Assembly: GCA_963514005.1 (NCBI GenBank)
Contig: OY740800.1
Span: 41,540,001 to 41,604,000 of the forward strand
Origin: Raja brachyura
Taxonomy: Eukaryota
Direction of reading: 5' to 3'
DNA length: 64,000 nucleotides
Shown here: piece by piece, positions 1 through 64,000 of the stretch
Position numbering within the stretch: the first letter of the stretch is position 1
Layout: every line of letters begins with the position of its first letter
Notes under the pieces: model-generated
What the model was told of the DNA's origin: nothing
Database searches by the model: none
The model's input: only the letters and a program-made list of their open reading frames with translations
Translations under genes and position numbers: made by a program

Positions 1-320
1 ATGCATGTGCTTATATAAAAGCTTCTTAAATACCACTATGGTATTTGTTTTCACCTCCACCTCAGCAGTAAGTTCCAGGCACTCACCACCCTCTGTGTAA
101 AAAACATGCCTTGTACATCTTCTTTAAAGTTTCCTCCCTCACCTTAAAGCCATGTCCTCTAGTATTTGACATTTCCACCCTGAAAAAAAAGATTCCGACT
201 GTCTAGCCTACCTATGTCTCTCCTAACTTTATAAACCTATCAGGTCTCTATTCATTGTTTGACACTCCAGACAAAAACTCAGGTTTGTCCAACCTCTCCT
301 TATATATAACACTCTCTAAT
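1..320 (-). mobile_element. CR1-type LINE 3' fragment (decayed)
   Basis: Reverse-oriented CR1 ORF2-end motifs (ttccaggcactcaccaccctctgtgtaaaaaa; ccttaaagccatgtcctctagt), similar to the younger CR1 copies in this window. Confidence 0.75.
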
Positions 321-656
321 TGTTGCATTGATAATTGCCACCTCATCATCTCCTTTCTCAAGAAAAATCTCATTGGATACAGCAAGTGATAATAAAGCAA
401 GAACCATGTCCAGCATACATGCCACAGTATATTGAGTGTCATCATATTTCACAAAATATCAGGAGAACCAGAGGATGTTTCTGTGGTGACTACATCAATT
501 GCCGGTAACACAATAGCAACGTTTTACTCCTAAGTGTTAAATGGTTTTCATTGTTCAACGCATAAACTTTGCCCACAGACTCTCTATATCTATTGAATCT
601 GAAGTCCTCAACAGAAGGCTCATGCTATCTCACGCTAGAAGAAAAGCAACAGAGGG

Positions 657-970
657 TAGTTTAGGTTAGAGATACAGTGCGGAAACATGCCGTTCGGCCC
701 ACCAAGTCCATGCTGACCAGCGATCCCCCGCATATTAACACTATCCACACACTAGGGACAATATACATTTATACCAAGCCAATTAACCTACAAACCAGTG
801 TGTCTTTGGAGTGTGGGAGGAAACTGAAGATATCAGAGAAAACCCACGCGGTCACAAGGAGAATGTGCAAACTCCATACAGACAGCACCCGTAGTCGGGA
901 TCGAACCCGGGTCTCTGGTGCTGAAAGCGCTGTAAGGCAGCAACTCTACCGCTGCGCCACCATACTGCCC
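657..970 (-). mobile_element. tRNA-derived SINE, HE1/V-SINE-like
   Basis: On the minus strand: A-box-like TGGCGCAGCGG, B-box GGGTTCGATCCC (897-908), V-domain-like core (ggtttc...ttcctcccacactccaaagac) and a CR1-like 3' tail. A second copy lies at ~18148-18460. Confidence 0.85.
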
Positions 971-1974
971 CGTGATTACAGAATTACAGAACATGGCAAT
1001 CAATACAGGAAGTTCAGGAAATTTATATTTCATTTAAATGATTGCATGGAAAGCAAAATAAAATCGGCATACGCGTGGGTTTATGAGAAAAATGTGAAAT
1101 GTAAAATAAATATTTTAGTTTCTCAGGAATAAGACTCCAGACATAATTCTGAGTGTACAGGATAGGCATGGTGTTGACCAGTATATACCTGTGAACACAC
1201 AACCTTCTTAACATGTAGGAGGAGTACAGTATCCAGAGTATGCATGATCTTATCAAGAAGCTGCTAACATTCACACTATTCAATACAATATTTGGTCACT
1301 ACAGAAAGCGACTCGACCAATTCTGATAGAATTTTAAGAATTCGAATTTGTAAAAGAACACCAAGTAAAAATGCAATTGTCTAGGAGATATATATATATT
1401 TTTAAATCCTAAATGAGCATGGCACAACTTTAAAATAAAAAGAGGAACAACCTCCCACCCAAAACATATTGATTTAAAAAAAATCATTTTGCAACCTTAG
1501 AGACTTTACTTGCCAGGAAGTAAATTCTATTTTCTCAGTGCAGGACTGAGATGTTTAAGGGATCTTAAACATCGAGTTTTAGTTACAGGTGTTTGTCAAA
1601 TCTCAAATGCACTTTACTTCTTAAAACCCTTCATACAAATGAACCTTTCAATTAATTAATGGGACACCCGATATTATTTATGTGGACAGGTTTTTACACA
1701 ATCACTTTTCCCAACTTCTAAGATGGAATTGGATTCCAAAATCTATTTTTAAGATTTGAAGCTTACATAAATATATTTTATCTATCTCCCTCATGAAAAT
1801 ATTATTAAAAGTTTAAATTCATTAGCAGACATAAATTACACCTTTAATTGAATGCAGATCAATGCCGTCACATTTCAGTTTGGTACATCGACAATAAAAT
1901 CTAACTTCATCCGCATGAGCTGAGATTTTAAACTAATTGCAAGTTCAAGGTTCATTTGTTCTGTACCTTTGTAT

Positions 1975-2102
1975 ATCTCTCGCTTCCGTCTCCCCTGACT
2001 CTCAGTCTGAAGACGGGTCTCGACCCGAAACGCCAGCTATTCCCTTCTCTCCAGGGATGCTGCCTGTCTTGCTGAATTACTCCAGCTTTTTGTGTCTATC
2101 TT
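1975..2102 (+). mobile_element. Short Penelope-derived repeat with hammerhead-like core
   Basis: CTGAAGA-c-GGGTC-tc-GACCC-GAAA-cgcc (2007-2034) followed by the family tail gatgctgcc...gctgaattactccagctttttgtgtct. Confidence 0.8.
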
Positions 2103-3156
2103 GACACATCACATGCTGCTGATAATAGTAAACTGCTCCTAAATTTGCAAAGCCCTAGCATGATAATGAGCAAGTTGGCATCTCTATAATAGTTTGCAAA
2201 TCAAAGCTGAGCCCTCAAATATGAATTAGGCTGCAGCTGTTGGTGTAACAGAGGCAGCATTGCCATTGTAATCTGATTAAACTATTTCTCAAAGTGATGA
2301 CTCAAAGTCAGAAATGTAACCCACGGTTTGTGATTATGAAATTAAATCGACTTGTTTTATTCAATCAGCTGTTGGTAGCAAGGCTTGGATTTATTGCCCA
2401 TTCCAAACAGACTCTTCCATGGCTACAGAAAATTGTGATAGAAAAAAGCTTTAAAAGCCGATGTAATAAAATGTGTCTTTAAGTTAACAAAAAAAGATGA
2501 TAGGTTATCAAAAAAAGGTGCACTGCAGAATATTCGTCATCCTGCTACACAATAAAATATACAAACTGAGGGTGAGAAATAGTCACTTTGAATTATAAAA
2601 GTGATCTATTTTATAACCTCACAGCTAAAATTAACTGCAGCCACAAATGTGTAACTTTGAGTTATTTTCCTTCACACATATTTTTACCATAATTATTACT
2701 CCGATGGTTTTGCTAACATTGACATATCTAACCAACCTCCACTTTAAAACAAAATAGCTAATCTATCATTTAGGAGGGTAAGCAGTACTATTAATTTAAC
2801 ACGTTTGATTTCAAATTAACCGCAATTTAAATTGATCAGGTTTCCATCTCCAGATAAAATAGTAACCTATCACATACTGTGCCCTCCATAATGTTTGGGA
2901 CAAAGACCCATCATTTATTTATTTGCCTCTGTACTCCACAATTTGAGATTTGTAATAGAAAATATCACATGTGGTTAAAGTGCACATTGTCAGATTTTAT
3001 TGAAGGCCATTTTTATACATTTTGGTTTCACCGTGTAGAAATTACAGCTGTGTTTATACATAGTCCCCCTATTTCAGGGCAACATAATCTTTGGGGCACA
3101 TGGATTCACAGGCGTTTGTAATTGCTCAGGTGCGTTTAATTGCCTCCTTAATGCAG

Positions 3157-3920
3157 TCTGTTTGGTTTTTCATCTTTTTTAAATTTTTAGTGCGTTTTAT
3201 AAGTTTGTGTAAATGTTCTCTGGTTTTTTTATGTGGAGGTCGGGGGGGGGGGGGGGTAAACTTACCTTGCCGGAGACGCAATGTTTCCGGGTCGCGGCTC
3301 CGGTCGCTTTGCGGCCTATCATCGATGGAGCTGCAGGCCTCCTTGGACTGAGCTTGGGCCCGACCGTGGGGCGCGGACTCAATATCGGAGCTGATCCCTT
3401 GCCTGGGATCGCTCCAACTGCGGCCTGCGGACTTNNNNNNNNNNNNNNNNNNNNNNNNNNNNNNNNNNNNNNNNNNNNNNNNNNNNNNNNNNNNNNNNNN
3501 NNNNNNNNNNNNNNNNNNNNNNNNNNNNNNNNNNNNNNNNNNNNNNNNNNNNNNNNNNNNNNNNNNNNNNNNNNGAACGCAGAGGCTCGACCAGCCCCGA
3601 CACGTGGTTCGATCACCCGGCGCGGGGGAGCTGGCATACAGGAGCTGGATCGCCCCGACGCGGGGGGCCCAAAACGCCACCGGCTAAGGGAGTGAAGATC
3701 GTCCCGTCAACGGAGAGCTCGAGACCCCCGACCACAGGAGAGCTAAGGGAAGAGATTGAACTTTTTTTTGCCTTCCATCACAGTGAGGAATGTGGAGTTT
3801 ATGTTAAAATGTGTTTTGTGTGTTCCGTAGCTTTTTATTTGTATGACTGGCTTGACAAATGAAATTCCTTGTATGTCGCAAAACATACTTGGCTAATAAA
3901 GTATTATTGTGATTGTGATT
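3157..3920 (+). mobile_element. GC-rich non-autonomous retroelement nested in the Tc1 5' region
   Basis: Interrupts the Tc1 sequence (atgcag|...|gtataagag) and ends in ctaataaa plus an (attgtg)n tail. Shares the motif ccttccaycacagtgargaatgt with the element at 58597-59376. Spans an N gap. Confidence 0.75.
3435..3574. other. Assembly gap (N run)
   Basis: 140 N bases. Confidence 1.
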
Positions 3921-3999
3921 GTATAAGAGAGCTCTCAGCACCTAGTCTTTCCTCCAGTCTTTCCATCACCTTTGGAAACTTTTATTGCTGTTATTCAAC

Positions 4000-5026
4000 A
4001 TGAGGACCAAAGTTGTGCCAATGAAAGCTAAAGAAGCCATTATGAGACTGAGAAACAAGAATAAAACTGTTAGAGACATCAGCTGAACCTTAGGCTTACC
4101 AAAATCAACTGTTTGGAACAGCATTAAGTAGAAAGAGAGCACTGGTGAGCTTACTAATCGCAAAGGGACTGGCTGGCCAAGGAAGACCTACACAGCTGAT
4201 GACAGAAGAATTCTCTCTATAATAAAGAAAAATCCCCAAACACCTGTCTGACAGATTAGAAACACTCTTCAGGAGTAAGATGTGAATTTGTCAATGACCA
4301 CTCTCCGCACAAGACTTCATGAACAGAAATACAGAGGCTACACTGCAATTTGCAAACCACTGGTTAGCCGCAAAAATAGGATGGCCGGGTTACAATTTGC
4401 CAAGAAGTACTTAGAAGAGCAATCACAGTTCTGGAAAAATCACGTGGACAGATGGGACGAAGATTAACTTATATCAGAGTGATGGCAAGAGCAAAGTATC
4501 GAGGAGAGAAGGAACTGCCCAAGATCCAAAGCATACCACTACATCTGTGAAACACGGTGGAGGGGGTGTTATGGCCTGGGCATGTATGGCTGGTGAAGGT
4601 ACTGGCTCACTTATCTTCATTGATGATACAACTGCTGATGGTCGTAGCATAATGAATTCTGAAGTGTATAGACACATCCTATCTGCTCAAGTTCAAACAA
4701 ATGCCTCAAAACTCATTGGCCGGCGGTTCATTCTACAGCAAGACAATGATCTGAAACTTACTGCTAAAGCAACAAAGGGGTTTTTCAAAGCTAAAAAATG
4801 GTCAATTCTTGAGTGGCCAAATCAATCACCCGATCTGAACCCAATTGAGCAAACCTTTTATATACTGAAGAGAAAACTTAAGGGAACTAGCCCCCAAAAC
4901 AAGCATAAGCTAAAGATGGCTGCAATACAGAGCATCATCAGAGAAGACACCCAGCAACTGGTGATGTCCATGAATCGCAGACTTCAAGCAGTCATTGCAT
5001 GCAAAGGATATGCAACAAAATATTAA
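4000..5026 (+). pseudogene. Tc1 DD34E transposase pseudogene
   Basis: ATG at 4000, GWPRKT (GRPR-like) linker, WTDGTKINL (D1), QQDND...34 aa...SPDLNPIE (D2-E), stop at 5024-5026. In-frame stops at 4084, 4129, 4249 and 4276, and a frameshift near 4441. Confidence 0.95.
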
Positions 5027-8000
5027 TCATGACTACTTTCATTTACATGACATTGGTGTCCCAAACATTATGATGCCCTGAAATGGGTGGGACTATGTAT
5101 AAACACTACTGTAATTTCTACAGGGTGAAACCAAAATGTATAAAAATGGGCTTTATTAAAATCTGACAATGTGCACTTTAACCACATGTGATTTTTTCTA
5201 TCACAAATCTCAAACTGTGGAGTACAGAGGCAAACAAATAAATGATGGGTCTTTGTCCCAAACATTATGGAGGTCACTGTAGGTGGTCTGAATTGTTTTA
5301 TTAAACTGCTGCAACATTTGTAGTAAAGATACTCCACAGAGCTGGGGGGTATCCTGTTAAGGAAATTTGACCCAGCACAATGAAGGAATTCTGATATAGG
5401 TCCAGGTCAGCATGGTGTGCAATTCTAAGGGAAAGATTTAACAAGGTCCTGCAACGTGTGTTGCAAAATTACACTATACAATAGTACAATTCATGTCATA
5501 TCTGATTCAGTTTTGGCCAATAAAGAAAATATGTTTTAAAATTAGTTTCATATTTCCCTGCATTGTTTGGGAAAACAACACTGCAGGTATATGCAAATAA
5601 TTCATTTTTTAAACATGCTTTCTTTATTAGACAGAACTGGTTAAGATGCAACTTGACTTGTAATATTGTATAATCTATTTTTAATCAATTATTGATCCTG
5701 AGTAGAAGGGATTAAGTGCTGTGCAGCAGGTAGACTCGTTGTTATGCATGATGTTCAGTTATGTTTTTGATTATCCATATAATTATTAAGGGCAATATTT
5801 CTTAGGGTTGAAGTTACTGGTTCAAGTGAAAATCAAGAACGTCTGGATTATTCTGCAGTATTATGTCTTGAAAGTTGAATATGTTAATAAATTGTAACTC
5901 CATCAAAAAATAATAGTTGAAACTAAAATTACATGTTAATTTTATGGATCTTTAGTAAAATACAGAGGTGATTTACTTTGTGAGAATTAAGTATTTGAAG
6001 GAGTTTGGGTGATATCTTAAACAAAACGTTTTGAACACAGGCTGATCATGAAATTCAACTGAATGCTTTTGGTAAATGGTGCCCGCTATCAGGAACATGG
6101 ACTAACTGTCCCACGATTTTCTCTGCAATAAAATGAAAGAACTGAAATTCGACAAATTACATAAATTTCTTATGAGAAATATAGACTGAAAGAAAATTAT
6201 TATTGTTATAGCTCCATAAGTTCCTTGCTATAATTCATGAGGCATAAAAGCTGGTTGGAAGGTTGTAGTTTTGCATTTGTTTTGCAAAACCTATTTTTTA
6301 CATTGTGATCCTCCGGAAATGCAGGTCGCAATGGCAAGGCGCAGGGGCATGCACTTATGACTGGACTATTGCATGCATTGGGTTATCCACCTCACTGTTG
6401 AATATGAGCACGAATAATATGGCTGATAAAATTGGTCTTACTAGGAGTATCATCCTATCTCAAGTATTGTTCAGCTCATATATCAAACAAAAAACAGGTC
6501 TGATTTGAAACAAGCAACATCTTGGAGGTTGGAAAAGGTTGGAGACGGAAAACTCGAGAACCTAAAACAATGCGATAAGAAAACAATAGAACCACAAGTC
6601 TGTAGTGTGCTCATAAACCCTCTTGCATCACACAGGGTCTTGTTTAAACATTTACAGAATTCAGAAGAGTACTTTAATGTGAAGCCATAGAAAAAGCTGA
6701 AAGCTAGCTGTAAGTTTGGAACACAAAGACAGAAGGATGCAAGCCAATTAGTGATTATATTATATCATATATATTAAGATTTTACTGCACTGTATCTTTG
6801 GCACTTTTTTAATCACGATAACACTGTAATAAACAGATAGATGAACAGATTCTATCAAATATTTGCCGAATGCCTGAAATTCACATTTGCAAGTATAATT
6901 GCTGCTTAAATGGAAATGACATCCAAGCATGCTGGAAGATTTCACCCAGCACAAGCAGGTGATGTGGTTGTGGTAACCGGTCAGAAAGCCAAAGCAAAGG
7001 TCAGATCATCAAAGCCAAGTCTGAGGCATACTGATCAGACCACTCGGACAATTGCTATTGAACCCATGGCTACTAATTACCTCAATTTCATCAAATAGCT
7101 GATAGATTCAGTTCTCAAAAGAATGGCTTTATTTCAACAGCCTGCAAAATCCAAGGCTAAGATAAGTAACAAAAGTAATTACATGGGAATTTGAAATGCC
7201 ACAGCAGAAAGGAAAACTTTATACTTCAAAATAAACATACAGACAATTAGAAACTTAGATTGTAATTGTATCAATGCCATGAGCAAACAAGTTTCTAATG
7301 CACTGACAAGTGAATTGATGCTGCTACAAGCTCTTTTATTATGAATAAAGGCACTTACTTCAATAAGTTCAACGAAAATCAGTGTTACACTGTAAACCTA
7401 CACCGGTAATGTTCATTGACGTTGGGATAAACAGTGCAGAGAGCAATTTCATGTCGAGAGTGAAGCTAATTATGTTTACAGCAAACATGCAAATATGAAA
7501 CGTTAATTTTGTTTCATGTGCCTCAGATGGTGACTGTCCAATGGTTACATTCTTATAAACATTTCACAAGGTCTAGAAATAAGAGTTTGGAACAGATAGG
7601 AGCAACTGGTCGCAGGCACAGTCACACAATTTATTATATATTTCAATATGCAATGGTTAATATGTCAAAAAGACTACCGTCTATGAGTGCTGTTTAAGTA
7701 CTGGGCAATTTTCTGGGTTTGCCCCAGAGCCTCTGGTGATATATGGAAATTACTGGGGCTCTGGTTACTGAAGGCTGAACACCATGTTACTGAGTGGCCC
7801 CACTGTGTTAAGAAGGCATTAGCAACTCCAGTGAAAGGAATTGCCTGCAGTCTGATAGTTGCATTGACATGAAGCAGAGGCTTACATCTCCAAACATCAG
7901 GGAAATGTAATTATCATTATTACTTTGCACACAGCTAATGATAAGTATTTCCTTAAATGCAAAGTTTTCACTTGTCTCAGGGATATCCAAATCCAAAGGT

Positions 8001-8081
8001 TCACAAGTGTGGTTATTTGGACCAATTCTACAATCATACATCAACATTTGCTGAATCGCCCAGAACAGTGTATGCAAACAT

Positions 8082-8100
8082 TGCCCACCAGAGGGCAATA
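8082..8100 (+). promoter_or_regulatory. Candidate CTCF binding site
   Basis: tgcccaccagagggcaata closely matches the CTCF core CCACCAGRGGGCR. Motif match only. Confidence 0.45.
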
Positions 8101-8952
8101 TTCACCACTCTGAACTGCACACAAATGCCACAAAATACTTATGAGGCTTGCAATGAAGAAAGAGATATCTGGTAAGCTTCAACATCGTTCAGCTATTAAA
8201 GCTGTGTCTTTCCTACCTCAGTTTAAACTTTCTATATCTAAATTATCAATGTTTTCTTTTGGTCATTTGTAGATTTCCATGAAGTACTGAGATATGTGTT
8301 CATTTCTAACCCTTTCAGGGCTAAATATTTAACATCTGGATCTCTATTACCACGAGTTGAGAACAACAGCACTTGATGGGGGAGCACAGTTACATTAGGG
8401 GCTCCATCGCATGGCACTAGCAATTACAGCACAAAGCAAAAACATTAATTACAATGCAGAGAGCATCTGGCTTCAATAAAACCATCATCAAAATCTGATG
8501 CGGTGGATCTTTTTGACTTAGCAAAGATAACCAATTTATCTTGGTAATGCATAAAATTAAAAATAGAATTCCAGTAATTATTTAAATCTGTAACAGGTTT
8601 GATCATAATTTAAGTGACTTATTTTCAGTTTTTAGCATATTTGATATGTCTCTGATAAGATTGTTTTATGTCGGCATGGAATCTAGAACTATTCTTTTCA
8701 CTGTGATTCTGCTTCTTTATCAAAACAGTCAACATCCAGAATTTGTAATAAAACGTAAGAAGACTTCAAAGTGCAAAGGGTTAGTTCACTAAGCGATTCA
8801 GATATGGAAGAGCACGGGTTCTCTATCTTGTAACACAACTTCACCAATTCATAGTTTCACTCATGTAGCAAGCTGAAAGGCATTCCTCAATACATTACCA
8901 ATTTCTGTAGTGATAACTTATTTTCATACATGATGTAGATTTTGCAAAAGCC

Positions 8953-9238
8953 GAAGGATGTGCTGGCATTGGAGAGGGTCCAGAAGAGGTTGGCATTGGA
9001 GAGGGTCCAGAAGAGGTTTACCCAAATCCCGGGGATATTTGGGTTAACATATGATGAGCATTTGACACACTGGGCCTGTACTTGATGGAGTTTAACAGGA
9101 TGAGAGGGACCCTCATTGAAACTTACCGAATAGTGAAAGGCCTGGATAGAGTGGATGTGGAAAGGATGTTCCCACTAGTGGGAGAGTCTAGGATCAGAGG
9201 CCATAGCCTCAGAATAAACATACGTACCTTTAGAAAGG
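8953..9238 (+). mobile_element. CR1 LINE ORF2 fragment
   Basis: Translates to CR1 ORF2 C-terminal motifs (EFNRMRGTLIETYRIVKGLDRVDVERMFPLVGESRIRGHSLRI). Contains a 27-bp tandem duplication (8964-8990/8991-9017). Confidence 0.9.
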
Positions 9239-9332
9239 TACTAAGTTTCCAAAACTTGAATATTGTTACAGTTTATTGTATATTTAATAATCCCAGGGAC
9301 TCTTTTCCCAACCGTGTCTAAGCGTCGAAAGG

Positions 9333-9510
9333 CACAAACCGCTGGAGTAAATCAACGGGACAGGCAGCATCTCTGGAGAGAAGGAATGGGTGACATTTCA
9401 GGTCGAGACCCTTCTTCAGACTGAAAGTTAGGGGAGAGGGTGACTCAGTGATAAGGAAGGGGAAGGTGTCAAACGGGACATCAAAAGAGATGATCAAGGA
9501 AAATGTAGAA
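9333..9510 (-). mobile_element. Penelope-derived repeat (hammerhead-core family)
   Basis: The reverse complement reads cagtCTGAAGAagggtctcgacctGAAAtgtcaccc plus the family tail. Confidence 0.8.
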
Positions 9511-11370
9511 TATGGAGACATAGGCAAGTACCGAGAAAACAAACATGGCTGTGGTAGCAAGTCTGGGTTAAAACATGGTCGTAGAGTTGGAAGCAGGAGA
9601 AATCTGCACTTCCCTTCTGAAACAGCATCTAAGTGTTGATCAGTTACATCAGAAAAGAACCCCAACATCTCATTCTATGCTGTTGCTGCTTTGAATTACA
9701 TTACTTTGCCATATTCCCACTTTATATAATAGTAAAAGTCTGCATTAATCTTGATCCCATCATTTGCATTTTGCATAAGATTATCCCTCAGATACTTCCC
9801 TTTCAGTCCCTAGCGTTTTTGGATAATTCAGAGGAACCCTCGTCGTTTGTTTGCACGACTCTCAGCACCTAAATGTTTGCTTTATTCATCACTTTATTGG
9901 TTTTGTTGATTGATACTAGATATTGTTTTGACATATCGGGTGTGGAATCATCTAAGGCATTCCGATCCCTTTCAACACAATTTATGATGAATTGCCTTAC
10001 ATTAAACTTACCTGCACTGCATTTCTATAATTTGCTTGGGCACTCCTACATCTTAAATGCAGCCTGCAATCAGGGTACTTCATCCTTCAAAATAATTGCT
10101 TTGTGTAACATAATCAGTAACTCTGAATGTTTTATAATGTATTTCTTAATCCAAGCCACTGATGAAAATTAGAAACAATTGGAGCCCCGATAGTGAGCCC
10201 TGGAGCATTTCCATTCAATCACCCACTGCAAACATCTGCACCACCTGCCCCCTCCCCCTCTCCAGATGTTTCAACTCAGCGTTCCTTTGAAACGTACCAA
10301 AATAACAGCATAAACACTGCGTTTAGACAACATTAAATATAACAAGTCAAGTACAATTGTGTGTCATTTATCATTTTCATGCGGGCCCAGATTACCTTGA
10401 ACTTTTATGTTGATTCATTGAAACTTCCATCACAACTCTCTGCTGCCACTGACATGATTCAACTTTCATGTAATTCCCGTATTTCCTCATCTGGTTGCAA
10501 ATTTATTCCCAAATTTATAGCCGGTCTCTGTTGCAATTTTTAGGTAACGGTTCCATTGTTTTCACCTTACAACGACTGACACCATTTCTGAGTGCATTTT
10601 ATGATATAAAAGTATTGCTTTAAAAGTTTTCAAGTTTCAATGATAAATAAAACTAGTTTACAAAAAAGCTTGAAATTATCCTGCATCTGCGATCACAATA
10701 GATGCACGTTTTGGAGGTTATAAAAATAAATTATATTCATGGAAGATTGTTTTTTGATTAAAAAACAATCAAGCTTTTATAACATTACTTGGTTGGCAGC
10801 TTGTAACATATGGAGTGAGATGGATAATGAAATTCATGTGCTTATGTGCTTGCATTTATCATAGATCACCTGAGAATCTTAAAGACTGCCATTATAAGTC
10901 AAGGCTCCAATTTATACAAGATTCAGACGCTCATGTATACACAGTGAGCATTAATTTTCTTATTATGTCAGAATCTTGCTTTGGGAAACTATTGTTTACA
11001 AACTGCTCCTGTTGTTTCCTTACTTCAACAACAGAATTTTAAACTTTTTTTTAATATTTAGAAAAAGACAAGTCCTTGGTAGTACAATTATGGTCCACAG
11101 AGTTCCGAGTATGGCAAGTGGTTTCAGATACAATAGTTTTCCCCAATCTGAGAAATCGCATGCGATGGTGTGAAGATAACATTGCGATACAATGTACTCA
11201 ACACTAAATCATTCCTGTGGGTAAATCGCCCAACACCTGACATATATCAATACAGCTGCACAAACTCAAGAACTCTGTGAAACCGACAGCCCCTATGAAG
11301 CTACGTGATGGAAAAGGAAAAAGACAATGGGAGGCACAAAGATCCCCCCAACCAATGCAAGTGCAAGAAG

Positions 11371-11549
11371 TGTAGGAAGGAACTACAGATGCTAGTTTAC
11401 ACCGAAGATGGACACAAAATGCTGGAGTAAATCAACGACTCAGACTGCCTGTCTGATGAAAGGGTCTCGACTGGAAACATCACACATTCCTTCTATCCAG
11501 AGATGCTGCCCGTCCCACTGAGTTACTCCAGAAGTTTGTGTCTATCTTC
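11371..11549. mobile_element. Fold-back copy of the Penelope-derived repeat
   Basis: Inverted arms gaagatggacacaaaatgctggagtaa / ttactccagaagtttgtgtctatcttc surround a ctgatgaaagggtctcgactggaaac core. Confidence 0.8.
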
Positions 11550-11609
11550 ATTGCAAGTGCAAAACTGTTTCTAATAAATGGCTCACTGGTGGTCCAGTTA
11601 ATAAGCATT

Positions 11610-11855
11610 GAAACATAGAAACATTGAAATTAGGTGCAGGAGTAGGCCATTCGGTCCTTCGAGCCTGCACCGCCATTCAATATGATCATGGCTAATCATC
11701 CAACTCAGTATCCCGTACCTGCCTTCTCTCCATACCCTCTGATCCCCTTAGCCACAAGGGCCACATCTAACTCCCTCTTAAATATAGCCAATGAACTGGC
11801 CTCAACTACCCTCTGTGGCAGAGAGTTCCAGAGACCCACCACTCTCTGTGTGAAA
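11610..11855 (-). mobile_element. CR1 LINE 3' end (young subfamily)
   Basis: (catagaaa)n tail. Nearly identical by eye to 28136-28380. Confidence 0.92.
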
Positions 11856-14800
11856 AGAGAGTGTGAAAAGTACGAAAATATATCATATGCAGCTTCTTCT
11901 GCTCAAACAATGCCACCGCCTTTGATTTATTTAAAAGATGCGGACTTGGTGGGCCAAAAGCCTGTTTCCTTGCAGTATCTCTACAATAAAACTAAAAATT
12001 TATATCTGACGAGAACCTGGCTTCTTTCTCTTAGATTTGACTCTCAAGTACGAGTTATCGGTTCATATTTGGCTAAGACTATTCGAGCACGAGGCCACAG
12101 GATTTAAACCTGTACTTGAGTGGCCTATGTGACCTTCAGACTCAAGATATGGGACACCATACCCCATCAAAACACAGTGTGGTTAAGATGGAACTACTAA
12201 AAATGAATTAGACCACATGTTTAAAATACTTGGAGTAAGATCTTATTGACGGTACACTCTAGATCTTGAGAAACTGTCTTCACTGCCCTCTGTGTAGTTC
12301 TGAAATTGAAGAAACAATTCTTATCTCTCCAGAAGTTCTGTTACCAACAAGGTTTGCTTTCAAGAGATCCAAATGACCAGAAATACAATATAATTTTAAA
12401 CCAAATATCAGGTGGTGACAGAATTAAAAGTGATGCGAAGACAGAATTACATAAAATGTACGAAAACATAAATTCCAAATTGTTTTGCCTTTTGCCCCTT
12501 TGCAGAGAGAGATTTGTTTCTGGCCCCACCATCATTCTCTACCAGTAATATAATTAGTGAAACAAAAATATTTGTTTTTATAAATGGACCGCACCTTCTA
12601 ACTTTATTGTACCTCCTCGGCCTTGAAAAGGTGCAGGAATATCATCATATGTGGCACCATTCCATAACGACTGTTACCTCTACCTTCGTTTTAGCACAAA
12701 TTCAATTCTTTAATTCGGAGCCGAAAGCTGCAAAAGTACTCCAAACTGGTATTACCAGGGACTCATGCACAGAAAATACACAGTATTCGCCAGAACTTGT
12801 ATTGAAAAATATGATTGGAGAACATTTAACACTGTTTACTTGTACTGACTGTGACTATTTAAATGAGAATGTTTAGATGTGTTAAATTTGGATTTTCAGG
12901 AGAATTATTCCAAAATCATTTGGCTTATAATCATAAAACACATGGCACAATGATGCAAGTCACATGGTATTGTTTCATTACCACAAGATAACGTCATTGT
13001 GCAAAAATAATGCCATCATCTCCCTTAAATAATGATAGTTTCCTTTTGAGAACATTGCCCCTTTAAATTGTGTGATTAAGACAGGCAATATAATCAAACA
13101 TTGTAGATTTGCAAAAATTGTTTCTGTTACACATGCACAGACCTTTATCAACACTGCAATTTGCTACTGAGACGTCTTCATGTCTATCAGATGCTGCAGC
13201 TCTTATGCCCTGTTCCTGTTGGTTGGCAACTGCCGATGCCAAGCAATATTTTCATTTGGCTGCATCTTTCTCGAGGGAGAAACTGTAGTGCAAGGGAAGG
13301 CTCAACCCATGAAATGTTTATTCATTTTTTATAGAAAAATCTACAAGGGGATAATAAAATAATTTTAAAAATAGTAAATGTTAAAATGTGAAAATTATTT
13401 TATAGTCTGATGCATGAGATTCTCGTCTGTGGCATTCTGTTCGAGAGTTTGGGACTAATGCACCTGCCAATGTATTTGTATGCTGCAAAAGAACAGTTAA
13501 TGGCCTTAGCCCAAGGTCAGGTCATCGACTACAGCATCTGGGTTCTATCCAGGAATTATAAGCTGCCGATTTGTGCCCTATAGCACAAATCGGCTAATCT
13601 CTGTTAGCCGACCTGGCAGCCACAGCAGACCCACAAAATGGCTATGCAGACAAAACAGCCATTTTGTGAAAAATCTTGCTGTAAGAATGCTTGGTCATAC
13701 ACCAAGGGATGCCGTTTCAATAATTTCTGCTTTGAATGCCCTACGCTTCTTTCTTATTTTGGGGAGAATTACGAAAAGATTCTGAAACAAAACACAAATA
13801 GTGGAGATATAAAAGAACAAAAGAAATATCAATCTGAAAGACACAACAACTACGATACAGGTTACACAAGATCAATGCCCCAGAGATAGCACAGGAATAG
13901 TCAAGGGTATGATTCAAACTACACTACGTACTTATAACCTAACTACATGCAGGTGAAGGATATGCAAACATATTTTGAGAGTGGGCAATATACGCACTGA
14001 GCTTCATATTAATCATGTACGTGTAAAAACTTAAGGAATGCTAGTAAAACCTATAATTTTATGTTTTGTAATGTCTTGAATTTTTAGTGCAGGAATATTA
14101 ATTGACAAATATTAGCAACCAGTAAAATATATGGAAGACCATTCTTCAGCTATTGACGAATTTGTTTACAGTCCTGCAACTGCATAGCTACTAAAAACCT
14201 GACAGTTCAGAAATTATTTGACAGCTGAGAAGAAGCCACTTGGAACAGAAATACATTCTTTGATATCCTACAACAAATGAAGCCCAAGGCTGTACGCTTG
14301 CAAAACCTGCACAAAAGTCGTTTCAACTTTGCCTCCTGTTTTCACGGAGGGTGGAGATAATAGGGAAGTGTATCAGGAAATTAATTGAAGGTGAGGTGGT
14401 GGTGAGATGATGATGATGAGGGTGGGGCAAACGCCAAGGATGAGGTTTGGGAAGAATCTTCCTTGAAGTAGGTGGATGCCTTGGGCTCCCCACATATGAC
14501 CCTATTAAGGTTGAATCTCCCAGTGTGAAAACAGACATTGACCCTCTGGTTAAGATCCATTTCTGTACTTCAGGTAAGTGGACCTTTGCCAAGTAGAATT
14601 GTGGACAAGTAAGATCACCAGAGTACAGGGCTGCATCATGCCTGAAGGTTCAGAAATTTAGAAGTATGTTGCCTATATGCAAAGTACCCAGTAAGTCCAC
14701 CAGTTGCTTACTGATAAAAGCTCTTTAGCTAGTGCATCAACATATTGCTTGAAGAAACAGTATTCGGAAACACACACTTTTATTCCTTGTAGAATTATGG

Positions 14801-15044
14801 AGCCATACAACGGATAAACAGGCCTTCAGCCCAGCTTGTCTATGCTGTCCTTGAGGCAGATCAATATACCGGTGATCCCTTTTTCCCACATTAGGCCCAT
14901 ATTTCTTTAACTCTTTCAAATCTGTACCCGTCTAAATATCTATTAAATTTTGCAATTTCAATGCCTCTCACTACTTTTCCTGGCAGGTCATTCCATATAT
15001 ATACCATCCTCCGTGTGAAAAATTGCCCCTTAGATCTCCCTAAT

Positions 15045-15218
15045 GCTAACTGCAGGTACTCAGGAAACGCAGTAACTCGTGAAGTTTTTTCAGTACTGTG
15101 AAAAATGTCCACGAGAGCCCCGAGTACCTACGAGCGGCTATTACCGTAATTCTCCAAGTTCGAATCAGGGGAAACTCGGGAGAACTCTTGCGTTACCTCG
15201 TACAGTGGGACAGGCCCT
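15045..15218. mobile_element. Partial PIF/Harbinger-type MITE (one TIR)
   Basis: Ends gtgggacaggccct followed by TTA. Internal sequence is related to 15244-15540. Confidence 0.7.
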
Positions 15219-15243
15219 TTAATCTCTTCCACTTTCATTCTTA

Positions 15244-15540
15244 AACCCCTGTCCCACGGTACAAGTTCATTCCAAGTGTTCTCGAAGATTTACGGTAATG
15301 GCCACTCGTCGGTACTTGGGGCTCTCGTGGACATTTTTCATCATGTTGAAAAATCTTCACGAGTCTTCCCGTGCTTACCTGCCATTAGCGAGACTTCTCA
15401 AGTACCTGCCGTTAGCGCTAAGAGACGTCCCCGAGCTTCGACGTACCCGCTACGTTCATTCTCCATGCTTACCATGAGTTTGATATTTTTTTAAACTCGG
15501 GAGTGCTCTTGGAATGAACTCGCACCGTGGGACAGGGCTA
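15244..15540. mobile_element. PIF/Harbinger-type MITE
   Basis: TIRs ccctgtcccacggtacaagttcattccaag / cttggaatgaactcgcaccgtgggacaggg, preceded by TTA. CpG-rich. Confidence 0.85.
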
Positions 15541-16281
15541 TACAGCTCCCACATCCTTCCCATAATGCAACAACCAAAACTGTATTCAATACTCCAAGTG
15601 TGGCCTGACCAATGTTTTATACAACTGTAACATGACATCCTAATTCTTAAGCTCAATGCCTTGGCCCATAAAGGCAAGCATTCCAAATGCCTTCTTCGCC
15701 TACCTATTGACCTGTGTTGCCATTTCCAAGGAATTATGAATTTGAACACTAAGGTCCCACAGATGATGCGTTCCTCCAGCTTTTTTTGCTCAAGATTCCA
15801 GCATCTGCAGTCTCTTGTGTCTTCAAAGTCTGCCGAATCTCACCAATGTTTTCAAGTGCTTCAAATTCTGAGGGTATGGAGAAATAGGATTTCTCTCCAT
15901 AGGAAGGTGGGTGCAAATCATATTGGGCAAACTGAAATTCTAAGAAACGGAGGCTATTAAACATGAAAATGTTTCCCATGTGTCAGATATTTAAATACCA
16001 AAAAATAAAATGTCCATTGCATATTAAATTAATCTGTGTCACTTGCATATTTGCTTTAATTTACTTTGCAATTCCAAGAATTTAAATCCCTTAAGTCTCC
16101 AAATTGAGATGAATTCCGTGTATTCAATTTGTAGATCTGGGAGTATGTTACGGTAAATTGATTTTTTTGGATGGAACATACATGTGAATTGTGTCAATTA
16201 TAAATGCCAATACTACCTGCTGATACTGGAAATTGAAGTTCCACTTACAATATTACATTTTAGTGAATTTTTCATGGTTAT

Positions 16282-16500
16282 ATAATGCGTTGGTGAGGCC
16301 GCATTTAGAGTATAGTGTTCAGTTCTGGGCATCAAATTATAGGAAATATGTTGTCAAGCTGGAAAGGGTACTGGGATAGGGTAGGTTTAGAGGGATTATG
16401 GGCCAAACGCAGGCAGGTGGGACTAAAGTAACAGAGACATGTTGGCCGGTGTGGGCAGTTGAACCGAAAGACCCGTTTCCACGCTGTATGACTCTATGAC
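16282..16500 (+). mobile_element. CR1 LINE fragment with 3' tail
   Basis: ttggtgaggccgcatttagagtatagtgttcagttctgg motif joined to a tail ending tgtatgactctatgac. Confidence 0.8.
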
Positions 16501-16809
16501 GCTCTACACCAACCAAACAGACTGATTTATACCTATTCTCTGTTTCCTGTCAATCCTTCGCGAAGCCAGTACGTTACCTCCTACATCATGAGCCTTTATT
16601 TTCCGGAATAATCTTTGACACGACTCCTTACCAGATAGATACCTGTTATCCATAGCACAGGGTAGTGTGGTACATGTAAGATACTTAGGTTTTTAAGCAA
16701 ACTATAAAAATGTGCCAATTGAAAACTACGCTGGAACATAGATTATATTTGTGTGAACCAATAGTTAGCAAGCTGGGAAGTATTCCACAGGAATCAATGC
16801 AAGGATCAG

Positions 16810-16965
16810 TGTGAGGCGTTGCACTTTGGCATGTCAAACCAGGGCAGACTTACACAGTACCCTGGAGAGAGTTGCAGAACTGAGAGAGCTGGGAAACCAG
16901 ATGGATGGTTCCCTAGAAGTGGCGAGTCAGGTGGACAGTGTGGTGAAGGAGGACTTTGGCTCGCT
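16810..16965 (+). mobile_element. CR1 LINE internal fragment
   Basis: tgtgaggcgttgcactttgg...caggtggacagtgtggtgaag, typical of CR1 ORF2. Confidence 0.65.
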
Positions 16966-18147
16966 TTTCACAAAACTGTAATTTAGAAAATGTCAATGAC
17001 AGAAGTAAAAATACATTCTGATACATGAAGATTGGGCATGCCCACAGGTATAACACATTTATGCTGCCAAAAATGTATTGCATAAGGGCTATGACACTGG
17101 CTGGGTCAAGAGGAGAGTTAGGGAAGAAACCGAGACAGTGAATTTGAGGGCTGGAATAATGAGTAGTAATTAGGCAAGGACCTAGGGGTGGGGAGAAGGC
17201 AGTTTTGATTTATGGGGTTAGGGACAGGTTACGACAAGTAGGTGCAGAGGTAATGGTTGAGGCTTCATTTGTGCTTTTGGGGAATCAAAGACCCAAAGCA
17301 AAGTTGAGATTGGTTTAGGGTGGTGGGAATTGAGGGGCAGGACCAGTGGATGAGCGGACCTGCATTAATTGGTGCTCTAGGTGTCTGAAATAAATTGGTG
17401 AGAACAAGGTATATGGGATTGGGGACAGGGTGACGGTTCATTGACTGGTCCCATTATTTTTCGAATGCATTGGTCAAAACAAAAAGTTGTGTAATGTAGA
17501 AGAATTTTTGCCTGAAAGTGAACATCAAAGATCTCACTGCTCTGGCAGGGGGTGGGGGAGGGGGGGGGGGGGGGGGGGGGGGTGACCATGGTCACCCCAG
17601 GCCTATCTTAGTTTAATGGTGCTGTAAATTTGTGTAATGTTCTGGAAATTAAAAATAAATCTCATCAAGCAGAGAAGTGAGAACCACAGCAGAGAATAGT
17701 CAGTTGAATTTTCAGAGTGGCATGAAATGACAAGGAAATAATAATGTTCTGATAAAAATGTTTACCAAATGTGGTCAGTTTTTAGCCTGCGGACTATATT
17801 TCCAAGTAAATTGGGACTTGTGTCATAGATTCCTTTCAATTACTATCTACCAGAACTGTATAGTTAACAGCTGGATGAAGAATCCTTGATGTATTTATTA
17901 ATTAAATGCGTGCATTGCCAGTGTGTCCACATATTTAGTAGATAAATGAGATGGTATAATGCCAGATAGAAAGCATTTGCTCTATTCTGCTCTGGCCAAA
18001 CCGTTAGGTTGCATGTGCCGAATTCCTTCGGGAATCTGCAGTGATGATTCTCTCATAGAATTTAGTGACAAGTTGACCTACACCCGCTTATTGAAACATG
18101 AGTCAGGAATGAGATAGAAGTAATATGTCATTAGATACCATCGCCTA

Positions 18148-18460
18148 CTTTGGTCTTTAGACTTTACTTCAGAGATATAAAGCGGAAACATGCCCTTCGG
18201 CCCACTGAATCCGCACCGACCACCCAGTGCATTAAGCTACACACTCTACGGACAATTTTACAACCTATCGAAGCCAATTCACCTATAAACCTGTTTATAT
18301 AAACCTTTGGAGTGTGGGAGGAAACCGGAGCACCCGGAGAAAACCCATGGTCAAAGGAAGAACGTACGACCTCCACACAGACAGCACCCGAAGTCAGGAT
18401 CGAACCCAGGCCTCTGATGCTAAAAGGCAGCAACTCTACTGTTGTGCAATTGTGTCACCC
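18148..18460 (-). mobile_element. tRNA-derived SINE, HE1/V-SINE-like
   Basis: B-box (ggatcgaaccc at 18397-18407 on +), V-core and tail as in 657-970. Confidence 0.85.
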
Positions 18461-18639
18461 TAGATTCCCTATCACTGAAATCACCACTAATTTCAGGGAG
18501 AGCGCACAAAACCCTCCGGTGCTGTGAGGACATAATGCACTTCAGAACACACCTCTTAGTCTTGTGTATGTGAATGAATGATGTCGCTGACCTTAACTAA
18601 GAAGGCAAGTATGCGTAAATGGTGTTTTTTTAATTTTAT

Positions 18640-18921
18640 ATAACCATATATAACCATATAACAATTACAGCACGGAAACAGGCCATCTCAGCCCTTCCAG
18701 TCCGTGCCGACCATTTATTTTCCCCTAGTCCCATCTACCTGCACTCAGACCATACCCCTCCATTCCCTTCCCATCCATATACCTATCCACTTTACTTTTA
18801 AATGTTAAAATCGATCCTGCCTCCACCACTTCTGCAGGAAGATCATTCCACACAGCCACCACTCTCTGAGTAAAGAAGTTCCCCCTCATGTTACCCCTAA
18901 CCTTCTGTCCCTTAATTCTCA
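18640..18921 (-). mobile_element. CR1 LINE 3' end
   Basis: Encodes RGNFFTQRVVAVWNDLPAEVVEAGSILTFK and carries an (aaccatat)n tail. Confidence 0.9.
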
Positions 18922-19586
18922 TTGTTAACTTAATTCTTGCGCTTTAAGATGTTTTATGGAAACTTTTGAGATTTTAAAAACTATGTACATTATTGAAATC
19001 AGCAACACCTAAAAATTATTTGGAATCTTTGACAGCAGTCACCAGGACTTGCCACCTGAGGTTTAGTCACCATTCATTGTGTCTCATGGGACAACTGTGG
19101 CACACAGGCCTCAGCTTGATTGATCTTGCAGAGCTGCAAAAATACTGTGCAGCCATGGAAAATGTGTAGGGGCGATCGCAGGAAATGGTCCTGACTGAGT
19201 ACAATCCAACCCTGTGTGTCTGAACATTGCTACAAATCCAACTTTTATCTCAGATGCATGACCATTGGGCTGCCCAAGTCTTCTCCACATACTTCAGAAC
19301 ACATCATCAGTTGGCAGAAGAAGAGAAAAATTGGCTTGGATTTTACAGCAAAATGTATGCACTTCCCCACCCAAGCGCCAGCAAGGTCCCCCTAGCCCAA
19401 ACTTGCTGGCAGCTGTTTAGGGTATTTTTCACGCTTCACTCCATTGCGACTTCTCATATCGAAGAAGCGTCAAGTTGCAGCAATTTCCTTGCGCTTATGC
19501 TGGAGAAACACGGACAGGATAGGATAGACACTCCACTTACTTCCGGGGGGGAAAAAATGGGGGGAGAGGAATACGGTTGAGTACCA

Positions 19587-19686
19587 AAGATAGACACAAA
19601 ATGGTGGAGTAACTCAGCGGGACAGGCAGCATCTCTGGAGAAAAGGAATGGGTGACATTTTGGCTCATGACCCTTCTTCAGACTGA
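19587..19686 (-). mobile_element. Penelope-derived repeat (hammerhead-core family)
   Basis: Family tail plus a degenerate core (gacccttcttcagactga on +). Confidence 0.8.
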
Positions 19687-21167
19687 GGTTAATTTTTTAA
19701 CTACGTTTTTTTTTGCTAATGAACTTGTTTTCATTAATTTACGATAATTTTAACAGTTTGCACAGTTTGAAATATTTTTTTATGTTTGTGCACGTCAGAG
19801 GTTTTATTGGGTACCTGGCAGAGCTACCTGCCAAAGTGTGACTTGATGTGATGTCCCACTGCATGGAGATTTCCAGGCAGCCATACACCAGAAGATCCTG
19901 AACTCTACACTACCTATGCACACTTAGGTTTCTATTATCAATGTTTCAGGTACAGGATATTAGAACACTGTTGGATTCATGACATAGATACATTGTGTTA
20001 TCACAATTAAGAAAACATCAAACGCACTTTTATCAACATCTTATCATGAAAGGCATGAGACAGTTATACCCATGCAACTTGTTTTTTTTAAGTTTGTGAA
20101 CAGTTTCACAATTAGAATAGCATACTATGTGTGGAGAAAGTGTATTAAAAAGCCCACTTAAATCGCATTTCAATATTATCTGTAAAAATTCTGCCGCAGA
20201 GTTCAACAGAAAAGTCGCAGATTTATGAAACACGGTTTATATTTATATTTTGCAATGCGAAGTAAATGTGAATCTTATAACTAAAACAGTGATAGAAAAT
20301 GAATACTGAACTATAATAAAATCACATTCAAGAAGGATATGTGACATTTTGGCTCAACAATTGAAAGGGACAGATGGAGCAAAGTCTAGCATTGCACCGA
20401 GTTCATTGAGTTGAGAATAGATGAGTTCAATAAGGCCACATCAGTTCAACTTTGGTTTTGTGCCACAGGTCAACTATTAGTGATACTTGTAAATAAAAGA
20501 GTAGCACTGGCAGCAGCTGTCACTGGTGGCAAGCACATTAAGCCTGGCAGTTACTTTTAGTAGTCAATTAACAAAGGTGTATAAAAGAAATACCATGTTA
20601 ATTTGAGAACATGCTGCACACGTTAAGTACCTTTGTAATACTATCTATGCCTGTTGTTTTTCTATTGCTATATTTACATACAGAGTGAGATTAAAGTAAA
20701 CACTGACTGGTATGAGTGGCCACCTGTTTATAACAGATACATTTACAGTCCAAATACTTTTCTCAGTGCAAATAAAAAGAGCTGCAATCTCGGTTCACAG
20801 GTCACGTATAAATGCTGACGAAGCTACGTATCTTTAAGCCAACAAGAAGCTGTTTCACCTCTCTTAGAACAGTACCCCATACTCTGTGTCTTCATTTTTC
20901 ACATCAGTTATCATAATGTCCTCCAGGAGTAACACTGACAGTTTCTGACAGCATATTTTTTCTTTTACTATTATTAATAAGCTGATGCCTTGTACAAATG
21001 AATTGAGAATATCCCAAATTAATTCCACTTAAAATGGATTTCAAACCATCACTTTGGGTGGTGAACTGAGATCTAGATGATGAACCATAATCTCCCAAAC
21101 AAGTCTACTTCCTCACTGTCCAAATTAAAGAAAACATAATATTTAAGCACATCATTTAGAATGACTT

Positions 21168-21302
21168 GTGTAGGAAGGAACTGCAGATGCTGGTTTAAAC
21201 CGAAGAAAGCTGGAGTAACTCATCAGGTCAGACAGCATCTATGGAGAAAAGGAATAGGGGATGTTTCAGGACAAGACCCTTCTTCAGACTGAGAGTCAGA
21301 GG
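21168..21302 (-). mobile_element. Penelope-derived repeat (hammerhead-core family)
   Basis: aggaactgcagatgctgg...gtttcaggacaagacccttcttcagactgagagtcag. Confidence 0.8.
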
Positions 21303-21574
21303 AAAGGATAACTTGTTTGGCTTGGAGATGGTCTTCATAAATAGCTGCTCAAAGGATCTATTGATTTGACTTTTGGTGAATTGTAACACCACCGCCATAG
21401 GCTCATCTGGATATGTGAATGCTTATCCATCCTCAATGGAAATAGTAATTCATCCCATTTACTGCATAGTATGCTTCCCATATTTCCAATAATTGTTTTT
21501 AAAAAAAACATGTGCATTATTCTAAATCCATGGAGAATATGGATCTCTGTCCTGGGCCCCGTACATCAATGCAA

Positions 21575-22260
21575 TCATAAATAAAGCTCATCAACTCCCT
21601 TAGAAGATTGAGGCGATTTGGTACGTCAACACTGTTGAACTTCGGTAGAGAGCAAATTGACTGGTTGCATCAAGGCTTGATGGCCAGGAGAATGCAAAAA
21701 GTGGTGGACACGGTCCCATCCATCATGGGTACAGGTGTCAGGAGTAATGGGAAGCAGGCAGGGGAATGGGGTTAAGGTAAAGATAGATTAACCATGGTTG
21801 AATGGCAGAGTTGACATGATGGACTCAGTAGCCTAATTATGCTCCTCTCATTTATGAACTCCCTGCAATCAAAGGAATCTATGAACCAAGTGTGGCTGGC
21901 TCAAAGCAGCAGCCAGCATCATCACTACCCTGGCCATGCTTTCATTTTACTCTGACCATTGGGAAGGAGATATTGCAGTCTGAAAAGTGTGACCACCAAG
22001 TTCATGAATTGCTTCTTCCCAACAACCATCAGGCTCTTGAACCTTATAAACACTAAATAAACCGCAAACTGCAAACTGTCTTGGTTGCACCAATGACTTT
22101 GGGCTTTTTGCAATGATATTGGATGTTTTAATTGAATTAATTTTTTGGTTTATTTTGTTATCTATGAGTACTGTGTTCACCAGCCTGTTGGTCCGCTGCA
22201 AGAAAGAATTTCATTGTTTTGTTTTCTGTACATATGATAATTAAATCCTCTGGATTCTTG
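21575..22260 (+). mobile_element. Rex1/Babar-type LINE 3' fragment with nested CR1 tail (~21733-21858)
   Basis: Decayed motifs LRRLRRFG, LTGCI, QKVVDT, PGHA...GRRY.SL..TTKF.N.FFPTTIRLLN, which I recognise as the Rex1/Babar ORF end. Confidence 0.75.
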
Positions 22261-23309
22261 AGAAGGTTAAAAAAATCTGAAGAATTTTGCATTAATTAAA
22301 GATATGTTAACGGACATCATGTAATCCCTAGCACACTGACCACAACATTCATGCCTCACCCGCTGTGTTTCTCCAGCATTTATGTCTCCCCACAACATTC
22401 ACAGATGGGCATGGGGGCATGGGTCGATCTTTTTCCCTAATCCTGGCAAAAAAGGGGTTGGTAGCTAATGGATGAATGAATCAAAATTGAATTGAATACT
22501 CTATTTAAGAACTTCATCAGTAAATCCTAATCAAGATGAACTAAATCTTATGTAAATCAATGATAAAATAACCTGCTTAGAGAAATAAAAATAAAATACC
22601 CGTGTATTTGTAACGTTTTGAGTTCGTCAAGTACGTTTAATTTTACAGATAATCATGAAAGATGTCAATTGATAACTACTACAGAGGTTAAAACAGGAAT
22701 ATCTTAACCACCTCTCTGGAAAGACCCAAAGGAATGATCTCATAAAAAGGATCAAAGAAAATCACTGACCTAGCCATTAGGAGAGATGTTAGCAGAAGAT
22801 ATTAGCAGAAGATTGCACATTAAATTTGCATCAAGTAGAATAAGAAAAAACGGCATCTATTTTCTCTTCAACCTCCTAGAAATCATCTTTGTCCTTCATT
22901 GTTAGGACCTGGTAAGACTCCAGTTGGTTGGAATTGGTCTGGTGGTCTTTCAGAGACTGGGTCAGATCTAGCGATGTGCAACCAAGAAAAAAAAAATACA
23001 AAATACAAATTGTAGTTCAGGCTATAACTTTGCAAATCTTCCCAAGATTTAGAGTGGAAAGCATTTGACTATTAGCTGAATTAATTGTTTCTGGATATAG
23101 ATACTCCCGTTGCTAATACTGGTGACATGGGCAAAGTTGATGGGGTTTTTTCTCTGATTTTGTCCACCTTGTTCTGAAGAAACTGACTCTTTTGGAGGGT
23201 ACAGTTCAATAGCTGTCAATCATCACCTCCTAACCATTAAAACGTGCATGTGCTCAAGATGAGTATTTACTGACATTCTTAATATAGAACATAGATAATA
23301 CAACAGAGG

Positions 23310-23532
23310 AACGGCAAGGATGTGAGTGCTTGGAACACATTGCCAGGGGCGGTGGTGGAGGCAGATGAGATATTGGTGTTTAAGAGGCTTTTGGTTAGGC
23401 CCATGGAAGTACACGGAATAGTGGGATGTGTATCATGTACAGGAAGATAAGATCAGTTTAATTGGCATCATGTTTGGCACAAACAATGTGGGCTGAAGGG
23501 TCCGTTCCTGTGCTGTATTTTCCACGTTCTAC
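23310..23532 (+). mobile_element. CR1 LINE 3' end (decayed)
   Basis: tggaacacattgccaggggcggtggtggaggcag...gggctgaagggtccgttcctgtgctgta. Confidence 0.8.
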
Positions 23533-23894
23533 TCAAATTGAGTAATGTAATCTTCTATATGCATCTGAGAAGTCATGGGTGATTTGGGTTTAACTTCGCA
23601 AGCAAAATAAAACATAACTGACAACTCAGCATTTTTTCAGCAGAAATCATGAATATGTGCTAAAGGCCTAAAAGAGTTCACAGGTGTGGAGGTGTCAGGG
23701 GTACGAATGCTGCCAATGATTCAAAGCTGACATGTCAGTTAATTGATGTGTTGGTAATTGCAAATATGATTAATATTCACAGCCACCTTACTTAACAAGC
23801 TCAAAAGGCAATACCACACCCTGGAATATTAGGATTGCCAAATGTTATCATTTAAAAAATACATACATGATTCTGTAAACCACAGATAGGATAC

Positions 23895-24006
23895 TGTGAA
23901 AGGCTCGATTGTAATCATGTATTGACTTTCCGCTGAGTGGTTAGCACACAACAAAAGCGTTTCACTGTACCTCGGTACACGTGACAATAAACTAAACTGA
24001 ACTGAC
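23895..24006 (+). mobile_element. Rex1/Babar-type 3' tail
   Basis: tttcactgtacctcggtacacgtgacaataaactaaactgaactga: stem-loop plus microsatellite tail. Confidence 0.65.
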
Positions 24007-24409
24007 ACATAATTTGATGCTTACAATTTCAATGAGAAATCTTTGAGACCTTCATGCTCTTCTTGATGTTTGCTCTTACAATACAAGGTCTCAAACCCAT
24101 TTGATCCCACTGTCTTGTTTCAGCCCCTCCACTTGATCTGGCAATTACTAATGAAGTCAAAGTTATGAATTACTTAGATTTTCTAGATCTCTTGTCAATA
24201 AACAGATACCAGGATAGCAACGGTTCATTCAATCAATGATGAGGACAGATGGTGGTGCTCAGGGAAAAAATGCTGTGAAAGATATGCACAAATGCATACA
24301 TTATCACACAAATGCTGTATCGTTCAGTAACAAACTATTAGCTTTCTGAAGATATTTTCAGGACCTAATAATTATGGTCAGGGTCATATAACCTAAAAGA
24401 TTCTAAATA

Positions 24410-25410
24410 TGTCATAAAGTCATATGGCACTCTAACAGGCTCTTCGGACCAACTTCCATGCTGCCCAAGATGCCTGTCTAAGCTAGTCCCATTTACCCCT
24501 ACATGGCCCATATCCCTCCAAACAATTCCTATTCATGTACCTATTCAAGTGGATTCTAAATTTTGTTAATACACATACCTTAACTACTTTCTCTGCAGCT
24601 CATTCCATATATTCACCATCCTCTTTGTGAGAAAGGTTAATATTGAATCTTTACCTTCTCACCTTAAACCTATGCCTTACTCTAGGAAAATATTATTTGC
24701 ATTCACCCTATCTTTGCCCATTATGATATTATAAACCTCTACAAAATCACTCCTCAACTTGCTGCACTCCAACGAATAAAGTCCTAGCCTGCCCATCCTC
24801 TCCATATAGCTCAGGACCTCTTTGTAAACTTTCTCTGCACCCTTTCCAGCATAATGGCATCTTTCTTTTAGAGGGCTGACCAAAAACTGAACATAGTACT
24901 CCAAGTGTGGCTTCACCAACATCCTGTACAACTGTAACATAGTGTCCAAACTTCGGTTCCTGACCTGAAACATCACCTGTCCATGTACTCAAGAGATGCT
25001 GCCTGACTCGTTGAGTTACTCCAGCACTTTGCGTATTTTCTTCCCCCAACGTCTTCACTCATTTCTCTGACTGAAGAAGGCTAACATGCCATAAGCCTTC
25101 TTCACCACCCTATGTACCTATGATGCCACTTTCAGGGAATTATGTACTTATAGGCCTAGATCCCTCTGCTCTCCAACGCTACACAGGACCCTACAGTTCA
25201 CTGTAAAGGTCCTGCCCTGGTTTGATGTCCCAAAATGCAATACCTCACACTTGTCTAAATTACAATAGCCACTCTACTACCAATTTGCACAGCTGATCAA
25301 GAATCTGATGTAACTCCTGATAACCATCTTCACTGTCTTTCATATCATCTATTTTAGTGTCATCTGCAAAGTTACTAATCATGCCTTGTACATTTTCATT
25401 CAAAGCGTTG
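24410..25410 (-). mobile_element. CR1 LINE ~1 kb fragment with nested Penelope-derived repeat (~24955-25040)
   Basis: MLQLYRMLVKPHLEYYVQF and LGLYSLE motifs, the ttagtgtcatctgcaaa (FADDTK) RT motif, and the nested family tail. Confidence 0.88.
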
Positions 25411-25517
25411 ACATGTATTATGTTTTATCATGTTTTATTAAAAAAAACCTTCTCATGAAGTTATAATGCTACAAGCCTAAGATGGAGAAATCACTAGCGT
25501 GATAGTTCATAAACGAG

Positions 25518-25706
25518 AGTAGACGCATGTTGGAGCAACTCAGCGGGACAGGCACCATCTCTGGAGAGAAGGAATGGGTGACGTTTCAGGTCGAGACCCT
25601 TCCAGGGTCACCCATTCCTTCTCTCCAGAAATACTGCCTGTCCCGCTGAGGTTCTCCAGCATTTTGTGTCGATCTTTAATTTAAACCAGCATCTGCAGTT
25701 CTTTTG
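25518..25706. mobile_element. Fold-back copy of the Penelope-derived repeat
   Basis: Inverted arms ctcagcgggacaggca...ctggagagaaggaatgggtgac / gtcacccattccttctctccag...tgcctgtcccgctgag. Confidence 0.85.
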
Positions 25707-26880
25707 TTCACAAACAAGAGATCTAATAGAAGATAAATTCAATAACAACAGTTCTAATCTCACTTTACATTCAAAGCAGAAAGTAAAGATACATTTGCTT
25801 TGAATTTATGCTTGGTCGCCTCACAATGACAAAGATGACATTTATTTGATGCCATTTTTCAATTTATAAATTATATTATAGATTTTGTTATCAAATGCAA
25901 AACTGACCTGCTCTGACATTTGCTTGTCAAGTACAGTGGATTGTATTTACTACCTTATAAGATCTCTATGCATCAAGCCATTAAACATAAAACTATGGTG
26001 GAAACTAACAAATGACAAAATACATAAGAGTTCACGCTTGCTGTCACAATAATATTGCTAAGCTCATTGGGCAAAACATCTCGGACAACAATTTGTGCAC
26101 ACTTGGTTACTTTTGCTACCTTAACAAGTTGACAAACCAATCATTGGTCATTTCTTTTCATTAATAATTTACTCAAAATGCAGTAATCCCAGTGTTGGTA
26201 GGGCAGAAAATGATTGTGTTCACACGATCACTGCATTTTTCATTAGTCTGGTGCTTGGAAGCACAGCATTTAAATCAAAGAGAAGATAAACATTTGTTAA
26301 AATCTTCATGCACAACCAGGGGCAATGAACGGTCTTAAGATTTTGTGAAATACCCAACATTGTCAACTGACATGTGTGTCCTTTGTGTTATTATTCATTT
26401 TATCTAGATTAAATCCAAATTTTATTTTCTTTGTGTAAATTTAATTATTTTAGTTTCTGTTCAAAGACAGTGAGAGATCCACGATTAAAAAAAATGTTAA
26501 CACAGACCTCTAAAGAGCTTATTCAAGTGCATTATGTCTAAATGACAAGTTTGACATTACCTCTGGGTAACATTGTCCTCAGCAGGTGTCTTGACTTTCA
26601 ATGATCTATGAAGCTTTAAGACCTTGTTGACGCCGAATATTTATTTTCTTTGATCTTTAAAAGAGACAAAAAAGTATGCTTTAAAATCTCACCAGCATGT
26701 AGGGACCTACAGTAAGCATCGCAAAACAAGTGTGTTCATTTGATAAAAGATATGTGATTGAATTTCCCACATTTCTTTGCGTCCACAAATGAACGTAGCA
26801 TTGAAGGCCTAATCCAATTACATTGCTATAATGTTTGATCATTGGCTTCTCTGACCTGCAACCTGCTCCTTTAGTTTGTT

Positions 26881-27006
26881 AAAGAAGGAACTGCAGATGC
26901 TGGAGAATCGAGGGTTACACAAAAAGCTGGAGAAACTCAGCGGGTGCAGCAGCATCTAAGGAGCGAAGGAGATAGGCGACGTTTCGGGTCGAGACCCTTC
27001 TTCAGA
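26881..27006 (-). mobile_element. Penelope-derived 126-bp element with intact hammerhead core and 15-bp TSD
   Basis: Flanked by ctcctttagtttgtt at 26866-26880 and 27007-27021. The minus strand begins tCTGAAGAagggtctcgacccGAAAcgTCgcc. Confidence 0.9.
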
Positions 27007-27021
27007 CTCCTTTAGTTTGTT

Positions 27022-27232
27022 GGATGAAGATGGACACAAAATGCTGGAGTAACTCAGCGGGTCAGGCGGCATCTCTGGAGAGAAGGAATAGGTGATGTTT
27101 TTGGTTGAGACACTTTTTCAGACAGACCAGTCTGAAGAAGGGTCTCGATGCAAAGCATCACCTATTCCTTTTTTCCAGAGATGCTGCTTGACCCGCTGAG
27201 TTACTCCAGCATTTTGTGTCCATCCTTCCATC
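27022..27232. mobile_element. Fold-back copy of the Penelope-derived repeat
   Basis: Long inverted arms (gatggacacaaaatgctggagtaactcagcgggtca / tgacccgctgagttactccagcattttgtgtccatc). Confidence 0.85.
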
Positions 27233-27754
27233 GTTTGGGTATTTCTATTAAACTCGAGGCTTAAATATATTCAGAATAAAGTCCCATTAAATCTTTCAGC
27301 TCCATTCCAAAATTGCAACATACAATGCCGATTTTTTCTTAAGTGTAATATTTTATACTTGTTTGGGATTACATTTCATCTATTATTCAACAGGCCATTC
27401 ACAGCGCTGCCAACATTGGGTGAGTGTTGGGAGTGAGAAATTGCCAGAGACCAAGCCCGAGGGACCGAGTGTGTGGGGTAGGGTGGGAGGGGTGCTTTTG
27501 CATTTTTCAGCTTGAAATTGTGCAATCTGGTGCATACTGTAGCAAGTCTTTTGACTTGCACTTGAATGCAATATTTATGCTTTAAATTGGATTAGCTATG
27601 AATAAGGTTAGGCAAAATTACATTCCTAATTACATTCCACAGTAGAGCCAGGCTCTGATCAATAGTTGGTGCACATGAACGATCTTAGTATATTCATGTA
27701 TGGAAATCAGATTATAATCAAACACTTGGCCCATGTTGACCAACCTGGGTCTCA

Positions 27755-27870
27755 CTGCACACCTGGTACTACTCCTGACCCTGACTCCAATTGCATACCT
27801 TCTCTCATTCCTGACCCCGAGTCCAGCCTTACACCTGGCCCCCTATTCTATCCTGATCATAGCTGCTTAC
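27755..27870. repeat. Decayed ~33-bp minisatellite (continues at ~29010-29075)
   Basis: Recurring ctgcacacctggtactactcctgaccctgactc-like units, split by the MITE. Confidence 0.55.
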
Positions 27871-27877
27871 CTGCTTA

Positions 27878-28968
27878 AGGGCCTGTCCTACCAGCATCCG
27901 ACTCCATGCGATGAGCGCGATCAAACTAGAAGCGGGGGCCGCGCGGAGGTCGGGTGATCCCTGTACAGAGCCGTTCCCACCAGCATGCGCCTGCATGCTG
28001 CAAGCGCGACCAAACCGGCAGCGAGGGCCGCGCGGAGGTCGGGTGAGTGGTGCAACGCGGCGCAAAGTGAGGCGAACTTGGAGCAAAGTCTTAAAGGTAA
28101 GTTCGCCAGGACAGAGAGGGGCATACAGAGAGGGACACATAGAAACATAGAAATTAGGTGCAGGAGTAGGCCATTCGGCCCTTCGAGCCTGCACCGCCAT
28201 TCAATATGATCATGGCTGATCATCCAACTCAGTATCCCGTACCTGCCTTCTCTCCATACCCTCTGATCCCCTTAGCCACAAGGGCCACATCTAACTCCCT
28301 CTTAAATATAGCCAATGAACTGGCCTCAACTACCCTCTGTGGCAGAGAGTTCCAGAGACCCACCACTCTCTGTGTGAAAAAATTCCTTCTCATCTCGGTC
28401 CTAAAGGATTTCCCCCTTATCCTTAAGCCGTGACCCCTTGTCCTGGACCTCCCCAACATCGGGAACAATCTTCCTGCATCGAGCCTGTTCAACCCCTTAA
28501 GAATCTTGTAAGTTTCTATAAGATCCCCTCTCAATCTCCTAAATTCTAGAGAGTATAAACCGAGTCTATGCAGTCTTTGTTCATAAGACAGTCCTGACAT
28601 CCCAGGAATCAGTCTGGTGAACCTTCGCTGCACTCCCTCTATGGCAAAAGAGGCACACACAGAGGCACACACACAGAGGGCCACGGAGCCACACACATAG
28701 AGGGTCACGGAGGCACCTACAGAGAGGGTCACAGAGGCACGACGTCGAGACGGTGTGTAATGCGTCGAGGCAACTGCGAGCCGACAAGCCGTTGCCGCGC
28801 GGAATTTTTGAACATAGTCAGTTTTTCGGAGCCCCGCGCGATGTCGGGACGAACTCCGCACAATTCCGGCGATCGAAGTGGGACCGGCCCCACGACGCCT
28901 GGACGGCTCAAGCGACTACGTTAGGTCGCGCTCATCGCATAGAGTTGCATGCTGGTGGGACAGGCCCT
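27878..28968. mobile_element. PIF/Harbinger-type MITE with nested CR1
   Basis: TIRs agggcctgtcctaccagcatccgactccatgcgatgagcgcga / tcgcgctcatcgcatagagttgcatgctggtgggacaggccct, flanked by TTA/ATA. Confidence 0.85.
28136..28644 (-). mobile_element. Young CR1 LINE 3' end (open ORF2 C-terminus)
   Basis: Uninterrupted AIEGVQRRFTRLIPGM...FFTQRVVGLWNSLP...GYGEKAGTGY*, then 3'UTR and (catagaaa)n tail. Confidence 0.95.
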
Positions 28969-30536
28969 ATAGGTTCCCAGTGCTGAACACTCCCATTGTC
29001 CCAGCTTTGACTGCACACCTAGTACTATTCCAGACCTTGACTCTGGCTGCACACTTGGCATTGCTCCTAGCCCCTCTGCACTGACAATATATCTGGCCCA
29101 CACATAAAGCCCCATATCTGACCCCACGGATTTAACCTATTACTTTCAAGTCCACAGGTGTTTATCTAATGCGGTAATCCTTTATGGGGCACTTCACAGA
29201 CCAAATTTTGTATAATAAAATTTGCTACATACATTGGCTTCCTTGTTATCTAACATGCTGGTTACTTTGTCAAAGAAGTCATCAATTGGTTGAACACAAT
29301 TTCTCATTCATAAAATTATACTCAGCTGTATAAGTATTCTGTTACCATTTCCTTCATTTTCAGGACAAGCTGTCCTGAAACCATTTTCACCCCCAATATT
29401 TTCAGTATTTTGCTGTCTTCCTCTCAGATGAGACTTTTCCAAAATGCAAAGTCCAATAGCTATATATTTAAGCAATATTATTCTATTAAATTTGATCTTG
29501 AGAATACATAATATTTTCGGTGGTATTCATAACACTACAATTGTTTTGATTGCACCTATCAACATGCATACATTATTATATTATAGTTAATATGTACCGA
29601 GAGCAAATTTTTGTTCCAATGATCCCCATTCCCAATTACTTTTACATTGAAGTGATTGAAATCCAAGTGGAGTTTAAATGGCATCAGAAAAATAAAACCT
29701 CCGGAATGGATGATATTCATTACATGGTTGGTTGGAGTCAGTATCAGCACAATGATTATATTAAACTTTGAACCTTCAGATGTCCTGGTTCAAGCTAAAA
29801 CGAAAGACAAATAGTAACCTCCTCACACATTCCCCTGCAAGTATCTCTGTCACTCCTTTAAAATATGTCCCTTCTTTGAACAAGCTCTTAAACATTGCAT
29901 CTGAATCAGTTTCCATCTGCTTACACTCCTTGGGGATGTCCATCTACATGTTCAATTAATAAAACAACGAGATTGGGGACATTTCTATTCAACCTGTCAA
30001 AGGAATTTGTGGGGGGGGGAGGGGTAGAAATAGTCAGTGAGATAAACAAACATAATAGTTGAATGGCAAATGACAATAGTGCTACCTTCCCAATTTTTAA
30101 CTGAAGGAATTAATGGGTTATCGGGGCTGTATGTTGTGACAGACAGCCTGACACCTTGCATGTCATTTTAATATTACACTTATCCCTTCCCCCTGGATAT
30201 TCCGGATTAATAAATTAAGGTTTGTGAACTCATTACAAATCAGGCTAATTACAAATCAATAACATTAGCCAACTCCGAAACATGAAGCTCTGAGCATTGG
30301 GATCCAGACATCACGGACAACTAGCCCCAGTCCCCCACTCACATCTGGCAGTGTTCTCCATCTGAACCAGGGGCCGCAGAGCGCTTTTGAAAGTGGGGGG
30401 GGCGAATGATCACTGATCACTGGCCTTAGGGGTAGGGACTTTTTAAAATTTGATGTATTAAAATCGTGTTTTAGTGCATTGTAGAAGTATGATTTCAATG
30501 TTTTTTGTTGGAAGTATTTTTAAGAGGTGACTTTTT

Positions 30537-30765
30537 AAGGGGTTACTTTTTCCACATAAAGGGTGAAGGGTGTATGGAACAAGCTGCCAGAGGAGGTAGT
30601 TGAGGCAGGGATTATCCCAACGTTTAAGAAACAGTTAGACTGATACATGAATAGGGCAGGTTTGGAGGGGTATGGACCAAAAGCAGGTAATGTAGCTGGG
30701 ACATGTTGGCGGGTGTGAGCAAGTTGGGCTGAAGGGCCTGTTTTCACACTGTACCACACTATGAC
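30537..30765 (+). mobile_element. CR1 LINE 3' end
   Basis: tggaacaagctgccagaggaggtagttgaggcag...gggctgaagggcctgttttcacactgta. Confidence 0.85.
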
Positions 30766-30834
30766 TACATTATACCTCCACCATGCATGAATACTTCAAA
30801 ATCAAGTGGTGGAGATTTATTGCCATATACTCAA

Positions 30835-31177
30835 GCATAGAAACATAGAAAATAGGTGCAGGAATAGGCCACTTGGCCCTTCGAGCCAGCACTGCCATTC
30901 AATATGATCATGGCTGTTCATCTAAAATCAGTACCTTTCCTGTTTTTTCCCCCATATCCCTTGATTTCGCTAGCCCCAAGAGCTAAATGTAACTCTCTCT
31001 TGAAAACATCCAGTGAATTGGCCTCCACTGCCTTCTGTGGCAGAGAATTCCACAGATTCAGAACTCTCTGCGTGAAGAAAGTTTGTCCTCATCTCAGTCC
31101 ACACTGGCCTACCCTTTATCCTTAAACTGTGACCCGTGGTTCTGAACTCCCCCAACATCGGGAACATTTTTCCTGCA
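30835..31177 (-). mobile_element. CR1 LINE 3' end
   Basis: (catagaaa)n tail and AGKMFPMLGEFRTTGHSLRIKG motif. Confidence 0.9.
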
Positions 31178-31453
31178 GTTACAGTAAGGGAAAATCTAAC
31201 AGGCAAGCAGGATGCTTTCTCCAACCACTCCCATTTGAAGGCCACTGTTTTCCACTGTTTCTACCCAATGCTTTCTTCCAGCAGCCACTGGTTGTCCTCC
31301 AGGATGCACCAAGCCGCAGCCTGATCCATGCCGCACACCTGGGCGAATGCGGCACAGAGACTCTCACGGCAGCGGTGCAACGCTTCCGACGCCTACAACG
31401 GCCAGGGACTCTTGCACTGAGTTCTGCTCCATGGCCGGAGCTGCAGCGAGCGA

Positions 31454-31517
31454 CTCGCCAGCCCAGCAAACACTCGCCAGCCCAGCAAACACTCGCCAGC
31501 CCGGCAAACACTCGCAA
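31454..31517. repeat. 19-bp tandem repeat (~3.3 copies)
   Basis: ctcgccagcccagcaaaca repeated inside the right arm of the DNA transposon. Confidence 0.85.
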
Positions 31518-33294
31518 GCCCCAGCTCCCCATCCGCATCTGCCCCCGCTGCTGCTTCTGCTTCCATCCCTCCCTCAGGCCGGCTCTCCATAACCCGTGGC
31601 CCATGCAGTTGATATGTGTTTTGAAATTTTCGTTGATCACAGAATTTCTCACGACAGAGCGTGAGAAATTTGTGATCAGCGTGAGAGCGTGAGAGTTGGC
31701 AGCCCTGCCATTCATCACTTAATCATCATATTAAGCTCAATCCATATTTTCTGAACTGCCTTTTACAATTTCATTCTCTTTAATTTTGTATAATTTTCAA
31801 AAATTATGTCATGTAGTCAGTTTTTCACCTGGGTTAATTATGCACATTAACTATGATGGTTACAAGATTGGATCCTGTGATACATAATTCTTCCGATGAG
31901 TAATTGCCTCTTCCTTCATTTCAGCTAGTTTCTTGCCTGTTCCCAGGGTTTATCTACTTTTCCCATGCTTTGAGTAAGACTGATAGCCTTTCATATTAAG
32001 TGTTAAAAAATGTCTATGGTGCACCAGATCTTGGGATTTCCCGTAGTTCAAGTAGACTGTCACTTCCTCAGTTTTTGAGCAGGTTAATCTGGCAAAAACT
32101 TCCCTGCTAGTTCTACATTGATCTCTGCTTATTAGGGCACCAGTGGCCCGATCATTCTCCAGTTTATTCCTGACAGTTGATTCTGTACCTTTACATGAAA
32201 AAGACCGATGGGACTGGTCTTTCCTGCTTAATTATCCGTTATGAAAATGAGCATCATGTTCACCAGTTTACAATTTATTAACAGCCCCTTTCCAGTGGCC
32301 ACTTGTTCTCCCTAATGTTTGTGGATCTTATTACTATGATAAATATCCTTCACCAGGAATTTATTTAATTTAAGCACCTATCTAGTAGTTCTCACATAAA
32401 ATTAAGTAATTTGGTGAAGTCGTCACCTACATTATGAAACATGAAAAATAATAATGGTTTAGTTCAGCCCAGATTACATTCATAGGAAGAATAATTTGGC
32501 AAAGTTAATAACAGATACCCGATTCACTACATTGGGTTGTAAATACTTGCCAAAGTTGAACATTTTGCTCATTAATTTTATTTCGGATATTCTTAAGGAG
32601 GGTACATGGTTCACAATCTTCATCGCTGAACTCTTGAAAAATATTCTGCATTTTGCTATTATGAGCTCATTCACAATTTTTAACATTTGTGCTTTTCATT
32701 TGCTTAGTTAAACCACAACTGCCTGAAACAATGTTTTACAATTAGGTTTCACCATTTGCTGCTGGTGTTAACTTTCCCTTTTCACGTGTGTGTAACAACT
32801 TCACCCAGTAAAACCAACCTGCCATAATCACAGAATGCAATAAACTAATGGTGTGATATAGCTGCGGTCTTGCAGCGAACAATAATGCACTAATCCTGGA
32901 TGCCACCACTGTTTCTGAAAGCTGTTCCTTTTTGAGTACCAATTCAGTACAAATTTGTACAAAGATCTGTAGTTGCTCTCTCGCTGTAATTCTGTACACA
33001 TATCAAACACAATCATCACAGGAGTAATATCCACACAAAACATTAGGCTAATTGAAAGAAAACAATTTTAAAAAATACTTAAATAGAACATTATAACACA
33101 TTGGTGATCAAAAGTTGCTTTGGAATGAGCTGAACACTATTGTTGAATATGTGAATCAATTTTCTTGTATTAATCCCAGGTTATGGATATCTTGTTGGAG
33201 ATTAAAACATCAAGGATATGGAAAAAAGCTGTTCGAAGCAGATCACTCCTGTGCTTCCTTTGTTCATTCCAACCAAATGTACAACGTGGCATTC

Positions 33295-33357
33295 TCAGAC
33301 TCAGTGGGCTGAAGGGCCTGTTTCCAGGCTGTATCTCTGAACCAAACTAAACTAAAA
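33295..33357 (+). mobile_element. SINE/CR1 3' tail
   Basis: gggctgaagggcctgtttccaggctgtatctctgaaccaaactaaactaaa. Confidence 0.7.
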
Positions 33358-35309
33358 GTGGTACGGTTTGTTTACTGTTGTAATGTTACAATGCTTATTG
33401 ATCAATCGATATTTGCAAAGCAAGAGCCAAGATGTTACCCAGTGGTAAATGCTAATTGCAGCAATTTATAAAGAAGAATCTTAAAATAAAATATTTCTTG
33501 ATATTCAGTACACATTCTCTGGAAAATTGATATAATTATTCTATCCATTTTAATAAAACAAATTGGATCAGTTTCTGACATTGAGAATGCAATGAGCTAT
33601 AATAAATAAAGAAGTCTATCTGCTACGGTGGCAATTCTGAACGATATCTTGCACAAATCAATATGCCCTCAACAGCTTTGAACTAGCTCTTTCCCATCAC
33701 GTAGCATATTCAGACAAACTGCTCTGACCCAACCAAGTAATATTAAAAAATGCTCACAACTGTTTCTAGTTTTCAATTCCATTTCTGAAAATGTACAAAA
33801 AGTGTACTTTTAATGTTGAGAGGAATTATGAAATGTTTAAAAGCACATACTACCAAAAAGGGCACTTTTGTTGATAACTATTTCTTTAAGAACTATTTAA
33901 TGGGATTTAACTAATTATTCAACAAGGTGTATCATGTCTCTAAATACCCTGTGTGTGTGGTATTGCCAATGCAAAAGGTGAAAAGTTGTGAAAATGGCAA
34001 GTTGCACCAATCACAGAGGGTTAACAAATGATATCAATACATTCCTCTCGACCTTCCCTTTCAATATCGCTGCTTTCTTTGAATCTGTTGGTTAATGAAA
34101 TTGTACGTATTTCACCTTTCTTTCACGAAGTATTGTTATGGTGATTTTAAGTATCCAAAGCAATAGTGAAAGCTCACTCTTCTTAAACCATATGTTTTTA
34201 ACAAAAGCTATAAAGTACTTGTATTTTTAGGCATAAACAGGAGAAAATTCAAGACGTAGGGAGAAAAAATATGAATCTCATAGATGAGATTGACAGTGAA
34301 TACACATGCAGATTAACACCAAAAAGGTGCAGCACTGAACCACAAAACACCAAACAACAGCAAGAAAAATTAAACACAAATAAACAACAATTAGGTTAAA
34401 ATTACAATACATAACACATGTCTAAAGCTGGAAGGCAGCAATTGGCTGAGCACACAGAGTTTGTTTGTTCAGTTGTCACAAAACTAAAGGATCCTGATCA
34501 TATGATGGTCACTAGATATCGTTATAAAGGTTCCTACTTGACATTGTCCACACATTCTCTGTCATTCATGTTTCAGATATAAATCAAACATTCTTATTTA
34601 GTAGAACAATGGTCACAATTAAAGCCACATGGCCTAACGTCATACAACCTTACTTCAAAGCAAATGAAATAACCTTCCTTTTACAACCAACGTAACTGAA
34701 GCATTAACATTAGAATTAATAATATAGTCAGATTACAAATCCTAAAAACGATTAAATGGTGACTTGTGGCTCTTTTGATTGGGAGCATAAAGACGTCACA
34801 GAAAATGTACTAATAAAAATTAATAAATGGCATTTTTTTAAAATTCTAATAGCATAGTTTATTTTTAATATTGGAGTAACAATATCATCACCCTAATTAT
34901 AAACATTTTTTGCTCAACATAAGCACACTATTTAAAAAATGTACATATTCAGTAATATAACAATCACATTACAATATTCAATATGGGAGAAGGAAGAGGA
35001 GGCCAGGTAATATTATACACACCAAAGTATTTGGTACTTAATAAACCAAAGTATTAAAAAATCTTTAAAAAACTTGCAGAATACTTTTTGTTTAAATGTC
35101 AATTTAATTGATTTATTAATTTATATTCCAATTGATTTATTGGAATACATTTGTTTAAGAAAGAAAAGTCCTATTTGTACAGAGAATTTCCTAAATGTTA
35201 GATTATAGCAAAATTATTTTATGCTTAAATGTTGACGAGATTGTGCAAAATGCTCGCTGTGCCATAAGTGGAAAATAAATTGGATTAAAAACATTAAGAA
35301 CTTTTAATA

Positions 35310-35450
35310 TTTAAGAAGGAACTGCAGATGCTGGAAAATCGAAGGTAGACAAAAATGCTGGAGAAACTCAGCGGGTGAGGAGGCATCCATCTATGGAGCT
35401 CCATAGAAGCTGCCTCACCCGCTGAGTTTCTCCAGCATTTTTGTCTATCC
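35310..35450. mobile_element. Fold-back Penelope-derived element with 14-bp TSD
   Basis: Flanked by aagaacttttaata (35296-35309, 35451-35464). Palindrome centred on ctatggagctccatag (35391-35406). Confidence 0.9.
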
Positions 35451-36079
35451 AAGAACTTTTAATAAATAAGCTATCAGTAATAAAATAATTCAATTTTCAT
35501 TCTAAAAGAGGGCTTAATTTATACAGATTTGCTTCTCATTGGTTGATAGTAAAATTGCAATAGTTTCCAATACAAAGAATAAAACAGCAACATTACTTGT
35601 AGAGCCTAGTGTGAAATGTTATTAATAAATTATTGAGGCTCAACAATGCACCAAAGATACTAAATAGAAGGAAGTTAAAAGTAAACAAAAAAAAATCACA
35701 AGGTACTTCACAAATGGGTACAAGACTTTCGGTACCGGGAAAGAAGAATGAAAACTAGGTCAAAGCAATGGGTTAAAGGGAATACAAACGTAGACACACA
35801 GAGGGGCAGTTTTAACTGAAATTTTACATTTCACACTCCATCCAACTTTACATTTGATGATTTCAATGGAAAGTAAATTGGGTGGGGTGCATAGGAACAT
35901 CTCATTTAATCCTGTCAGTTTTAAAGTAATCGGATAGGTTAGATTAAGTTATATTCTTAGCTTCTATTATTTCTAATATGCATTGAAAGTAAAGAAAAGG
36001 TTAAAGAGTTATTAGAATATGAATCTCAATACCGAGAAATCAGCGAAGAAATGCCAACCGTAGGAAAATGTTGGATCTT

Positions 36080-36475
36080 CTGGAAGAATGAAACGTGATC
36101 TCAGTGAAACATAAAATTCTCATGGGTTGGACTGGGTAGATGCAGAAATGAGACTACTCTGGGCTGGGTTGTTTAGAACATGTGGGTGGATGGAAGGGGC
36201 ACAGTCTCAAATAGGGCTCAGCCATTCAACAAGGGCTGTAAGGAAATGTCATCATTGTCATACATTCATTGGAGTAACTTAGCGGGACAGGCAGCATCTC
36301 TGAAAAGAAGGATTGGGTGACGTTTAGGGTTGAGACCTTTCAGACTCATTTACTGGGTATATTCAAATTTAACCAATGTTATTTGGATATTAAGTCAACT
36401 AATGTATGATTTTCCGGGATAGGAAACAAAACGTTTTTCACTGTATCATGCTACACGTGACAGTAATAAACTAAT
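36080..36475. mobile_element. Cluster of decayed CR1, Penelope-derived (36270-36346) and Rex1-tail fragments
   Basis: Recognisable motifs of each family seen elsewhere in the window. Confidence 0.6.
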
Positions 36476-37290
36476 ACATTTCCAACCATTGGCAGAGCAG
36501 GTTTGAGGGGCAAAATAGACATCTCCTGTTTCCAATTTTAATGTTTAAAATGGCAATTTTCACTAACACCCCTTACAGAACTAAGCATATAGTAGTTTTG
36601 GCTTCCCTAAAGTGAAGATAATGGATACTAAACTCAATAGCTCCTGAAATTGGGCACAAAAATGTCAATATGTGATTAGCTTCACACCCATTCGAGGTAA
36701 TGAGGGAGGGCATTAACTTTGTATTGCCTGTTAATTATTGAGATTGCAGTGGCCGAACAGCGTTAACCATGCTATTTATTAACTAGATGCTGCGGCAGGA
36801 GGCCAATATTGCAAACAGCTAAAAAACTCTTTTTTTTTTAAAGCCTCACGGTTTAAACTAGCTTGAACCTGTTACAGGGAGGTGCAGTGTAACTGGTGCA
36901 GGTGCTGGCAGGCATTTTATAACAAAGAGGCAACAGGCCACAGAATGGTCTATATTGCTCTCAAGCACCGCACTGGAATCCTAGGTGGTGCAGGTGGAAG
37001 TGAACAGCATGTCCAAAATCCATGGCGTGCCTGGAATCCTCGACAAGCATATTGTGATGCTAAGGGGAGCACAGATTTCAAGAGACGAGTGCTGGTCAGG
37101 CAGTGCAGGAACAGAAGAAGATTTGAATGAAAAGGACATAAAGTATTTTGATTTCATGTTCACAGTCACTGGTTTAGGTATTCACCCACAGTATTTTAAG
37201 GAAGAGGACAGAGTCATGATCAATACAGGGTGAGACACTGGGTATGACTGGTTTGCAGCAGGCAAAAGGAAAAGGATAATGTATAGTCTA

Positions 37291-37309
37291 AGCCACTAGA
37301 GGGCAAGGT
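37291..37309 (+). promoter_or_regulatory. Candidate CTCF binding site
   Basis: agccactagagggcaagg matches the CTCF core CCACTAGRGGGC. Motif match only. Confidence 0.4.
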
Positions 37310-37589
37310 CACACCTTGCTACGATGGACCGATGGAAGAACACTGTACAATGGTACATTCATTGGAAAGCCTGTGTTCAGTGTAAAAGAAAATAGAAAAA
37401 TCCCGCACAAACAAGATTCAAAGCTTTGCTTGGAGCTGGGACTACATCCTTCCCAACTCTGTTTGCACAATGCAGCAAAACCCATCCAGCATCTGAGTGC
37501 TACTGTTAAATTCTACCCCAGACATACAAGCTCATGGCTGGCATTGCACTTGAGCTTGCACTTGAGCTTGCGATGCTTCACAGTGGCAC

Positions 37590-37760
37590 TGCGTTCTGCC
37601 CCTTCGAAGGAAAGAAGCATTCAGCTCCCCACTACTATATCTCCAAACAATGGTCTTATTGTTGTATGTCAGCCAGTTACTGGGGTCAAGGAAAGAGCGT
37701 TCACGTCGCGGCCCTGTTTCCACCAATCTTTCCACCACCACGCTGCATAAGAAGCGCAAG
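37590..37760 (-). pseudogene. Decayed Myb/SANT-like ORF of a PIF/Harbinger element
   Basis: RFLCSVVVERLVETGPRRERSF...VWRYSSGELNASFLRRGRTQC resembles the RFS..LE.LVE.V..RR..L / W..IA.E.NA...RT..QC pattern of Harbinger Myb/SANT (NAIF1-like) proteins. Confidence 0.45.
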
Positions 37761-38219
37761 ACGCCATTGTATGCAGATGCCGAGAAGTGTGTTCAGCTCT
37801 GGCTGGACAATTTCTAATCTTGTGATGTGGACTCAATAAGAAGAAGTCAGTTACCCCAAGTTGCCGCCACCCATGCAGTATCCAGCAAGGTCTCTTTGAC
37901 AGAGTGCTCCTAAAAACCTACTGAACCCATCTGCAGTCACCTCTACTAAAAGCCATTGAGCATTCCCCTGCATTACTGTGGCCACTGATGTAGTATTGGA
38001 TTGAGAAACAAAGGTTGACAAAGGCACATACCTAAGGAATGCATAGGTGATCAACTGACTTTTGCAATGATTAAGACATGACTTAACATAGAATTAGACA
38101 ATCACACTCAGGTGAATTATTCCTGGGAGGCCAGGCAGCAAAAAACATTCTAGGTTGCCTCTTTCCTACCACTTCCTCCTCTTGATCCTGTTTACTGTTA
38201 ATTTGCAGCAAGAACGAAG

Positions 38220-38835
38220 CCCTCATGACGGTAAGCATGCCAGCACACAGCAGAACACGCACACACCTCCACAACCACTCTGTTCAGTACAGACCCCGGA
38301 AATGGTGCTTCAGCACGGCAATGACCCCTCTGGTGTTTCACATGTCCATGAATGAATGTATCTTGCACACTCGTGTGGTCAACAGTTAGCCCTTGCTATT
38401 GGAGCTGTGATCGCGATTCATTACCAGCTGGATGCCAAGAGTAGTTTTCAATTGGGACAGTGTTGATATACGCCTCAAAAATGACAATGATGCCCTGCAC
38501 CATGGGGATGCTTGCAGTCCTTAGAAAATTGAATGCTCTCACTGATGTCCCTGGCAAGGGGGAATGAAATATAATTGGCTCAGTTTCAACTCAGTCTCAG
38601 TATTAACTTCCCTCATGCAATAGTAGCAAGGGAGTGCAGGATTTTGGAAGTGTGGGATTTTGCAAATACCTTCAGGTCCTGCACAAAAGGAACTAGATAT
38701 ATAAAAGGCACAATCATCCTGACATGCGGTATCTAGGCAGCAGGAAGTATCATAATTCAGAGATAGTGTCCCCATGATCCTGATCAGATTCTGATCAGAG
38801 TAATGCTCCCTGAACATCTGGGCAGGCAGCAACTT
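38220..38835 (-). pseudogene. Decayed PIF/Harbinger (HARBI1-like) transposase
   Basis: Collinear relics across frames: AFYISSSFCAGPEGICKI (cf. NFYASGSFQ..GDIC.I), CMREV, RAFNFLRTASIPMVQGII (cf. RGFARIAGFP.VQGAID), TRGVIAVLKHHFRGL (cf. TR.VIE..IGVLK.RFRCL), CCVL. Confidence 0.7.
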
Positions 38836-39067
38836 TCTCTCCTTCTACAAACTTCCATTAATTTGCTCTGCTCTGCAATTTTATCTTCCAATTCATCCAT
38901 ATATGGGAGTAACTCGTTTTCACAAATGAAGTCAACAAAAAGTCATTCAGCACCTTCCACTCCACCCCCAGTTTACTTCTGCAGCCTAAAACAACTATAA
39001 AAAGCATCAACCACGTGTATAAATGTAGCAACACTCAGTTTATCAACCAAAAACTAATATGCAGGAG

Positions 39068-39192
39068 TGAAGAAGGAACTGCACATTCTGGTTTAAACCA
39101 AAGATAGACACAAAAAGCTGGAGTAACTCAGCGGGACAGGCAGCATCTCTGGATAAAAGTAATGGGTGACGTTTCGGGTCGAGACCCGTCTT
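39068..39192 (-). mobile_element. Penelope-derived repeat (hammerhead-core family)
   Basis: ggtgacgtttcgggtcgagacccgtctt plus the full family tail. The core is truncated at its 5' side. Confidence 0.85.
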
Positions 39193-40009
39193 GGTGATCT
39201 CTTTAAATAACATAATTGGGGTTCCTTCTCCCTGCTGATTATGTATTTGAGAGTGCATGTGTAATAAAGGCATTTGTTGGACTGCTACACTTCAAAATGG
39301 CAGTGGCAGCATCTTTTCAGCATGGCACCCCAGCCAAAATCATGAGTCTCTGCATGGCTAGTGGACAATCAGTGCGCATCCCACTAATATTGATAAAGTA
39401 TTCAGTACAACTCAGGCCATGAATGCACATTTACCTCTGTATCACAGTAATGTATTGACACCCAAAGCCACTTGTGGTGGCAAAAGATAAGCTTTCACAT
39501 CTCATTTATACCTATTCACCACCCTGCCAGTGCCCCTTGCCATTTACAACATGTAACCATAATTCTGAACATTCATTGTCAGACAATAGTGGCCTATTCA
39601 CCTTGCAGAAGTCAATAAAAAAGAACAATTCAACAAAGTCCAAGAAGGCTATTCCAATACTGTAGCTCTTTTGCCCAGAGATGAAAATCAAATTTCATCT
39701 CAGCGACATCTCCTTTATTAAATGCAGAATCTCCTTGAGGACAGTGAAGAGTAAATAAGGATTGTACTAGGGTATGCTTGCAAACATGATTATAGCACAA
39801 ATTATGCTTTAATGTGAATGAATTGACGGATTACATGTTACTTTTAGCTGGTAAGATTCAAATTTCCCAGCGTGATCTCAACAACATTATATTTGTTAAC
39901 TAGATTCTCATGATAACAGTCCAATTCTAAGTTTACTTTTTGTAGCTTCAAGCCCCATTCCAATACTTGAATGCATTATCGCAGCTAACAATTCAATGGT
40001 TGTTATATT

Positions 40010-40375
40010 AGAGTTATAGTTTCATACAGCATGGAAACAGGCCCATTGGCCCAACCTGTCCATGTCTATTTAGCAGTCAGGTGATATGGGGAGAAGGCAG
40101 GGTACTGATTGGGGATGATCAGCCATGATCACATTGAATGGCGGTGCTGGCTCGAAGGGCCGAATGGCCTACTCCTGCACCTATTGTCTATTGTCCAAAC
40201 AAGATGCCCCATCTGCACTAGTCCCACGTGCCAGCATTTGGCTCGTATATCTCAAAACCTTTCCTATCCATGTACCGGTCCAATGTCTTTTAAAAACATT
40301 GTTATTGTACTTAACTACCTCCTCTGGCTATCATTTCATATACCCACCCACCCTCTGTGTGAGATGCCCCTCAGC
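40010..40375 (-). mobile_element. CR1 3' end with an oppositely oriented CR1 tail nested at ~40075-40195
   Basis: catacagcatggaaacaggcc... resumes after the inserted ggggagaaggcagg...gaagggccgaatggcctactcctgcacctattgtctattgtc. Confidence 0.8.
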
Positions 40376-40429
40376 TTGCTATGAAATTGTAATGTCAAAT
40401 ACAATTCCCACTACATTGTTAAAAGTTCC

Positions 40430-41090
40430 ATATTTTAGACGAGAGGCTAAAGTGAGGCCTGCTGACTGCTAGGATGTGCATTGGAAGATCTATACAATGA
40501 TCCAAGTTACAGCAGGGAATACTGTTGCTGTTCTAGACCACATTTTTTGGTCAACAAACGCCAGTGAAAACTTACAATATATACTAGTTATGAAACATTA
40601 CTGTGTACAAACTGGCCGCAGCATTTACTTTTTGTATACTTTTTATACTTAATTGTATATATGAATGCACATAAAATACAATGTGCATTACGTCAATAAA
40701 GGACCTGTCCCACTTACGTGCTTTTTCGGCGACTTGCTGGCACCCGTCATAGTCGCAGCAGGTCGCCGAAAATATTCAAAATGGTGAAAATCCAGCGGCG
40801 ACCAGAAAAAGGTACAACACTTTGGGCGACTACTCACGACCAAACAGGCGTCACGTGTCGACATGTCGCGGGGTGTCGCCTGTATGGTCGTGAGTAGTCA
40901 CCTAAAGAGTCGTACCTTTTTCTAGTCGCCGCTAGATTTTCAACATTTTGAAAATTTTCGGCAACCTGCTGCAACTATGATGTGTGCCGGCAGTCGCCGA
41001 AAATATTGCGTAGGTGGGACAGGCTCTTTATGTCAGCATTTTGAGATGAGGTAATATGTAAATACAAATCACTTTCCTTCTACAAATGCC
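40430..41090 (+). mobile_element. Ancient Deu-domain SINE relic (SacSINE1/AmnSINE1-like), split by a MITE
   Basis: Collinear resemblance to the Deu core and tail as I recall it (gagaggctaaagtgaggcc...cagcaggga...ctgtgtacaaactggccgcagcattt...atgtaaatacaa). Heavily diverged. Confidence 0.5.
40700..41027. mobile_element. Palindromic PIF/Harbinger-type MITE
   Basis: TIR cctgtcccac / gtgggacagg. Almost the whole 328 bp folds back on itself. Flanked by TAA/TTA. Confidence 0.9.
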
Positions 41091-44000
41091 TAAAACAGAT
41101 AAGTAAGGAACATATATTTCAGTCTAGCTTCCTAAAAAGACAAATCCAGAATAATCTAATTTGTTGGTTACAATGATCAGCATAACGTGGATCCTTTGTA
41201 CTATATGTACATATGAGAATACTTAATTCACACAAACAAAATGCTTCCAGCTCATTATTAAATTTTCCAAGTATTCTAGAAATAACATTATTTCATACTT
41301 GTTTTATATACCCTGATTCCAGATTCAAATGTTTTCTTTATAATTTATAGGCATGCAAGGCATACATTTCTGAATGAATAAAACTGAATAATCCGCAGAC
41401 CATCACATTATTTCCATCATTTAGATACATAAATGAACATATAGAACATGATTTCTGTGCAGAAGTATTTCAGCAATTATATATTAAGCACTGGTGAAGC
41501 AATCACAAGCGTTTGCTACATTTCGTCCATGTTTCAAGGATTTGACCCGCTAACTAACTAGAAATTACATATTTTACAAAAGCAGATTAGCCATTCACCC
41601 TTACCTTTTCACCATCAACCTCAAAAAAGCAAATTATATTTTTGTGCTGCATTCAATCCCCAAATTTCAGCAATAATGCAACCTTTAACTGGCTTGTACA
41701 TAACATGCTGTCTGACAGATTGTACTGTTTGTATTCTCTTTTCCCTACCCAATCTCTGAGCGTGCGCATGACATAATCCCTCCTGGTCAGTAAGATGAGA
41801 TAGTCCGGCCTGTTTATATCACTGCGGGCTGTCAAATTGTCAATTATTGGTTCTTTGCCAAGGGCATCGTGACAGATATTAAAAACTAAAAATTGAAAAA
41901 AAAAATACAAGACACTAGTTAGTCTAATTATTTTTACTTTGTTCAATTCACAATCTTGAAAAGATTATTGAATCAGTTGTTATAATTTAATTTCCATTTA
42001 TATTTACAATGCCCTGATTGCAACATCAAGTCTGACAAGAGCGGATTTACCCCTGGTCTTCACAGAAATGTTGCGTTTCTTCATTTTACAAAACACATGT
42101 AGGCAATGATTCAGTTAGCCAGCAATCCCCCCACCCTGCCACCAGCATCATGGTTATAATTAAAATGACAGTGCAAAAACTAAACTTCACTAATGCACTT
42201 TCCAGCAAACAGATTTTCCTGCTGAAAAACAGCTAATTTCTTTGAAAATAAATCCATAACACAGTGCACCATCACTCTTGGTTACCACCATCTAAAGAGG
42301 GTGAGGTCTGCATAATAACCCAACAATTATTCACAGGTACAAAACAGAAAAAGTAGGCTGCTGAATTATATTTTTTCACTTAGAAGCTGATAATTCCAGT
42401 CAAACCTCAGCTCCAGTTATTATGTTACAGTCTCTATAGGAATTTTACATTTCTTCCACATTAATAGAATGGTCCCATTCCACAATATAATGAAGGACAA
42501 TGTCCAGCTCTCTTGCCATATCGGATCACTTTGCACAGTATCAAAATATATTTTCTCTTCTCCCATTCCAAAATGGAAGATCGTCGGTATTGGAATGGCT
42601 TCACAATAGTGGCAGTGTTATTCCTCTGCCACCTACTACAAATGAAGTGTTAGGCTAAGCCTAAACAACAAGTATTGTTAGAAAAATCTCATCTCACATG
42701 AGCCCTGTAATAACTGTTTCCAGAGATACAAATAACTGAGCGTTCTTTTATTTTTCAAGCTTGTGTTAATCACTACCAAAGCCAATCGCTACACAACCTA
42801 ACTATTGGAATTTCACTGTACAGGTTTGTCTGTTAGACTTCTCCTTCTTCTTGTCTATTAGGTCATTTTCTTCATTTCTAAAATATACTTTAAACAACTG
42901 GTGCCAGTGGGCTTTTCTCTTACCAATTGCCAGAGAAAGACCATTTCAAAGAGTAGCATATTGCATCATGCAGAATTTAAAATAAGTGTTGAGAACAAGC
43001 AGCTAAATAAAAGTAGCCTGTAAAACAAACATCGAAAGAGACTGCTAAAGAAATTGGCATTTATTTTCAAATTAGTTACTGTCCATAACTTGCAATTAAC
43101 AAAATGGTTACTTAATAAAAATGATAAAGGAAAATAAACCATATTTAGAAAATAAAATACTTGAACTTGGACGTATCCGCATTTCCTGATTCAAGATAAC
43201 ATGGCATTTTATGGGGTATCGCATATTTGCGTGATAATAGTCCATTTTGAGTGGATTAGTTCAATTTGCTGACGATCAGGAGGTTTACATTAGCATTAAT
43301 GAAAGTGTGCTCTTAGTAAGCTAGACGTCAGTGTACAAAGTATTTTTTGATGAAAACATGCAAGCGCTTAATGAATAAATAACCAAGTGCAAAATACAGG
43401 TACAAGAGGCAGAGATAGATTGACACGCACGCATAAAGGCATATACAAAAGATATGTACCAGGGAAGTTCAAGCCTTGCTGACGTATATGCAATTGAATC
43501 GAACTTTAAAAACTGTACACAACTACTCGCTCTTTATACAGTCAACTAAAAAAAAATTTAAAAAATAACACCTAGTGATATCTATCTTTCAGCAAGGCAA
43601 ATGTTAGTTTAGTAGATACCATTACAATAAATAGTTGCCACATTCACTCCTAGTGCCCACAAAAAACTGACATCTGAGAATGACAATATCTGTTTAGAAA
43701 GTCGAAGATAATCGTAGTTAAATATAAGCACTAACTCTCAGGTTTTGTTCACACATTCTTCAAAATGAGCTAATAATGTTCAAACGCCATGCTTAAATAG
43801 TCACTGAATAGAACATTTTGACTGGGAGCATTCTGATCCATGATTTTAAAAAAAAGCATACAAAAACGATTCGGAGCTATATAAAGCCAATTGGTAATGT
43901 CTTTGAGCAGAATGTTATGCCATTATAAGAAGTAACCCAATGCATGGAAACAATGGATGATTGCGGTCAAGCTAACACGAGAGGACGAAATCCGCCGCGA

Positions 44001-44919
44001 GACACTACTAATCTGACCAATTCAATGCACCTATAAGTCGGCAGGTTTAGATCATGATTCTGCTTTATAAGAAGTAATCATCATTACCAATTATAAGGAT
44101 TTTAGTTAAATGTTATGTAATCAGCTAACTTGCAGACACTGGATTGGACTGACCATGTGTCTCAGATGACCCGAGTCATCGCTTAGTCAATCAAATTTTT
44201 CAAAAAATTAATAGAACAAGTTTGGAAACACATACGTAACCGAAGAAATTCAATAGAAAACAAATGTTCTTTTTTCTATTTTTAGATATTGTTATTCAGA
44301 TTCCACAGAAAAAAATATTAAATGTATACTGCACCTAGAAACGGAATATCCAAGAGCTATACCTCAAGATTTGTCATTGGTAGATTTGAGTAGTACAGGG
44401 TTAATTAAAAATTAAGAAAAAGATGCAAACGGTCCAAGTATATACAAGGTTGTTTCACTACTCCAGCACATTCAAGTAATTGTGCACACAAATAATCATT
44501 CCTAAAAATCACTGTTTCTCAAATAAATCCACAGTAAAAATACAGTAAGAAAGTGACAGGATAAAAACAGAATTGTTGATTTTTACAATTACAAAAAAAT
44601 GCAGAAGCCAGAATTACTTTATACAGTATGCGCGCCAAAATCAGACGACACAACAACAGGCATTTCTAAAAGCTCATTCAATACAGTCCATCCAAACAAA
44701 GCATACAATTATACCAACTTTAGTACCTAAACAAAACGAAACAAAAACTGCAAGAAAAACTCAAATGAAGAGGATAGGCAGTGATCTACTAAGGGTTATA
44801 CGCATACGCCAATGTCAAATTTGCGGAATGCACTTCGGTGCATAAGGTTCATGAAAAATACTTTTGGGGAACGGCAGAGCCATTTTCATACTCCCGCTTT
44901 AACCCCTAACATTAAATAT

Positions 44920-47270
44920 TCACTCACCCTCACAGAAAGACGTTTGATCCATTGTGTGTATTGAAAATAATCATTAAAGCAAACCCAAAAAAACAAAACA
45001 AATCAGCTCTTATTTTCTCTGCTGTTTCACGCTGCCCCATATTCCTGCGCCAGTAAAGGGTGGTAACCAACAGAGACACTGCATTATAACCCAGGAAGAA
45101 AGACTGGCATTGGTCCTAGAACATGTGCACTCGAAAATAAAAGACCTAGGAAACAAACCTTCGCTCATCAGCGAACTGCAACTTCACTGTACTAAACAAC
45201 CACTTTAAAGCCAAAATGGGAAAAATACAAAAAATTTTGGCATAAAGCTGAGAAACAAACAAAATTAAGCACGAAAGATGGAAACTACAGCAGGCGCTGC
45301 CATCTTTCGAAAGTGAGGCAGCAGCAATTTTCATACACATTGTTTGCAAATATGAACTTAGTTGGCTATGGCATTCATATTAGTTTAAGAAACTGAAAAT
45401 ACAGCCCATCATTACAGTATTGCATTAAAAGAGCAGTGGATGAGAATGCGNNNNNNNNNNNNNNNNNNNNNNNNNNNNNNNNNNNNNNNNNNNNNNNNNN
45501 NNNNNNNNNNNNNNNNNNNNNNNNNNNNNNNNNNNNNNNNNNNNNNNNNNNNNNNNNNNNNNNNNNNNNNNNNNNNNNNNNNNNNNNNNNNNNNNNNNNN
45601 NNNNNNNNNNNNNNNNNNNNNNNNNNNNNNNNNNNNNNNNNNNCAACGCAAGACCGTGAGAGAGAGAAAGAAAAAGAGAGGGAGAGAGGGAGATGCTTAC
45701 CCCCAAAAAGTATAAGAAATCGTCAGGGACAGACATGGGAAAGCATTCACCTTGTATCTTGCCATCCTGTAATGCAGACAAGAAAACAGTCAGCTCCATT
45801 TTTACAAGTACTTACAGGCCTGAGTAATGGAAGGCGGTCCCTACCTAGCAACCACTTCCAGTTTTCATCTGCAGGCTTTCCCTGCCATCCGTGCCCCCAA
45901 CTCCCGCCCCCCCCCCCCCCCCCCCAACCACCTTCAGTTGCCAGGCTAGTGACAATGGGAGGCTGAAGGGTAGCTGGAAACCAGTGTGTTAAACTCGTCT
46001 GGTAGTTAACAAGTCTTTGAATGAAGAATGTTAGCAAACAGACAAACAGCATGTCTGATGCATGCTAATAACATTGCTGGTCCAGCCTCACAACCAAGCC
46101 TATGAATTATTCAACAGACAGAAGCGACCACCACCGCCCCCACCACCATCCACCCCATCAACATGCTCCCCCCCACCCCACCACTCCACAATTCAAATAC
46201 CAGCAGTGAGGACAAAAGTATCTTCATACATTTTTCAAAAAACAGCTCTGTCTATTTTCCCTTCTTACTTCCAAATTGAAAGTGAAACTAACATGGCTTA
46301 ACTCAAATTATTTATTACTTTCATTCCAGAGTATCATCAATAATCCTTTTCGCACTGATCTGAATATTTTCTTTCACAGCCTATTTTATGTCTTTTGTCT
46401 GAAGTTGGCACCTGTCCCAACCAGCGCTCTGCTGCACACCCTGTTCCCTTCCAATCAGTATTTGGAAAAAAAAAATGAGGACCCAGAAGTGCAGCTATTT
46501 CAACACAGCCATCGGCAGATCCACATCTAACGCTGTCCTTTCATGCACAGATGCGCAGTATAATCAGAAGACCAAGCTGTTTTCCTCTGAGTGGCAGTAT
46601 ACTCTCGTATTTTGTAGCAAGCACCACCATAACCCATGCAGGATTAAGTAGGCACACAGTAAAATTCAATACTCAAATCAGAAAAGATTTATTCATTTAA
46701 ATAACACATTACAGCTGCACTAACCCTCACGTTACTTCACAGAAAGCCAAAAAGAAAGGAAAATATCATTCAACCAAAACAATGTGAACCTCATCTTCTG
46801 CCAACCAGTCACAATAAAGAAACAATAAACAAAAATCCAGTTTGTCGTGAGGAGAAATCTTCTGGTCTGGCAAAGGCTGTCTGAGGGGGAGGCCCTTGCT
46901 ACAGGAACAGAAGCAGTATATGCATAGCACAGTCGCCCTCTCACCAGTGACTGCAACTGTCTATCAAAGAGGAAAGAGCTGTACCGAGAGGCCTGAACTG
47001 ATGATGAAATAGAGGCATGTTCTCTCCCCCAGCACCCCCAACCGCACCCCCCGCCACTCTCCCCCTCCTTCTGCCCCCTGTGTGAGAGCTAGCTACTTTC
47101 ATCACACACAGCCATGAATCGTGCACCAACGATCTTCTGCCTGAGCTGGACCGCACTGCGCCAGCGCACACACTCGCCTCCTTGCAGCCTCCACCCCTCC
47201 TTCCCTCAAACGATTGCACACTCTTTTGAGCAGGTAATGAATTAAGACACGAGACGGATTTCTTCAATCT
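44920..47270 (-). other. Putative alternative 5' exons of an unidentified minus-strand gene
   Basis: Repeat-free and locally GC-richer. Minus-strand donor-like sites: CTG|GTGAGA (46944), CCT|GTAAGT (45815), GGG|GTAAGC (45700), AGG|GTGAGT (44927). No recognisable protein. Confidence 0.4.
45451..45643. other. Assembly gap (N run)
   Basis: 193 N bases. Confidence 1.
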
Positions 47271-47799
47271 TTAAAAAACACATCATTCTCAATGCAGCCT
47301 TACTAATTAACCTTTTACTTTCTCTATAGCTGTACCCACAGCAATCGCAAGAGATAATGCGATATTTTAAAAAACAATTTGGAAAAAGTCCTCGAAGATT
47401 ATATATCAAAGCACATTACTACAAAGCATCGTTATTTAGCCTTGAGAATCAATATAGAAAAGTAAATCCACACTTAATTGAATAATTTTGTTCTCATGTC
47501 TCTGCTCTTAACCAGCTGCTCAACCAAGTTAAAACTGTTCGACCCTTACAACTATCTTGGCATGGAGTCAAAGGCTGATAAGCATTTGGGCGAGACAGCA
47601 ACTGCTGTGCTGGAAGAAAAACAGCTGCCATGATTGCTGTTAGGTTGAAAATGTGCAGAAAGCAAATCTGGCTCTAAATACTGCACATAAAATGCTGCTG
47701 GACTCCACTAATCAGTACATTTTGGAACCTATTTTTCAGATGATTTCAGCAAAGTTTCCATTTTTTGCTATGCTTTTAAACTTTGCCTGTGCAGCGTGC

Positions 47800-48184
47800 T
47801 TCCCTCCCCGCCCGTCCCCTCCCCCCCAACAGTAACCTCAAGCAAACTTAAGGAATCGTGCCAAAAGTCACGTTGCAGCTTTAAATGCATTTGTTGGGAG
47901 TGTCCTAGGATTCGAGCTTCGCTTCGCCAGCTAACTCAAATTATAATTTTAGCTGGCTATCGTGAATTGAAAGTGGTATTTTTCTAAGTAATATTTTTAT
48001 GATCAACATATGGTAGATTACTGTAACTCTATTGTAAAACAACTTCCTGCCCCTTTTGGCACAAGTTCGAGAAGCTGCTCGAATAAGTTCAGAGTACATA
48101 TTCCTACCCCCTTCCACCAGCATCACCCCGCCCACTCTACGCCTGCTGCTGCTGCTGAAAGACCGAGGCAAACTTTTTAACAAA

Positions 48185-48221
<37 letters not shown>

Positions 48222-48800
48222 CCTCTCTCGCTCTGTGCTTGGTAGATTTAGAAAAAGAAGAACAGTTTACATGGACAGCTCTATTGTTGAGCATGTAGCA
48301 GCCGAAGGAAGTCAAAAGTTCAACTCGACAACTTGTGAATCTAAAAAAAGGTGGGGTTTATTTTTGAACGCTAGCTGTGATAGCGCAGTTACGTTTGCTG
48401 GCTTTCACTCCTGCATTCCCGCCCTGGAGACCGTTCCACTCACTCATGGCCTACAGAAAGAAGAGGCACCTCAGACACTTGCTGAATGTCTTCCTTTTAA
48501 AAACTAACCTGCCTCTTTTTCTGACCACAGGGTATTCCATTCAAGGTGGGTCATCAAAGTCCCACTGGTAAAATGGATATCGATTGTGTTCTCACTAGAC
48601 TATATACCACAACAAAGCAAAACACACAGAAAAGGCCTCCACAAGCTCTCTTAGCAACAACATTTCTTGATACGTCTGCTTTGGCATAGATCAGCCTTTT
48701 CTATTTGGCCAAGTATCCTTTGCGTCACATCTCGCCATTTCTTTTGACCAATAGAAAACTTCGTGATGTAAATTTAAAAAAAAAAATTTTGCCCCTCCCT
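47800..48800 (-). promoter_or_regulatory. Putative promoter / first-exon region
   Basis: Dense motif cluster: RFX half-site ttagcaac (48651-48658), ttggccaa (48705-48712), CRE-like tgcgtcac (48721-48728), YY1-like cgccattt (48733-48740), CCAAT (48748-48752), C/EBP-ATF-like tgatgtaa (48764-48771). CpG retention, GC box and (CT)n tract lie downstream on the minus strand. Confidence 0.6.
48186..48229. repeat. (CT)n/(GA)n microsatellite
   Basis: Imperfect ctctct run. Confidence 0.95.
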
Positions 48801-51800
48801 CTCTAATTGATTGTGATAATGTAAAATAATTCAATGAACTTTAACCATAGAGGAACTTAAAAAAAAAAATCAGACACTACTTTCAGTAATGGAACTTTCT
48901 GGGTTAAAAACAAAAAGAAACCTCAGCGCTCAGCCACTCTGGGTGCTGCACCTGAGGAGGGACACGTTTGTTCAAATTCTGCATTGAAAGGAACACATTC
49001 TTCTCCTCCTTTAGCCTGTTAGCTTACTGTAATGAAATCAGGCATCAAAATAGTCTGAAAGCTTTTGAACACTCATTGCCAGAAGTGCAAAGATTGGAAT
49101 TATTCACGTCATGTCAAAGTGCTTGGAAATTTAAATTTCAAATGGGTTATTCTTCCACAGATTAAAGTGCGCTTCGCAGCTCTTATTTTATACTTTTTGA
49201 TATTGACATCTTCTAGAAAATATTATTATATTGAAAAAATATTTTTAAATAGGTCCAGCTAACTTGTTTTATTTAAAAATTACATAATTAATTTCAGATG
49301 ATATAACCCTTATCATGAGTTGAAATTTAACATTTTCTTTAAGATGCCATTTTGGAAAGATTCCAGGTTTGAATAGACCAAATAAACTGTTTTTTTTCAA
49401 CTGCTTTTAAATTCCTTTCATGTAATTACTGTGGAATATCCTTTGACATTTTGGGAATTTGCCGTTTTCTATATTTGTAAATTTAGAAAACTAATTTTAA
49501 GTATAACCAATTGTCCATTCTGGCACATGCATTTATATGTCTCCTAATACATGAATTGTATTTATTTTAAATAAGATTTGCATAAATTCATATTCAAAGG
49601 ATTTACTATAACTGCCTAGAAAATGTTTTAACAGTCTAGAAAGTAGCAATGGTGAAATATGAAAGAAACGTGTCAATTTGCGTGCTGTGGAATATATCTA
49701 AAAATTGCATATTTATTATTCTGTGACACCAAAGTGTTTAGAACAAAATTCTACCCCATACGCCACAACAATTTTCAATCTTTATTCCTAAGGATATGAT
49801 ATTATTGTCAAGAAGACAAATGTCGGCCTGGATTTTCACATTTATCAAAATTTGACTAAAAAAACGTAAATAACAGATTCAAATAATGTATTAATGTATT
49901 CAAAATTTTAAAAAGTAGATGTTATAGAATGAATAGCTGTATAGGCATCTCCTTTGAAATTTCTCCCTTGTCCCTGTTTATTTTTATGCATATTGTAAAT
50001 GAATCAATGTTGCAATATTTCCAATTTCCTGCATTCTGCTCCCTTTATTTCGCCATTAAGAACTGATCCTGAACAGGTTTTCTCTTAGAGATGGTAGGTT
50101 CAATGTATAATTTTGTTTAAAATCTGATCTGAAGATCCTGGTACGAATGATATTTGAATTTTTACTGTATATACACTATTTATTTTGTGAAGTGAAAACT
50201 TGCTTTTTTCCCTCCAGTTCTTCTAGAGAAAATATATTATTATTTTTTGCAATTTATTGTAAATTATTTGTTTTGAGAAACAATGTTTTTTTCTTATTCT
50301 TGAAACGTGAAATCTGCAGCATTGGGCACTGTCAAACTATCCAATGTCAGAAACGAAAGGCACATCTGAATGATAACAGTACTTAAGATTAAAAAATCTC
50401 ATAAACTCAGCCTAAATATGTTCTTCAGAAACTGAAATGCTGCATTTCAAAAAGCAATCACATGGAAAATCACCTAATGATTTAAAAAATATTTTTCCCA
50501 TTCATAATTTAAGACATGACATCTTTAAACTATCTATTAGAGTAGACGCAGTTTTTATTTTCACTTTGGTGAGATCTTTAACAGTACATCTTTAATAAAA
50601 GCTTCCATGGACTATGTTAGATTGTACAATTTTATACAAATTTCACTCATTAAGCATTGAAATGACAAAAGTATCTGATCATGACCAGCAGCATAGCACC
50701 AATTAGCAAATAAGAATAATTTGTGAAAAATGTATATATTTCTTCTTTAACAGTTTTCTGCACTACATTTATATTAAAAGCTCATACTTATTGGTGCTCC
50801 TGCATTTAATTGTTGAAAAATCGTGACTTTGCTTAGGCCATACAAACCCTCAGAGTACTATTTTTTTTAAAAAGCTAAGTAATTTAACCTTTAAATATGC
50901 AATGCAGCACCAATTTTTTGATCGGCAATAGCTCCCACAACAGTTCACAGAAACTCTCTGCTCTTTATGGAATGTTTAAGTTCAATGCACAACCACACAC
51001 TATCTTACGCAAAGATATAAATAACTAAAGTTTGTCAAGAGAATTTCCCTACTCTGAGGGTTAACCTATCTCATGATTTTTTTTCTCTATGTGATGACCT
51101 GCAGGAGGTTCATACCTTTCACCATTCTGTGCGCCAGAGCTACACAGAACATTCTACATTCTTTTATTTCATGCAAAATTTGACTTCAATAAAATCTTAA
51201 CAATGTCACTGGACACACACTAAAGAATCACCGATAAAAAATGCAACTGCACAGTGAATCCAGGATATTTCCAACAATGAATGAATACATTTTTTTAATT
51301 ATTAGTTTGTTGTAATAAAAAAAAGGAATGTTCAGACTATTTAGGCAAATCCATTGTAAATCCATTAATTGATTTAATTTTTCGCAGCTTTATTTTTTCA
51401 AAAATAGCATGATTAAGTCCTGTGGTGCTTTCACACAATGCATACATGGCTACTGATGCTACTATAGCTACTGGACTACTGTACCAGCATAATGGCCAAC
51501 TGAAGTTAGGTGCAGCAACATTTTCTTGACATTTCACACTGGCAAATATGGCACAATTTTCCAAATATGATAAAGGAATTGGCAATGCATGCAAAAATTC
51601 ACATTTGGAATTCACCTTTTTTAAATTAAGGTTTCAATGGAAATCACAGTGCCACAAGTACAATAGCTTAAACTTCAACAAAATGAGGTGTCGTTGGAGT
51701 CTTATTCCCCAGCTCATTCGTAGTAATGCTTAAATTTATAATATAGAAACTTGAATTCTTGTTCTTTTTGCGTAAATTCATACATTTTTTGGGGGGGGGG

Positions 51801-54049
51801 GTAGAGCACGGTATCCATGAAGTCATAAGCAGACGATTTAGATCAGGGTTTAAGCCCTGCTGCCCTTTCAATCATCAGTTATTTGAAATCAATGATCATA
51901 ACTCTAACACGGAGAACTGTTGGATATACTTGCCACATTGTATGTTTATTCCTTTATCTAACATATAAACAGATCAGATTTTTTTTCAATTCTTACCCAT
52001 TAATAATCTAAAAAGGACCTTCTATTGTTGTACAATATAATATTGCCTGGTCATTTTAAAACATGAGGGCCCTGCTATACTGCTGTAAGCTTTTTGTAAA
52101 AATATATATAGACACATAAAATGCTCAAGGCTGTTGGAAATAGCCAGATCACAGAGAGTATGCCAACGATAGACATCTAATCAGGTTGGAGAGGATGGAA
52201 ACACAAAATTATTATTTTTTCCTGATTTTAAAAATATAACATATCAAATATTATGACTGGCATCAAATATTCAACAATGTAAATTAAATCTAATTATCCA
52301 ACTCTCCACTCGTATTAATTAACACATCATTCATTTCTTCAAACTTTAGGTACAGCATGTTTTTCTATCTATTATTTTTGGACCGGATGATGTGACATCG
52401 CATAAGCCTCCTTCATTTCTTGGTTACTTTTGGGCAGGTTAAAAGAGGATTATATTGATATAAAAGTAGGTACAATCTCAAATCAATGTAGGAACATACA
52501 TTTTTCTTGTACATAACCTCGCTTTTCTCCTGTTTTATATCTAATCTTTAAACCTTTGCATAGAGGATTACCTCCACTTTCAAAGCAAATTTTCTTTCTC
52601 AAAAACATACAAAAAAGATTCTTATTACACCTCTGCATCACATGGTATATTTTCAATCAACTCTGTTACCGGAAATACACACTATCTTCATACCAAATCT
52701 TTTACTTTAAAAGTGATAGCAAATTTCATAAAACAGGAGAATCAATGATCTTTGTCATAAACAAGGGAATCAATAATCTTTTCCCAACAAATTTATGAAT
52801 GGATACGTAAAATGGAAAATAAGACTGAACAAAACATTCTTTGAAATGAAAATGGTGCCCATCAAAAAACAAAGCAAACGTGATTCTGCAGAATCGTTTC
52901 CCCACCAAAATTTAACTATCAATATACAAAATAAAATCTGTAATTAAAAATAAATCCATCTCTGGATATTCGTTGAGAATGCTATCCCACTGAGAAACTA
53001 AAGATTATCCCTAATTCCTGAGCATTTTGAAATAACGGATGTGTAGTGAGATATCAAACAAAATAGGAAGCATTGATGATGTCTTGTTACATTCCCTAGC
53101 AAATAATTTGCTTTATTTTCATGAAATATTTCGAATTTTACTAAATATTTTGCCAATTGCAATATCACATAAACAGCGATCGAGTGGCCAATCTACTATG
53201 TTTGTGATGATGTCAGCTGTGGAAAATATTGTGGTGTTTATACTCTGACATTGGGAAGCGTGTACAATTTCATTCGGTAAGATGTGACTATTGCAAAATA
53301 GGAGAAATCTAGAATTTTTATTTTTTTATGTCTTATTTATATTTTGAAGAATATTTAAAATCTTTCCAATTTTCTAAGCCATTCATAGAAAATAAGTACT
53401 CTTCCAAGGATGAGTGGGAAGGAGAGTTTTTTTCGATTTGTTTGCAAACGTATAAAATGGTGAATTTAATCATTTTGATGCATGCTGGCACATCATTACA
53501 AAGTGGCACTGTGACAAACATTACACACAAGCTGGCTGTATTTCTCTAAATAATTAAGGTTTGCAAGGTATCTTTGTTATCTTAATATACATCAATGTAC
53601 ATTCCATAAAAACATTCTATAGGAAAAACTATTATATACATTTTATCTGAATTCAACTCTAATTCATTATCTTCAAAAGAAAGTAAAGATATTGCACATG
53701 CTCAAAATCTCACAAAAGAAAGGATATGCTGGAAACATTAAGTCAGACCGCTTCTGTGGACATGGAAACGCCCATCTGTGACACTAGCTCAGTTTTTCTC
53801 TTGCTATTTGCATTGACTGATAAGATGGGCATGTCCTAGTGCTCTACATTTTGCAACTTTTATGTTCGTTTGTTAGTGTTTTCATTCGCTGACGGCCCTA
53901 ATTTCATAGATTTTATGTTCCTTTTGTTTAGATATTCTCTCTCTCTCTCTCATTGCCCTTGTTGCCCCCCACATTGACCAGATTACCTTGGTTACATCTT
54001 ATCCCAGTGGAAATCCTAGCCTGACTTTATCAGAGATATTCCTTAATCC

Positions 54050-54205
54050 TGTCCATCGCTCTCTGCAATTTAAAACCAACTTGTTTTCTGTCTTTCACAG
54101 CTAGGATGATGGGTCTTTGACCTTCAACATTAACTCAGTTTCTCTTTCCACAGGTACTGCCAAATCTGTTGACTGCTTCCAGCAGTTTCGGTACTCAACA
54201 GAATT
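54050..54205 (+). mobile_element. Older subfamily of the Penelope-derived repeat
   Basis: gatgatgggtctttgaccttcaacattaactcagtttctctttccacaggtactgcc. A related copy lies at ~59390-59560. Confidence 0.6.
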
Positions 54206-55970
54206 AAACAAATTCCCATTAGGACCATACTTTAGAACATATATAATGCTGAAATATAATCCAAATAAACTGAATAAAAACTCAACATTGCTACTACTGC
54301 CCAAACTGTACAAGTTCTGCAAGCCTTGACATTCTGTTTCCAAAACCTAAGCAAAAAATGTTTTATGCTATGCACTAATGGTGGAATGGCTATCTTCTGT
54401 ATCTATTGCTAATATTCAGTCTATGAAAGATTCCCACTGGATTCTATTCCAAGCAATAGAAGTCTCAAGGACTTAACATCAACTAATAACTTATTGGTCT
54501 TGACCTTTATATAATTTCAGACTTAACACATATCAAACGGATTAATCGAGCATAAAGCAATGCAGTGTTTAAAGTAACATTAAAACATCACCTATAATTT
54601 AAAAATAAAATTTAGAAGGAATGATTAATGTTTGAAAAGATACACTACATGGAAATGACTCTATTGTCCAAAATAATTAAAAACAATAGCTAAAAGGTTC
54701 TAATGATGATTTCTACTTTGTTGACAACAGTGTTAAAATACTGTCATGTTTCAATGTTTTCATTTTTTTGTAAATAATGAAGGAATGTCAATGGTGTGCA
54801 TCATTTAAAAAATAAATCTATTAGCAGGAAAGCAGTAAAATGTTCTAGTATAATCTTTCTCTGAAAACAAGCTATGATTCTTAAGTAAGACAATAACTTG
54901 AAGCACAGGTAAATAACCTCCTGAGGTGGTTTGGTATTCAAAACTTCAGAAGTTAAGAGGTTAGTGCTCTTGTGTATGGTACCCTGGATTGATAATTTGT
55001 TCAAAGTAGAAGAGCACCTGCTTAGAAAAAAACTAGCCGGCAATATCCAAGCTTTTTATACAGCTTTCTTCAATAAACTCTCCCATATCCTGAAGTACTT
55101 TCCACTTTCAAAAAGGCCATACCTGTGTATTCTTTAAGATGTTCAAGGATGTGGGTGCGCGCATGCACGTGTGAGTGTCCGATATTTTAAAATGTGGACA
55201 AAGCGCTTTTTGTTTTGATACTGATTGCAATTTAAATCTCTGAAAGGATTAATTGTCACTCTATTCCTTTTTGCATAGCGGTGCTGTCACTAGGATTTCA
55301 GTACAGCATTATTGTAGGCATGTGAACGTTTAATAAAATGTCCTCTTGAACTGTGAGAAACAATCAGCTGTATTGAATCTGTTCTTTCAGCTTTAGTATG
55401 GAATTAGACAGAAAATTCGAACACAACATTGAACACAGTGTTGTTGTTAGAAGAAATGGAGTAACGTCGTCACTATTTAATGATATACACAGTCATTTTA
55501 AGTATAACACAATTCTGCTTAAGGATAATTTCCTTAATATGTGCGTGTATGTATCACAACTGTCGCTCAACTGTCGATACAGTTAAGTTGCATAAAGGAT
55601 TTAAAATGCAATGCTTTTTAGCATTCGTATATTTAGATAGTAACAAATATTACACAAAAATTATAATGACAGGCTGAATATTCATCTCAAAGTTAAAATC
55701 CTGTCACCCTAAACCTGAAGAATAAAATGTTACTGTCACAACTTACACTTATTCACAGTGGTGTGGTTACCTTCATTCCTTTAAGTTTATCATTACTACA
55801 AATGCAACAGCTTTATTACTGATTGGTACTTTACAGTAATTCACAATGCTCCAGGATAGATAACTGACATTTTGAGTGTAGTGTAAGGAACATATATATT
55901 TATATTATAATTAATAACAAATATTTTACATTATTTGTAGTTTATACATATCAATATAATTGCTCCAACT

Positions 55971-56114
55971 GCAAAGGATACAATTTTACAGTTTATTTAA
56001 AATAAATTAGCTGTTTTCTGCAAAAAACTATGTACTCTAAGGTGTAAATTCTACAAAATCTAAGCTCTGTACGAAATTTTATCGTGTAAGGAACTGTAAA
56101 ATTGTATCCTTTGC
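55971..56114. repeat. Perfect 23-bp inverted repeat (hairpin element)
   Basis: gcaaaggatacaattttacagtt (55971-55993) / aactgtaaaattgtatcctttgc (56092-56114), 98-bp spacer. Confidence 0.9.
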
Positions 56115-57109
56115 TAATTACAAATCGCTAGTACATATCATAAGTTATATGTAACTTATGAAATGCCTAACTGCAGACAACTACATATCTATTTAGCAAT
56201 GATTGGAATTCAAAACAAATGCATACATTTTAAATTATTCAATCCATTTGTTATGTATTATAGAATCCTGAATGCAATATATACAGTAGCTAAACGACTT
56301 CACAGAGATATAAAATGATGTGTGAAAGTAGTATGGATTCAATGTGCTTCCTAATAGAACTCAACTGCCTGGACATTCTCTAGCAGCACGTGTCAACATT
56401 GCTGCTCCATTTTGTGATAGTGTTGTGAGGGCACTTCCCATTATACTGGGAACAAAGGCCATGGCCCAGAGGTCATAGTGTTATACTAGGAGTGCAGCTT
56501 TTCCATTGTCAGGGGCAGCACTGTTTGCTTTGTCTAGGTAAAGATTTGCTGATACATTAACCAAGGAGGATTAAGTATTATCCGTCTCAGGTTGCTACTC
56601 CCCATGCATCACATTACTGATGACTGCAGACCGTCACAGGTCATCTACACATCATTAAATGCTTGCTCGTGGTACCCTGGAAAGATAGCCATTCCTCTTC
56701 AAATAAAGTTAAAAGTTAGCAACTAATTTGCCTTATTAAATTAAAACACCCATAAAATGTGTATTTTAATCAGATGCATTTGTCAACTTTTCTTCTTAAA
56801 TCAATGTTATTCTCACCAATTATTTTTAACATGATCAGGTCAACTTTGTCATGCTCCCATTTTTTTTCACTGCTGTATTTATAGTTCACCAAATTTCAAT
56901 GCAAAATTGATAACCACATATACTGGTTGGTTCCATCTGTCGCTTACTCGTTTATGAGTCAAATTTGCTTGAGCGCCTGCAATAACCTAAAGAAAATTAG
57001 GCCACTAGCATCTTCCGAATATCCCCGGGAAGTGCCTGTGAGGAAGGCATGACACAGTGAGGGCAATTTGGCAGTAAGGTCAGCCAGTTTATGGCAGATA
57101 ATAAACACT

Positions 57110-57290
57110 ATCTGAGAAATAGCAAGAATCTTTGCTGTTCAATTTTTACAAATGTCATCATGCAGAAAGTGGCTCCCATGTTCATCAGCTACGCCAAATT
57201 ACTGCATTTCAAACCACTTCACTCTAGTTAATTGATTTTGAGATGTTACTGAGAGAATTGATAAAGTGTTATATAAATGCAAGTCTTGCT
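57110..57290 (+). mobile_element. Ancient Deu-domain SINE 3' tail relic
   Basis: ...actgcatttcaaaccacttca...ttttgagatgtt...gtgttatataaatgcaagtctt resembles the SacSINE1/AmnSINE1 tail. Confidence 0.55.
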
Positions 57291-57439
57291 TTTAATCCCA
57301 TTTAGGTTTATACCTACTTACAAAACTTTGTTAGAAACACATTGCACCTCACTTTTTTCCTGCACTTCCGCTTAATATTCCTGCTCCTTGCTCCCCATCA
57401 CATTCACCTTCTCCCCTCCTTCCTCGCACTTCACTATTC

Positions 57440-58255
57440 CCCTTCATGACTCTCTGGTCTATTCTTGTGTGTCCAAACCATTCTCACACACTTTTCCACG
57501 TAGCTGCAGGAGATGCAACACATTTTTTCCCCATCCACGAGCACAAACAGTCCCTCCAGTTGAAGCAAAGGTTTGTTTACATTTCTTCCAATCTAGTGCA
57601 CTGCATTCAATGTTCACAAAGTGGTCTCCTTTCTAATGGAGAAACTAAATGCATTTGGGGTGAATGCTTTACAGAGCACCAGCGAGCAGTCTATATGAGC
57701 GACCTGAACTTCCTGTTGCCTGCCCTGTTTAATTCTCCTTCCCAATCTGACTTTTTTGTCAATGGCCACCTGCACTGTTTCATGTCAGGTTGGGGGGGGA
57801 GATCCCCCCCGCCATGGGTACCATGTAATCCCGTGCTACCTGCTCCATGGTCGGATAGTCGGCGACTAAACCGTCTCCCCCACCTGGTTTGCCAGGTGAA
57901 AGGGGGCTCTGGACCCCCAGCAGGATCAAAAACAAGACCTGTCAAAGGGCGGATGAACTTCTAACGAGCCAACGGCCATCCACACTTCAGTAGAAGTTGC
58001 AATCACTGTTGTACATAACATTGTAAGGAATCATGATAAAGCACACACACCAAAATCCTATATTTCCAGTGGCAGAAGTCCGCAGGAACTGGTGGACAGA
58101 GATGTGTGGTGCGTTCATCACCGTTTCCGTTGGAAACCAGCACCATTGCGTCGCTAATGTTTTCAACGATGCTGACCTGCACTGCTATATCAGGATCAAC
58201 ATGAGCTTGTGAAAGAGAACACCATCTTCTGTCTGGGCAAACCGCAGCCTCCCTG
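57440..58255 (+). pseudogene. Penelope-like element GIY-YIG endonuclease relic, interrupted at 57778-58174
   Basis: QLKQRFVYISSNLVHCIQCSQSGLLSNGETKC..GECFTEH matches the PLE pattern NLIYCI.C..C..LYIGET.R.L..RF.EH. It resumes after the insertion (catcttctgtctgggc = IFCLG). Confidence 0.85.
57778..58174 (+). mobile_element. RTE-like non-autonomous retroelement with 10-bp TSD
   Basis: Flanked by acctgcactg (57768-57777, 58175-58184). Structured GC-rich head with ggcgactaaac and a short gat-like tail. The RTE assignment is inferred. Confidence 0.6.
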
Positions 58256-58399
58256 CGTTGGTTTTGTTTATATGAGAAATACCCAGATATGACACAGGTC
58301 ATTCACCTGTAATATTGGCTCTGTTCTTTCATTCTTCATTACCAAGACCTGACTTATTTCACATTCTTAATCTTTCTGCATTTCGCAGCTTTTACTTTA

Positions 58400-58494
58400 A
58401 TACACACAAAAAGTTGAAGTAACTCAGCAGGTCAGGCTGCATCTCTGGAGATCATGAATAGCTGATGTTTCAGGTCGGGACCTTCTTCAGACTT
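58400..58494 (-). mobile_element. Penelope-derived repeat (hammerhead-core family)
   Basis: gtaactcagcaggtcaggctgcatctctggag...gtttcaggtcgggaccttcttcagact. Confidence 0.8.
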
Positions 58495-58596
58495 TCCTTT
58501 CTTTTCCTACATTTTTACATTTTCAACCATTCCTTTATTTGTGTTTCTGCCTCTCTAACTGTTTGTATATCGGTGCTTTTACATTTTTCAGTACAT

Positions 58597-59377
58597 ATTC
58601 AAGTTCAAGTTCACATTTATTGCCACATGCACCAATTAAGGTTCAGTGGAATTTGATTTACCATGCAAGCACACAATCAAAAAGAGCACAATACACAATA
58701 GAATACAACATGAACATCCACCGCAGTGGAATCAACATTCTTCACTGTGGTGGAAGGCAATAACGCTCAGTCAGTTCTCCTCCTTTGTTCATCCGTGTTC
58801 GGTGCCCATGAACCCTCCGCTGTTGCCGCTACGGACAGCCTGATGTACAGGCCCTCTCATCGGGATGCTTGTAACTCCGACGTCGGGACGGACGGACATT
58901 CCGTGGCTTGGAGGTCCCGAATCGGCCACTTCCTACCACGGCTTCACGATGTTATAGGCTGCAGGCCGGCGGTCTGAGATCATCTCCGGCTATTCCCGGT
59001 GTGGGATCTCAGACTCCGCGATGGAAAGTCTACGCCGCGCCCATGGCTAGAAGCACCGCAGACCATGGCTTCAGGATGTTATAGTCCGCAGGCCAACGAT
59101 CGGAGCACTTCTTCTGGTGATCCCCGGCAAGGGGCCGCCCGGCTCCGCGATGGAAAGTCTGCACTGCACTCTCTGCTGAAGCTCTGAGCCTGACTCCGGG
59201 AGGGGCCCCACCAATCCAAGATGTGAGGCCACAGGGGAGGGCGAAAATGCAGCCCCCCCCCTCCCCTCCCCCCCCTCACTGAAACACACCGAACACACTT
59301 TTAGACATAATAAAACCAAAAAAAAGTCGAAAGGACGAACAACTGCTAGCGAGGCTGCCGGCTCACGGCGCCACTCC
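58597..59377 (-). mobile_element. GC-rich SINE-like element with Rex1-type tail
   Basis: The minus strand starts ggagtggcgccgtgagcc and ends ttccactgaacc...gtggcaataaatg(tgaact)n. Internal repeat ctccgcgatggaaagtct occurs twice. Related to 3157-3920. Confidence 0.75.
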
Positions 59378-60384
59378 TATCGATACCTGACCAACTTGTT
59401 GGCAACTTAAAACTAACTCGATTTTCTCTTTTTCCCAGTTCTGACAAAGGATCTTTGACCTGAAAAAATAACCCTGTTTCGGTTTCTGGAGTTGCTAGCT
59501 AATCTGTTGAGCACTTTCAGCATTATCTCTTTTTATTTCAGATTTCCATCATCTGCATTTTTTTGATTTACAAAAAATGGATGTGCTTTTGAGATAAAAA
59601 TAGAACATATATTTCCTTAAAAAGTGTTGCTTCAAACTGGAGCAAAATAAATTCTGTCTGATAAAGATGAACTTCCGAATCTGAATGAGCAAGCATTAAA
59701 AATAAGATTTTAAAAGAGATTTTGCTTAAAATCTGAATGGCTCAGCAAACAAAAGGTAATTTGCCCCTTCAGGTCTGTAAGTATATTTTTCCATGTAAGT
59801 CTCAATCTTATTTTAATTCAACTCACTTCCAATGAGAATCAATATTCCTATTTTGCAATTAGTTTATTCCTCAGCCTGTTAAATATAGATTTTGCTACAA
59901 AAACCATGACAAAGAATTTGAACTACCATCTTTTAAAAATATAACCATTTATTTTGTAATAATCATAATACTTTGCAATATTCATTCAAAAGCCTCTTGA
60001 CGTTCTCTGCTCGAGCTAAATGTTCTCTAACCATCTATCTATATTGCCAGGAATTTCATCTGACTTTATCTTTACTATGTTCATTCACTGGAATTGCTAA
60101 ATTATCCAAGCCAACCTCTTACTCTTGTAAATCCTGTTCAGGTGTTGTATCAAATATTTTACTCCTGTCATCTCCAACTATTTGTATGAAGTTTCAATAA
60201 TTAATTGTTTCCTCTCTGATAGCTCTAATTGGCTGAATTCTAATGTTCCCAGAGTTATAATCCACCTCAGTGTTGGTGCAGGCTCTGGAATCTGAATGGT
60301 CTATTCCCGTTCCAAATACTTGTCACAGTTCAGTGGTAAATTGTAAATTGCTTTTTAAAAATAACTTTGGTTGTATTATTTTTC

Positions 60385-60542
60385 CAGGAATTTGATGATT
60401 CTTGATTAGTAAGGGTGTCAAAGGTTACGGGAAGAAGGCAGGAGAATGGGGTTGGTAGGGAAAGATAGATCAGGCATGATTGAGTGGTGGAGGTAGACTC
60501 GATGGGCCAAATGGCCTAATGCTACTTTTATGACTTATGAAC
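60385..60542 (+). mobile_element. CR1 LINE 3' tail
   Basis: aagggtgtcaaaggttacgggaagaaggcaggagaatgggg...gggccaaatggcctaat...ttatgacttatga. Confidence 0.85.
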
Positions 60543-62039
60543 AGGGTCTTTTCGTCATTGCTGCTGAATTGGTTTGGGTAATAATTTCCTCATGTATTTG
60601 GATTCTAATATTTTACCAGATACTTTACCAAATAAATGAACACTACATCCATCTTTGTAGCCTAGATTGTCTTCCAGTTGAGTTAACTGCAGTTTCAAGA
60701 TGACGTCTAGGTAGCTGGGATGATACTTTAGTTTGATAGAAAATTCACACAAATGCTAGGGCAGGTCTTCCAAAGCCATTCTGACAGTTAGACCAGTTGC
60801 TGCCAACTCTTTCCATCTGTTCTGCTTGATAGTCAGTATTCGGCTACAAAGAATGATATAGTGTTATTTTGTATATAAATGGACAAAATTATGGACACTT
60901 CCTTGTTACAGGTTGCAATCAAAATAACAAAAATTGCCATTGGTAATCTGCATGTAGACTGGCTTGACAAAATAGATTTAACGGTCCAGTCAGACCATTA
61001 AACAGTTCGAGAGAAATATAATTACTAAAGTTTTGTTCAATGTTGACATTCTATTTTAATTGCACTCAATAAAGTTGATTACCTCCAGTTCCTTTGATTA
61101 CCCTAACAACAACCAACTCAATTTTATAGATGCAATAATGTAAAGCACACAATTATAGACAACCTGAAAAAATTAAGAGGATGTTATCCAAATTGACAAA
61201 TTAGCAACATACAATACTGGAATTTATTAGATGATTCTATTAAAACTGGGGTAAACGTAATCCAAACCCAATATATATTAATACATATATAAACATTGAA
61301 ATAGTGGCTTTAACCACATTAACACTCAACCTAAATATCTGTGTCAAAGTGAATCAGTTACAATGATTATTCCAGTCTGCACAACCTATATCAAAATCTT
61401 GGGGGCATGGATAGGAAATATGTAGTGAGAAATGGTAAGGCCAAGATACAATAGATATTTAGGCAGCAACACAAACCATGGAATGTAGAAGCTGCAAAAT
61501 GCAGAGCAATAGAGAATGCGAAACAAGTCAGTTCTTGCTGATGGGCAGAAAAAAAAAGTGCCAATATTACAGGTGAATGTAACAGGTTGATATGTCTGCT
61601 TTATTTCCGGAGATTTGACAGGTAATATAAGTTAAGAAATGTTTCATGTCAAATAACCTCTTACTTTATTAATGCATTTTAAGTTTACTATGATTTATAC
61701 TTCAAATGTCTCTCAGACAATTCAATTTTGTATCAATTCATTGCAACATATTAATGTCAATAGCCTAATATTTTCCAGTTTACCGTATGTAACAAGTTAA
61801 AATACACCATTACAGCATGAAACAAAAATGTCCTCTGAATCTCTAAAAACGTCATCACCACTAGTTTATCATTGTTTGGCCAACCCACCAGAATAAAAAA
61901 GTACCAAGTAATGGATGTTCTTTTCCTGAATATTTCTGGCATGTCACTCAAATATCTGGAATAGGAAGCAATACCAAGCCATCAATGCATTGGGGGCATC
62001 TTGCCTGCATTTTAAAGAGAACAAGCCCTTTGTAACTAT

Positions 62040-62110
62040 AGAAACGTTGCCTATCTCCTTCGCTTCTTAGATGCTGCTGCACCTGCTGAGTTTCTCCAGC
62101 CTATTGTGTA
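62040..62110 (+). mobile_element. Truncated Penelope-derived repeat with 14-bp TSD
   Basis: Flanked by ccctttgtaactat (62026-62039, 62111-62124). Starts at gaaacgttgcc. Confidence 0.85.
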
Positions 62111-62249
62111 CCCTTTGTAACTATGATCATCGTAAAAATACAAGTACTTAGTAAAAGTTTTGATGCCTGTAATTGTAATTTAAATCTGGTTCAATTAAAA
62201 AGGGACTTACCCTGTATAAATGTAGTTAATTTGTATTCCATGACCTTAA

Positions 62250-62815
62250 TGGGGCTGTCCCACTTAGGCAATTTTTTTGGTGACTGTCATAGTCGTAGCA
62301 GTCGCCGAAAAATCAGCGACTGGACCCCCCTACGACAATGTCTATGACAACCAACCTCCTAGTCAACGTCAAGCTACGGCAACTTACCGACAACTGGCGA
62401 CCCATTAGCACGTTCACCTACAACCTCATCTATGACAAACTACATCCACCCGCGATAAGCTATGACAAGGTAAGACAATTCAGTCTCCGGTAACTGTCAC
62501 CGGTTAATGCAGGTAGTCGCCAATGGAATTCACCGGTCAGCACCGGCGTCAATCTATGCATTCCTGGCGACAATCTATGTAATCTTGACGACAACCTACG
62601 TCATCCTGGCGATAGCACCTACGTCAGGCTACGATTGTTGGCATCAAGCCCACGGGTGCCGACTCGCCGAAAAGTTTCGAACAATTCAAAATCCAGTGGC
62701 GACCAGAAAAAAGGTACGACTCTTTGGGCGACTGAGGAGACCATACAGGCGACACCCCGGCGACAGCCTAGTCACCTGTAGTCGCCTAAAAAATCGCCTA
62801 AGTGGGACAGGGGCA
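62250..62815. mobile_element. PIF/Harbinger-type MITE
   Basis: TIRs ctgtcccacttaggcaatttttt / aaaaaatcgcctaagtgggacag, TAA on both flanks, internal cgacaa-rich repeats. Shares sequence with 40700-41027. Confidence 0.9.
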
Positions 62816-64000
62816 TAAGTGCCTTTAAAAATATTTAAATGTTGACTGATCCATCATGGATTTATTTACTGTGGTTATCTTTATTATATCAGTTTGCTTT
62901 AACACATATCATTCGACCTGAACAATTCTGGGCCTCAAAGGGATTCAGATCTTGGTGCACATTGCTATTTTCAGGCAAGCTGTGCATTTTTTAAATTGTT
63001 ATTTATAAAATAGATTAATCATGTTGCATTAAAGAGTTGACTACAAATATTTCAACAGTTGGGCAACAGTTACCAATAGTTTAGCATATACAGTAAGAAA
63101 ACATCTTTGTGGACAAGATGCTTTTTAAATTTATGAAATCAGCTTACCATTCCACAGAGTATATCCTCGAGAAAAAAAATATTTACAGCTTATTCTGGTT
63201 ATTGATTCATGTATGCAGCAAATATCTTGTCATCAATTAATATTTAAGTTGTTTGTTATCAAATTGAATATAAACTATTACTGCATAAGTTATGACCTTA
63301 ATAAACATATTTCAGTGAGATTGAAGGTTTTCATGTGCTATATAGACGGTTGTCTAAGATTACAGCTATCAATTCAAAGGAATTTTTTTAAATAATCTTT
63401 ACTATATCAAAGTATTATTCATGGAATGTACTTGAGCAAAAGAGGTTTGCAATTGCTGGGTTGCATGCAAAATAAATGTACACGTAAAGTAAAATACTTC
63501 TATTGTTTTACTGAAATCTCCTATGATGATCCAAAAGCTATCCAGCTTGATGTCTCTGAAGAGTCCAACTTGTTATCAGCTGCACAACAACAATTCAAAC
63601 AATGTAAAACTAGTAGCAGTGAAAAAAAATCTGCATAAACAGAGCCTAGTGAAGAACGCAGATTTAACAATAAACAAAACTTCAAACCCTCTCAACAATT
63701 CCCGATAATTTTCAAAGAATTATACTGCATATATTACTTCCTCGTAATTTAAAGGTAGTGCTCAAGAAAAGTTCACAACAGTAAAAAAAAAAGTAGACCT
63801 ACCTTAGCAACACTTTCCTTAACTGCTCTTAGTGTAGAGAAATATATTGGACTTGGTACTTAAAGTAGTAGCTATTTTAACTTTATCTATTTGGTTGCTT
63901 TACCAAATCAGTTTTGGAGGGAACACTAATATTTTCCTATGTTCACATACACAAACAGTGGAGTATGGTTACCCAAGTGACCTTCTAAATACTTTTTTGT

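Follow-up and report, generated by a model that had tools for sequence, protein, structure and literature searches.

The presence of minimal hammerhead ribozymes in the pseudo-LTRs of metazoan Penelope-like elements was reported by Cervera and De la Pena in 2014 (PMC4209133). In the accessible portion of that paper, these motifs are characterized by a CUGAnGA-H box, a G10.1-C11.1 pair, a GAAA box, a palindromic N-N preceding a U-H cleavage site, and a U-rich 5′ flank; they occupy both terminal repeats and occur mostly as single dispersed copies, opposite-strand pairs being described as well. All of these features recur in the repeat unit analyzed here, which lies in a 64-kb stretch of the Raja brachyura genome (hereafter, the window). 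Positions in the unit are counted from an A at 27008 on the minus strand (+1), so that position n corresponds to 27009 - n. The unit departs from the published motifs in two respects: its helix I, 2 bp closed by a U.G pair, ranks among the weakest of the 56 listed motifs, and it is represented by tens of thousands of identical cores rather than thousands of variable ones. Fig. S3 of the same paper contains no row for a cartilaginous fish.

Endonuclease-bearing (EN+) elements of the Neptune type (Craig et al. [quoted passage not shown] The element to which the unit belongs agrees with them on each of these points. In contrast to the elements described there, it features a long ORF (1,192 aa counted from its initial Met, the N-terminal part being rich in Pro), duplications of 7-17 bp in varied sequence, and a very sharp 5′ boundary at the hammerhead. 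The function of Penelope hammerheads is called unclear in that work. A further relative is PAc, a Poseidon element of Anolis carolinensis (Frangieh et al. 2024, PMC11167929), which shares with the present element two 3′ sites that bound a tail, an apparently uncut RNA template, and a hammerhead near the start of the ORF. PAc belongs to another clade, however, and its ORF begins inside the hammerhead, whereas the ATG lies here at about +167, beyond the tail.

Animal non-LTR retrozymes (PMC7229834; bioRxiv 10.64898/2026.07.22.740005) resemble the unit in being short and non-coding, in carrying a type I hammerhead, and in their relationship to Penelope termini. According to the accessible text of these sources, they consist of 150-450-bp units arrayed head to tail, whose hammerheads are mostly canonical, and produce circular RNAs. 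The units described here, in contrast, are dispersed, single or head-to-head, and identical to the terminus of an autonomous element. As such the family is ordinary, minimal hammerheads at Penelope termini having been described in 2014 and the tail mechanism in 2024. A literature search retrieved no report of this element family—which Repbase may already catalogue—nor, for this family, of uncut-template ends or A-tailed cut-site junctions, and found nothing relevant on Penelope elements in sharks and skates. Because young, near-identical copies number more than 70,000, it is possible to count the ends of the unit like those of a sequencing run.

The unit and its parent element

Coordinates are compiled in Table 1. 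The original prediction of a 126-bp unit enclosed by a perfect 15-bp target-site duplication was confirmed, the two copies of the duplication being identical; the duplication overlaps the element by 2 nt at its 5′ end and by 4 nt at its 3′ end, and homology to the family extends over 132 nt. An iterated nhmmer model (E ≤ 0.01) placed 22 family members in the window, where more than a dozen had been noted, and each of the 14 positions then given has a match among them. Genome-wide counts were obtained with sequence patterns. Across the 2.7-Gb genome, the 28-nt core is matched exactly 50,608 times, as against no match for a reversed control; it therefore does not represent a chance match, and the very high copy number inferred earlier holds. 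A 31-mer at +53..+83, downstream of the hammerhead motif, has 70,586 matches.

Table 1. Features of the unit and of related sequences in the window
Feature	Position	Strand	Basis or remark
Solo insertion of a young Penelope-like element's terminal repeat and tail (+1..+132)	26877..27008	-	128/128 nt identical to L065 3′ end and to L067-L068 junctions
Target-site duplication, left copy	26866..26880	.	
Target-site duplication, right copy	27007..27021	.	
Minimal hammerhead motif of type I, from the 5′ arm of helix I through C17 (+1..+31)	26978..27008	-	Sequence; minimal hammerhead consensus, PMC4209133 Fig. S3; predicted cut 26978/26977
CUGAAGA catalytic box (+4..+10)	26999..27005	-	Sequence
Helix II, 4 bp, first pair G10.1-C11.1, 4-nt loop (+12..+23)	26986..26997	-	Sequence
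GAAA box (+24..+27), palindromic ACGU (helix III only in dimer), C17	26978..26985	-	Sequence
Optional tail of ~35 nt between 3′ end clusters (+97/98 and +132/133)	26877..26911	-	59 and 37 of 100 copies
Adjoining older pair from this family, inverted head-to-head	27024..27225 (27123-27024 minus, 27129-27225 plus)	.	Inverted-repeat and nhmmer hits
Decayed GIY-YIG end of related element	57530..58255	+	Split by insertion at about 57785-58190; separate from the unit at 26877-27008

A frame ending in GIY-YIG is located directly upstream of the unit, in the same orientation, in 8 of the first 30 genome copies. Resolved by subfamily, such an arrangement is seen in 56/218 copies of A, 5/96 of B, 7/29 of C, and 1/21 of E. 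Of 44,354 candidates from a genome search with the RT part, the 150 scored matches showed 97-100% identity, and 16 stretches around the longest frames were taken for the comparison of full-length elements. At L064, L065, and L066, with ORFs of 1,204, 1,204, and 1,203 codons, the unit or a 5′-cut part of it stands just before the ORF and recurs approximately 230 nt past the stop. The window unit matches the 3′ end of L065 at 128/128 nt, as it does the junctions of the head-to-tail array L067-L068, and is 99.2% identical to the other end of L065. At L064, L065, L066, and L067-L068 alike, direct-repeat units flank a single ORF with RT and C-terminal GIY-YIG. Intact elements measure about 4 kb, and their ORF encodes RT, a zinc-finger linker (C-x4-C-x2-C in the L064 translation), and GIY-YIG. 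Pfam hits of the protein fall below cut-off; it has 825 homologues at E ≤ 1e-20, which among the matches listed mostly carry RVT_1. A CX2-5CxxC linker is given as a mark of Neptune or Nematis in the available parts of PMC8557442, and the accessible text of bioRxiv 10.64898/2026.07.22.740005 lists only Neptune and Poseidon for vertebrates; the element likely belongs to Neptune. The unit, which matches both ends of intact 4-kb elements at 99-100% identity, is a terminus that comes from a young, autonomous Penelope-like element resident in this genome; homology to full-length Penelope termini had been proposed as a check in the original prediction.

Whole elements also occur in head-to-tail arrays. 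L067-L068 (G000:C18:46.36-46.38 Mb) has a period of ~3,965 and termini that are 100% identical, and L216-L220 (G000:C890) has a period of ~4,270, every unit bearing 3-nt insertions at the cut site. Within the window, an old rearranged copy at 9598-9327 (minus strand) carries an ORF-start fragment (residues 29-59, 68% identity) directly upstream of a UTR remnant and a unit, and a head-to-head pair of the unit family without the hammerhead (35313-35450) is the source of a weak Rfam mir-1756 hit. Other long inverted repeats in the window are a 197-bp pair 2 kb apart (2871-3067 with 5089-5285) and a 168-bp palindrome at 40696-41031.

The GIY-YIG relic that had been noted at 57440-58255 is real (tblastn, 57530-57775 on the plus strand, 45% identity, E 1e-12); a Pfam search of 57440-57784 gave no hit. 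Its proposed connection to the unit did not stand: the nearest unit, at 58399-58493, lies on the opposite strand and was therefore rejected as the terminal repeat of the relic.

A separate dispersed repeat of ~170 bp at 37682-37850 (plus strand) begins at the G-run of an HDV-like ribozyme fold which, drawn by eye, combines a CPEB3-like P3/L3 core with a perfect 7-bp P2 and has hardly any P4. It matches Rfam RF00622 at E 0.0014 with 28.9 bits, under the cut-off of 35, and its 18-nt core has 466 exact genome matches. The downstream sequence is common to 12/12 loci, most of which start at or within the G-run, as expected if self-cleavage were to set the 5′ end. A literature search found nothing on this repeat.

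The hammerhead motif and its conservation

Read directly, the minus strand from 27008 to 26978 carries the hammerhead boxes named in the original prediction and fits the consensus of the minimal Penelope motifs: the catalytic boxes, the G10.1-C11.1 pair, an extra base at 9.1, palindromic 15.2/16.2, and a U-H site are all present. An unpaired A occupies +11, CGUC occupies +28..+31, and the predicted cut falls between +31 and +32, i.e., at the C31/G32 bond. Stem II exists as proposed; it is drawn better, however, as 4 bp plus a CUCG loop than as 5 bp plus a 2-nt loop. The weakness ascribed to stem I is evident, helix I being limited to 2 bp (U.G and G-C, with the wobble as closing pair) at a predicted cost of 0.6 kcal/mol, and folding provided no convincing extension of it. 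For the ACGU duplex of the dimer, -3.1 kcal/mol is predicted. A covariance-model search of the kind recommended, an Rfam scan of the window, returned no hammerhead family at E ≤ 10. Folding of the monomer lent no support to the hammerhead fold and did not exceed shuffles, and the pair probability of helix II was at most 0.005 in four predicted monomer ensembles. Hammerhead dimers, too, have low activity according to PMC4209133, and PMC11167929, in its available parts, describes cleavage only with protein. In the predicted fold of 26877-27008 (minus strand), the last bases of the tail pair with the CUGAAGA box and +52..+60 with the tail, which would hold the ribozyme off; this pairing does not exceed shuffled controls (z -0.95 to -1.49).

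Conservation was assessed on 464 copies drawn from 1.59 Mb of DNA. This sample is not an unbiased one, and 96 of its copies are unassigned; columns were counted by eye. Between the consensuses of subfamilies A, B, C, and E, 0/13 catalytic positions differ, as compared with 11/21 in +32..+52 (p 0.002) and 5/31 in the downstream block +53..+83 (p 0.30). Excess conservation of the catalytic boxes, advanced earlier as a check on the motif, thus exists relative to the next flank but not relative to +53..+83. Subfamily changes within the motif leave the fold intact, with G or A facing U2.1, C17 or U17 at the cut, and U-A or U.G in helix II, and are one-sided, no two-sided compensatory change being found among the subfamilies. 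A 4-bp form of helix I is suggested in the old subfamily D by ~6 decayed copies; a pattern search for D gave 24 matches with ~3 true D copies, too few for covariation.

It is conceivable, if less likely than not, that in this lineage the boxes have ceased to act as a ribozyme and are kept as promoter or protein-binding sequence, a reading that covers the ribozyme only and is compatible with the origin of the unit favored below. This view is supported by the 2-bp helix I with its wobble closing pair and energetic cost, the near-absence of helix II from the predicted ensembles, a folding z of -0.95, the one-sided nature of the subfamily changes, a core no more conserved than the downstream block, and the lack of oligo-A enrichment after C31 (see below). 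It is opposed by the invariance of the catalytic positions next to a variable flank, the retention of the fold by every subfamily change, the A-run junctions at G32 also described below, and the published Penelope hammerheads of Fig. S3 in PMC4209133, which include 2-bp helix I forms in Culex and Drosophila.

Ends of the copies and the RNA template

Ends were mapped in the first 100 of the 70,586 matches to the 31-mer at +53..+83, all 100 of which were recovered; owing to the choice of this 31-mer, the sample is not selected for the hammerhead motif. The 3′ ends fall at +90..+101 in 59 copies, at +124..+135 in 37, and elsewhere in four, such that 96/100 copies end at two sites ~35 nt apart. 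This two-site pattern is the optional 'tail' published for Penelope elements. At the 5′ side, 27 copies run on into the 3′ UTR or ORF of the young element. The other 73 start at -5..+4 (47 copies, two or three of them from older subfamilies that may continue into a different UTR of their own), +6..+13 (16), +19..+26 (6), +32 (1), +33 (1), and +41 (2). Short copies start sharply at AGT, 3 nt before the catalytic core. Across the genome, using patterns that required three non-consensus bases before a given start and that differ in CpG content, so that counts are only roughly comparable, 5,111 starts were found at +1, 50 at +29, 163 at +32, 99 at +34, 170 at +36, and 85 at +40. Copies thus have their start ahead of the ribozyme rather than where it would cut, the count at +32 lying in the range of its neighbours. 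Loose ends likewise pile up at -1..+2 in contigs, probably of DNA, from four public runs of two studies, and no junction at +32 was seen in contigs. The base preceding +1 is G in 2,735 of the 5,111 starts and A or T in 2,376, a hint of a copied cap; however, 47 of the first 100 matches with G read CTG or CAG and may be inverted junctions, and on account of this confounding a cap-derived G was dismissed as firm evidence.

Classified by script, the 100 copies comprise 27 UTR-extended, 18 head-to-head, and 55 other copies. Among the latter, which are solo, a strict 7-17-bp duplication was detected by script in at least 15/55, more being visible by eye. The 100 consecutive copies form a continuum of 5′ truncations; truncation, inverted copies, and partial tandems (e.g., the tandem L067-L068) are all present in the family, and no head-to-tail array of the short unit was found among the 100 copies or in the window. 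At L095 (L007/L008; G000:C1:659.9-660.4 kb) and L338, a unit together with 100-140 nt from the ORF start adjoins a second unit, and these partial tandems fit template jumps after run-off. At seven loci (L260-L262, L264, L266, L267, and L250), another, poly(A)-tailed repeat is joined to the unit at +36/37, representing a chimeric family or a preferred target.

The most probable account is that the unit represents the terminal repeat, with its tail, from a young autonomous Penelope-like element, likely a Neptune, and was likely inserted alone by run-off from internal priming on uncut RNA. By analogy with the anole element tested in vitro, the reverse transcriptase would prime inside the RNA at +97 or ~+132. 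For the anole element, two internal priming sites bound the tail, uncut RNA is the main template, and the accessible text reports no RNA reads ending at the cut site (PMC11167929). Judging by the DNA ends, the enzyme would then copy to the 5′ end of uncut RNA, likely a Pol II start at +1. Run-off at +1 would yield a solo unit, refolding or jumping would give head-to-head pairs and partial tandems, and templates including the upstream unit of a tandem would give longer copies. The hammerhead would fill the first 31 nt of such an RNA, leaving at most 3 nt for helix I, which is consistent with the weakness of this helix. It would be off in the monomer and cut rarely, as a dimer or with the help of a protein. 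Solo copies are likely dead by-products and not an amplifying family. The context of +1 reads as YYANWYY, the initiator consensus. An internal promoter in the terminal repeat has been described for D. virilis Penelope (PMC2377424), and an initiator-like motif has been noted in rotifer repeats (PMC3846280), according to the parts of these papers that are available.

The main rival for the +1 boundary retains the Penelope terminus and regards +1 as a splice acceptor; a different cut in the RNA, or strong stopping by the enzyme at the pyrimidine tract, belongs to the same class. CAG at -1..+2 after a pyrimidine tract does read as a splice acceptor, the end of a D. virilis intron maps to the 5′ side of helix I in the accessible part of PMC4209133, and +1 is read through in the 27 extended copies. 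A splice acceptor, however, predicts starts at +3 and a common upstream exon, whereas +1 exceeds +3 (15 vs 6) and the six +3 copies have no upstream sequence in common; moreover, CAG-W-CTG inverted junctions fit cDNA ending at +1. These alternatives to a transcription start are thus improbable.

Least credible of all is the reading, along the lines of the non-autonomous, retrozyme-like family of the original prediction, that the unit is an independent retrozyme or SINE which is excised by its hammerhead, closed into a circle, and copied in trans: although short copies are the majority (73/100), many solo copies have a duplication of their own, Penelope terminal repeats are held to be the origin of retrozymes in the available text of bioRxiv 10.64898/2026.07.22.740005, and contigs of run X1 join the tail back to -1 across 28 other letters, the unit is identical to the ends of an autonomous element, its copies form a continuum of truncations starting at +1 and not at the cut site, short-unit arrays are absent from the 100 copies and the window, solo copies lack upstream sequence and end 35 nt short of the ATG, and helix II is not formed in the predicted monomer. 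In run X1, which derives from another organism, the tail end is connected to -1 by a pyrimidine-rich spacer of 28-30 nt (cf. L067:7214-7345), a hint of retrozyme-like short tandems in a relative.

Possible traces of cleavage at the cut site

Some of the copies that start at +32 show element sequence followed by untemplated A directly before G32. Element sequence plus at least two untemplated A before the start, a class defined post hoc, was found in 6 of the first 100 loci at +32 as against 3/284 at +34, +36, and +40 (p 0.011); beyond the loci taken in order, only entries already showing AA were examined, and the control locus L415 itself ends at C31. At L426, six A occupy the C31/G32 bond, and L271 carries an 11-nt A-rich filler after +30. 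ORF or UTR fragments with an A-run precede G32 at L172, L255, and L269, and likewise, with one more G, at L179 and L428, while a host-like poly(A) end precedes it at L176. Four loci bear AAA between C31 and G32; their flanks and truncations differ, and they are 92-97% alike and may share one source. Insertions at this bond are AAA in 4/18 cases compared with 0/15 at a control bond (p 0.11), and with this p value and the possibly single source, cut-site insertions alone were discarded as a signal of cleavage. An A-run before the start was rejected as a mark of the cut site as well, since it is not specific to +32: it occurs at four loci at +32, one each at +33 and +34, none at +35, and ~14 at +36/37, six of which are one other poly(A)-tailed repeat. 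Nor is oligo-A enriched as a 3′-end signal after C31 (4 at +29, 3 at +30, 5 at +31, 3 at +32, 6 at +33, 8 at +34, and 9 at +35, counted by eye in the first 100 of 290 matches).

The A-tailed junctions at G32 are a lead, a possible fossil of rare cleavage. Tentatively, the hammerhead may be the first 31 nt of a capped RNA, and the genome may keep fossils of rare germ-line cleavage in which A-tailed ends were joined after the cut, a reading we consider possible while placing it at somewhat under even chances. Such an A-tailed end may belong to the upstream fragment that stops at C31, to a piece of the ORF, or to a host mRNA.

The ends of the copies point to templates that are uncut and stop at one fixed base ahead of the ribozyme, which bears on the role of the hammerhead in these elements. 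If the rare A-tailed cut-site junctions hold up, they would attest directly to in vivo cutting by a minimal Penelope hammerhead whose helix I has 2 bp, and the hammerhead would then be a self-decapping switch and not the maker of a transposition template.
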